This document shows, one piece after another, positions 1-64,000 of a stretch of 64,000 nucleotides of DNA. This DNA comes from Torpedo marmorata (lineage: Eukaryota). A model generated the notes under the pieces. The model ran no database searches. It saw only the letters and a program-made list of their open reading frames with translations, and was not told where the DNA came from. How positions within the stretch are numbered: position 1 is the first letter of the stretch; every line of letters starts with the position of its first letter. The position numbers and the translations under genes were made by a program. The DNA lies in contig OZ360236.1 of the NCBI GenBank assembly GCA_977017645.1, forward strand, positions 1,426,001 to 1,490,000, in the 5' to 3' direction.

Positions 1-189
1 AATGGTGTAATTTCATGGTGAACTGAAGTCCCACAGGATCGTTCTGACTGAGGCAGCTCAAGGTGGCAAATGGGTCTTGGCTGAGATGTAGAATCTAAGT
101 AAAGGGCATTGAACTGGAGAGGTGACGAATGAAGACATTGCCACGTTGTTCAATGGAAGAAGCTAGCCTGTTGAATTTTGCTGTTATTA

Positions 190-905
190 AGAGGAAGGTC
201 AGTGCTGGAGAAACTCAACAGGTCAAAGGAATGCACAGAAAGCAAAATGCAGTCGACGTTTGGGCCTGAGCCCTTCTTCAGGGGTGTTGAAAATCAGGCA
301 GTCACCAGAATAAGTCAGTAGGTGGTGAGGACGGGAAGGTGGAGGAGCACAGGCTAGCAGGTGATAGGTAGAGGTGGGAGGGGGAAGGAGCTGAGAGGTG
401 ATGGGGAGGGGACAGAGGGCTGAGAAGGGTGCTCTCTGATAGGAGAAGCTGGGGAGGTGGAGGAAGGGAGTGAGGGATAAGGGAAAGAGAGACTGGGAGA
501 GGGCGTGAGTGGAAATTGGAGGTTGATGTTGATGCCATCTGGTTTGAGACTGCCAAGATGGAATATAAGGGGTTGTTCCTCCAATTTACGAGTGGCTTCC
601 AGCTGGTAGTACAGGAGGCCATGGGCACACATGTCAGTGTAGGAATGGGGTGTGGAATTGAAGTGGTTAGCCACTGGAAGTTCCTGGCTGTTGCAGCAGA
701 CAGAGCAAAGGTGCTCAACGAAACCATCTCCCTCTGGTCCAGTCTCCCCGATGTAGAGGAGGCTGCATCGGGAACACCGGGTGCAATAAATGACCCCTCC
801 AGATTCATAGGTGAAGGTATTGCTTCACTTGGCGGGACTGTTTGGCACCCCGATAGTGGTGAGGGCGGAGATGCAGACGCACGTGTAACACTTCGTACAG
901 TCACA
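190..905 (-). mobile_element. Penelope-like element 3' fragment (GIY-YIG C-terminus plus pLTR-like end)
   Basis: ORF 354..674 reads ANHFNSTPHS...RKLEEQPLIFHLGSLKPDGINI, homologous to the GIY-YIG ORF at 52635; carries the hammerhead-like motif at 251-282. Confidence 0.75.
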
Positions 906-2419
906 AGTACCGGCAGGTTGATTCAGTCAGGCGTTCGTAAACCCGTAGGAGGGTTTGGGAGAAGAACTGGGAAGCACACACACTTTAACCAGCAGATGTA
1001 AACTTAAAGTTATTGTAGAAGGGGATTAGGAAGAAAACTTCATGAAAGAGTGGTGAGGGTCTGGAAGTAGTTGTGTTTATAACCAATACGAGGACAAACC
1101 ACGGTTTGCTGCAGAAACTCAGCAGGTTGAGCATCATCAGTGGTTGGAAATGGTCGCTGTTTCAGACCAGAGCCCTTCATCAATGGGCGTAAGCAAACGT
1201 TGGGAGTGTGAATCCTGCAAGGCCTCAGGCTCATGTTCCCCCTTCATTCCTGAGCAGTCCTACCCTCAGTCTCATCATCATCCTGCACCTTCCTTATTTT
1301 TGTGTCAGTGGATGAGCCCTCTGGTTCATTATCTCTGAGTACAGCTGTGGCACTCTCCCTGGTTGGTAATGCAGCTCTTTCACCACTTTGTCTATCATGT
1401 CCAAAACCCAGGAACATTGGGCTGCCAGTGCTATCCCCCTCGCAACCAAGATGGTACATGTGCTACAAGCTCGGATACACAACGGTCGATTGGGCAGAAG
1501 CGCCTGTTTCAGTACTCTATAACTCTATATACTCTAAATCTGACTGAGCTCAGTCCAAAAATTGTATCCTTAATTCACATTGTTGTTATTACTGCTGCTC
1601 ATCACAAAATAATGTCCTTGATCATGCAGAGGAGGAAATGGGTTTGTTTTTTGTGCCTCATTTCCATCTTCAGGTCTGGAAGCTGGTCACACATGCTGAG
1701 CTTGAAAGCACCACAAAATGATTCAACCACAGGGGGCAAAGGGTTTGTTTGAGCATAACAAGTTAAAACTGAGTGGATTCATGGCTCTGAAAGCTGTTTG
1801 GAATGAATTAACCTGTTTAATGCTTCAGGTTGAAGACCCTTGACAACTGGGGAAAGGTTCTGATGAAGAGAACAGGATCAGACCACTCAGCCCTTCCACC
1901 CCTGCTGCCATTCAATGTTAGCATGGTTTCTGAATTATTACGTGACAGTAAAGGAATCCTGAATCTCTGATGTGCCCAAACCTCAAGTCCCCTGCGCCAG
2001 ATCCTCACACCCCTTAATTTCCCTGATCTTATTTTTTTTTAAAAAAAAACCTCATTCCATCTTAAATACTTTTAATGATCTAGCCTCCACATCTCGTGGG
2101 GGCAGAGAATTCCTGAGATCTGAGAAATACGTAGGTTTTAAATTATCAGCCTATCTTGCAACAGTGTCCCCTTGTTTGAAAACATTTGTGAAAACATTGC
2201 ACCATCTACTGTAAGCTGCCCCCTTGCCATCTTGTATGTTTCAATAAGATCACCCTTTTTCTAATCTCCAAAGAAGGATCTTCAATTTGAAACGTTAACT
2301 CAGTTTTCTTTTTTCAGAGGTGCTGCCAGATCTGCTGAGAACTTTCTGCTTTTCTATCAGAGTTGAAGTATTTGCAATTATTTTGACTTTCATGAAGGAT
2401 CTGTGTGTTTGGCAGGAGG

Positions 2420-2628
2420 AGGGTGAGAGGGGGCAGATATCAGATTGGCAGTGACAGATGCGTTCAGAGACGGTGCAGGGTGAGGGGGGTAGATATCAGA
2501 TTGGTGGCAGTGACAGATGCGTTCGGAGACGGTGCAGGGTGAGGGGGGTAGATATCAGATTGGTGGCAGTGACAGATGCGTTCGGAGACTTGGTGAGGGG
2601 GGTTAGATATCAGATTGGTGGCAGTGAC
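2420..2628. repeat. Tandem repeat, ~58-bp unit, ~3.5 copies
   Basis: ggtgagggggg-tagatatcagattggtggcagtgacagatgcgttcggagac recurs head to tail. Confidence 0.85.
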
Positions 2629-2970
2629 CCATGTGCAGTCAATAAGCCAGAGGTGTTGTAATGAGATAGATTTCTGGCACGAAAAAGAGAACTTAAAGGA
2701 ATACATTGTAGAAATCAAGCCGGAACACAAATTTACAAGTTAAAGCTGAGATGCTGATCTACAGTGTTTGGATGTTCCACTAATAGCTGCTGCATGTTGT
2801 CTGAAAAGCATCATTGAACTCTGATGCAGTGTGTGCACCACTGCTGTGTGTCTGGATGGTCTCTCGTCTTCCTCCCGTCCCTCCAACCTTTGAGCCTCTA
2901 TCCTTGTTTCTTACCTGCTGTTCCTAATCCAGGGTTAGATGGTGTTTGCAGCAGCAAGTGGCAGATATAT

Positions 2971-3762
2971 CAAGGTCAAGATTCAATTTATTGTCATGTA
3001 ATAAAAACTGTCATATTACACAAAATTGCCTGAAGCGCCTCTTACAGTCAGAGAAAGAGAAGCAAAAGAGAGTTTCCCCCCAGAGTCACCGAGTGTCCGT
3101 AGATTCGCCTCCAGCGCTTCCGCAGCCACACAGTCCAGTCCAAACCATCAGCAGCCCGAGCTCTAAATCCGAACCTCCGACACGATCAGGAAACCTTCAG
3201 TGCCCTCGGCACCCTCTCACATCCCGGATCCGATACCTGGTACCCCTTCAGCCAGTTTCGAGCCAGTCTCCAGCAGTCCGCAACCTGGTGTGAATCCCTC
3301 GACCACAGTCGCCAGCAGCCCACAGCCTCCGTGGGTTCCTCGCCTCGAGTCGCCAACAGCCTGCCGCCTGTGTGTTCTTCAGCCTCAGAGCCCCTCGCTG
3401 GTCCGCCGCCATGGTCATCGTCCCGTGGGTCTTCTCTGCTTCTCCTCAGGTGGGAGGTGGTCTCCCCATTTTCTGGTGTCCTGCACCAGTCCTCTCCTTC
3501 CCCAGAGTCTGCAACCCCTCGTGGCTGCTGCCGATTATAGGCGCCACCATCTTGGGCGCAGACCCCGCGGTCATGGGATTTTAAATAAAACTACCATCGG
3601 CTCCTTTAACATGCCATTTAAAGCCTGAACGGAGCTGATGGCACTTGGACTGGGTGGTTGGACCCCGCGGGAGTGCTGTGTCTCTGCTCTCTGTGGGTCT
3701 GCACCAGCGCTGCTGTTACAGCAGCTCCGGCAGCGTCACCATTTTTGTGATGTACATTCCTT
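2971..3762 (-). mobile_element. Probable non-autonomous retroposon with Rex1-like 3' tail and GC-rich non-coding body
   Basis: Left end caaggtcaagattcaatttattgtcatg resembles the reversed 3' tails of Rex1-type LINEs in this window. It splits one copy of a local duplication (gcagcaagtggcagatat|tgtctcacacctcc; intact copy at 3815-3848). Confidence 0.45.
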
Positions 3763-4071
3763 TATTGTCTCACACCTCCCAACTACCTGGGTTCAATCCT
3801 GGCCCCTGTGTTGGCAGCAAGTGGCAGATATGTTGTCTCACACCTCCAGCCACATGGGTTTGATCCTGGCCTCAGATGTTGCCATTTTTCCCCTGCTGAA
3901 GTTTTTCCTACAAACCTCTGTCTGTTACAAAACATGGTTGGTGCAGGAATGAAAACGGGCATATTTGCCTTTCTAACTATTGCCATTGAACCTGGCTGAA
4001 GACAAAGGGTTTGGAACTGGATTCTGCCATGCTGCTGAAAATGATACAGACATGTCCAACTAACATTGGGA

Positions 4072-4295
4072 TTTACAGCGCCAGCGATAGGGACCGGACC
4101 GGGTTTCGAATCCTGCGCTGTCTGTAAGGAGTTTGTACGTTCTCCCCGTGTCTGCGTGGGTTTTCTCCGGGGGCTCCGGTTTCCTCCCACCGTTCAAAAC
4201 GTACCAGGGGTGTAGGTTAGTGGGGTGTAAATTGGGCGGCACGGACTCGTGGGCCGAAATGGCCTGTTACAGTGCTGTATGTCTAAATTTAATTT
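4072..4295 (+). mobile_element. tRNA-derived V-SINE (HE1-like), 5'-truncated
   Basis: B-box-like gggtttcgaatcc, V-domain ggagtttgtacgttctccccgtgtctgcgtggg...ctccggtttcctcccac, CR1-like tail gggccgaaatggcctg. Confidence 0.8.
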
Positions 4296-5732
4296 TTTTT
4301 AAAAAACACCATTCCAAGCCAGTGCTTTGTTTTTAGAGCAAACTATTTTTGAACTCTCTTTGACCATCCCATGCTATTATCACAGCCCCTGCTTCATAGA
4401 ACTACTTCATGCCAGCACAAGGAGCAGATAATTACATGGATTAAATAGTTTGAAGTATAAGTGAATTTATAATGTATTCGATAATGCAAGGAACATTGAG
4501 CTGCCAGTCCTGCCCCTCCCTCAACGATGTCTCTGTTATGGCTATAATAGCCCCAGTCCCATTTACCAGTCCATGTCAACTTGTCTGCTTTACTTGTTTG
4601 GCCTATTGCATTAAAATAAATGCAGTTTAGCGTTCCTCTCTCCCTTCCCTGTCCCCACCTGTCCTGCATTGCTTTAACCTCTCTACTTAACATACAAAGG
4701 TGCTGGAGAAACTCAGCAGGTCCAACATCTCCAGCACTTTTGTGTATTAATTACAATCACCGCATTTGCAGACTTTCTTGTTTCACTTTAATTTCTCAAG
4801 TCAAGTTTATTGTCATCTGATTGTACAAGTACAACCCGACGAAACAGCGTTCTCCGGTCCTTGGTGCAAAACACGCAGACACACAACCAGACATAACACA
4901 CATACAGACAATACGTGCAGGACAAGTATTCATATATACAAATAAATAAATAAATATTGTTTCGTGAATAGGAGAGTCTCGGATGGTTAGTGTGAGCAGT
5001 TCCTTTGGTCGTTCAGCATTCTCACTGCCCGTGGGAAGAAGCTGTTCCTCAGCCTGGTGGTGCTGGCTCTGATACTCCTGTATCTCTTCCCCGACAGGAG
5101 CAGCTGAAAGATGCTGTGTGCAGGGTGGAAGGGGTCCTGAATGATTTTGCGTGCCCTCTTCAGAAAACGATCCTGGAATGAAAGAGAAGTTTAATGTATT
5201 AAATAATACACTCTTTGCTTACTATCAAATAAGAGCATTTTTGGTTGAACAGTTAGGGCATAATTTAATCTTACCAAGACAAAGTGAATTGGAGTTACTA
5301 GTTATTAATGGGGGTGTAAATAAATTTATTTCTCAAATGTATAGATTGTTACAGAAAAAAATGCCTAAACCAGGAATTCATAAATCAAGATTAAAATGGG
5401 AATTAGATTTGAATGTAACAATAGATGAGGAACATTGGAAAGAAATATGTAAACAAAGTATGACGAAGATTATTAACGTTAGATATAGGTTAGTGCAATA
5501 TAATTTTTTGCATCAGTTATATTTAACTCCTAAGAAACTAAAAAAAAATTATTCGACATTATCAGGTTTATGTTTTAGATGTAATAAAGAGGAAGGTTCT
5601 TTTGTACATTCTACGTGGTTTTGTCCAAAGATATATGATTTTTGGTTGAAATTTTAAAAGTTTTTAGAGTATTGAGAATTATACTCCTAATGGATCCTAG
5701 GATATTTTTGTTTGGAGATATTAAAAGAATTA

Positions 5733-7448
5733 CCATATATTTTGGCGTATAAGTCGACCGGCAGATAAGTCGACCCCCCTTTTTCAGCCTCATTTTAATG
5801 GTTTTATTGTATATCCGGCGTATAAGTCGACCCCCAAAAATCGCGATGATTGAGCTGCTGGGTGTTGACCGGAGGTGATTGTTATCATGGAGGCTCAATT
5901 GAAACGACGAAAGTATGAGGCAAGTTTTAAATTAAAAGTTATAGAAATGGCCAAGAAAACCAACAACTGTGCTGCTGCAAGAAAATTTGATATATATGAG
6001 AAGTTGGTAAGAGATTGGAGGAAGAAAGAAGATACTTTAATTAAAATACCAAAAAGGCAATGTTCGATGAGAAGAGGAATCACTCGTTGGCCAGAGTTGG
6101 AAAATCATGTCGCAGCATGGGTACGTGAACAGAGGCAAGATTGCTACATTGTCACCCGAAATAAAATAAGAACATTTGCACTGAAGTGGGCAAAGTCGCA
6201 CCCAGAACTCAGTAAAGATTTTGAAGCTACAGTCGGCTGGTGCAACCGTTGCATGAACAGGAAAAATCTGGTTTTACGACAAAAAACTAAAATTGCTCAG
6301 AAACTACCAAAAGATCTTGATCATAAAGTTGTACGTTTTCACCAGTTTATTTTACGTAACTGGCAGAAACACAAGTTTGCATTGGCAAATATTGGAAACA
6401 TGGACGAAACCCCCATGAATTTTGACATGATAGGCAATAGAATAGTGGAATGGAAAGGTGTGAAAACTGTGCAAACGAGGAGTACAGGACATGAAAGGAC
6501 CAGGTTTACTGTGGTGTTATCGTGCATGGCTGACGGGACAAAGTTAAGACCCATGGTAATCTTCAAGCGCAAACTTAAACCTAAAATAAATTTCCCAGCA
6601 GGTATTTTTGTACATTTTCATGAAAAAGGATGGATGGATGAAAATGGTGTAAAACTATGGATAGACAATGTGTGGAACAGGCGGCCAGGCGGTTTACGCA
6701 AGGAACGGAGTTTGTTGGTCTGGGATATGTTTCGTAGCCACTTAACTGAGAAGACTAAAAGTAGATTAGCACAACATAATACTTACATGGCCGTTATCCC
6801 GGGTGGTTTGACATCTATATTGCAACCTCTCGATGTCTGCTTGAACAAGCCATTCAAAGACCACATGCGTGAAGAGTGGAATACATGGATGACGAGTGCA
6901 GAAAAATCATTTACAAAAGGCGGGGCAATGCGTGCTGCATCGCTTGATGTGCTGTGTGACCTCGTGCTCAACGCACGGGACAAAGTGAAAGTAGAGACTA
7001 TAATAAAATTGTTTAAAAAGTGCGGTATCTCTTGTGCAATTGATGGTACGGAAGATGATTTATTGTGGGACACTGACGACGAAGCTGAAGACGCCTCATC
7101 AGACTGGGACCCGTACGATGACTGTTTAAACAGTGAGACCCCGGATGTGCTTGCCGAGATCTTTGCCTCAGACGATGATAGCGAAAGTGATTTTGAAGGG
7201 TTCTAAATGTCTTGTTGTTTTCAATAAAAATGTCAATGAAAATTTGTTGCAGACGGGTTTTTTTTTTGGTTTTTCAAGGGTCGACTTATACGCCGAATCG
7301 GGTTTTCAAGGGTCGACTTATACGCCGAATCGGCGTGGACTGGTTTTTGAGCTGATTTTAAGGTCTCAAAAGTATATCCGGCGTATAAGTCGACCCCTGT
7401 TTTTTGAGAGATTTTTGAGGGTTTCAAGACTCGACTTATACGCCAGTA
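5733..7448 (+). mobile_element. pogo-superfamily (Passer/POGK-like, DD35D) DNA transposon
   Basis: Begins after TA (5731-5732) with ccatatattttggcgtataagtcgac; right end tcgacttatacgccagta is a truncated inverted copy; repeated ggcgtataagtcgacc subterminal motifs; host L1 sequence is contiguous across it. Confidence 0.9.
5887..7206 (+). CDS. pogo-family transposase, 439 aa from the ATG at 5887
   Basis: N-terminal Brinker-like HTH (RRKYEASFKLKVIE...VRDWRK), CENP-B/Tc5-type HTH, catalytic motifs NMDETP, LVWDMFRSH, LQPLDV with 35 residues between the 2nd and 3rd Asp, acidic tail; no internal stops. Confidence 0.9.
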   Translation: MEAQLKRRKYEASFKLKVIEMAKKTNNCAAARKFDIYEKLVRDWRKKEDTLIKIPKRQCSMRRGITRWPELENHVAAWVREQRQDCYIVTRNKIRTFALKWAKSHPELSKDFEATVGWCNRCMNRKNLVLRQKTKIAQKLPKDLDHKVVRFHQFILRNWQKHKFALANIGNMDETPMNFDMIGNRIVEWKGVKTVQTRSTGHERTRFTVVLSCMADGTKLRPMVIFKRKLKPKINFPAGIFVHFHEKGWMDENGVKLWIDNVWNRRPGGLRKERSLLVWDMFRSHLTEKTKSRLAQHNTYMAVIPGGLTSILQPLDVCLNKPFKDHMREEWNTWMTSAEKSFTKGGAMRAASLDVLCDLVLNARDKVKVETIIKLFKKCGISCAIDGTEDDLLWDTDDEAEDASSDWDPYDDCLNSETPDVLAEIFASDDDSESDFEGF

Positions 7449-8630
7449 GTAAAATGAGATTAAATATGTACCAAATAGAATTTTTGCGAATTGCTTTAGC
7501 TGTTTCAAAGAAATGCATTGCTATTACATGAAAATCTGATGTAGATTTAGGGTTAGAAAGATGGCATGCAGAACTTCGTTCATGTATACCACTTGAAAAA
7601 ATTACCTATAATTTACGTAATAAATACCATTTCTTTTTGAAGGTATGGAGCCCATATATAAAAACTGTGGGTTTAAGGATTTGAAGATCTCTTGATATCA
7701 GGTCTGACTGGCGAACCTGTGTTCCACAATAAAATTAATTTATAGTTGTTTCTTTTAGAATGACATTCTCCACACTTTATTCTTTTTTCTTTCTTTTCTT
7801 TCTTTTTTAGTAGAGTAGAGGGGGGTGGGTTAGGGAGGGGGAGGGGAGGGTGAAAATATATCACGTATTTTGATAATTCTGTATTTTATAAACATGTATT
7901 ATCGTGTGATTTAAAATTTTAAATAAAATATTTTTTTTAAAAAGAAAACGATCCTGGTAGATCACGTTGATGGGGGGGCGGGGGAGGGGAGACTCCAGTG
8001 ATCCTCTCTGCCACTCTTATGGTCCTGTGGATTGACCTCCGATCCATTTCTCTGCAGCAACCGTACCACACTGATGCAGCCGGCCAGGACGCTCTCGATA
8101 GAGCTATAGAAGGTTGACATGAAGGTGGCCGGTAGCCTTGCCCAATTCAGTCTTCTCAGGAAGTGCAGTCGCTGTTGCGCCTTCCTGACAAGTGAGGAGA
8201 TGTGTGTCGACTTCAGCTTTCTCATCTATGACTGGGTCAGCTTCCAACATGCCTTCTCAACTCCTGCATGGGATGCATGTGTCACTGACAACTTGTAAGA
8301 AGTAGCGAGATGAGTAATTGAACCGCCCAGACAGAGAAGGCTATGGACCAAGTGCTGGGTGATAGCCTGGATGAGGGGCTGAATGGCCTGTTTCCCTCCT
8401 GTACGATCCTTTGACTTCATAATTCTGCAGATGCATGACTGATACAGACCGAGAAATCTGGCCTGATCGGTCCTCACTCCCTTCCCTGTCTGGCCTGATT
8501 GAAACGTTGGGCTAACTTTTACTGATTTCTCGTCTTAAACTGCTGTTGCATTGTGGATTTTATATGGTTAAGATCAAATGTTGCTTGACCTGCTGAGAGC
8601 CTGCCCCTGATGAGCTGTACTGTGTTTCAG

Positions 8631-8716
8631 TGTCTTCGAAGGGGAGTTATCAGAAACTATTCCTGTGGTCCATGCGTCCATCGCAGGGTGCAGAATCATC
8701 GGAAGGATGTGTGTTG
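8631..8716 (+). CDS. eif6: Eukaryotic translation initiation factor 6, internal coding exon (86 bp)
   Basis: tttcag|t gtc ttc gaa...gtt g|gtgag; translates [28 protein letters not shown], matching vertebrate eIF6. Not in the ORF track. Confidence 0.96.
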
Positions 8717-9942
8717 GTGAGTTTTGTTTTGGATCACGGTTCGCCAACTGCTCTGCAGTGGTATCATGTTCCACTTTAGTGCTTCCTTTACACTCTATCG
8801 ACATTCCATAGAGCATAGTACAGGCCCTTTGCTGACCAGCAACTATGTTAATGTACATCCCATTTTGCTCGATCACCTATGCATTGGTGCACTCACCTAG
8901 TTACATCGTGTTGTGGGAGCCCCTCCACTAGCAGCCTCTCAGGCAGTGTGTTCCAGACTCCAGTCACTGGAGAAAGTTCTTCAGATCCCTCTCAACCTCT
9001 GTGCTGTTCACTTTCAACGTGCCCTCTAGTTTTAGGCACTCCTGCTCAGGGGAATGATTTCCAACCATCTACTTTTATGTCCCTCAAAATTTTGCATCCT
9101 TCTGACAGGTCTGCTTCAAGGATAGTAAACCCAGCCTGTGCAATCTGAGACACTCCTTTCCAGCAAATGTTTCCCTCGAAATGCATCAACTCTGTTCACT
9201 TCACTGCCCTGTAGGTAATGATTTTCACTCTGGATAGCGTTTCTCTTTAGCAGTGTTGGAAACTGGGAAATGTAGTAATATGGAAGATTCCGGCAGATAA
9301 GAGAGATGACGACCTGCGTGAGAACTTGCAGAGCCAAGTGGAAAGCTGAGGCTATTTCCCTTTCTAACAGAGATACAGCTCTGGGTGTTGTTGGGGTATG
9401 ACCCTCAGGGGAGATCAGTGGCACGAGGACTGATTCCGTTGAACGACAGGGAAGATCAAATCTAGGGGGATTCAGTCGTTGGGAGGACAGTCTGGCATTT
9501 CAGTAACTGAGTAAAACTCTGATAAGGTGTTGTCTCCCTGGTGGAAGGTCAAGGGTGAGCAGACACAGGGTATTGTGAAAGGGGAGGATGAGCACCCAGA
9601 GGATGTGGTCTACATTGTAATGGTGACATATAGGAAGGAGGATGAGGTTCTGCAGAGAATTTGGGAAGTTAGAAAGTTAAAAGCAGGGCCTCTCGGGTTG
9701 TAATCTCAGGATTGCTCCCTGTGCCAGAGTGAGGCTAGAAATAGGAAGAAAGGACAGTTAAATTAAAAAGCAGAACCAAGAAGGTAATAATTTCTGGGTT
9801 GCTACCTGAGCCACGTGCAAATTGGCACAGAATTGATAAGATTTTTGAGTTGAATGTATGGCTTAAAGACTGGTGTGGGAGGAATGGATTTGAATTCACT
9901 GTCCATTGGCACCAGTATTGGGGAAGGAGGGAGCTATTGAAA

Positions 9943-10190
9943 TGGGACGTGTTCCACCACAACCATGCTGGGACCCGGGTTCTGGTGGGACGGGTTCCAC
10001 CACAACCATGCTGGGACCCGGGTTATGATGGGACGGGTTCCACCACAACCATGCTGGGACCCAGGGTTCTGATGGGACGGGTTCCACCACAACCATGCTG
10101 GGACCCAGGGTTCTGATGGGACGGGTTCCACTTCAACCATGCTAGGACCTGGGTTCTGATGGGACAGGTTCCGCAACAACCATGCTGGGT
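9943..10190. repeat. Minisatellite, 42-44-bp unit, ~6 copies, inside CR1 ORF1
   Basis: gatgggacgggttccaccacaaccatgctgggacccagggttct repeated in tandem. Confidence 0.9.
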
Positions 10191-10770
10191 TTCTATCGAA
10201 TCGCATAACTGCAGCTGTGGACAGGTCTAAAGACCAGTGGGGTAGGTTCAACAGATTGGAAAAGTGGATAAAGTTAAAGGGAAGGAGGATGCAGAGGAGG
10301 TTATTGAAGTCTCCAGAATAAAAGAAAGGACAGCAAGTTTAGAAAAGGATAAAAATGTAAACTCTGTCAACACTGGGACAAGTGTGATAATGGTGATGAC
10401 GTTGTATTTAAATGCATGCATTTTACAAAACAAGGTCGATGAGCTTAAAGTGCAGTTAGAAATTGGGTCTGCGACTTTTCATAGTGTGTGTAAATGATTT
10501 GGATGACGGAAATGATTGCTCTGTGGCCAAGTTTGCGGATGATACGAAGATGGGTGGAGGGGTGGGTAGTGTTGAGGAAAGAGGGAGTCTGCAGAGGGAC
10601 TTGGACTGGTTGGGAAAATGGGCAAAGTATGTAAGTGGTGGATGGAATACAGTGTAGGGAAATGTATGGCAAGCACTTTGGTAGGAGGAATAAAGAAGAA
10701 TATTTTCTAAATAGGGAGAGAATTAGAAAATAGGGAGAGAATTAATAAATAGGACGAGAATTAGAAAATA

Positions 10771-11030
10771 GGGTGGCACGGTTGGCGTAGCAGTTAGCGC
10801 AGTGCCTTTACAGCGCCAGCGATCGGGGCCAGGGTTCGAATCCCGTGCTGACTAAGGAGTTTGTACTTTCTCCCCGTGTCTGCGTGGGTTTTCCCCGGGG
10901 GCTCCGGTTTCCTCCCACCGTTCAAAATGTACCCGGGTTGTAGGTTAATTGGGTGTAATTGGGCAGTATGGGCTCGTGGGCCGAAATGGCCTGTTAACGT
11001 GCTATATGTCTAAATTTAAATTTTTTTAAA
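10771..11030 (+). mobile_element. tRNA-derived V-SINE (HE1-like), full length
   Basis: Head gggtggcacggttggcgtagcagttagcgc, B box gggttcgaatccc, V domain, CR1-like tail. Confidence 0.85.
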
Positions 11031-11893
11031 AATTGACTCGAATATAAAGGCAAAGGTGTAATACTGAGGCTTTACAAGGCATTAGTCAGACCACATTTGG
11101 AGTATTGCAAGCAGTTTTGTGCTCCTTATCTAAAGAAGGATGTGCTGGGGATTAGTGAGAGGGTTAACATGAACAGTGTTTGATGGTTCTGGGCTTGTAC
11201 TCATTGGAGTTTAGAAGGATGAGGGGGGATTTCATTGAAACCTACCGAACATTGAAAGGGCTGGACAGAGTGGACGTGGAGAAGATGTTTCCAGTCATGG
11301 GAGAGTCTGGGACCAGAGGGCACAGCCTCAGAATAACAGGACGTCCCTTTAGAACAGAGATGGGGCGAAGTTTGTTCAGCCAGAGGCTGGTGAATCTATG
11401 AACTCATTGCCACAGGTGGCTGTGGAGACCAAGTCATTGGGTAGATTTAAAGCAGTTACTAGTTCCTTGATTAGTGAGGGTGTCAAAGGTTCTGGGGAGA
11501 AGGCAGGAGAATGGGTTGAAAGGAAGAATACATAGGTAGCTATGATTGGAATGATGCAGCAGGCTCGATGGGCCGAATGGTCTAATTCTCCTCCTCAGTC
11601 TTATTGAATGTGTGGCAAAAGTGCTGGAGCAGGAGGGAGGGTTTCGGATAACCTGGACGACTGGGATCCCTTTCCGGGCAGTTGGGACCTGGACAAGAAG
11701 GACCTAGACCGGAGGGGCACCAATAGGGAGGTCTGCTCCTGCTACTTGGGAAGGTAGCAGGTGGGTGGAAACTGGAGCGTTGAGTTAACAGGGACAGTGA
11801 TGGAGGAGAAGATAAAGGTTAGTCACACAAGACCAATCGGGAAAACAGGCCAGGCCACGAGAATGAACATGGCAGGAATGAGACCCGAATGTA

Positions 11894-12355
11894 CCGTACG
11901 TGCCGTTGTATAGGACGATCCGAAACTTTAAAATGTCACCTTGAAATCGGGTCGTCCTATACAAAGAGTCTAAAATTCTTACCTTGACGACAGTCGCGAC
12001 AGCACCGCCATCTTCCCGCCGGCTCCGACCCAATCTCGTGCATGCCCCATTAGTTATTTGCGAAGTCTCAACGCTCCTCTGCGGGGTCCATCCGCCCAGT
12101 CTGACTGATGTTGGCTCTGTACAGGCTTTAAACAGCCTGTTACAGGAGCCGACAGTGGTTCATTTTAAAATATCCAAATAAAATTGAAACCTGTAAATGA
12201 TCATTTGTTATTAAAATATTGTGATTTGCTTTTAACAGCATCCACTGGTCAGCAGTAAGTGACAGATTTGGGGGGCCGTCTTATACAAAGGGTATCACTC
12301 ACAACCTACATTTTAGGTGGAAAATCCGGGTGGTTCTATACAACGGCATATATGG
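11894..12355. mobile_element. Non-autonomous pogo/Tc1-mariner-type MITE, 462 bp
   Basis: TA TSD at 11892-11893 and 12356-12357; 20-bp TIRs ccgtacgtgccgttgtatag / ctatacaacggcatatatgg (3 mismatches); interrupts a CR1 ORF2 start region. Confidence 0.85.
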
Positions 12356-13084
12356 TATTTGTATTAATGCAAAACGCATTGCAGGTAAGGCAGAGGGACG
12401 AAGCCTGGATTAGTACAGGAGCTACGATATTGTAGCTATTACAGAAACTTGGTTGTGGGCAGGGCAGGGCTGGTAGCTCGACGTTCCAGGTACAGGGGTG
12501 TAAAATAGGTGGGAGAGTGGATTTGTTGATGAGGTAGAATGTTTCAACTGCACTAAGAGGACATTGTGGATCATTCATCCGCAGAGGTCATGTGGGTAGA
12601 GCTCAGGAATAAGAAAGGTGCATTCACCGTGATGGGTTTATACTATTGTCTCCCAGAGTGAGGAGCATACAGAAGAGTGCATCCTAGAACACGTCCTCAG
12701 GCCATGATGCCAATCTAAACTAATCCCATCTACCTGCAGAAAGTCTGTATCCCTCCATTCTTTGTCTGTGTCTTTGAATGCTTCTTAAACATAGCTGGAG
12801 TGCCCATAGATTCCAAGCCTTCCTTTGCATGTTTTGTGTGGAATTGGGAAAATCTCCAAGTGAATTGAGAGGGTGTCTGCTTCAATCAGATCATTTAAAA
12901 ATAAAAGTCTAAGTGGTAGAATCTGTTGGCTTTTGGAAGGTAAGGAATTGTCAGCGTGCATGGGGAATTATGTCTCAAATTTGATGCAAGTTCTGAAATT
13001 GGCTACATTTTGCATGGTACAGTGAGTAGGATTCCTCCACAGTCAAGCAGGTCAACTTGATCCTACATCTCTCATCCCTCAGAA

Positions 13085-13232
13085 CAGTGGATCTCGACCT
13101 TTTTTCCACTCAAATACCACATTAAGTAATCCGTCACTAACCACAGAGCACCTATGGCATGGGTGCTCTGTGGTTAGTAAGGGATTACTTAAGGTGGTAT
13201 GTGAGTGGAAAGACAAAGGTTGCGAACCACTG
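13085..13232. mobile_element. Palindromic hAT (Charlie-like) MITE, 148 bp
   Basis: Ends cagtggatctcgacc / ggttgcgaaccactg; the interior is also self-complementary (actaaccacagagcacc...ggtgctctgtggttagt); 8-bp flanks cctcagaa / gcttagaa. Confidence 0.8.
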
Positions 13233-14807
13233 GCTTAGAAAATCAAGAAGGGCTGCAGGCACATCCTGCTCAACAGGAATCAACCTAGCGAATCTCCTCT
13301 GAAATATCGCCGTGAACCATCTGGGCACAATGGACTTGTTTACTATGCTGTGTATTTTATGCCTCATGTAAAGCACTTTAGTTTGTTTAGAATTAGACCA
13401 ACAATCCAGGTTTAAAGGATCAAATCGATGACAATTTATTGATTGAACAAAGTTCAGGGGAGTGGTGCTGAGCATCTACACTGACTGAATTGTTGGAGAA
13501 AGCTATAATTGTACATTTCAGCCACGGCTTGTACTACACAGCCTTTTCCAAAATGTTCCTCTGAAAGTGGCACAGAGCATGCCATCCAAATCCTAAAGGA
13601 TGTCATGCCTCGGAACCACATAATTAGTGATGGGTTTAGTGGGTCAGGGATGATCAATTGCAGGTTCAAATCGCCTTTTCAAAAATAAAAGGCCTGACAT
13701 TGGATCTTCACAAAGGTGGCGAGCAGGCTGTAAAATTGAGGTCATCTTCCCCTGGGTTCGGCCCACGTGATGGAGCCGCTCCATCTGCCACTTCAATAAT
13801 TGATGAGTAACTTCAGATTCCAACCTGGCCGACTGAGGAGCGCCTCATTGGCCGGGGAGGGCAGGCAGCCTTTATTTCAAAGGGGAATTCAAGTCATTTT
13901 CTACATAAAGGATTTAAAAAGATGGTTTCAGTCCCATGTCTGCTCTTTCCCCATGGTGCTGCAAGTAATTTCTTTTAAAATATATTTCCAATTCCCTTTA
14001 CGTTTCTCTTTCTATATTTTGGTTGATTTTATTATAAACGCAAATATTTTAGTTCCTTCCAAATCTGAGAATGTGAAAGTCACGGGATTGATCCTTGCTG
14101 CTGCTTCTGCTGCTATTTAATTTATTCCAGTCGAAGTGACAACCATGAATATTTTATATTTACCTTCCCAGTCAGGACCAGAAGTAAAACACGAAAATCT
14201 GTTGGTTGTGACTCCTGCGTGAGAATTCAGCACCAAACCGGGTTGAGACTTGGTCCAGGCTTTCCCATTGCAAGGTGTCACTTTATCATTATTGCGTGCT
14301 CTGTTTTTTTTTAAAGATGGTATCATTGATGAGGAGCTTCATTACTTTTCCTTTGGCTCCTGTGAGCAGGCAGCAGGAGCTGATGGAAGTATAGTACGTT
14401 TCCACTGACGTTAACTGAAGAGTGTGCATCAGCTAATAGCTAGACTTGAACTTCAGCAGTTTACAATCACATCCCTACAGACATTATAACGAGTCTGCTA
14501 TGACTGGAAGGAGGCTCCTTATCCACCATATTTCTCATGTGACTACCGGTATTTGTTGGGGGGGGCAAGTTCCATGCATTCCCTCTACTGTCATCAGCTC
14601 TTTCGTTTTACCAATTACTGGGAAAAGCTGAAGACTTCTGAGATTATCTATTCTCTTTTTAAATGCAGTCAGAAATTTGAACAAAGTGTGCAGTGTTCTC
14701 CTGTAACCATTGTGCTTTGCCATCCTACTTTCGTTTGGTTGTATTAAATCAAAGTTAAAGAATAAAAACTGAAGATTATCTATGATTATCTTAGATCTTT
14801 GAAGGTT

Positions 14808-17452
14808 CAATAGGGATAGGAAGGGAGGTAAAAGAGGGGGGGGGAGTAGCATTACTCATCAGGGATAGTATCACAGCTGAATGGTGGGGAGGGAGTGTCC
14901 ACTGAGTCGGTGTGGGTGGAAGTCAGAAACAGGAAGGGAGCAATCACTGTATTGGGTGTACTCCATAGGCCCCCAAATAGCCCTCGGGACACTGAGGAGC
15001 AGATAAGCAGGCAGATTTTGGAATGGTGCAAAAATAACAGGGTTGTGGTTATGGGTGATTTCAACTTCCCAAATATTGACTGGCACCTCCTTACTGATGG
15101 GGCAGAATTTGTCAGGACTGTCCAAGAAGGATTCCTGACACAGTATGCTGACGAGAGGAGAGGCCATACTGGATCTAGTACTGGGTAATGAACCTGGTCA
15201 GTTGTCAGACCTCTCGGTGGGGGAGCATTTCGGTGATAGTGACCACAACTCCCTGAGCTTTAGCATAGCTATAGACAAGGATAAAAGCAGACAAAATGGG
15301 AAAGTGTTTAATTGGGAAAGGACTAATTACAATGGGATGAGGCAGGAACTAGCGAGAGTAAATTGGGAACAGATGTTCAAGGGTGAAAGCATAGAACTAA
15401 TGTGGAGGAAGTTTAGGGATCACTTGTGCAGGGTTCAGGATAGGTTTGTCTCACTGAGATAGGGAAAAGATGGTAGGATCAGGGAACTGTGGTTGACAAA
15501 AGAGGTGAGACCGCTAGTTAAGAGGAAGAAGGTAGCATACAGAAGGTTTAGGAAGCAAAAGTCAGGAAGGGCTCATGAGAATTGTATGGTTGCCAGGAAG
15601 GAACTTAAGAATGGACTTCAGAGAGCTAAAGGGGGTCGAGAAAGCCTTGGTAAGCAGGATTAAGGAAAACCCGAAGGTGTTCTAGACATATGTGAAGAAC
15701 AGAAGGATGACGAGAGAGAAGGTAGGGTCACTTAAGGATAAAGGAGAGAACATGTGCCTGGAGGCAGACAAGATCAGGGAGGTTCTAAATGAATACTTTG
15801 CTTCAGTATTCACCAGAGAGCAGGACCTTGGTCAATGTAAGGTCAGTACAGAACAAGCTATGTGCTGGAGCATGTTGAGGTTAAGAAAGAGGATCTTCTT
15901 AAAACATTAGGATTGCTAAGTCCCTGGGACCGGATGAGATATACTGCAGGTTGCTACAGGAAGTGAGGGAAGAGATTGCTGGGGCGTTGGCGATGATCTT
16001 TGCATCCTCCCTGGCCACTGGGAAGGTACCAGAGGATTGGAGAATGGCAAATGTAGTCCCCCTTATTTAAAAAATGCAATGTGGAGAATCCCAGGAATTA
16101 TAGACCAGTGAGTCTAATGTCAGTGGTGGGCAAACGATTGGAGAGATTCTTAGGGACAGGGTTTAGAGCATTTAGAGAAGCATATTCTTCTCATGGCTTT
16201 GTGAAGGGAAGGCCGTGCCTCATGAGCCTAATTGAGTTTTTTGAGGAAGTGTCAAAAGAAATTGATGAGGGTAGGGCGATAGATGTGGTCTACATGGATT
16301 TTAGTAAGGCATTTGTCCAGGTCCCCCATGGTAGACTCGTTCAGAAAGTCATGAGGCATGGGATCCATGGAACTTTAGCTGTGTGGATTCAGAATTGGCT
16401 TGCCTGTTGAAAGCGGAGAGTAGTAGTGGATGGAAAGTATTCTGCCTGGAGGTCAGTGACTAGTGGAGTTCTGCAGGGATCTTTTCTGGGACCCCTGTTC
16501 TTTGTGATTTTTATAAATGTCCTGGACAAAGAAGTGGAAGGATGGGTAGTAAATTTGCAGATGACACAAAGGTTAGAGGTGTAATGGATAGCAAATGTTG
16601 TCGTAGGTTACAACAGGACATAGACAGGATGCTGAGCAGAAAAGTGGCAGATGGAGTTCAATCCGGATAAGTGTGAGGTGATGCATTTTGGCAGGTCAAA
16701 CTTGAAGGCTGAGTACATGGTTAATGGCAAGATTCTTAACAGTGTGGTAGAACAGAGGGACCTTGGGGTCTAAATCCATAGATCTCTCAAGGTTGCCAAA
16801 CAGGTTGATAGGGTAGTTCAGAAGGCTTACAGTATGCTGGGCTTCATTAGTCGGGGGATTGAGTACAAGAGCAGTGAGGTGATGTTGCAGCTCTATAAAA
16901 CTCTGGTGAGATCACACTTGGAATATTGTGTTCAATTCTGGTCGCCTCATTATAGGAAGGATGTGGAGGCTATGGAGAGGGTGCAGAGGAGATTTAACAG
17001 GATGTTACCTGGATTGGAGAACGTGTCTTATGAGGCAAGGTTAGCAGAGTTAGGGCTTTTTTCTTTGGAGTGAAGAAGGATGAGAGGTGACTTAATAAAG
17101 GTCGACAAGATTATGAAAGTCATAGTTAGGGTGGACAGCCAGCACCTTTTTCCCGGGGCGACAGTAGCAAATACCAGAGGACATCTGTATAAGGTGAAGG
17201 GAGGGAAGTTTAGGGGAGGCGTCAGGGGTAAGTTTTTTTACAGAGAGTAGTGGGTGCCTGGAATGCATTGCCAGGGGTGGTGGTGAAGGCTGGTATAATA
17301 GGGACATTTAAGAGACTCTTAGGCGGTCACATGGGGATGTAAGAAAAAAATGGAGTGTTACAGGTGTGAGGTGGGGAAGGTTTAATTTGTTGAGTAGGTT
17401 TATGTAGGTCAGCACAACATCGAGGGCCTGTACTGTGCTGTAATGTTCTATG
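14808..17452 (+). mobile_element. CR1-clade LINE, decayed ORF2 (APE endonuclease plus RT) to 3' end
   Basis: ESVWVEVRNRKG, VVMGDFNFPNIDW, GDSDHN, NYRPVSL, VYMDFSKAF, LEYCVQFWSPHYRKD in successive frames, with stops and frameshifts. Confidence 0.9.
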
Positions 17453-18139
17453 ATTACAACAGGGTCTAGATGAACTGGGCAAAGTGGCAGAAGGAATTTA
17501 ATTCTGACAAATGCGAATTGCACTCTGGTGGGTTAAACCAGAGCAGGACTTGCACAGTGAATGGTGGGGCCCAGGGGTGTGCTGTAGCACAAAGGGACTT
17601 GGGGGCTGCGGGGGGAGAAGTACAGGTTCCATGGAAGTGGTGCAGGTAGATAGGTTGGTGAAGAAGGGGTTTGGCACATTTGCCTTGATCGGTCAGGTTA
17701 CTGAGTGCAGGAACAGCGATGTCATGGTACAACTGTACATGACATTGGTGAGACCACACAGTTGGGAAAGATATCTCGAAACTGGAAAGGGTGCAGAAAT
17801 GATTCACAAGAATGTAGCAGGGAGTGGTCAGCTTGAAATGTAAGGAGAGACCGGATTGCCTGGGACTTTCCTCTCTGGAGCATAGGAGGCTGAGGGGGTC
17901 TTATAGAGGTTTACAAAATCATGAGGGGCATCGATAAGGTATATCGTCTTTCTAGGAGGGGATAGTTTTGAGGTGGGAAGGGATATTTTTGAGAGAGCTG
18001 AGGGGGTCTACCTTCACACAGGGTTGTGGATGTGTGGAATGAGCTGCCAGCAGAAGCAGGGACAAATGTAACGTTCAAGAGACAGGTACAAGAAGACATG
18101 TACGGATAGGAAAGGTTTCGAGGGATATGGGCTGAACGC

Positions 18140-18620
18140 AGACAAACCCCATTCCCTTGCTGACATGTCTGTCCATGGTCTCATGCACTGCCAGACAGAG
18201 ACCACCCACAGATTGGAGGAACAACACCTCATCTTCCGTCTGGGCACCCTCCAACCGGATGGCATTAACATCGACTTCTCCGATTTCTGTTAGCCCCACC
18301 TCCCCAATCTATCCCTATTTCTCCTTTCCTCTGTCTCTCTCCCTTTCCCCTCTGTCTCCTTTCCCCCAGCTCTGCCTTCACAGAGCCACCCCCTCCCCAT
18401 CATTTTCCATCTTTCCTCTCCTGTCCTCCTATCCATGACCAATTATCACCTTTTGTCTGTTGGCCTGTGCTCCTCCCCCTGCTCTTTCCTTCTCCCCAGC
18501 CTTTTAATTCAGGCGCCGGGCCACTTTATACTTGTACCTCACTGATGGGCTCAGGCCTGAAACGTTGGTTATATATCTTTACCTCCTATGGATGCTGCAA
18601 GACCAGCATTTGTGTTTTCG
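18140..18620 (+). mobile_element. Penelope-like 3' fragment inserted in a CR1 3' end
   Basis: gacatgtctgtccatggtctcatgcactg...ggaggaacaacacctcatcttccgtctgggc...gatggcattaacatcgacttc as at 52920-53030; hammerhead-like motif near 18542-18567. Confidence 0.7.
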
Positions 18621-19349
18621 CAGGCAAATGGGACTAGTTTGGTCAAGATGGGCTGAAGGGCCTGTTTCCATGCTCTAGAACCCTGACCTTTTTTTAATTG
18701 GATAATCCTTCATTGGCATTTGAATCCTGCTGGAATCTCAACACATCATGGTGTGCCAGCACAGGAACCATAGAACACAGCTCAGAAAGAGGCCCTTCGG
18801 CCTTTCTAGTCTGTGCTTGACAACAGAAGTTTCATCATCTGTGAAACAAGAAAATCTGTAGACGCTGTGATTGTAGTAAATACACAACTGCTTGAGGAAC
18901 TCAGCTGGTCTCGCAGCGTCCATAAGAGGCAAAAATATAACCAATGTTTCGGGCCTGAGCCCTTCCTCAAGGGCTCATCTTCATCTCGCAGGAGGGTTGC
19001 AATTTTTTTATCCTCCATCCGTCTCATCCTTGGACTTGTCGAAATGAGATTACCTAATTACTGCTGAGCATTGAAAATGTTACAATGATGGCTGATTTAA
19101 CATTTACCATGGAGCATACTGTGCACCACGTTTAATAAGTCAAGAGAGTAAGCGTTTGAATTTAGTACCTGACTGCACCACAAGAATCTTCCTGTAAAAT
19201 GTGCGTGGATCGTGTCATTTTATAATCGAATGCTTTCTGTCGGCGTTTCGAGGGAACACTGCCACCTCAGGTTCCCTTCAAGGACACACCATTCTGTCCT
19301 GTTCAAACTAAACTTTCAACGACACCTTCTGGCCATTGAAACCCGTGTC

Positions 19350-19515
19350 ACCCAATTAACCCACTAACCATGCGTTCTGAAGGGTGGGAGGAAACCGGAG
19401 CCCCCGGGGAAAACCCACGCAGGTCACAGGGAGAATGTACAAACTCCTTACAGACAGCGCCGGATTCGAACCTGGGTCGCTGGCGCTGTAACAGCGTTGC
19501 GTGAACCGCTACGCC
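19350..19515 (-). mobile_element. V-SINE copy
   Basis: Reverse complement of the V domain and tRNA head (gggtgggaggaaaccggag...ggattcgaacc). Confidence 0.75.
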
Positions 19516-20050
19516 CAAGGAGGTTCAAGGAGCTGGCCCCACCCACCTTTTCAAAGACCATTAACGATCGGTAACAAATACTGCCCTTGTTAGTGGTGCT
19601 CAAATCCCAAAAAATGAATTTTGAAAATACTAGGTGTTTTTATTTGACGAACCAGAAACCAAGCGGGTGTTGCAGCTGATGCATCTGCGCAGCTCCCGTG
19701 ACTGGAATTCAATGCTGACCTCCAGTGCTTTCTGTGTTCAGTGCGCACTCTCCTTTTGACCTTGCATCCCAAAGACATGTTCCATGGGTTAAGTGGCCAC
19801 TGTAAATTGTCCATGGTGGAGAGTGAGGGCGGAATCTGGGGGGAATTGGGAATGTGGGAAGAATGAAATGGGTGGTTAAGGGTTGGCATGGACTTGATGG
19901 GGTGAAGGGTCTGTTGGCATGCTACGTTACTCCAGGACTTTAAGCCTGATGTAATTATGCTGTAATGGTAAACTTGGTTTTAGAAAATACTTATTTGGAT
20001 AATAGTGCATTACATCGACTTGTCCTAATCAGCACTGTTGACTCCAACAG

Positions 20051-20226
20051 GTAACCGGCATGGTTTATTGGTCCCTAATAACACAACTGATCAGGAGCTG
20101 CAACACATTCGAAATTGTCTCCCGGAATCTGTGGCCATCCAAAGAGTTGAGGAACGCCTGTCTGCACTCGGCAATGTTATCGCCTGCAATGACTACGTGG
20201 CCTTGGTGCACCCAGACCTCGACAGG
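20051..20226 (+). CDS. eif6: eIF6 coding exon (176 bp)
   Basis: caacag|gt aac cgg...gac agg|gtacgt; [59 protein letters not shown]; phase matches the previous exon. Confidence 0.97.
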
Positions 20227-21287
20227 GTACGTGCGCTCTCTTTGCAGTATCTTATTGGCTGAATTGATGGAGCAGGGAATCTACACATTACTGAGGGATG
20301 TGGTCCTGATGAGTTAAATTAGTCTCGTCCGCAGTAGAGCTTTCCGGTAATACAGCAGGGAAACCACATTCGTGGATCACTTTTTGTACATTCTGGCTTG
20401 AATTTCAGTAAAGTTGGCAACATTTCCAAATTTGCAGCTAACAGAAAACTTGGAGGCATAAAACGAGGCTGAACATTGCAGACCAAGATGTATATGGCTG
20501 GTGAAATCAGCACAGATGGCAGATGAAATATAATACCAAGAAATGTGAAGAGCTGAATTCTGATGAGAAGAGGCACTATTAACTACAGGGCACAATTATA
20601 AGAGGGGCTGAAGAACAGATCTGAGAATGTATGTGCACGGTTGAAGGTGGGGGCAAATTGAGGAAGTGTTTAAAAATACATCTTTGGCAGAGCCATGGTA
20701 CAAGAGCAAAGAAGTGATGATTCATCTTTTTAAAACACTGGTTATACTGGAGTTTTGTGTTCAATCCTGGATGTAATTCTGGAGGGAAGATGTGAAGATT
20801 TTGAGAGTGTTCCGAAGAGACTAACCCAAATGCTTCCAAGGAAGGGGACTTGAGATGTGGAGATGGTCGGGAGAGGCTGGGGTTGATCCATAAAAGAGTT
20901 CTACGTACAAATTAGAAGCCAGAAAGACTGTTCAGTTGCTCAAGCCAGCTTCTCCATTTACATGTAGAATCGTACAGCATGTAAACTGACTCGACTCACC
21001 CTGTCCATCACAACCGTGATGCCTATCTACACAAATCCCATCTGCAATTAGGCCCATATCCCTCTGCCTTTCCTTAGTACCCGTTCAAACTCTTAAACTT
21101 GATTGTATCTGCCTCCACCACCACCTCTGATGACTTGTTCTATATAACCACCACCCTCTGTGTGGATAAACTTCCCTCTTAGATCACCTTGAAAATTTCA
21201 CCCCTCACTTTTAACCTGTGCCCTTTAGTTCAAGACTCCCCTGTCCTGCGGGAAAAACGTCACATCTATGCCCTTCATAGTTTTACA

Positions 21288-21500
21288 TTTTAAATTTAGA
21301 CATGCAGCACAGTAACAGGACCTTATGGCCCACTAGCTTGTCTCCCCCAAATGCACCAACCATACGTTTTGAAGGGTGGGAGGAAACCGGAGCACCTGGA
21401 GGAAACCCACGCAGACACGGGGAGAACGTACAAACTCCTTACAGACAGCGCCAGATTCGAACCCGGGTCGCTGGCTCTGTAATAGTGTTGCGCTAACTGT
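21288..21500 (-). mobile_element. V-SINE copy inserted in a minus-strand CR1 remnant
   Basis: Same family sequence as 10771, reversed. Confidence 0.75.
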
Positions 21501-24436
21501 TTGAATAACTTCTGCAATGTTGTACCTCAGCCTCTGACATTCCAGTGAGAATAAACCAGAGTATCCAATCTCCCACACCTATAGCCCTTCATTCATATCA
21601 TGGTGAACCTAGTCTGTGCTCTCTGCTGCCACATTCATACTTGGTGTGGTGAAAATGCGTGCAGTCCAACCACTTATGTACAGCTTCCCAACTCGTACAT
21701 ACAGGCAAGCATATCAAATGCCATTTTCACTGCACTGTGTCATCACTTTGAGGGAGTTATGGACGTACCCAAGATCCATCTGTGTATCAACACCCCTAAG
21801 GTTCCTGCCAGTTGTTATGTACTACCAGAATTTTTTCTCCCACTTGTCTGGATGAAACTCCATCTGCCACCACTCTGCCCAACTTTCCAGATGATCTATG
21901 TCATGCTGTATCCTTAGATGAACTTCCTTACTATCAACGTTGCTGATTTTTGTGTCATCTATATGACAAACAACAAAAATCCAAGCAGCGATCCATGTGA
22001 ATCACTACTTGTTATAGATTTCCTGTCAGAAAAACGCTCATCCACCACCACCCTCTCCCTCCGATCATCGTGCCAATTTTAGCTACAGTTTGTCAACACA
22101 ACTCTGAATCTCTGTCTCTGGACCAGCCTACTATCGGGACCTTGTCAAAGTCTCATTAAATTCCATGTAAACCACTTCTACCACTCTGCCTTCAGCAATT
22201 TTCTTAGTTACCTCCTCAAAAAAAGGGTCAGGTTTGTGAGACGTGATCTCCCCTGTGCAAAACCTGACGCTGGCCCCTAATCACCCCCTGCCTTTCCAAG
22301 TGAACATAAATCCTGTCCCTCAGAATCTTCTCCAACAACTTCCCTACCATGATGTGATATGGTGATAGTTCATCTGATCCCCACTATAACTCTGCATTCC
22401 TGTCTATCCTTGACAGTCTTTCACTGTCTTCTCAGAATCTACCTACACATGCCTTAAAATATTCAAAGCTTCTGCTCTACTGCCCTTTGGAAGGGTTCAA
22501 AAGATTCCCAATGCTTGTTAGAAAAGATTTCACTGCCACATTGTTTCAAGTAGAAGACTTCTTGTGTTTAAACTATGACCCCTGGTTCTAGATTCTCTGA
22601 GGAGAAAGCATTCTCGCCATCCCCACTGGCAAGACCCCACAGGATGGTGAAGGGACCTGGTGGAAGAGGGAAGAACTTGGGGAATAGATCCCCTATCATC
22701 AGGTTGATTCCAGAAATGAGGGGCTAAGCTTAGAAAGGGAGATTGAGTTGCCTGGGACTGTGCTCACTGGAGTTTAGAAGGATGGTGGGGGGGGTCTTGT
22801 AGAAATATATAAAATTATCAAAGTAATAGATGGAAGCAGGGAGTTTTTTCCACTGGTGGGTGACACCAGAACTAGGGTACACAGCCTGAAGATTCAGGGG
22901 AGTAGAGTAAGACAGATGGGGGTGTACTGCTCCCAGAGAGTAGTGAATCTGTGGGATTTCCTGCCCGAGGAAGCGGTAAGGCTGCCACATTAAGTGTATT
23001 TGATGTACAGGTAGATTTTTGAACAGTAGGGAAATTAAGGGTAATGGGGAACGAATGGGTAAGTGTAGCTGAGTCCATGTCCAGATCAACCTTGATGTAA
23101 TTGAATTGTGATGCAGGCTCCATGGGCCAGATGGCTCCTCCTCCTATTCCTGAGTTCCTGTGAAAGGGATAAAGGGAAAGGAACCAAATGTAATGAGCAG
23201 TTTTGAGTTTGTCATGCAGTGCTCGAGATGGGAGTAGAGGCAGATTCAGTTGTAGCCTTCAGCAGGAAGCTGGAGAATTGTGAGGAAGGATTGAACGTGC
23301 AGGGCGCTGGGGAAAGATAAGTGGGATCACTGGAACTGCTTGATAAAAGTGGTGTAGAGTTGACTGGTCGAATGCCCCCTCCCTCCCCACTGTGTAGTGC
23401 CCATTCCCTGGTTCCATTCCTCAGGCAAAGAGAGAGTTGCTTCCGAGAAGGCACATCTCCCCGACTCTTACCTTCCATGTTGGAGCCTGGTTGTTTTGAA
23501 TGCCAACAATCTGAGTGTGTTGTTCACAGCAAGGTTACTTTAATATTGTTTGTTTTAGACCCTTCCCATTAGTGTCTGAACTGGCAGGCAGCAACATCAG
23601 TGAAATATGTAGCACTCTGGTTTGTCTGACTTGCCTGAGATTTCCATCCATGGTATGTGATTTACAGAAGGGGCTCTGTGTCTGCATGCCAGCTAATTAA
23701 ATATGAGTTGTGAATTCTGGCCCTTCTGCCAATGCCGTCTCTGAGTGAAAGGATCTGGAGTGCAAAGATTCTCACATTTTTTGATGGAAAAGGCTTTGTG
23801 TGTTGTAGCCATGACAACTGTTTGTAGAATGAATTGGAAGGGGAATTTGTTATCCAGAAGCTGTTTTCAAGGAGTGCACTTTGGAATAAACACAAACTGC
23901 TCCAGCTATTCAGTGGGTCAGGCAGCATCTGTGGAGAGCGAGCAGAGTCGGTGTTTCAGACAGAAAACCAGGGTGTTCTCATTGACAGAGGGAGAACTGA
24001 GGGAACATCTGTGATGAGGTGGAGACTAAAGTTGTCCAGGTGACAAAACTTTTCATTAATAAATGTTTGAGCATTTAGAGAGAAAACAAAGAACACATTG
24101 GAGCTGTGCGGCGTAGTACACAGATCAAATAGAATATCTAACATTACTGCAGGCCCTTCACCCACGATGTTGTGCTGACCTATATAAACCTACTCCACAT
24201 CAGTCTAACCCTTCTCTCCCTCACCACCCATAACCCTCCATTTTTCTTACATCCATGTGCCTATCTAAGTCTTTTAATGTCCCCATTGTATCATCCTCTA
24301 CCACCTTCCAGGCACCCACAACTCTGTGGGGGAAAAAACACCTACCTCTGACATCTCCCCTGAACTTTCTTGCACTCACTTTAAATTGATGTCATGTGCG
24401 CTGACGTGATGAATGTATTCACTGATGGAATTGGGG

Positions 24437-24945
24437 AATCAGAATCAGAATTTATTGTCATGAACAAGTCACGAAATTTGGTGTTTTCCGGCAGTATCAT
24501 AGTGCAAACATTCATATTATGAACCATCTTACAACAATAATATATTTTAAAAAATAAAAATAATAGTGCACGAAAAGTAAGGCAGTGTCTTTGGTTCATT
24601 GATTATTCAGGAATCTGATGGCAGCGGGGAAGAAGCTGTCCTTGTGCCGTTGAGTGCTCGTCTTTAGGCTCCTGTACCTCCTTCCCGATGGTAGCAGAGC
24701 GAAGAGGGCATGGCCTGGGTGGTGGGGGTCTTTGAGGATAGAGGCTGCTTTTTTAAGACACCGTCTCGTATAGATGTCCTCGATGGAGTGAAGTCTGGTG
24801 CCTGTGATGTCGCAGGCCGAGTTAACAACCCTCTGGAGTTTTTTCTTGTCCTGAGATTTGGCGCCTCCATACCAGACAGTGATGCAACCAGCCAGAATGC
24901 TTTCCACGGTACACCTGTAGAAGTTTTTGAGAGTCTTCGGTGACA
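24437..24945 (-). mobile_element. Rex1/Babar-type LINE, short 3' copy
   Basis: [28 protein letters not shown]...[11 protein letters not shown]; (aatcag)n tail; close match to 55350-55862. Confidence 0.85.
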
Positions 24946-26006
24946 TATGTTGCCACAGAAGAGGTGTACGAGGCAGTAACAGGCGTAACTGTAGATAATT
25001 CCCAAGGGCATAGTCATGCTGCTGTGGGAGGACTGAGCATTCCAGCGATGAGGAAGACGGAGGTTTTCACTTTGAAACTGAGGGGCCCTATAGGGTAGAT
25101 ATGAGAAACCGTTAACACGGGTACTTATAACCAGGGTGCATAGTTTAAGCCAAGACAGAGTTATTGATAATTTGAGGGCAGTTGAAATCTGGGTCACTGC
25201 CCGTGGCGTGGAATGGTGGAGTTGTACACAGTATGACAGCAGGCCCTTCAGCACATCGAGTCTACGCCACCCGTTCATACAAATCCCACATTTTCATTAC
25301 TTCCCCTCAAATTTGACCACTCACCCACACAGGTATCTTACAGCAACCAATTAACCCACCAACCTGTACATCACAGGGTAGACGAGCACTTGAAATGTCA
25401 TACGTTGAAGGCTGGGAGTTGTCTGGTGGTGAAGAGGATAGTGTAGATTGGGACTTGGTTTGCATGGACAGAGTTTGCCAACAGGCCTGATTCCATGTCA
25501 GATAATCAGTGGCTCTATTTTTCTGAATGTTGAAGGGATATGGGGTGAATATGGGAATAGATATTGAAATGAATCCTGTTGAATGGTGGAACAGGGCTTT
25601 TTGTTGCTGTAATTTAAGAATCTCTCAGCAGATGATATTTATCCAAGTCAGGCCCTCCACCAATTCCCTCGATGGCAAATGGCGTCTAAAATAAAAGAAT
25701 CTGGGAGCTGCCACTGCTCGGCTGGTGGAGCAGGAGTAAGAATGAAGAGCGAGCTACAATCCTGTGTCAGTCACCACTTTGGGTAATCTCTCCACTCCTC
25801 GCAAGGCAGATGCATTCTCTGCTAGGACTGCCACGCTCTGTGCAGGAAGTGCTTTGTGTTGATGTCAAGGCAGAGAAGCTTGCTAAGTAGGTTCATGTGT
25901 CAGCATCACGAATAATACCTGGTGGAGTTTCACCCAACGTGCCACCATGATCGGCTGGGGTGAAAGGTTGACTAAACCAAGATCAAGGAAAGCGTGTGGA
26001 AGGATG

Positions 26007-26182
26007 TGGCCCGGACGTACACTCAGGGATGGGGACATCTGGCCCGGACGTACTCCGGGATGGGGACGTCTGACCCGGACGTACAGAGATGGGGACGTCT
26101 GGCCCGGACATACACTCGGGGATGGGGACGTCTGGCCCGGACGTACACTCGGGGATGGGGACGTCTGGCCCAGACGTACACT
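26007..26182. repeat. CpG-rich minisatellite, 33-bp unit, ~5 copies
   Basis: tggcccggacgtacactcggggatggggacgtc in tandem. Confidence 0.9.
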
Positions 26183-27544
26183 CATAACAGTAACCTGCTG
26201 AGTTGTTGGTCAAGTGCTAGGTGAGCTGAATGGCCTCCGGTGTTGAATTTTATTTGACTGTAAATTAAAGTGGCAACAGGAAACATGTCAAGGTAGTGGA
26301 CGGGGTAGCTCAGCACAGATCAGGCAACAATAGAAAGAGGCGTCAAGGAACTTGCCGTTGGCATTATTGTTACCGGTGATTCCTGGCTGAAATTGTAATT
26401 CAATAACTTGCTGTCCACATTGAAGGCACACCCTTGTTAAAGATTAACTGGGTTGTGGCTGTTTTCACTAGCTCCACACGCCCTCTGGTGTGAATGTCAG
26501 GTGTTCACCACTTGTTCTCTCCAATTTAACCAGTATAGACGACACTTGCTTCTTCTTGTCTCCTAATTTCAAAGTATCATCTTCCCATGCGTGAGCTATG
26601 ATATTCCGAATTATTATCCCTTTAATCCAATAAATTCAATTCCTTGGTATCTACTTTTGTGTTTTAATTCATTGATTAAGATTATAAACATTTTACATAG
26701 TTTCGCAATAAAACTTCCATATAGTTGAATAATAAAGCATTTACGGTATTTAAGAGATACAAAAACATTTAAAGAGATGGAAAAAAATTCAAAGAAAATA
26801 TGTGTCACATCTTGCCGAATGCTTCCAAAGCTTTCGCCTGGGCGGATATTACGACATATTACATCATAATCACTATAGTAACACTACAAACAATAGTTCC
26901 CTTAAAGAGACAGGCATATAATTAACTAAGAGTCAAAACACTAGTTTTAACCTTTACACACGATGCATGAGGAAGGCTAATAACATTGTGAAGGACTTCT
27001 CACACCCCTTTGGTAAACTGTTTTCTCTTTTGCCATCTGGAAGGAGGTACCGTTGCACTCAGGCTCGTACGTCCAGACTGTGCAAGTTTTTTCCCCCAAG
27101 CCATCAGGCTCCTCAATTCCTAGATATATATGTGTATTAGCATGTTATAGTTTTTCTATTGTATTATGTTACTTATGTACATCTGCCCATGGTCCTGGAG
27201 AAACGCTATCTCGTCTTACTGTGTATATGGTAATGAACGACAAATAAAGGTGACTTGACTTGAGAAAGCAATGCTGTGGTTTTCTGTCTGGTCTTGCCCC
27301 CTCCCTATTTGTCATAAAAACAGAATGCTGGGTAACTCAGCTGGTCAAACTGTATTTTATTTAGCAAAGTTAAAGATACATAACCAATGTTTATGAACTT
27401 GAGCCCTTCATCAAGGTATGAGCAAAATATAGGCAGGCGCCTTTCCTATCGATGCTACATGGCCTGCTGAGTTTCTCCAGCACTGTTTTGTACTGCAGGT
27501 GATATTTCCAACATTTCGACAGTGCATGGTACTTTAAGTCCTTT

Positions 27545-28545
27545 GGATTTCAGATTTATTGTCAGAGAACATACATGATATCATATACATCCCTGAGATT
27601 CTTTTTCCTGCGGGCCAGGCAGAATTACCACTTATTGGTAGTGCAAAAAAAAAAACTGTACATAGCATATACATGTAAACAGATAACGAATGCAAACAAA
27701 TTGCAATACAGAGAAAAAAATCAATAAAGTGCAAAAGTAAGAGTCCTTAAATGAGTCCCTGATTGAGTTTGTTGTTGAGGAGTCTGATGGTGGAGGGGTA
27801 GCAGCTGTTCCTGAACCTGGTGGTGCGAGTCTTGTGGCACCTATACCTCTTTCCTGATGGTAGCAGCGAGAACAGAGCGTGTGCTTGGTGGTGTGGATCT
27901 TTGATGATTGCTGCTGCTCTCCGACGGCAGTGTTCCATGTAGATGTTCTCGATGGTGGGGAGGGTTTTGCCTGTGATGTCCTGGGCTGTGTCCATGACCT
28001 TTTGGAGGGCTTTACGCTCAGGGGTATTGGTGTCCCCATACCAGACCGTGATGCAGCCAGTCAGCACACTTTCCTCCACACATCTGTAGAAATTTGCCAG
28101 GGTTTCAATGTTGTACCAAATCTCCGCAAACTCCTGAGGAAGTAGAGGTGCTGATGTGCTTACTTCACGATGCCATTAGTGTGTTGGGTCCAGGAAAGAT
28201 CCTCCGAGTTAGTGACTCCCAAGAACTTAAATTTGCTCACCCTCTCCACCTCTGATCCCCCAATGATCACTGGATCGTACACCTCTAGTTTTCCCTTCCT
28301 GAAGTCAACAATCAGCTCCTTGGTTTTGGTGACATTGAGTGCGAGGTTGTTGTTGGTGCACCATTCAGCCAAGTTTTCAATCTCCCTCCTGTATGCTGAC
28401 TCACCTTTCTTTATGCAACCCACTACCGTGGTATCGTCAGTGAATTTGTAGATGGTGTTGTTGTCGTACCGAGTCATAGGTGTATAACGAGTAGAGCAGG
28501 GGGCTAAGAACGCAGCCCTGTGGTGCTCCGGTACTGATGGAGATT
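27545..28545 (-). mobile_element. Rex1/Babar-type LINE (second subfamily), 5'-truncated
   Basis: [48 protein letters not shown]; related copy at 51207-51960. Confidence 0.85.
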
Positions 28546-29377
28546 GTGGAGAGATCTAGAGGCCTCTGGGACAGCTTATAGAGCTGTGCAAAGCAGGTCT
28601 TTGTCTTCTGAGGTGCCCAATCTCTGGGATATTTACAAGCCTCTGAATAATCCGCCCTTATTCTTCAGTATTTCCTTACGATCTGCCCTGAAAGCAACTA
28701 CTTTCCTACCACAATATATCAGAATCAGAAGTTATTGTCATGAACAAGTCATGAAATTCGGTGTTTCGGTGTGTATATAGAAGCCATTTGGATTCAGTAT
28801 ACTTTTCTATGAAGATGATTCTCCTGTTGTGTTGATCTAATGGAGTTTTCATCTGGCATTTTTCTGCAACCTGGATAACTGAAGTAATCACTGTCTCTTG
28901 CATTGAAAGGAGTGGTCTGCCTCGCTGGTGGGCTTGCACTTGTTGGCCAAGTGGCTTGCTTCAATGTCCTCTTCCCTCAGGCAGGGAGATGTGGATCCTG
29001 TGTCCTTGTATTTTCATCTTCATTTTTTTGTTACCCAGAGGTCAGAAATGGAAAGCTGAAACCTCATTCAGTCGAGTTCTATAGTGTGGGTGATGTGTTC
29101 ATGCAATTTGTGTTGTCAATAACAATGCTTATTAAAGGAATGCACGTGAAGTGGGAAAGTCTGCAGGCACAATGTTATTTGATAACATTTGAGAAGGTGG
29201 AGCCTCTAGTCATGTTATAAATTGATAATGCACATTTAGTGTCTGTGGAAGGGTCCCTCTTGCTGATGGGATTCATTATTGATGAACTCCAAGTAATTTG
29301 TGGTAGTTCAGATTTTACAATGTTGATCATGTGACATTCCATCTCCAAATTGTGGGGCTTCCTGGCAGAAACAGAGC

Positions 29378-29541
29378 AGAGTGAAACACGGACGTCTGCA
29401 GGCGCTGTGATTGTAGTAAAAACACACCGAAATGCTCCTTGAAGAAGGGCTCAGGCCCAAAACGTCGGCAATATATCTTTGTCTCCTATGGAAGCTGAAA
29501 GACCGGCTGAGTTCCTCCAGCATTTTGGTGTGTTTTTACTA
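29378..29541 (+). mobile_element. Minimal Penelope-derived element with inverted ends and hammerhead-like motif
   Basis: tagtaaaaacacaccgaaatgct ... agcattttggtgtgtttttacta inverted pair enclosing ttgaagaagggctcaggcccaaaacgtc. Confidence 0.6.
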
Positions 29542-29844
29542 GAAACTGAGCAGAACACAGAGCCATTTCAGTGCCGTCGTTTAGTGAAAAAGTCTCGATG
29601 CTTTGTCACTGAATCGTATCGTCCCATTTCATCAGCGCCTTCCAGCACATGGCAGTTCAACACACCCAGGCGTGCGGCAATGTGGTGAATTCTGCCAGCA
29701 TGCATTTTATTTCCAACAACATTGCTACCAAGTGTTGGAACGTAATTAAATGGATGCAGGAGCAGGTAACCTGACCCCTAATGTGAAAACAGAAACAACT
29801 CATTCCGCAGAGTAGATGCCGTGTCTAGTCAGCACAGTAATATA

Positions 29845-30022
29845 TTTTTTTAAATTTAGACATACAGCCCAGTTTCAGGCCCACGAGCCCGTGCCGCCCA
29901 AATACACCAATTAAATAACAACCCCCAGTACGTTTTGAATGGTGGGAGGAAACTGGGGAACACATGCAGGCACAGGGAGAACATACAAACTCCTTACAGA
30001 CAGCATGGGATTCGGAGCTCGC
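29845..30022 (-). mobile_element. V-SINE copy, partial
   Basis: Tail aaatttagacatacagc and partial V domain, reversed. Confidence 0.7.
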
Positions 30023-30335
30023 TGACTGTCCCACTTTCTGGTGCTGGCTGTTTGCTCTGTGGTTCTTTTGGCAATGCTCCCAGCTAGCACACTTAATAAG
30101 CTATTTAACCAAGTATGACACGTAGTTGACATTGGTTATACCCACCAGTCACCTCAGTATTTAATGGTAAACCAGGTGTTTACCAAATAATATTTGTAAT
30201 TTTTTCTTTGGTGGGAGAATGATGCCAGCCTTAGTACGGAATAACAAAGTCTCTTTGTGTAGACCGAATTTCATGACTTGTTCATGACAATAAATTCTGA
30301 CTCTGTAACTATGGCTAACGTCTGTTCCTAACCAG

Positions 30336-30512
30336 GAAACAGAGGAGATCTTGGCAGACGTGCTGAAGGTGGAGGTTTTCCGGCAGACCGTGGCCCAGCA
30401 AGTTCTGGTGGGCAGTTACTGTGCATTCAGTAACCAGGGAGGGTTGGTTCACCCGAAGACCTCCATTGAAGACCAGGACGAGCTCTCCTCACTGCTGCAG
30501 GTTCCGTTGGTG
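30336..30512 (+). CDS. eif6: eIF6 coding exon (177 bp)
   Basis: aaccag|gaa aca gag...ttg gtg|gtaagc; [59 protein letters not shown]. Confidence 0.97.
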
Positions 30513-30571
30513 GTAAGCCCTTTGATTCTTCCCTGTGGATGACTACCCATTGACTATCGCGTGCTTACCCC

Positions 30572-31432
30572 TAATTACAGCAAAGAAACAGGCCTTCTTG
30601 TCTGTGCCGAGCTATTATTCTGCCTGGTCCCACTGACCTGTACCTGGTCCATAGCCCCCCCATACCCATGTACCTGTCCAAATTTTTCTTAAATGTCAAA
30701 ATTGAGCCCGCGTTCACCACTTCAGCTGCTTGGCAGCTCGTTCCAAACTCCCACCACTCTCCGTGTGAACAAATTCCCCTAATGTTCCCTTTAAACTTTT
30801 CCCCTTTCACCCTTAACCCATGTCCTCTGGTTTGTATCTCACCTACCCTCAGTGGAAAAAGCCTGCTTGCATTTACTGTCTATCCCCCTCATAATTTTGT
30901 ACACCTCTGTCAAATCTCCCCTCATTCTTCTACACTCCTTCTGACATCCCAACTCCTATACTCAATACTTTGATTTATGAAGACCAATATGCCAAAAGCT
31001 CTCTTTACAACCCTATCTGCCTGTGATGCCACTTTCAGGGAATTATGTATCTGTATTCCCAGATCCCTCTGTTCTACTGCACTCCTCAGTGCCCTACCGT
31101 TTACTGTGTATGTCCTTTCTTGGTTTGTCCTTCTTAACACCTCACACTTGTCTGCATTAAATTCCATCTGCCATTTTTCCAGCTGGTCCAGATCCCTCTG
31201 CAAGCTTTGAAAACCTTCTTCGCTGTCCACAACGCCTCCAGTCTGTGGCATCTGCAAACTTTCTGATCCAATTTACATTATCATCCAGATCATTGATATA
31301 GATCACAAACAACAATGGACACAACACCAATCCCTGAGGCACACCACTAGTCACAGGTCTCCAGTCAGAGAGGCAATCATCCACCACTACTCTCTGGCTT
31401 CTCCCATAAAGCCAGTGTCTAATCCAATTTAT
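30572..31432 (-). mobile_element. CR1-clade LINE 3' fragment
   Basis: WRPVTSGVPQGLVL, KFADAT, WQMEFNADKCEV, FKKNLDRYM. Confidence 0.85.
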
Positions 31433-32670
31433 ACAGCCTGGAAATAGGCCCTTCGGCCCAATTTATCCATGCTGACCTAGTTGTCTACTTGAGCTCATCT
31501 CATTTGCTTGCGTTTGGCCCATATGCCTCTTAACCAGTCCTATCCATGTCCCTATCTATTCTATATACCCACCACCCTCTGTGTGAAGGTGCTCCTCACA
31601 TCCCCTTTAAATCTTTACTCTCACATTAACCTATGTTCTCTGGTTTTAGACTACCAGCCTGGGGAAAGGACTGACCATTCACCTTCTATCCTTCCACCAG
31701 TATAGCCCCCTCCCTGGTTCTCTTTCCCTGTCTCCTTTCCTCCAGCTCACCACCCCTTTCCCTTCTATCAGAATGGTAAATTTCCTAGCGCCCTCTCCTC
31801 CTCCATCACTCCTCAGCTTTACTCTTCCCCTTCCCACCTGTATCCACCTTTTTATTCAGGCGTCTGCCTGGCTTTCAACCCCCCCGATGAAGGCTCAGGC
31901 CTGAAACGTCAACGGCGTTTTAATTCCTGTGGATGTTACATGATCTGCGAAGTTACTTCAGCAATTCTGTTTTGCACTAGACCCCAGCATCTGCAGATTT
32001 CTTGTTTTCGACCATTCAAATTATCTCTGTCCTTTATATCCCTCTATGAAGTCATTTCTTGGGCTGCTACACTCCAAGGAGAAAAGTTGCAGCCTTGTCA
32101 CTCAAGCCCTCTGGTCCCGGGAGCTTTTTCTGCGTGGTTTCCAACTTAATGACATTCTTCCACTAACAGGACAACCTGCACACAATACTCCAATGTGGCC
32201 TTACCAGTATGTTGTGCAGCTGTATTGTGATGTCCCAACTCCTGTACACAAGCTGGATGGACTCAGCAAGGTCAGGCAGCATCCGTGGAGAGAAATGGGC
32301 AGCGCACGATGTGGGTCAGATCCTTTTCTGAAACTTAACTCACTGACCGATGGAGGCAAGCATGCCAAACACCTTTACCTGTGTCACCGCTTCCAGGGAA
32401 CAATGTACCCCTAGGACTGTCTGTTCTCCAACACTCTCTGAGCCTGACCGTTTACTCTCTACCACCTGCCCTGGTTTAACTTGTATACTTAACTTCCATC
32501 TGCCACTCCTTCCTCTGCCTGCTGCACTATTGCCGTCTGATGTTCCTCTGAATGGTTCTTCTCACCTCCCAACTTTGCTGTTGCAGTATTTCCACAGTGG
32601 AGAGGTGCAGCCATGAGACGGGCTGCAGGGCGACAGAATTGGTGCTGATGTCTTTGCTGCTTTGTTGCAG

Positions 32671-32852
32671 GCTGGCACAATAAATCGTGGCAGTGAGGTG
32701 ATCGGTGGAGGCATGGTTGTGAACGATTGGTGTGCTTTCTGCGGTCTCGATACCACCAGCACAGAGCTGTCCGTCATTGAGAGCGTTTTCAGATTAAATG
32801 AAGCACAGCCAAGTGCAATTGCAACCAGTATGAGAGATTCACTGATAGAAAG
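32671..32852 (+). CDS. eif6: eIF6 coding exon (182 bp)
   Basis: ttgcag|gct ggc aca...gaa ag|gtgagt; [60 protein letters not shown]. Confidence 0.97.
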
Positions 32853-34012
32853 GTGAGTAATGTTGCAGGAAAAGTGAAAATCTCAAACCTGAAGTGCGGG
32901 CGTGGCTCTTTAACATTTCGGTATGTAATGGAAGAGTTGTGCAGACCTGTATACAAGGAATCGAAAAGGAGCACCTACTCCTGTTAACTCGTGCCCACTG
33001 CACCAGTCAGTGAGGTGCCAGCTGATCCTTTTCCTCAGCACCATTTTCCTGTGGTAATCCTGATCCCTAAATCAATCTCATTCTTAAATACTCAGCCCTC
33101 ATGTGGTGAATCTTTGAAATTCTCTCCCCCTTCCAGGTGAAGAAATTTCTTCTCATCTCAATCCTCAATGGCAGACTGTACTTGCTGGTTCTAGCCTCCT
33201 CAGCAAGGGGAAACATCTGTTCATCTACCCTGTCCAGGCCCATAAGAATTCTGCATTTCAAGAGATCACCTCTCATTCTAAACTCGAGAGAGCATAGGTC
33301 CAGTCTGCTAAATTGCTTCTCATGGGACAAGTACTCGTCCCAGGAATCTATCTGGTGAACCCTCACTGCACTGCCTCTTATCTTAAGTTGGAAGTCGTCA
33401 TTCCTTGTATAATTGGAGCAAGGTCTACTCCTGCACTCTAATTCTCTCACAGTAAAGGCCAAAATACACATTTCTTTGTTAATTGCTTGCTGAATCTATA
33501 CAGAAACTTTCAGTGATCCGTGTTCAAAGACGTACAGGTCATAGTGAACACTGACTTCTCACCATTTAGTTACTGAAGAACAAACTCGTTCCTGTTCAGT
33601 TCAGTGGCTGATTTACTCCTGACTTCCATTTTCCTGCCATTGCCATGTTTCCCTCGTTCACAACAGTGGCTGATCAGACCCAGTTCACTTGCCTTTTGGG
33701 AATTGTCCACTCCCCACTCAGTTTGTTCTGGAGTCTCTACCACAGAAATGGTTTCTGTGTTCATCTAATGAATGCTTTCAATGTGTTGAACACTTTTAAC
33801 ACTGCTCTGCACACTAGAGAGAATTTACAGCAACCAATTAATTCAGTAACCTGTGGGAGAAACTGGAACACCCGGGCAAATGTACAGCCTCCAAAACGAT
33901 GACACCCAGGGTCAGGAGAGAGCCTGGTTGTGGAGCTGAGGCACTGTGCTTGGCATTGTTTTCTGGATCTAAGCAAAGTGACGCTGACCTGTTTTCTCTC
34001 TCTCTCTTGCAG

Positions 34013-34022
34013 CCTAACATAA
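34013..34022 (+). CDS. eif6: eIF6 last coding exon (S-L-T-stop)
   Basis: Branch-point-like gctgac, pyrimidine tract, then ttgcag|c cta aca taa, completing the vertebrate C-terminus ...SLT. Confidence 0.93.
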
Positions 34023-34135
34023 AGGAGTGCAGAATGTATCCAGCTCTGGGGCAGAAGGATACCTCGTACTGTTCAGCAGTGGTCTCACACCTCTCACATC
34101 TTGCAGCTAAAAAGCATGAGAAAAAGTCAATGTAA

Positions 34136-34141
34136 AATAAA
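34136..34141 (+). terminator. Polyadenylation signal of eif6
   Basis: AATAAA ~115 nt after the stop codon, followed by a GT-rich tract (ggtctttgttg). Confidence 0.75.
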
Positions 34142-34904
34142 ATTTCTAAATGGTCTTTGTTGATTAAACTATCAGTTTCCTATTGAGTGTAAAATATACA
34201 TGCTGGCTTTTGAAGGACATGTTGGTCATTCTCCACAAGCTCAGCAGTCGTGGCCCTACTGAATTGGAAGAATTCTTGTGCTTTATGAATTCCTCTCTGG
34301 AATCTGGGAATTAGCTGCTGTGAAGAGTTTCCTGCTGGAAAGACAATAGTGGGAGCAAGTGACTGACGAAGGACCAGGTCACTAGTCACTTCCGAGCTTG
34401 CAAATTTGGAGCGGGGCAAAGCCACTTGACTCCTCACATCTATTCTGCCACTGAACGCGATCAGGGCAGATCCGATTGTCTCTGCACATCTGCTAACCCC
34501 TCGCTCCATGCTTACTGAGTGTCCACTCCTACCTTAAACATCTCTCTCCTTCCATCACACAGTGGAGACCTGGTGACCCCTGGCCCTCTGACAACATTTT
34601 GTCTCATCTGTCTCTCCACACTTGCCCTTTATCCACTCTCTCCTCCTTCGAAACATTCGCGACAAGTTGGCTTGACATCATCTCCCTATCACAAAACCAC
34701 AAAGACTTGATTTCCTTTCATTTTTCTGAATGCCTTGCTATTATATCTTTCCTAATGCCCTTTAACATTTTTGCTTTGAATTCAATCACGAAAATCTGTA
34801 GACATTGGTTCATAAATATTTTATTTTAAATCACAAAATACATAAGGTAAAATATAAAATTATCAAAATACTTGTGATACATTTTCACCCACCCTCCTGT
34901 AGAC

Positions 34905-35756
34905 ACCGTGGTTGAAGTAAAAACACAAATGCTGGAGAACCTCAGCAGGTCAAACAGTGTCCTTTATGTAGCAAAGGTAAAGATACATAACCGACGTTTC
35001 GGGCTTGAGCCATTCATCAAAGTATGAGAAAATGCCGGCAGGCGTCCGAACAAAAGAGGGGGGGAAGGAAGGGGTGGCAAAGGCAGGAGATGATAGGTGG
35101 AGAAAAGAGGGAGGGGACAGCAGCAATGAGAGGGAGGAGGGGTGGCTGGGTGGGTGGAAGAACTGGAAAGACAGCACAGGGGGGCGGGGAAAGGAAAGGC
35201 GAGCAGGTTTAGTGGAAAGCAGTAAAGTCAATGTTCATGCCATCTGGCTGGAGAGTGCCCAGACAGAAAATAGGTGCTCCCTTTGTGGCCAACCATTTCA
35301 ATTCTGAGTCACACTCCCGTGCTCACATGTCTGTCCATGGCCTTGTGTACTATCCCACCCTGACCACCCGCAAATTGGAGGAACACCACCTTATTTTCCT
35401 TCTGGGCATTCTCCAGCCAGATGGCATAAACATTGACTTTACTGCTTTCTACTAAACCTGCTCGCCTTTCCTTTCCCCTCCCCCCGTCCTGTCTTTCCAG
35501 TTCTTCCACCCACCTAGCCATCCCTCCTCCCCCTCATTGCTGCTGTCCCCTCCCTCTTTTCTCCACCTATAATCTCCTGCCTTTGCCACCCCTCCCCCCC
35601 CCCCCCCCCCCCACTTTTGTTCGGACACCTGCTGGCATTTTCTCATACTTTGATGAAGGGCTCAAGCCCAAAACGTCGGTTATGTATCTTTACCTTTGCT
35701 ACATAAAGGATACTGTTTGACCTGCTGAGCTTCTCCAGCATTTTGTGTTTTTACTT
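34905..35756. mobile_element. Penelope-like insertion with inverted pLTR arms
   Basis: ~34915-35280 is the reverse complement of ~35380-35756; the spacer encodes VANHFNSESHS...RKLEEHHLIF. Confidence 0.8.
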
Positions 35757-37456
35757 TTTGCTTTGAATGGTGTTAAGCTAATTGGACTGTTGTTTGCTGC
35801 TTTCTTGTCTTTTTTTGCATAAGAGCTTCTCAGCATGCTCTGTCGAAGGTGTGGCCAGTCATAAACTACATTACCTTGCATTCCATTTGCCACTGAACTG
35901 CTCAACTTTCCAGCTGATCTATGTAGTTCTGTATTCTTGGGCAACCATCCTCACTACTTTATCTCTAACTTCAGCGGTCTTTGTGTCATCAGCAAATCAA
36001 GATATCAGACCACAGATATTTTCACCCAAGACACACACAACAGTATCACAGTACATGGCTTCCAGTTTCTCCCTTGTAGACATTACTGTCTGTATGCACA
36101 CACAGCTGGGAACTACGAGTTGTAGTTTGATGCAAATCATGTTCAAAGTCCTCAGATTGATGAGACAATAGATTGGGTTGCAGTGAAAGGCAGTAAGGGA
36201 GAACCAACGGAACCTATAGTACCACTAATTCATCAGTGGGGGAGATGGGAGTATCTTGAAGGCATTAGGATAACTGATACTGGAGATGTAGGTGGTGAAT
36301 ATTTGGGAGTGTGCAAGGCTTATAACTGTCCAGGTGTGTGACTCCTAACAAGATCCTATCAATCTTGTGTTTCTGCTCTGCACCCAGATATTAAACTTGT
36401 GGCCACATTATTGGGAAGGATGTGGTGAGAGTGCAGAGGAGATTCACCAGGATGTCGCCTGGATTGGAGGACTTTAGTGATGAGATTAGAGAGGCTGGGT
36501 TTCTTTTTCCGGGAATAAAGGCGGCTGAGGGGTGACCTGATCAAAGTGGATAAGGTTAAGAGGCTTATATAGGGTAGATGGTTAAAACCTGTCCCCTCGG
36601 GTAGGGGTATCTGAAACAAGAGGGTACGGGTTTAGGGTGAAAGGAAGGAGATTTAAAAAGGGATCTGATGTTTGATATCTGGAACCAGCTGCCAGCAGAA
36701 GTGGTAAAATCACATACAATCACAACCTTTTGAAACATTTAGACACGTACTTAAATAGGCAAAACATAGGATACAAACCTAATTGAGTCAGGTGGGATTT
36801 GTGTAGATGGCCAGCATGGATGTGGTGAGTTGAAGGGCCTGTTTCTGACCCATGATTGAATCCACTTTGGCCAGCTCCCCACCCGGGCAGTGAACACCGA
36901 TTGCTGGCTGCTCACTGCATGAATGATGCTTTCTTTATGTCACAGTTCATGATTTTGCCGGTCAGTGTGAATCTCCACCAATAGGCAACCATCTTTATTC
37001 ACTCCTTCATGCCACCAAAGCAATCCTATTTTCTCCGTACTTTTTCATGATTGAAAGCTCCCCACAGACACCTTTTCCACCTCTCCAGGCACTGACTCCC
37101 ACAGTGGGTCCCAGAGACACCAACTTGCACTGTACAATCATGTTGAATACATGCAGTTCCCTGAACACCCACTCAGGTACAGATTCAGGCACACTGACAC
37201 ACCGTGAACATACACCGAACACGACAAGCATAGGAATAGTCCCTTTGGCCCAGGTGTCGGTGCCAAACATGATGCTCAATGTAAACCAAAGCTCTGCTGC
37301 TTGCACGTGATCCATAAACCCTCTGTTCACTGCATAATCAAAGCCTCAAACACCACAATCATATTTGCTTCCACCTCGACTCCTGGCAGCCTGTTCCAGG
37401 TAGCCACCACTCTGTAAAAAATAAAAACTTGGCCCACATCTGTACACTAGAGGACA

Positions 37457-37688
37457 TTTAAAATTTAGACATACAGCACGGTAACAGGCTATTTCGGCCC
37501 ACAAGCCTGCACTGCCCAATTACACCCAATTGACCTACAACCGCCGTACGTTTTGAACGTTGGGAGGAAACCCATGCAGACACGGAGAACGTACAAACTC
37601 CTTACAGACAGCGCGGGATTCAAACCCCGGTCCCGAACGCTGGCGCTGTAAAAGCGTTGCGCTAACCACAACGCTAACCGTGCCGCCC
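37457..37688 (-). mobile_element. V-SINE copy, full length
   Basis: Reversed head gggcggcacggttagcgttgtggttagcgc and tail gctgtatgtctaaattt. Confidence 0.85.
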
Positions 37689-38319
37689 TTGTTTACGGTG
37701 AGGGGAGGAAGTGTAAGGGAAATGTGCAGGTAAAATATTTTACAGAGTAGTGGTGCAATGGTCGTATTTAAGAGGCTTCCAGACACACATGAATATGAAA
37801 GGGGTGGAGGGCTATCAGGTGCAAGAGGCAGAGATTTAGTTTGATTTAGACATGGTATTCAGCACAGACACGTGGGCCGAAGGGCCTGTTCCTGTGCTGT
37901 ACTACTGTGATATTTGTGTGGAGCTGAGTGAGTGCTAACCAATTCAGCAGAGAACCAGCCATGGTTATAGTAAAACCTCAGCAGGGTGGGATCCCTTCTG
38001 CGGAGTGCGAGTCAGTGACTGAACTAGCTTGAGCCAGCCTTGGGTCACTCAGCTCCAGATCACCTGCTCCTGTTGCAGGCTGAGGTGCTGAATGCTTGAG
38101 GCTGCCCACACTCGATGGCCATAGTATTTATTACCTGTGTGTCTGCCCCTCCTGCTCCACAGCCCTGTGTGTCTGCCCCTCCTTCCAGGAGGCATTACAT
38201 TGAGTTTCTTTCTGGGGATAAAGTACAGTTTGTGTTCCCGGAGGGTGTGTCCTGAGCACTGCACACCTTAACACGGTATGAAGCTTAATCCAGACCCGGA
38301 ATAATTGCAAAGGAGAAAC

Positions 38320-39390
38320 ACAAAAACTGCAGATGCTGGAATCTTCAGCAAACACAGAGTGCTGGAGGAACTCAACGGGTCAGGTAATATCCGTGTGTAG
38401 AAATGGATGGTCAACGTATCCAGTTGGGACCTTTAACCATACTAAAGTAGGAAAGAGTGATATGAAGGAAATAATCTGGGGAAGGATGAAGAGGTGAAAG
38501 GGTGGGAGAAGTAGAGAGACAGGTCAAGGGAGTGTGGGGGGGGGGGGGGAAGAGTTAGAAATGTAAAACAGGAGTAGGTAAAGAAGACATGGAAACCGTG
38601 GAATCAGATGGGGATTACCTAAAATTAGGAGAAAAAAAATTAGTGTTCATACCTTGAGGAAGGGCTCAGGCCTGAAACGTTGGTTATATATCTTTACCTC
38701 CTATGGATGCTGTGAGACCGGCTGTGTTTCTCCAGTGTTTCTGTGTTTTTACTACAATCACAGTGTCTGCAGACTCAATGTTCACAAGGTTGGGTTTAAG
38801 GCTCTCATCTGATGTGTTGCTCAAGTTTACATTTGGCCTCCCCCTGACAATGGAAGAGGCCAAGGGCAGTCATGTCAGTGTGGGAATGCTGAGAATTGAA
38901 ATGGTTACTGGGAGTTCAAACTTGGCCCACAGCGTTTGGTATCACTGATGAAGAGGCCACATCAATTCCACCCAATGCAGTAGGTGAGGTTGGACGATGT
39001 GCATGAAAGGCTCTGCCTCACCTGGATGGAGGTGAGGAGGGAGGTGTAGGGTGCTTCCTGCGGTTACAGCGGGAAGTGCCAAAGGAGATGGAAGGAAGGG
39101 TGGGGAGGGAAGAGACGACTAGGTAGTCCGGAGGCCGATCCCTGCGAAAAGCGGATGAGGTGGGAGGGGAAGATGCGGCTGGTAGTGGGATTGCGCGGAA
39201 GATGGCAGAAGTGTCAAAGGATAATGCGTTGGATTGGGAGGCTGATAGGGTGCAGAGCAGAGGGACTCTGGCTTTGTTCTGTCTGAGGGCAGGTGGGGAG
39301 AGGGTGGAAGTAGATGAAAAAGAGGAAATATGGGTACGGGCTTCATCAATGACAGTCGGAGGGAATTCCCATGCAAGGTCATCACTTTGC
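38320..39390 (-). mobile_element. Decayed Penelope-like fragment with a short opposite-strand Penelope end at ~38650-38775
   Basis: PALRQNKARVPL, AFRRDR, FGTSRCNRRK remnants typical of the PLE RT-to-endonuclease linker; hammerhead-like motif at 38654-38682. Confidence 0.55.
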
Positions 39391-39659
39391 ATTGCATATA
39401 GCCACTGGTTCCAAAGGACCAGTAGCCTTAGCCACGAGCATCACTGACTGGTGGTTTTTAGCTCTTCATTCCCAGAATCAGAATCATATCTGAGTCACTC
39501 CAACATGTCAAACAAGAACAGGAAAAATCGCCAACATTGTGGTCAAACACAGTGGCTTGAGTGCACAAGTGTCACCAGCATCTCCAGCCATACCCGAATG
39601 TTGTCAAAGAAACAAGGTGTACAAAAACTACAACTTGTTTGCAAATTTGCAAAAATACA

Positions 39660-39885
39660 GGGTGGCATGGTTAGCGTAGCAGTTAGCGCAACGCAGTTAC
39701 AGTGTCAGCAATTGGGACTGGGGTTCGAACCCCACGCTTTGTACGTTCTCCTCGTGCCTGCGTGGGTTTTCCCCGGAGGCTCTGGTTTCCTCCCACCGTT
39801 CGAAACGTACCAAGGGGTGCAAGTCAATTGGGCGACAAGGCTCATGGGCCGAAGGCCTGTTACCGTGCTGTATGTCTAAAAAATA
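39660..39885 (+). mobile_element. V-SINE copy
   Basis: tRNA head ggtggcatggttagcgtagcagttagcgc, gggttcgaaccc, V domain and tail. Confidence 0.8.
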
Positions 39886-40374
39886 TCTAGATTGGTCAAC
39901 TGCAGCTTGAAAGGAAACTTACAGAATTCTACTTATTCCTGATTCATCCCTTTGGAAAACTGGAGGGTATAGGATGGAGGTGGGGGGTGTTGGGGATGTG
40001 CGTAGCATCTTTTTACATCTAGAACGGACTGCCGGGATGTGACATGCATAGCAGCTATGACTGACGTGCAAGAGGCGTTAAGACAGACGTGAATATTCAG
40101 GGATTCGAAGGGGCCATGTGCAGGCGAACAGGATCAGTTGAATTTGGCATCATGATCCACAGACATGGTGGGCTGTAGTGCCTGTTCCATGTATCATTCA
40201 CATTTGTCCCATCATTCAGCAGCTGTGTGGCTCGATGAACGGTAGTTAGTGCAGTTCATAGTGATGTGGGTTGAATCCTGACCTCGAGGCAGATACCGAA
40301 GGGACAGATGGGTTTCCATGATTGATATGGACATGGCAGCCAGAGCCTGTTCTGTGATGCGGGGGTCTGATATC

Positions 40375-40622
40375 TCAAGGAGTTTCCAGCCTGTTTCCTG
40401 CACAGTTGCTCCCAGGCACCAGGTCTCTGTTGTTTAAACTGTGATTGTTGACTTCCGCTGATAAAGGCAGCTCTGAAGCAGATAATATCTCACTGGCCAC
40501 TTCCGAGTGTCTCTGTACGAACAGTGTGATCCCTGACTTGTAGGCGGCTGGGATGATCAAGTGCACGGAGCCTGAACCTTCAGTGGGTGTGACCTCTCGA
40601 GCAATCATCCGAGCCACCTGCC
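40375..40622 (-). CDS. Uncharacterised papain-fold (C39-like) protein, last coding exon
   Basis: ctacag|gg cag gtg...; QVARMIAREVTPTEGSGSVHLIIPAAYKSGITLFVQRHSEVASEILSASELPL...RLETP-stop; phase 1 matches the upstream donor. Confidence 0.75.
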
Positions 40623-40689
40623 CTGTAGGAGTAGGCACAAGGCACATCACAGCTCTGCACTGGCTCTCGTTCCGCTGACCAGGTCCGCC

Positions 40690-41346
40690 CACAGGGCTCA
40701 CCCCGATCCACCCCCAGGGCTTGCCCCTCCCCCCAGATCCACCCCCAGGGCTCGCCCCTCCCCACTGATCCACCCCCAGGGCTCATCCCTCCCTCTTTAT
40801 CCACCCCCAGGGCTCGCCCCTCCCCCCTGATCCACCCCCAGGGCACGTCCCTCCCCCCTTATCCACCCCCAGGGCTCGCCCCTCCCCCCTGATCCACCCC
40901 CAGGGCACGTCCCTCCCCCCTTATCCACCCCCAGGGCTCGCCCCTCCCCCCTGATCCACCCCCAGGGCTCGCCCCCCCCTCGCCCCTGATTCACCCCCAG
41001 GGCTCATCCCTCCCCCCGATCCACCCCCAGGATTCCCCCCTCACCCCGATCCACCCCCAGGGCTCGCCCCCTCCCCCCTGATCCACCCCCAGGGCTCGCT
41101 CCTGATCCACCCCCAGGGCTCCCCGCCTCACCCCTGATCCACCCCCAGGGCTCGCACCTCCCCCTCTTATCTACCCCCAGGGCTCCCCCCTCCCCCCCTT
41201 ATCCACCCCCAGGGCTCCCCCCTCCCCCCCTTATCCACCCCCAGGGCTCCCCCCTCCCCCCCTTATCCACCCCCAGGGCTCGCCCCTCTCCCCTGATCCA
41301 CCCCCAGCCCCTCCACCCTGATCCACCCACAGGGCTCGTCCCTGAT
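40690..41346. repeat. C-rich minisatellite, ~30-bp unit, ~20 copies
   Basis: gatccacccccagggctcgcccctccccc variants in tandem. Confidence 0.92.
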
Positions 41347-41519
41347 CCAGGTAAAATGAGACAGATAAAATTAATGTTAAAGTCTGCAGATACTGGGATC
41401 ACGTGCAATGCAGACGAAGGGCCCAGGCCCGAAACGTTGGTTACCATTTACTTCCTCTGAATGCTGATATGGTGGGGAGAGCCAACCTTGGATAACTAAG
41501 GAAATGAAGGAAGGCATTA

Positions 41520-42565
41520 AACTAAAAGCTCTTGGTCTCTGTACCCCCCTCTGCAACTGGATCCTTGACTTTCTCATCAGAAGACCACAGTCAGTACAAA
41601 TTGGAAACAACGTCTCCTCCTCACTGATTATCAACACAGGCGCACTCCAAGGATGCGTGCTTAGCCCACTGCTCTACTCGTTATACACCCATGACTGTGT
41701 GGCCAGGCATAATTCCAATGCCATCTACAAGTTTGCCGATGACACCACAGTTGTTGGCAGAATCACAAACGGCAATGAGGAAGCGTACAGGAGGGAGATA
41801 GATCAGCTCATTGAATGGTGTAACGACAACAACCTTGCGCTCAACGTCAGCAAAACCAAGGAGATGATTGTGGACTTCAGGAGGAAGTCAGGGGAACACG
41901 ACCCAGCCAGTCCTCATCAAGGGCTCAGTAATGGAGAGGGTCAAGAACTTCAAATTCCTGGGTGTCAACATCTCCGAAGATCTGTCCTGGAGCCTCCACG
42001 TCGATGCAATCACAAAGAAGGCTCACCAGCGGCTATACTTTGTGAGGTGTCTGAGGAGATTCAGTATGTCACCAAAGACTCTCGTAAACTTCTACAGGTG
42101 TACCGTGGAGAGCATTCTGGCTGGTTGCATCACTGCCTGGTATGGAGGTGCCAACTCTCAGGACAAGAATAAACTCCAGAGGGTTGTTAACTCTGCCTGT
42201 GACATCACAGGCACCAGACTTCACTCCATCGAGGACATCTACACGAGGCGGTGTCTTAAAAAAGCAGCCTCTATCCTCAAAGACCCCCACCACCCAGGCC
42301 ATGCCCTCTTCACTCTGCTACCATCGGGAAAAAGGTACAGGAGCTTAAAGACGAACACTCAATGGCACAAGGACAGCTCTTCCCCGCTGCCATCAGATTC
42401 CTAAATAATCAATGAACCAAAGACACTGCCTTACTTTTCGTGCACTATTATTTATATATTTTTTTTATAGTAATGTCGTAAGATGGTTATAATATGAATG
42501 TTTGCACTATGATGCTGCCGCAAAACACCGAATTTCATGACTTGTTCATGACAATAAATTCTGAT
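41520..42565 (+). mobile_element. Rex1/Babar-type LINE, 5'-truncated, frameshifted
   Basis: [32 protein letters not shown]; a 4-bp ccag duplication near 41905 shifts the frame; near-identical to 54825-55860. Confidence 0.88.
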
Positions 42566-42569
42566 GCTC

Positions 42570-44265
42570 ATGCATGCAAAGTCATAAACTAGTGCGAAAT
42601 TGGCAGATTGGGAAAACTTTAAAAAGCAATAAAGAACCACAAAGCAAGCAATAAAGGGAAGATAGATTACAAAAGTAAACTAGCACAAAATATAAAAGTT
42701 TTTATAGTTATATAATGCAGAAAAGGGTGCCTAAAGTGAAGGTGGGTCCCTTGGAAGATGAGAAAGGAGAATAATGAGTAATGTGGAAATGGCCGCAGCT
42801 TTGAACGACTATCACGGTGGAGGACACATCTAAAATGCCAACGAGTGATGTTATGGATGCCGTGGGATGTGAGGATCTCAATACAATTGCTACTTCTAGA
42901 GAGAGTGCTGAGCAAACTAGTGGGTCTAAAGGTAGATCAGTCCCATGGTTCTGATGGAATGCATCCCAGGGTGCTGAAAGAAATGGAGGAAGTTATAGTA
43001 GAGGCTGGTGATAATTTACCCAAATTCTCTGGATTCTGGCTAGGTCCTGGCGGACTGGAAGGCATGAATGTCACGCCACTGTTTAAGAAAGGATGTAGAC
43101 AAAAGGCAGGTAATTATAGGCAAGTTAACTGGATGTCTGTAGTCTGGGAAATGCTTGAAGCTATCATTAAAGAAGAAATAGTGAGACATCCGGATAGAAA
43201 TTCTTCCATTAAGCAAACCCAGCATGGATTCAGGAAGGGAAGGTCCTGTTTGACGAATTTACTGGAGTTATATACCAAGTGCGGTAGATAGAGGGGAACA
43301 GGTGGATGTTGTGTACTGGCATTTCCAGAAGGCATTTGATAAGGTGCCACATAAAAAAACTTATCTATAAGGATGCATGGAGTAGGGAATAAAGTATTAG
43401 CATGGAGAGAGAATTGGTTAACCAATAGAAAGCAGAGAGTTGGAATAAATGGGTGTTTCTCTGGTTGGCAATTAGTGCTGCCGGAGTCAGTGCTGGGCCC
43501 ACAACTGTTCACGATATACATTAACAATTTGGAAGAGGGGACTGAGTGCAAAGCATCCAAGTTTGCTGATGACACTAAACTGAGTGGAAAAGCAAATTGT
43601 GCAGAGGATGCAGACATATGGATAGGTTACATGAGTGGGCAAGGGTCTGGCAGATGGATTGGTAAATGTGACATCATCCACTTTGGAAGAAAAATAAATC
43701 AGATTATTATTTAAATGGTGAAAGATTGCAGCATGCTGTTATGCAGAGTGCTTGTGCATGAATTGCAAAAGGTTGGTTTGCAGGTGGTAATGAAGAAGGC
43801 AAATGGAATGTTGGCCTTCATTACTAGAGGGATGGAATTTAAAGCAGGGAGATTCTGCTGCACCTGTACAAGGTACTGGTGAGGCCGCAACTGGGGTTCT
43901 GCGTGCAGTTCTGGTCTGATCTCCTTGCGCAAGTATAGATGTACTGGCTTTGGAAGTGGTGCAGAGGAGGTTCATCGGTTTGATTCCACAGATGGGGGGG
44001 TTAGCATATGAGGAGCGATTGAGTCGCCTGGGACTGTACTCACTGGAATTCAGAAGAATAAGAGGGAATCTTAAAGAAACATAAAATTATAAAATGGATA
44101 GATAAATATATTTAAGACAAGAGTTGGATAGATTTTTGCATGGCAGGGAATTCAGGATTCTGGGGAAAGGGCAGGTAAAGTGGGGCTCAGTCCAAGGCCA
44201 GATCAGCCATGATCCCATGGCAGAGCGGGCTCGACAGGCCAGATGGCTTTATGTTCCTGATACTT
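42570..44265 (+). mobile_element. CR1-clade LINE, decayed RT to 3' end
   Basis: DGMHPRVLKE, QHGFRKGRSCLTNLLE, KFADDTKLSG. Confidence 0.85.
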
Positions 44266-44608
44266 ACGTTTTCTTTCATAAAGCCACACTGATACATCCT
44301 GATCGCCTTCCAATTTACAGCTATTACCTCTTTAATAACAGATTCAAGCATTTTTCCAATGAAACTGGCCTATCGGTTCTGGATTTCTACCTTCCTCTTG
44401 CTAACATTCAGTTTTCCAGTCCTCGAGCACCTCCCCAGAATCAATGGGACATTTCTTATTACTCCTGAGGATGCAAGTTATCAGAACCCACGTGGAGATG
44501 GGCTGGAGGCATCAGAGAGCACCTCAGAACGTGGAGGCTCTGCACCTCATGGTGTTGACCTGACAGGGGCTCTGTGCTAACCAGTTCTGATGTGAAATCT
44601 CTGCTCAC

Positions 44609-44761
44609 CTGCGACATCCAGCTGTCTCCAGGCAGGGTGATCCTGGATCTCTGTCAGCACACACGGCCCAGCATCCCGCGGGAGACGAGAGAGGACATCC
44701 TCCTCCCGGACCAGTAGCAATGAGGCACTACACAGGCGCCGCTTCACAATGTGGCTGTCCA
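44609..44761 (-). CDS. Uncharacterised papain-fold protein, internal exon (153 bp)
   Basis: gtgcag|tg gac agc...gtc gca g|gtgagc; (M)DSHIVKRRLCSASLLLVREEDVLSRLPRDAGPCVLTEIQDHPAWRQLDVA; symmetric phase 1. Confidence 0.78.
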
Positions 44762-44846
44762 CTGCACAGAGGGAAAGTCTCATTACACTCGGTCAGGAAC
44801 CCTTTCCCTTCATCCCACTCCACCCCACTATCTGGAAGCTTCAAAG

Positions 44847-44985
44847 GCCCTGCTCCTGGTTCAGTCCAGTTCCTCACACAGAGTCCGAGCTCCTGGTTCA
44901 ATCTGGCTCCTCACACAAGAGTCCCTGCTCCTGGTTCAGTCCGGTTCCTCACACAGAGTCCCTGCTTCTGGTTTAGTCCAGCTCG
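44847..44985. repeat. Tandem repeat, ~38-bp unit, ~3.5 copies
   Basis: ctgctcctggttcagtccagttcctcacacagagtcc repeated. Confidence 0.8.
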
Positions 44986-45669
44986 GAGTCGAGCATCCCA
45001 TGGAGAACAGCAGCACAGGGGACATCATATTTCAGAAAGTGAGGTGTGGCTGGGAGACCGCTGCTGCTCATTCAGACGCGGTGAGTGTTTACACCTCTAT
45101 TATGGTACGGACATGAGGGACTGGAGTGTTTAGCAGTCTGGTTCAGTGTGGACCTTGGTTTCCCACTGGGATTACTTTCAGTCAAGTTTTTTTTAAGTTA
45201 CCTGGAAGCCTGGTGCCCAGTGCTATGTTGTCCGCACCACCTGAGACTTCCTGTGGTCCATATGAACTTGTGTGCAGGAGATGCACTCAGATTGATCAGC
45301 TGGTGCTGGGCTTTGGAGCTTCAGTGCCAGCTGAAGGCACCACAGCATATCAGTTACACAGTTATAGCAAGGTTTTAAGCGGTAGTTACCCCCTGCACAA
45401 CCTGAGGAATATATATTCATGACTTGGATGTGATGAAAGGTGGTCTGACAGAGCAAGGTTGCAGATTACACAAAAATTGGCAGTGTCAGAATCCAACCAA
45501 ATGCGAGGTGATGCATTTTGGGAAGAAATATCGGGTAGGACATGTACAGCAAACAGCAGCAACATCGGTATATAGTGCAGCGGAGAAGGCAAGTGGCATG
45601 CTTGCCTTCATAGGGGCGCAGAGTATCAGAGTTTAAAAGAACAAGAATTTGTAAAGTCTCCTAACTCAC

Positions 45670-45936
45670 TGAGCTCCAGAGGATTGGTCATGTAAATCCC
45701 CTCAGGGCCTACTCCGAATATCATCTGATGGTGCCAGGCATCGGGAATCTCCTCTCCCTCTGGCACTGCAACTTGCATGTTCATGGTAGCTACAGGCACA
45801 GCCCCCTTGCTGATCCAGCCAACCAGCCAAGCTGTCAGATCCACTGCCCGCTCCGGGTAGAAGCTGAAGAACCTGCCAGTTACCCTACCCTCACTGGCCA
45901 TCTCTGCTCCCTCCAGCAGCTGCTCATGGGTGGCAC
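45670..45936 (-). CDS. Uncharacterised papain-fold protein, internal exon (267 bp) with putative catalytic His and Asn
   Basis: tgccag|gt gcc acc...gag ctc a|gtgagt; ATHEQLLEGAEMASEGRVTGRFFSFYPERAVDLTAWLVGWISKGAVPVATMNMQVAVPEGEEIPDAWHHQMIFGVGPEGIYMTNPLEL. Confidence 0.82.
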
Positions 45937-46759
45937 CTGGCAAGAGAAAGCAGTGTGTGATTATTGCTGTCTGTAGCAGTCCCGGACCATCCATTCCCCT
46001 TCATCCGCAACCAAACAAACCTTACCACACCCTGCTCTGAAGCCGCAGCTCCCACTCCCGACGGGCTGGGGGCGCAGTCTTCTGTCGTCCAATTTGAAGA
46101 GCTGCAAACCGAGAAAACCTGACATACTATGCTCATTTGCAGGTACATCCTGTCCACACACACCTTAGCAAACTATGCGCTCATGCAGAGGCTACACACA
46201 CGCACACACAGGATGCATACATGTACACCATACCAACTGTGTCCCTGCACTCATCACACAGCTTGCACTTGATGCTCACACACGATGCACTATGAATGCA
46301 GAACAACTGTTTAGTCTATACAGTATGTGTGAGCCCCTGGCTTTGAGTCACACATCACTTTTCCACCCTGATCCTGGCCGGTCTTCAGTCATGCAGCTTC
46401 AGTTCCCAGATTCAATGCTGTCCTCCGGCGCTACCTGTGTGGGGTTTGCACGGTCTCTCTGTGACCCAAGTGCTCTGGTTTCCTCCCACTCCCAAAGATG
46501 TGCTGGTTGGTAGGTTAGGGATAATAGGACCAGCTGACCACTAAGTTACCCCTAATTTGTTGGTTAGCACCAGAGATGAGGGGAATGTGGGAGAGAACAG
46601 GTTACGGTGAAGTGGGGAGACAGGACCAATGGAAATGCTCTGGGAGCTGGCATGGACTGATGGACTGAATGGCCTCTTATGCCAGAAAGACATTTGAAAT
46701 ACCCAGACCAAATTAATTCAACACTTTTGGAAAATCAGCATTTCAGCATCTTGGTTTAA

Positions 46760-47995
46760 AATTTCTGATGGGAAACTATCCTCCCCCGGAGACTTTCCAC
46801 TTGTTAAAGAACTAAGAGCGTCATTAACTTCTCTCATCGTAAATGATGTGTCTAAAAATGTTTTACTTTGGGTATTTAATCGAGGTAACTTCATTTTAGA
46901 TAAAAATTCACTAATTTTAGAGTCATCTTTATCAGTTTGAGATTTATATAAATTTAAATAAAATTCCTTAAAGGAATCATTTATTTCTCGAGGTTTATGT
47001 TATTTTCTTTGAATTCTTTTTTATAGCGGTTATAGTTCTAGAAATTTGTTCTTTCTTTAGTTGCCACGCTAACACTTTGAGCTCTTTCTCCCAGTTCATA
47101 TCTTTGCTTAGTTCTTTCAATGAATTTTTCCATTTTATATGTTTGTAACGTATTATAATGCAATTTTTCTCAATTAAATTTTTTCTCTTTTCTTCTGTTC
47201 CCTTTTCTTGCAAATCTTTCTCCAAAAACTCAATCTCCCTTTCCAGATTATCCAATTCCTGAATATATTCCTTCTTAACTTTTGCTGAATAACTTATTAT
47301 TTGACCTCTTAAATAAGCCTTTAAAGCTTCCCAAATAATAAATTTATTATTAGTCGAATTAGAATTAATCTGTAAAAATTCTTGAATTTCTCTTATATAA
47401 TTACAAAAATCCATTCTTTTCAATAAGGAAGAATTAAATCTCCATCTATATATCATTTTTTTCTTTTTCTGGAATTATACATGACATTAAAAGAGGTGAA
47501 TGATCAGAAATTATTCTAGCTTTATATTGTGCTTGAGTCACCCTCTCTTCTAATTGTGATGACAATAAAAACATGTCTATTCTAGAATAAGAATCATGTC
47601 TAAAAGTATAAAAGAAATAGTCTTTTTCTTTTGGATTCAACTTCCTCCAAATATCTATTAAATTCAAATCTTTCATCAAAGTAAGAATTATTTTAGCAGT
47701 TTTAGTTCTAATAATTGATTTTGATGTTTTATCCATTATTGGATCTAAACAACAATTAAAATCTCCACCAATTAAAATATTATCATTTGCTTCTGACAAG
47801 TGCATAAAAGAGTCTTGAATAAATTGTTCATCTTCCATATTTGGCACATATATATTCATAAGTGTCCACATTTCTGAATATATTTGACAATTTATTAAGA
47901 CAAATCTTCCTGCAACATCTATAACCACAGATTGTATTTTAAAAGGTAACTTTTTATTAATTAATATAGCAACTCCTTTTGCTTTAGAATTAAAT
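46760..47995 (-). mobile_element. L1-clade ORF2 endonuclease region (inverted segment)
   Basis: FNSKAKGVAILI, LIGGDFNC, YSRIDMFL, IISDHSPL, WRFNSSLL, IWEALKAYLRG, ending at GKSPGED. Confidence 0.88.
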
Positions 47996-49900
47996 GACTG
48001 TTTTATTGAGAGAATATGGGGAAATATCTGGTTATAAGATTACTTCTGATAAAAGTGAAATTATGCCATTGACACAAGGAGACTATAATAAATGTAAAGA
48101 AATTACACGATTTAAATGGTCAAATAATGGAATTAAATATTTGGGAATTAAAATAGATACAAAATTAGGTAATTTATATAAATTAAATTACTTACCATTA
48201 TTTACTAATATTAAAAAGGATTTAGAGAGTTTGAAAGACTTACCTATAACTTTAATAGGAAGGGTAAATTGTATCAAAATGAATGTTTTTCCAAGAATTC
48301 AATACCTTTTTCAATCAATTCCTTATGAAATTCCTCAAAAATTCTTTAAGGATTTAAATTTAATTATTAGGAAATTTTTGTGGAATGGAAAGTTGGCTAG
48401 AGTAGGTATGGAGAAATTAACTTGGAATTATGAAATGGGAGGTTTACACATTCCCAATTTTCAAAATTATTATAAGGCAGCTCAATTAAAATTCATTAAT
48501 GAAATGTTTGATTTAGAAAAATCTTCTGCTTGGATTAGAATAGAATTAAATAATATAGGAGGATTCGAAAGAAGAAGTTTTTTTTAAATGGAATTCTAAA
48601 TTATTATTAAGGGGAGGTAAAAATTCCCCTATTTTAAAACATTTGTTAGAAATATGGAATAAAGTGGATCGGGAGATAGGAGGGAAAGGGTTAATTTCTT
48701 GTAAAATGCCTTTATATAAAAATAAACTTATCCCATTTACTATTGATAATCAATTGTTTAAAATTTGGTTTCAAAAAGGGATAAAAAAATAAATGATCGT
48801 TTTGAAGCTGGTAAATTTATTACTTTTCAAAGAATGAAAGAGAAGTTTAATGTATTAAATAATACACTTTTTGCTTATCAAATAAGAACATTTTTAGTTG
48901 AAAAGTTAGGTCATAGTTTAATTTTACCAAAACAAAGTGAATTGGAATTATTAGTTACTAATGGGGGTATAAATAAATTTATTTCTCAAATGTATAGATT
49001 GTTACAGAAAAAATGCCTAAACCAGGAATTACATAAATCAAGATTAAAATGGGAATCAGATTTGAATGTAACAATAGATGAAGAACATTGGAAAGAAATA
49101 TGTAAACAAAGTATGATGAAAATTATTAATGTTAGATATAGGTTAGTACAATAACTTTTTGCATCAATTATATTGAACACCTAAGAAACTAAAGAAATTT
49201 AATTCGAGACTATCAGATTTATGTTTTAGATGTAATAGAGAGGAAGGCTCTTTTGTACATTCTACGTGGCTTTGTCCAAGGATACATGCTTTTTGGCTGA
49301 AAGTTTAAAAGTTTTTAGACAAAGTATTAAGAATTACACTCCCAATGAATCCTATGATATTTTTGTTTGGAGATATTAAAAGAATTAGTATTAAAATTAG
49401 ATTAAATATGTATCAAATAGAATTTTTACGAATTGCTTTAGCTGTTTCAAAGAAATGCTTTGCTATTACATGGAAATCTGATGTCGATTTAGGGTTAGAA
49501 AGATGGCATGCAGAACTTCATTCATGTATGCCACTTGAAAAAATTACTTATAATTTACATAATAAATATCATTTCTTTTTGAAAATATGGAGCCCATATA
49601 TAAAGACTGTGGGTTTAAGGATTTGAGGATTTCTCGATATCAGATCTGACTGGCGAACCTATGTTCCACAATAAAATTAATGTATAGTTGTTCTTTTTTT
49701 TTTAGATTGACATTCTCCAATTACTATCCTTTTTTTTTCTTTCTTTCTATATTATTAGAGTAGTAGGGGTGGGTGGGTTAGGGAAGGGAGGGAGGGGACG
49801 GTGAAAATATATCACATGTATTCTGATAATTTTGTATTTTATAAACATGTATTATCGTGTGATTTAAAATTTTAAATAAAATTTTTTTTTTTGTTTTAAA
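47996..49900 (+). mobile_element. L1-clade ORF2 late RT, zinc finger and 3' UTR
   Basis: EISGYKI, IKYLGI, LIGRVNCIKMNVFPRIQYLFQ, GGLHIPNF, zf-RVT region, 3' UTR with aataaa. Confidence 0.88.
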
Positions 49901-51206
49901 AAGGTTTTGAAACTGGAACACACCTCAGCCAGGTCATCACTTCACCTCAGTTCAAATAGAGCCTCGGCTGCTCTGCCTCTGCCGCCTGCTTGTTTCTGTA
50001 GCTTGCTGCTTTTCTACTTTCCACCACCAGCTGGCTCTCTCCCTCCCGATTCTCCTCTCAGCTTCCTGTGCTCCTGTCACTCTCCCCTTCTGTGCAAATT
50101 CAACGTTCACTTCCTGCTGAGCATCTCCACTTTCTCTGTTTTTATAACAACAGGTCAATGACAATTTAAATCAGAACTGGGAAAACTTGATTCCCACCTT
50201 AGGAACAGGAGCCCCTCTAGCATTTTACACAGAAATAGGAAGCCATTCGGTCTCTTGAGCTTATCAGTTTGGAACAGGAAGATCTTCTCGTCTAGAATCT
50301 GTTCAGCCACTTAGTTGGATGACTGCTGTTCTGCACTCCAATCCCATTTACTTCCTTTGCCTCCATATTCCTTGATACCCCAAAACAACATTCCATCACG
50401 GGAGACAAAAGTCTGCAGATGCTGAGTTCCTCTAGCAGTTTTCAGATTCCATCAGTTCTGTTGAAGGTGGAAAATAATTCTTTCTCTCTCCATAGATGCT
50501 GCCTGACCTGCTGAGTCTGCACAGTATTTCTATTTTGATTTCCAGCATCTACAGCAGTTTGGCGCTTCAAACGTTCTCAGTGTTTCTGACAAAAATTATA
50601 TTACAGATGCTGGAAACCTGCAATAAAAATGGAAAATATTGTGCAGACGGCACAATATTCTCCCTCCATATGTTTCTCTCTCCACAGAGGTTGCCTGGCC
50701 TGCTCGGTATTTCCAGTGTTTTATAACAATGTCAGGTCAATAACCTTTTCATCAGAATTGGGAAAAAGTGGGAATTAAACAAATTGCATTTTCAGAGAAG
50801 GGGGAGAGTGGTAGGGGGTCAGGAATCCAATAGTCAGGGAGAGCAGAAACAAAGCTGAAAGTGTAAATTAGAAATGTCCTGCGCAAAATAAACAGGAAGT
50901 GGAAGCAAAGGCAGGCAGCAGATGGGGTCAGGGTGCATAAAATAAGGCCAAATGTACAGAATACTGTTCTCAAAGGTTTGCAGGAACGGTGGGGTTAGTG
51001 GACATGATTGAGGAGGCAGTTAATAAAGGGTACAAAATTCTCAACTTAGTCAACAAAGACGTAGAATACAAATACAGAGAAATCATACTGATTCTTCATA
51101 AAACATTACGTTCAATTCTAGTCACCGCACAATAGGGTCCAGAAAAGACTACTGAATTTTTGAAGCAATATGTAGATAGCCCAACCAGTGAGGGGCCCAT
51201 TCTTAA

Positions 51207-51962
51207 GTTCAAATTCAAATCTATTGTCAGAGTACATACATGACAACACATACAACCCTGAGATTATTTTTCCTGCAGGCGAGGCAGAATTTCTACTTAT
51301 CGGTAAACTATACTCAAGAAAAAGATACAAATACAAAAGAGAAATGTAAACAAACTATGCAAATGCAGAAAAAAATATTTAGTAATAAATAATTACTAAA
51401 GTAAGAGTCCTTAAACGAGTCTCTGATTGAGTCTGATGGCGGAGGGGTAGCAGCTGTTCCTGAACCTGGTGGTGCGAGTCTTGTGGCACCTATACCTCTT
51501 TCCTGATGGCAGCAGCGAGAACAGAGCATGTGCTTGGTGGTGTGGATCCTTGATGATTGCTGCTGCTCTCTGACGGCAGCTTTCCATGTAGATTTTCTTG
51601 ATGGTGGGGAGGATTTTGCCTGTGATGTCATTGGCTGCATCCACTACCTTTTGCAGGGCTTTCCGCTCAGAGGTATTGGTGTCCCTAGACCGTGATGCAG
51701 CCAGTCAGCATACTTTCCACTAGACATCTGTAGAAGTTTGCCAAGGTTTCCAATGTCATACCAAACTTCCACAAACTCCTGAGGAAGTAGAGGCACTGAT
51801 GTGCTTTCTTCACAATGACATTAGTGTGTTGGTTCCAGGAACAGTCCTCTGAGAGAGTGTGACTCTCAGGAATTTATATTTGCTCACCCTCTCCACCTCT
51901 GATCCTCAAATGATCATACACCTCTGGTTTTCCCCTCCTAAAGTCTACAATCAGCTCCTTGG
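51207..51962 (-). mobile_element. Rex1/Babar-type LINE 3' fragment
   Basis: [33 protein letters not shown]; (aaattc)n tail. Confidence 0.82.
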
Positions 51963-52406
51963 CTTTGACATTTGGTTGTTCGGCCTTGTATTGGGAAATA
52001 AGCCTGACCAGGTGATTAGAATTTCAGTGGGAGAGTTTTTTGGGAATAGTGATCACAATTCCTTGTTTCAAGATAGTTATGAATAAGGACAAGCCTGGGC
52101 TTTGTGGGAAAATACTAAACTGGGGGAGGACAAATTATGACATAAAACACAGGATGTGCGGGAGTTAATTAGGAGTAGCTGTTATCAGTTTAGTTACCCG
52201 TAATTAGAAATTCTGCCTGGCCCACAGGGAAATGAATCTCAGGGTTGTCTGTGATGTCATGTTTGTACTCCGACAATAAATTTGAACTTAGACTTTTAAC
52301 TTGTCTGGTAAGTCCACAATGGCACATGGGAGTTGTTTAAGGACAGCTAATTGGAGTTCAGGACAGGAATGTCCAGTAAGGAGGAAGGACAGGGGTTGCA
52401 AGCTAA

Positions 52407-52622
52407 GGGTGGCACAGCAGCGCAACACCATTACAACGGCAGCAACCTGGGTTCGAGCCCGTCGCTGTCTGTAAAGCGCTTGTATGTTCTCCCCATGACT
52501 GCATGGATTTCCTCCCGTGTACTAAAGATGTACGAGTCAGCAAGTTAATTGATCAGATGGGTGTAATTAGGTGGCACGGGCTCATGGGCCGGAAGGGCCT
52601 GTTACAATACTGTATCTCTAAG
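52407..52622 (+). mobile_element. V-SINE copy, diverged
   Basis: gggtggcacagcagcgc...gggttcgagcccg...gggccggaagggcctg. Confidence 0.65.
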
Positions 52623-52634
52623 TAAGTTTATCAA

Positions 52635-53271
52635 TTGTTCCCCTGTGGCCGCAGGAGGTGCAACACTTGCGCCCACACCTCCTCCCTCACCACGGTCCGG
52701 GGCCCCAAACAGGTCTTTCAAGTGAAGCAACACTTCACTTGTGTCTCCGCAGGACTCATTTACTGCATCCGGTGCTCCCTTTGTGACGTTCTCTACAGCG
52801 GAGAGACCAGTCGCAGATTGGGAGATCGCTTCGCTGAGCACCTCCTCTCCGTCTGCAACCACAGCGACCTCCCAGTAGCCAACCATTTCAATTCTAAGTC
52901 ACACTCCCAGACTCACACGTCTGTCCATGGCCTTTTGTACTATCCTACCCTGACCACCTGCAGATTGGAGGAACAACACCTTATCTTCCGTCTGGGCATT
53001 CTCCAGCCAGATGGCATTAACATTGATTTCTCTGCTTTCTGCTAAACTTGCTTGCCTTTTCTTTCCCCCCCCTTTCCAGTTCTCCCTGCCCTTCCCCCTT
53101 ACCTACCCAGCCATCCCTCCTCCCCCTCATTGCTGCTGTCCCCTCCCTCCCCTCATCCACCTATCATCTCCTGCCTTTGCCACCCCCCCCCAAAACCCTT
53201 TTGTTCAGATGCCTGCTGGCATTCTCTCATACCTTGATGAAGGGCTCAGGCCCGAAACGTTGGTTATGTAT
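52635..53271 (+). mobile_element. Penelope-like element: GIY-YIG endonuclease and pLTR-like end (continues at 54170-54205 and ~55860-55885)
   Basis: CGRRRCNTC...FTCVSAGLIYCIRCSLCDVLYSGETSRRLGDRFAEH...VANHFN...RLEEQHLIFRLGILQPDGIN. Confidence 0.85.
53233..53263 (+). ncRNA. Minimal hammerhead ribozyme-like motif in the Penelope end (representative copy)
   Basis: ttgatga-a-gggc-tcag-gccc-gaaac-gtt: CUGAnGA-like box, 4-bp stem II, GAAA box, palindromic ACGT replacing helix III. Confidence 0.6.
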
Positions 53272-54169
53272 TGTTACAAATTCAAACCAGCAACGACAGA
53301 AGACGCAATGCAAAAGGGGTAAAATTGAAATTATTATTTATTAAACACAAGTAAACATATAATTTCACAACAATTAACCCCACTATAAACGTCTATAAAC
53401 TCTATTCTTATCTAAAAGGTGCATGTGTGTGTGTGTAAAGCCCAGACCATTACAGTCTGTGCCCAACCCTTATGTAAAAATGGAAAAACTTTCCCCAAAA
53501 ACCCCAGGTCAGTCATAAAAACAAGTCAGTCAAAAAAAAGATAAACACAGTCGACAAAATCCACTCTCTAAGTTCAGGCTTCAACTTTTTCTCTGTGTCT
53601 GGTAGAAGTACTTCTGAATGAACGTTGGAGAGAGACAATGACTGTTTATGCTTACAAATACTTGTTTTCTTCTCTGATGACGTCCCCTTCTTGTAGGTTC
53701 ATAAGGATTGCAAGTTCCAGATCAGTATACCACTGATTTAGGCGTATGCTTGAATCTCACAGCTAGTCTCGCTGATCTCACGCCTGTTCTCCACAGAAGT
53801 TGTTTTTTCTCAGAATTTCTCTGAGACAGGAGGCCATGTGCTATTTTGCCACATTTTCTCTGACTGCACAAACCTGGATTTGGCTGTGTTCTGTAGCCTT
53901 GCAACTCACAACTGTGTCTGCTTTGCAGAGATCTGCCCCTGCTTTTTGCAGAAGTGAAACAAATGTATCTTGTCCAGTCTGAGTCTGTCTCTCTCTCTGG
54001 TCTCTCTCTGTCTGGGTACACCAAGAGTGCAACAATGTATCTTGTCTGGGTACACCAAGTAGCTGGGGAAGTTAACTCTTTCAGTACCTGGCCCAAGTGT
54101 ATACTCCAAAAGACTTCATCCTTCCTGCTCTCCGTCCGCAGTCCAAATGGTCAGTCATGGTCCATAACA
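53272..54169 (-). mobile_element. Solo LTR, 898 bp
   Basis: TGTTA...TAACA termini; 4-bp TSD gtat at 53268-53271 and 54170-54173; host Penelope sequence is contiguous across it; AATAAA on the minus strand near 53337-53342. Confidence 0.8.
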
Positions 54170-54205
54170 GTATTTCTACCTTTGCTACATAAAGGACACT
54201 GTTTG

Positions 54206-55862
54206 CCTACAAAGCGAGGGCGAACACTATAGACGGCTGTGATGCTTCACTACCCGATGAGCTGAAGAACAAAACAGTGCCTACTAGAATCCCTGAAAAG
54301 GCTGAGGACCCTGTGATATCTGTCTCTGAGGGCGATGTCAGAACATCATTCAAGAGGGTGAACCCTCGCAAGGCGTCAGGCCCTGACGGCGTACCTGGCA
54401 GGGTACTGAAAATCTGCGCCAACCAACGAGCCGGAGTGTTCACGGACATTTTCAACCTCTCATTGCGGCAGTCAGAGGTTCCCACCTGCTTGAAAAGGGC
54501 ATCAATCATCCCGGTACCCAAGAAGAGTAGTGTGGGCTGCCTCAACGACTACCGCCCAGTAGCACTAACTTCTACTGTGATGAAATCCTTTGAGAGGCTG
54601 GACATGGCCAGAATTAACACATACCTAAGCAAAGATCTGGACCCACTGCAATTCGCCTATCGCCACAATCGCTCCACAGCAGATGCAATATCGCTGGCTC
54701 TCCACTCAGCTCTGGATCACCTCGAAAACAGCAATTCATACATACGGCTGCTCTTCATCGACTACAGCTCGGCCTTCAATACCATTATTCCCTCAGTCCT
54801 GGTCAAGAAGCTACAAACTATAGGCCTCTGTACCCGCCTCTGCAACTGGATCCTTGACTTTCTCATCGGAAGACCACAGTCAGTACGAATTGGAAACAAC
54901 GTCTCCTCCTCACTGATTATCAACACAGGCGCACCCCAAGGAAGAGTGCTTAGTCCACTGCTCTACTCGTTATACACCCATGACTGTGTGGCCAGGCACA
55001 ATTCCAATGCCATCTACAAGTTTGCCGATGACACCACAGTTGTCGGCGGAATCACAAACGGCAATGAGGAAGCGTACAGGAGGGAGATAGATCAGCTCGT
55101 TGAATGGTGTAACGACAACAACCTTGAGCTCAACGTCAGCAAAACCAAGGAGATGATTGTGGACTTCAGGAGGAAGTCAGGGGAACACGACCCAGTCCTC
55201 ATCGAGGGCTCAGTCATGGAGAGGGTCAAGAACTTCAAATTCCTGGGTGTCAACATCTCAGAGGATCTGTCCTGGAGCCTCCACGTCGATGCAATCACAA
55301 AGAAGGCTCGCCAGCGGCTATACTTTGTGAGGTGTCTGAGGAGATTCGGTATGTCACCAAAGACTCTCGTAAACTTCTACAGGTGTACCGTGGAGAGCAT
55401 TCTGGCTGGTTGCATCACTGCCTGGTATGGAGGCGCAAACTCTCAGGACAAGAATAAACTCCAGAGGGTTGTTAACTCTGCCTGTGACATTACAGGCACC
55501 AAACTTCACTCCATCGAGGACATCGACATGAGACTGTGTCTTAAAAAAGCAGCCTCTATCCTCAAAGACCCCCACCACCCAGGCCATGCCCTCTTCACTC
55601 TGCTACCATCGGGAAAAAGGTACAGGAGCTTAAAGACGAACACTCAACGGCACCAGGACAGCTTCTTCCCCGCTGCCATCAGATTCCTAAATAATCAATG
55701 AACCAAAGACACTGTCTTACTTTTCGTGCACTATTATTTATATATATATTTTTATAGTAATGTCGTATGATGGTTATAATATGAATGTTAATTGCACTAC
55801 GATGCTGCCGCAAAACACCGAATTTCATGACTTGTTCATGACAATAAATTCTGATTCTGATT
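54206..55862 (+). mobile_element. Rex1/Babar-type LINE, 5'-truncated, with an uninterrupted RT frame
   Basis: Open ORF 54277..55701 followed by a 3' UTR and (ttctga)n tail. Confidence 0.9.
54277..55701 (+). CDS. Non-LTR reverse transcriptase (N-terminally truncated ORF2)
   Basis: [52 protein letters not shown] motifs; no endonuclease domain, so not autonomous. Confidence 0.75.
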
Positions 55863-56744
55863 CTCCAGCATTTTGTGTTTTTTATCAAGGGAACCTTGGA
55901 TGACATGAGAGGTAGTGAATCTAGTCAAAAAGAAAAAGGAAGCATGTGTGAAGTTTAGTAAGCTAAAAATCCAACAGGGCCCTGAAGGAAATCAAGCATT
56001 GCAGGGATGTTAGAATTTCAGTGTACATGTACATTGTACAAAGTATATGACAATAAACTCATTATCATTATCAAGCAGGGCATCAGAAAGACTCATGAAA
56101 TGTCATTGGCAAGCAGGATTAAAGAGAATTCAGAGGCATTTTAAAAAGCGGTAACGAAAGCAAGGAGTTTGTCCGTTCTCCCCATGTCTGCGTGGGTTTT
56201 CCCCGGGTACTCCGGTTTTCTCCCACCCTCCAACAACATACGGGGCTGTAGGTTAATTTGGACGGCATGGGTTTAAATGGCTAGAATCGGCTTCTACTGT
56301 GGTGTAAATAAAGAATAGGACCAAAGACAAAAAGGACATTTATGCTTGGAGTCAGCGGAAGTGGGTGAGGTCTTAAATGAGTTATTTGCATTGGTATTCA
56401 CGAAGATCACGGAGGATAGTGATAGGGAGCATATTACGGAGAATGTTAATGTATTCGGGCATTTTGAGAGCAACAAAGAGAAGATGCTGGGTCTTTTGAA
56501 TAGCATTAAGATGGGCCTAATGGGATATATCCCAGGATATTAAGAGGCAAGCGAGGAGATTGCTGAAGTTCGGCGCAGAATTTTGTGTTGTCACCAGCAA
56601 CCGGCGACATCCAGGAGGAGCGGAGAGTAGCCAATATTCCTTTATTCAAGTGAAATAAGGAAAATTATAGACCAGTGAGACTCACATCAACAGTAGGAAA
56701 ACTTGGGACAAGTCATGTTGCCTTCCAAATTTGCATTGGGGGAA

Positions 56745-58512
56745 TGCCGGCGGCATGGTGGTGGTGGTGGGGGCGGCTGGTGAGGGGGGGCGGTGGCATG
56801 GTGAGGGGTGGGAGGGGGTGGTGGCATGGTGTGGGGTTGGGGGGGGAGCGGCATGGTGAGGGGTGGGGGGGTGGCGGTGGCATGGTGAGGGGTGGGGGGG
56901 TGGCAGTGGCATGGTGAGGGGTGGGGGTCGGTTGGTGAGGGGTGGGGGGGTGGTGGCATGGTGAGGGGTGGGGGGGGCGGTGGCATGGTGAGGGGTGGGG
57001 GGCGGTGGCATGGTGTGGGGTTGGGGGGGCGGTGGCATGGTGAGGGGTGGGGGGGCGGTGGCATGGTGAGGGGTGTGGGGGGCGGTGGCATGGTGAGGGG
57101 TGGGGGGGGCGGTGGCATGGTGAGGGGTGGTGGCATGGTGAGGGGTGGGGGGGCGGTGGCATGGTGTGGGGTTGGGGGGGCGGTGGCATGATGAGGGGTG
57201 GGGGGTGGTGGCATGGTGAGGGGTGGGGGGTGGTGGCATGGTGTGTGGTGGGGGGGCGGTGGCATGGTGAGGGGTGGGGGGGCGGTGGCATGATGAGGGG
57301 TGGGGGGGTGGTGGCATGGTGAGGGGTGGGGGGGTGGTGGCATGGTGTGTGGTGGGGGGGCGGTGGCATGGTGAGGGGCGGGGGGCGGTGGCATGGTGAG
57401 GGGTGGGGGGGCGGTGGCATGGTGAGGGGTGGGGGGGCGGTGGCATGGTGAGGGGTGGGGGGGCGGTGACATGGTGAGGGGTGGGGGGCGGTGGCATGGT
57501 GAGGGGTGGGGGGGCGGTGGCATGGTGAGGGGTGGGGGGGCGGTGGCATGGTGTGGGGTGGGGGGGCGGTGGCATGGTGAGGGGTGGGGGGGCGGTGGCA
57601 TGGTGAGGGGTGGGGGGGCGGTGGCATGGTGAGGGGTGGGGGGGCGGTGGCATGGTGAGGGGTGGGGGGAGGTGGCATGGTGAGGGGTGGGGGGCGGTGG
57701 CATGGTGAGGGGTGGGGGGAGGTGGCATGGTGAGGGGTGGGGGGGCGGTGGCATGGTGAGGGGTGGGGGGGCGGTGGCATGGTGAGGGGTGGGGGGGCGG
57801 TGGCATGGTGTGTGGTTGGGGGGGCGGTGGCATGGTGAGGGGTGGGGGGGCGGTGGCATGGTGAGGGGTGGGGGGGCGGTGGCATGGTGAGGGGTGGGGG
57901 GCGGTGGCATGGTGAGGGGTGGGGGGGCGGTGGCATGGTGAGGGGTGGGGGGGCGGTGGCATGGTGAGGGGTGGGGGGGCGGTGGCATGGTGTGGGGTGG
58001 GGGGCGGTGGCATGGTGAGGGGTGGGGGGCGGTGGCATGGTGAGGGGTGGGGGCGGGCGGTGGCATGGTGAGGGGTGGGGAGGTGGCATGGTGAGGGGTG
58101 GGGGCGGTGGCATGGTGAGGGGTGGGGGGAGGTGGCATGGTGAGGGGTGGGGGGCGGTGGCATGGTGAGGGGTGGGGGGAGGTGGCATGGTGAGGGGTGG
58201 GGGCGGTGGCATGGTGAGGGGTGGGGGGAGGTGGCATGGTGAGGGGTGGGGAGGTGGCATGTGAGGGGTGGGGCGGTGGCATGGTGAGGGGTGGGGGGAG
58301 GTGGCATGGTGAGGGGTGGGGGGCGGTGGCATGGTGAGGGGTGGGGGGGCGGTGGCATGGTGAGGGGTGGGGGGGCGGTGGCATGGTGTGTGGTTGGGGG
58401 GCGGTGGCATGGTGAGGGGTGGGGGGCGGTGGCATGGTGAGGGGTGGGGGCGGTGGCATGGTGAGGGGTGGGGGGGCGGTGGCATGGTGAGGGGTGGGGG
58501 GCCGGCATGGTG
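56745..58512. repeat. G-rich minisatellite, ~26-27-bp unit, roughly 65 copies
   Basis: ggcggtggcatggtgaggggtgggggg in tandem with variable G-run length. Confidence 0.95.
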
Positions 58513-58533
58513 GGAGGCCGGGCGAGTCGGTAC

Positions 58534-58685
58534 CTGCCACGCTGCGGGACAACAGGTACTGGGGCAGAGGGGCGTCCTGCTCCCTCAGCCGGGTCAGCAC
58601 GCACTGCTCCACCGTATCGGCCAGGCCCAGAGCCCGCAGAACGGTCGCCACGGCGGTGGCGCCGCAGGAGCTCGGGCCCTCCTGC
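58534..58685 (-). CDS. Uncharacterised papain-fold protein, exon with putative catalytic Cys (5' end lost in gap)
   Basis: QEGPSSCGATAVATVLRALGLADTVEQCVLTRLREQDAPLPQYLLSRSVA then g|gtaccg donor (phase 1); GC/CpG-rich codon-like sequence. Confidence 0.8.
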
Positions 58686-58785
58686 NNNNNNNNNNNNNNN
58701 NNNNNNNNNNNNNNNNNNNNNNNNNNNNNNNNNNNNNNNNNNNNNNNNNNNNNNNNNNNNNNNNNNNNNNNNNNNNNNNNNNNNN
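58686..58785. other. Assembly gap (100 N)
   Basis: Run of exactly 100 N, the usual unknown-size placeholder. Confidence 0.99.
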
Positions 58786-59739
58786 GGAGGCGTGGGGGGA
58801 GTGGTTGTGGGAGGAAGGTGTTGGGGAGGGGGTTGGGTTCTGGGAGGGTGCGGGGGAGGTCACGGGGGGAGTTGCAGAGGTTGTGAGGGAGATGGGCAGG
58901 CGAGGAACGTGAGGTGCGCAACAAAACAATTTTGATGTGCTGGAACAAAACGTCAGAGGAACTCTGGTCGAGCAGCATCTCTGGAGGCAAATTATGTGAG
59001 TGGACGTTTGTGTGTGAGAGGAAAGGTTTTCAGTATGGAGGGCCTCGGACTGCGCCTGAGTCTCTTGTGAGTGTTTGGATGTTCCTGTCGTGGAAGGAAG
59101 GTCGGGAAGAATTGTTTAACTGGTTCTAAATATGATGGGTTATCATATGAGGAGAGATTGAATATACTGGGACCAAGAGGTGTGTGAGACTCTGAATGGC
59201 AGAGATAGGGTGGACAGCCTGCTCTTTTTCCCAGGGTGGCAATGGCCAATACCAGAGGACATGTGTTTAAGGTGAAAGGAGGAAAGTTTCGGGGTAATGT
59301 CAGATGTAGGTTTGGTTTTTTTTTTTAAAAACTGGTGGGTTCCTTGTCCATTTTTTCTGGCTCCGGCGTAAATTTTTTCCTTTGTCCTTGAGTGATCATC
59401 ACCTCTTCCGACTTATCCTCTTATTTCCAATGCAAGTATAAAATACCTACAGATTCTCTTCAATAAAATTTATTATCATCTGACTGTACATGTACAACCT
59501 GTGTTTATCTGGACCATGGTGCAGAAACGTATATACACGTGATACACATTTTAAATAAATACTGTATATACAAATGTTTTGGGATAATTTGCTCAATTAC
59601 AGGATATCGTTCATCAGTCTCACAGCCTGTGGGAAGAAGCTATTTCCCAGCTTGGCAGTTCTGATTTTGATGCATCTGTACTTCCTTTATGGTAGTGGAT
59701 CGAAGATTCCGTGTGCTGGGCAGAAAGGGTCTTCTATAA

Positions 59740-62341
59740 AAAAAAATTTTTGAATATTTTATTTGAGTTTTTTGAAGCCAAACATATTATCAATAACAAA
59801 AATAATAAATACATCATCAAGTATAATATTCGTCTGTTGACTATTATACTAAAAAATAACAACAAAATTACAAACAGAGAAAAACCCACCCACCCAATTT
59901 CCCCCTAAAAGAAAGAAAGGAGAGGAATAGAATAAGAAAAGGTTGAAGTAGAAAAGGAAAGAAGACATTGGAGATTCGTTGTCCACCCCGCAGGCTTAAA
60001 TTACTTGGCATAGTCGGATTTTTAAAGAGGAAATGGACATGGGTCCTGGAGGCGAGGAGGGGCCTGGTTATAGATTTACAGCCATATATTGTAAATATGG
60101 AGTCAAAATCTTTAAAAATATTAAGGAAATAAATGATTGTTTTGAAGCTGGTAAATTTATTACGTTTCAGAGAATGGAAGATAAATTTAGGGTAGCAAAT
60201 AATACAATCTTTGCTTATTATCAAATTAGGGCGTTTTTAGGGGAAAGGTTGGGCCGCGGCTTGATCTTACCAAGGCAGACTGAATTGGAATTATTAGTTA
60301 CTAATGGAGGTCTGCCTAAATTTATTTCTCAAATGTACAGATTGTTACAGAGGAAACTTCCTAAAACAGGAATTCATAAATCAAGATTAAATTGGGAAAA
60401 AGATTTGAATATAACAATAGATGAAGAACACTGGAAAAAATTATGTAAACAAAGTATGACGAAGATTATTAATGTTAGATATAGATTGGTGCAATATAAT
60501 TTTTTTCATCAACTATATTTAACACCTAAAAGACTAAAGAAATTTAATCCGACATTATCTGGTTTATGTTTTAGATGTAATAAAGAGGAAGGTTCTTTTG
60601 TACATTCTACATGGTTTTGTCCAAAAGTTTATGATTTTTGGTTGAAAGTTAAAAACCTTTTAGATAAAGTATTAGGAACTACACTTCCAATGGATCCTAT
60701 GATATTTTTGTTTGGAGATATTGAAGGAACCAGTGTTGGAGTGAAATTGAATATGTACCAGACGGAGTTTTTGCGTGTTGCGTTGGCCGTTTCTAAGAAA
60801 TGTATTGCCACTACATGGAAGTCGGATGTAGATTTGGGGTTGGAAAGATGGCACGCAGAATTGCGTTCTTGCATACCACTCGAAAAAATTACATATAATT
60901 TACGTGATAAGTATCATTTCTTTTTGGAAGTATGGAGCCCATATATAAAAATTGTGGGTTTAAGGATTTGAAGATCTCTGGTCATCGGGTCTGGCTGGCG
61001 AGCCTATCCTCCACAATAAGATCAGATTATAGTTGTTCTTTTTAGATTGACATTCTCCTTACTCTATCCTTTTCTTCTTCTTTCTTTCTTTTCGGGAGGG
61101 TTAGGGAGGGGGGGGAGGGGGGGTGAAAATGTATCACATGTAATTTGAGGAATTTGCGTTTTAAACTGTGTATTGTGTGATTTAAAAATTTTAAATAAAA
61201 TATTTTTTTTAAAAAAAATCTTTAAAAATATATCATATCTATTTCTAAGATTATAGGTAATCTTCTCAAGAGGAACATAGCTGTACATTTCCTCATTCCA
61301 TCTTGTCATACCTAGATGGGAATCAGTCTTCCATGTGACGGCTGTACATTTCCTGGCCACCGCCAATGCGATCTCTACAAATTTTATTTGAAATTTTGAC
61401 AGCCTCATCTTAGGTCTTACGCCGGAGATATTGCCCAATAGAAATAATTCTGGGCGTTGTGGGAACTGAATTTCTGTAATTTGTTCTAAGAGTTTCCCTA
61501 AGTCCGTCCAGAAAGGTTTTACCTTGGGGCATGACCAGGTTAAATGTAAAAACGTTCCTATTTCTTTGCCGCATCTAAAACATTTATCTGATATTTCTGA
61601 TTTAAATTTATTCAATTTTTGCGGCGTGAGATACAATTGGTGCAAAAAATTATATTGTACCAGTCTGTATCTCAGATTTATTGTGTTTTTCATACTGTCC
61701 CGACATAAGTCGGACCAGTTTTGTTCATTAATTATTATTTCCAAGTCTGATTCCCATCTCTGTCTAGATCTATGTAGCCCCTGTTTAGGGGTTCCTTTTT
61801 GTAGTAAAAGTTAGGCTGCTGAAATAAACTTCTTTGTAATCCCCTTTCGAATCAAAGTCTCCACTTCACTGCATTCCAGTAGGGTCATTGATGGGCCCAA
61901 TTTATTCCTTAAGTAAGATCTCAACTGGAAATAGCAGAAGAGTGTGTTGTTCATAATACCATACTTATTTTTTAATTGTTCAAATGACATAAGTTGTCCC
62001 TGCTCATAGCAATCCTCGACACATCTGATCCCTTTCCGGGACCAGGCGTCCAGGATGTTATTATCCATTGTAAAAGGTATACACCTATTTTGAGTCAGGG
62101 GCGTTTTTGGAGATAACCTCCCCTTATTCCCAATTTGATAATTTATTTTATACCAGGTATCAATTATGTGTTTCAACAGGGGGATTTCTTTCACACCAGA
62201 TATTAATTTTTTATCCCATTTGTATATAAAGTCTTCTGCTATCCTCTCTCCCACCTTATGCAGTTCCATCTTTACCCAAGAAGGCTTGCCTCCCCTTTCA
62301 AATAAAGGTGACAAATTTCATTTGGGCTGCCCAATAATATT
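59740..62341 (-). mobile_element. 5'-truncated L1 (different subfamily), interrupted by another L1
   Basis: ORFs 61811..62314 and 61064..61744 (CFRCGKEIGTFLHLTWSCP); frame resumes as IFLKILTPYLQYMAVNL-stop near 60069-60121; 10-bp TSD tcttctataa at 59730-59739 and 62342-62351. Confidence 0.82.
60122..61214 (+). mobile_element. 5'-truncated L1 3' end
   Basis: zf-RVT region open to the stop at 60971, then 3' UTR; 17-bp TSD aaaatctttaaaaatat at 60105-60121 and 61215-61231. Confidence 0.88.
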
Positions 62342-62758
62342 TCTTCTATAATTCTTTGAGCCCTCTTTAAGCAACGCGCCCGGTAAATGTCGTCAGTAGA
62401 GGAAAGGGAGACCCCAGTGATCTCGGCCATATTGATGATCAGTCCGATGCTTTGCAGCTACCATCCCACAAATGATGCAGCCAGACAGGACACGCAACTG
62501 TGCTCCTGTAAAATGTTGTCAAGGTGGGGACCAGTAGCCTTGCCCTCAGCCTCCTTAGGAAGTGTAGGTGCTGCTCTGCCTTCCTGTCTAATGAGAAGGT
62601 GTTGTGGGTCCAGGATAGGGTTATATGCACACCAAGGAACTTTGTGCTCTCCATGATGGAACCATTGATGTGTACTGAAGGCTGGTCGACATTCGTCGTC
62701 CTGAACTTCACAATCATCTCCTTTGTCCGACTCTTTGGCTCCTACTCGCCAACGATTA

Positions 62759-64000
62759 TGTAATGTGAGCTGTTTTTAAAGTGAGGCTGGGAGGGGTTTT
62801 ACTTCCTGTCTGTCTTCTTTACTTCCTGTGTGCCTTGTATACAGCTTGGAGGCCATGCTGTGTGTTGCCAAAGGGAAAGAAACACAAGCCTCTGTATATG
62901 TATGGTTTTGCTGTTCCAGATAAAGTTCTTTTGAGCTTGAAGTTGTCGAGTGGTCCTTTTTCAAAGTAGAAGTTACCACATATTTTTGGCGACGAGGTGA
63001 ACTGGTTTTGTGGAAGTGTCGACCCGTTTGGATGGCTACGTTCGGGATTATCGGTGAATTTTGGAAGGAAATGAGGATTGGCCGGAGTATGAGGAAAGGT
63101 TGGGACACACTTTCTGTGCTAATGGAACTACGGAGGAGGCTAAGAAGCGCTCTATTCTCCTGAGTGTGTGTGGGGCAAAGACTTACAAGTTGATAAGGAA
63201 CTTAGCCACACCGCGGAAACCGGGGGAAATTCCATTTGACGAACTGGTCAAGCTCGTGGGGAACCACCACAATCCGAAACCTTCTGTGATAGTCCAACGG
63301 TTTAAGTTTCACAGCCTTTTCAGGAAGCCAGCAAATTTTGTGGCCGAGCTTCGGCAGCTATCGGAGCATTGTGATTTCGAGGCAGAATTGGATGATATGC
63401 TCCGTGATAGATTGGTATGCGGCATTAATAATGACGCCATACAACGCCGCTTGTTGGGGGAAACTCCACCGCTGACTTTCAAGAAAGCCCTAGAGATTGC
63501 CCAAGGCATGGAGATGGCGGCTAATAATGCCAAGGATATCCAGAAAGGACATGGGTGGTCGCAGTCAGCGGCAGTGTACCAAGTCAGGAGGGAGACTGGT
63601 ATACAGGCAAAGCGGGTGGAATGTTTTCGGTGTGGAGGGACACACTATGCAAATGAGCGCAAATTCAAAGACACTGTCTGCTATGGTTGTGGCAAAAAGG
63701 GACATTTAGCTAAGTGCAGGAGTTCAAAGGGTAAGGTTAAGCCTGGGCAGGGGAAAGCTCAACGGGCTCTGGCAGCCACACACTACCTAGAAGAAGTAGA
63801 TGAAGAGACAACGTGTGCTTACAATATGTTTGGAGTGGAAACATGAGGAACCACCTGAACCATATTCTGTCACTTTCAGAGGAAAGAATATTAAGTTTGA
63901 GATTGATTCAGGGGCTACAGCATCGGTCATCAGTGAGGAGACCTACAGGAGGACATGGGGGTCCAACCTGCCTCCCATCAGACAGTCAAAGCTAAAACTC
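62759..64000 (+). mobile_element. Ty3/Gypsy LTR retrotransposon, 5' part (LTR 62759-62980, PBS 62987-62997, gag, protease start)
   Basis: TGTAA...CA candidate LTR, tggcgacgagg PBS, gag with FVAELRQLSEHCDF, LRDRLVCGI and zinc knuckles, protease FEIDSGATASVI near 63900. Confidence 0.85.
63032..63846 (+). pseudogene. Gypsy gag, frameshifted
   Basis: ATG at 63032 (MATFGIIGEF) is 1 nt out of frame with ORF 63061..63846; the first knuckle has lost a Cys; a stop precedes the protease. Confidence 0.7.

Follow-up and report, generated by a model that had tools for sequence, protein, structure and literature searches.

The window analysed here, a 64,000-nucleotide stretch of Torpedo marmorata contig OZ360236.1, carries on its minus strand a spliced gene whose four coding exons (152, 267, 153, and 248 nt) join into an open frame of 272 codons with a TGA ending at position 40375. 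The visible part of coding exon 1 (58534–58685; 82% identity to Narcine) bears the predicted oxyanion-hole glutamine (codon 58682–58684, six residues before the cysteine), the predicted catalytic cysteine (58664–58666) with its helix, and invariant Arg/Tyr motifs. Exon 2 (45670–45936) encodes the central beta sheet with the predicted catalytic histidine, the first His of WHHQ (45731–45733; assigned from the model and the substitution pattern), and the predicted third triad residue, an asparagine followed by proline (45683–45685; assigned from conservation and the model). Exon 3 (44609–44761) encodes a family-specific, largely helical insertion, and exon 4 (40375–40622) encodes an IPAAY motif, the last core strand, and an unconserved tail with the stop. 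Read directly from the sequence, intron 1 (45937–58533; 12.6 kb and rich in repeats), intron 2 (44762–45669; 908 nt), and intron 3 (40623–44608) all show GT...AG ends, and all junctions are in phase 1. The initial annotation had assembled the same four exons, splice sites, phase, and stop-free frame, and every element of that arrangement was recovered. Because exon 1 adjoins an assembly gap of 100 N (58686–58785), the start codon and the 5' end of the exon are missing, together with a conserved M-x-W motif; the Narcine orthologue P0002 has 16 residues ahead of the first visible Torpedo codon.

Each exon aligns, in the right succession, with its expected portion of the ray, shark, and coelacanth proteins (tblastn E 1e-11 to 1e-55), and therefore the four-exon gene is not a product of chance. 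One contig from run X1, which the program guessed to be RNA, skips exactly 44762–45669 with CT..AC ends, showing junction 2 joined, and X1 sequence also spans 40453–40615 in exon 4. Thus, of the junctions that were to be confirmed by RNA reads, the second was seen joined, and the first and third were not seen in the X1 contigs. Exon 1 is without cover in run X1, and a search of public runs returned no matching run recorded as RNA, neither of which is evidence on expression. All three Torpedo junctions are isoform breakpoints in relatives: isoform insertions of lungfish and coelacanth coincide with junctions 1 and 2 (the lungfish insertion at the site of intron 1), and the Narcine isoform P0001 departs at junction 3. 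A candidate alternative last exon lies at 30489–30532 on the minus strand, with a CAG acceptor in phase 1 and 13 more codons plus a stop, and it is 87% identical over 15 residues to the P0001 tail; the corresponding isoform would be without the last core strand.

The gene is single-copy in the Torpedo genome, and its protein is 89% identical to the Narcine protein. Orthologues were found in fishes, amphioxus, starfish, protostomes, coral, and a malawimonad, and the family extends from single-celled eukaryotes and corals through to lungfish, with a tree broadly in line with species relationships. None of the orthologues among the matches listed carries a functional name fitting the domain, and no tetrapod member is among them, so that the family may have been lost in tetrapods. 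The suggestion that there is no human member agrees with all homologue lists examined. An apparent tetrapod record labelled "Mustela putorius furo" is identical to a tilapia protein and falls in a cichlid cluster, and was therefore not counted as a tetrapod. Fusions to GART in three teleost gene models were read as merged neighbours because GART lies on a separate contig (C43) in Torpedo, and the labels "pyroglutamyl-peptidase 1", "GyrB_0", "calcium channel", and "Par6/3-dehydrosphinganine reductase" on a small number of records were attributed to merging with neighbours or to faulty automatic annotation, the Acropora label being the one checked with Pfam. Scans of prokaryote genomes and viral contigs, which reach close motif matches only, gave 53 and 24 pattern matches, respectively, none of which was confirmed. 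A viral fold search returned two uncharacterised or unnamed proteins at E < 0.001 and was uninformative, and an atlas search with the arthropod N-terminal region gave no usable match.

The predicted catalytic residues are nearly invariant across the family. Among the sequences covering each column, the cysteine is present in 233/233, the glutamine in 232/233, the histidine in 239/239, and the asparagine in 239/239, and all four are present in Torpedo. Of 127 further representatives of clusters at 50%, 94 cover all three columns; the triad (Cys, His, and Asn or Asp) is intact in 83 of these, and the remaining 11, about one in nine, have lost a triad residue. The spacing of 16 between the histidine and the third residue is the same as that of His96 and Asp112 in ComA (PMC5481443), and in two clusters the second histidine of WHHQ is replaced by phenylalanine while the cysteine, the first histidine, and the asparagine are kept. 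Spacing and natural substitutions thus fit the first histidine as the catalytic one. The candidate Cys, His, and Asn of the initial annotation therefore stand, near-invariant and at canonical positions in the model described below, now with the first of the two histidines singled out. The product is very probably an active Cys-His-Asn enzyme.

The AlphaFold model of the sawfish orthologue (pLDDT 86.9, pTM 0.85) adopts the C39/phytochelatin-synthase papain fold (Z 14–16 at 8–14% identity), the fold class that had been proposed from the active-site motifs. In this model Cys38 starts helix 38–49, in agreement with the rule for the papain-like superfamily (C39/C70/C83 group) that the cysteine sits at the N-terminus of the core helix (PMC10318531). 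His153 starts strand 153–160 and Asn169 lies just past strand 165–167, which places the histidine and the third polar residue at adjacent strands, and the predicted triad geometry follows from these secondary-structure positions. Against 48,161 representatives, the core of a helix and an antiparallel sheet superposes on PeiR, phytochelatin synthase (PCS), PCAT1, and ComA with an rmsd of 2.2–3.0 over 130–166 residues. The top four scores are tied within about 1 Z. The best matches are the pseudomurein endoisopeptidase PeiR (8z4h; Z 16.1, rmsd 2.2, 143 aligned), P210 CD lyase (22oc; Z 16.1, rmsd 3.0, 166 aligned), Nostoc PCS (Z 15.0, rmsd 3.0, 161 aligned), and the PCAT1 and ComA peptidase domains (Z 14.3–14.8, rmsd 2.2–2.5, 130–134 aligned). 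Transpeptidases, wall hydrolases, and acyltransferases also use this fold, which counts against a firm call of function.

Profile searches placed the family outside the named ones. None of the 24 orthologues scored above the cut-off of any Pfam family, NCBIfam gave no match on five animal members, and sequence searches of the PDB gave no match with the sawfish protein and one match, at E 0.8, with the family profile. The C39 peptidase domains (ComA and PCAT1; PF03412) and stand-alone C39_2 (PF13529) share with the family the fold, the Gln-x5-Cys motif, the histidine at a strand start, and the spacing of 16, but identity to them is 11–13%; the family has Asn for Asp, lacks an ABC transporter, is eukaryotic, and is roughly double their length, carrying in addition a helix at the N-terminus and an insertion of 65 residues. 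PF03412 had no match in the family proteins scanned, the ABC exporter domain was absent from the 44 + 7 proteins scanned, and PF13529 reached at best 17.4 bits (in another case 14.9 bits), below its cut-off of 24 bits. PeiR and P210 CD lyase have the highest structural scores, yet identity to them is 9–13%. PeiR cuts the archaeal cell wall, whereas the animal members of the family have no shared signal peptide, because the mean hydropathy reaches at least 2.0 in only 8 of 323 N-termini.

Several records of the family are fusions. One family of GNAT acetyltransferases with a YDWHGG motif is fused, on either side, in four environmental-eukaryote clusters, that is, in four of the 21 rows outside named animals. 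The GNAT is N-terminal in three of them and C-terminal in the fourth, which sits apart in a starred clade of its own. Identity between the two kinds of GNAT is 34% (E 7e-16). Compared with PDB sequences, one fused GNAT is closest to NAA10 (E 5e-6) and RimI (E 3e-5), and the C-terminal one is best matched by aminoglycoside acetyltransferases, with all NCBIfam scores far under cut-off. A GNAT accompanies the gene at two of 23 metagenome loci, one being the query itself. No GNAT fusion occurs in the animal proteins of the 548-protein set, and a whole-protein search of the Torpedo genome, a strict first pass that can miss weak matches, found no such GNAT. Single fusions to TTL-like (E 1.4e-4), LRR, PhyH, M42/M28, and phosphatase domains and to a piece of HDAC were also seen, and they show how readily algal-type records fuse.

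The gene is thus genuine, spliced, and present once, and it belongs to a eukaryotic family that has no name. We see about an even chance that its product is, as predicted, a cytosolic papain-fold cysteine peptidase that cleaves a single protein or a small number of specific ones, most likely close to the N-terminus; a role as a protein-processing peptidase is, in our estimate, an equally balanced call. From the fold and the conserved residues, the cysteine at the start of the core helix would attack the peptide carbonyl, the first histidine of WHHQ would act as general base and acid, and the asparagine 16 residues on would orient it. The glutamine six residues before the cysteine would stabilise the oxyanion, and the thioester would then be hydrolysed. 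The conserved insertion of about 65 residues and the invariant Arg, Tyr, and Trp residues may set the specificity.

A rather unlikely alternative is an enzyme acting on a small molecule or short peptide, namely a PCS-like transpeptidase, a glutathione-conjugate carboxypeptidase, or an acyl-transferase or amidase, in which case the fused GNAT would work on that metabolite too. Phytochelatin synthase (C83, PF05023; Nostoc Alr0975 and AtPCS1) resembles the family in structure (Z 15.0–15.5), in its Gln-x5-Cys-Gly helix motif, and in being a stand-alone decorated domain; Gln50 and Cys56 of AtPCS1 have the spacing of six found in the family (PMC3855540). Nostoc PCS was the best Foldseek match (E 5e-3, others being weaker) and aligns over 161–166 residues, more than the bare C39 domains. 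In addition, the invariant Arg68 and Arg81 could bind carboxylates, one fused GNAT is best matched by small-molecule acetyltransferases, and a fusion to a PhyH dioxygenase exists. On PF05023 (cut-off 24.9 bits), Torpedo exon 1 scored 12 bits and the malawimonad member, the best, 16.1 bits (E 0.0066), both below cut-off; a PF05023 scan of the Torpedo genome gave no match, with the control also silent. However, AtPCS1 activity requires Arg152, Lys185, and Tyr186 (PMC3855540), which are kept in 75 bacterial PCS. By sequence position rather than superposition, the Torpedo protein lacks any Arg in the stretch from the preceding strand to the histidine, and it has neither Lys nor Tyr at positions +5 and +6 from the asparagine. 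The family also lacks the GHFSP and DVARFKY motifs and has Asn instead of Asp as the third residue, and a profile–profile alignment with the 75 bacterial PCS covered the Cys helix alone at a probability of 2%. These data lead us to conclude, as the motifs had already suggested, that the protein is not a phytochelatin synthase, and the glutathione/Cd activity proposed earlier is the less probable result, given that the residues on which PCS depends for it are missing. If the small-molecule reading were true, the tetrapod loss would be that of a metabolic or detoxification step.

Less likely again is a role as an isopeptidase, in which the enzyme would not trim a terminus but take a tag off a protein, either a ubiquitin-like protein or amino acids attached by a ligase of the GNAT or TTL type. 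UfSP2, UfSP1, ZUFSP, and ATG4A were found at Z 8.8–10.5, but the ATG4/UfSP structures are 4–7 Z under the C39/PCS group, and the Asp-Pro-His box of ATG4/UfSP (C54 and C78) is absent, the histidine lying on the canonical strand and Asn-Pro on the next. In the survey of papain-like enzymes, GUCD1 (Guanylate_cyc_2) and DUF3335 (PF11814) are placed in the same papain-like cluster, and the often GNAT-fused DUF3335 proteins are discussed with the proposal that those GNATs might be peptide ligases (PMC10318531, section 8); the Pfam models of DUF3335 and GUCD1 do not match the present family. The long, acidic, low-complexity N-termini of arthropod members, with their short conserved motifs, resemble docking regions. 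The TTL-like fusion, which would also fit tag removal, is a single record.

That the protein is a catalytically dead scaffold, or the Torpedo gene a decaying copy, is very improbable. The representatives lacking a triad residue, the unseen 5' end, and a loop after the Cys helix about three residues shorter than in sawfish would be in keeping with it, but the four catalytic residues are retained, the frame is open over four exons and close to that of Narcine, and two of the three listed exon differences between Torpedo and X1 are silent. A diverged orthologue of ACTMAP, GUCD1, BIVM, or an animal PCS is hardly credible: when language-model features are compared, the named clusters lying closest are ACTMAP-like_C (0.96), DUF6885 (0.94), and Phytochelatin (0.94), and Torpedo GUCD1 likewise has a histidine with Gly at +6 and Asn-Pro as the third residue, but the ACTMAP (PF21646) and GUCD1 (PF09778) matches in Torpedo are separate genes (at C74 and C11), no orthologue matches either model, and none of the matches listed was named after any of the four, in line with the initial annotation, in which the protein matched neither ACTMAP nor GUCD1 beyond the Cys motif.

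Returning to a peptidase that processes proteins, the finding of a single GNAT family fused in environmental eukaryotes suggests a pathway in which cutting would be followed by acetylation, modelled on ACTMAP with NAA80 (PMC11735805). ACTMAP (C19orf54, PF21646), the nearest named feature cluster, is similarly a papain-like cytosolic animal cysteine protease (PMC13367750), but it is present in humans, whereas the present family is unseen among tetrapods in the matches listed. We regard coupling to N-terminal acetylation as a tentative and less than even possibility, the link to GNATs being thin. It is unlikely, though conceivable, that the family represents an ancient eukaryotic maturation protease that, paired with its own GNAT, cuts the N-terminus of some conserved substrate and re-acetylates it. 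The pathway would then be the third of its kind, alongside those for actin and Rubisco; fishes, invertebrates, and protists would have retained it, and it would have disappeared when tetrapods arose.

What is new here is the absence of a tetrapod member among the matches listed, together with the GNAT fusions in four environmental-eukaryote clusters. ACTMAP was a similar orphan until 2022, when it was shown to control actin maturation. The present family has no name and no Pfam family, and literature searches, including those by orthologue identifiers, found no paper on it. Surveys of papain-like enzymes that start from Pfam, PDB, and human sequences would not pick it up (PMC10318531). Since the gene is single-copy, is kept at 40–60% identity from coral to lungfish, and has relatives in protists, the enzyme must do something specific, and the one zebrafish copy (LOC100332351) makes that function open to direct testing. 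The coelacanth genome paper reportedly lists genes lost in tetrapods, and the present gene may be included. The loss in tetrapods, if true, would add one more enzyme to the functions dropped at the move to land, but not a simply aquatic one, because insects keep it.

The peptidase-like gene lies on the minus strand of the window, and the exons in the initial annotation, which had claimed GT-AG sites, phase-1 junctions, and at least 272 amino acids, were recovered exactly: the visible part of exon 1 (58534–58685, 152 nt), exon 2 (45670–45936, 267 nt), exon 3 (44609–44761, 153 nt), and exon 4 (40375–40622, 248 nt, with the stop ending at 40375). All introns are GT-AG and in phase 1, and the joined frame comprises 272 codons to the stop. 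Because exon 1 begins at an adjoining 100-N assembly gap, the start of the gene is absent from the window. A C-rich tandem repeat of ~1.9 kb (56682–58533), which yields long spurious Pro/His/Thr open frames, lies directly behind the exon 1 donor; the gap probably arose from this repeat together with C-rich sequence upstream. Intron 1 also contains an open frame of 502 codons (54193–55701, plus strand), which we take to resemble a LINE reverse transcriptase, with decayed copies elsewhere (e.g., 41468–42404). An intact-looking pogo/Tc5-type transposase of 445 codons (5869–7206, plus strand) showed DDE_1, BrkDBD, and HTH_Tnp_Tc5 matches.

The gene is single-copy in the Torpedo marmorata genome, and in an exon-to-protein comparison its exons align, in the expected order, with proteins of rays, sharks, and coelacanth. 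As to the RNA check of the junctions called for at the outset, junction 2 (44761 to 45670) is joined exactly in a contig of the public sequencing run X1, which the tool guesses to be RNA. This contig also extends into intron 3 by 127 bases, and the run showed neither junction 1 nor junction 3. Insertions in lungfish and coelacanth isoforms fall at junctions 1 and 2, and an isoform of the ray Narcine changes its tail at junction 3. The window encodes that tail too, as an alternative last exon (30489–30532, minus strand) behind a CAG acceptor. This exon would substitute for exon 4 and delete the last core strand, so that its product is likely inactive or unstable.

None of 24 orthologues reached a Pfam cut-off. 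An AlphaFold2 model of the sawfish orthologue, which shares 78% identity with the window product, had a pLDDT of 86.9 and a pTM of 0.85, and its top PDB rows in Foldseek were Nostoc phytochelatin synthase (PCS) and C39-like enzymes (E 5e-3 and weaker). Structural alignment against 48,161 representatives gave PeiR (Z 16.1), P210 CD lyase (16.1), PCS (15.0), and the PCAT1, LahT-type, and ComA peptidase domains (14.3–14.8), followed by staphopain, papain-type enzymes, and UfSP. These matches (Z 14.3–16.1) bear out the proposed C39/PCS-like papain fold. Known structures align with 130–166 of about 250 residues, and much of the remainder is a conserved insertion at about 176–240.

In the sawfish model, Cys38 is at the start of the core helix, His153 at a strand start, and Asn169 after the next strand, the canonical papain-like layout (PMC10318531, section 6). 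The residues are near-invariant (Gln 232/233, Cys 233/233, His 239/239, and Asn 239/239 sequences), and 83 of 94 more distant representatives possess Cys, His, and Asn/Asp. The postulated Cys-His-Asn site agrees with conservation and with the predicted model, and the protein is very probably an active enzyme. The first His of the WHHQ motif is likely the catalytic one, since it precedes Asn-Pro by 16 residues, as ComA His96 precedes Asp112 (PMC5481443), since Gly is at +6 as in T. marmorata GUCD1, and since two clusters have Phe in place of the second His but retain Cys, the first His, and Asn. Several divergent homologues (P0423, P0426, P0430, P0431, P0447, P0452, P0455, P0464, and others) have lost Cys, His, or Asn and are likely pseudo-enzyme paralogues.

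PCS requires Arg152, Lys185, and Tyr186 (PMC3855540), which are conserved in 75 bacterial PCS but have no counterpart by sequence position here, and profile-profile alignment with PCS is limited to the Cys helix; PCS identity was therefore rejected. ACTMAP and GUCD1 were rejected because each is another gene on another contig of the T. marmorata genome. The exclusion of all three in the initial annotation agrees with these results. ATG4 and UfSP carry an Asp-Pro-His box, whereas the family does not. A 2023 papain survey whose seeds came from Pfam, MEROPS, COG/KOG, PDB, and human proteins has no such family among the cluster I rows of its Table S1, part 1 (PMC10318531), and no mention of six orthologue identifiers was found in the literature searched. 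The catalytic-Cys exon of GUCD1 matches twice, 5.4 kb apart, on its contig (G000:C11:237758018-237763539), reflecting either a tandemly duplicated exon or a duplication in the assembly.

A search with exon 2 matched 210 proteins, the best 120 being from rays, sharks, chimaera, lamprey, coelacanth, lungfish, and ray-finned fishes, or unnamed. The window product shares 89% identity with the Narcine protein, 65% with those of coelacanth and lungfish, 56% with zebrafish LOC100332351, and 43–48% with those of five invertebrates. A 40-row tree broadly tracks species relationships and places it sister to Narcine (support 100/97). Profile search found 196 long forms; the best 120, in which a median of 528 low-complexity residues precedes the C-terminal domain, include insects, crustaceans, molluscs, annelids, a brachiopod, ribbon worms, and hemichordates. 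Among the long invertebrate members P0123–P0239, the N-terminal motifs YxY[KR]G (87/117) and D[FY]LEMDF (93/117), at a median spacing of 44 residues, are possible docking or phospho-regulated motifs; they were not found in that form in 13 spiralian and hemichordate proteins; three of these carry a related SPxTDF motif. A further profile search, run unindexed, yielded 966 representatives at E <= 0.001 (best 150 listed), a count that may be inflated because the profile included the low-complexity N-terminus. The named organisms among 20 representatives looked up were amphioxus, starfish, Acropora, and the malawimonad Gefionella. Scans for close motif matches confirmed no prokaryotic or viral relative; no fly or nematode name occurs among the matches listed. 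Eel, characin, and catfish gene models (P0023, P0121, and P0122) merge the gene with GART, which implies a position just upstream of gart there; in T. marmorata, the two genes are on different contigs.

With the lungfish protein as the query, the next matches were coelacanth, bichir, sturgeon, sharks, and teleosts, and the best 120 of 365 contained no tetrapod apart from a ferret-labelled record, which was rejected as identical to a tilapia protein. Among 254 short members, those nearest lungfish or coelacanth at >=55% were exclusively lungfish, coelacanth, and lamprey records. These records and the best 120 of 365 protein matches suggest, without proving, that tetrapods lost the family.

The gene is intact, with a conserved predicted triad. 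By established papain chemistry, Cys would form a thioester, His would act as the acid/base, Asn would orient His, and Gln would provide the oxyanion hole. A cytosolic location is predicted from the N-termini: those of fishes are short and acidic, and the members have no signal peptide in common, with hydropathy reaching 2.0 in 8 of 323. Retention as a single copy, together with many invariant residues other than the catalytic ones, suggests narrow specificity.

Domain fusion is the sole functional lead. An N-terminal GNAT occurs in five of 44 proteins scanned, from three 50%-clusters; a fourth cluster has a related C-terminal GNAT (34% identity to the N-terminal kind, E 7e-16) and falls into a separate starred clade, alongside three proteins that lack a GNAT and may be partial. 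GNAT-fused rows are 4 of 21 outside the named animals. An uncharacterised GNAT family with a YDWHGG motif (P0477, P0540, and P0443; locus L135) occurs in GC-rich environmental eukaryote records and lies below every NCBIfam cut-off. Weighing the fusion evidence for and against, we give a protein-processing peptidase an even chance. Coupling to N-terminal acetylation is a less probable extension of this reading: the best PDB matches of one fused GNAT, though weak, are NAA10 and RimI, recalling the successive action of ACTMAP and NAA80 on actin (PMC11735805, PMC13557074). However, the class of the fused GNAT is unsettled, GNAT is found in no animal member and in just two of 23 metagenome loci, one being the query itself, and other one-off domain fusions also occur. 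On the same weighing, a small-molecule enzyme is fairly unlikely, and a tag-removing isopeptidase is more unlikely still.

RefSeq already listed the gene models as uncharacterised proteins; new here are the assignment of fold and triad, the taxonomic range, the link to GNAT, and the likely loss in tetrapods. The gene is a real member of a new, unnamed, ancient family inside a known fold group.
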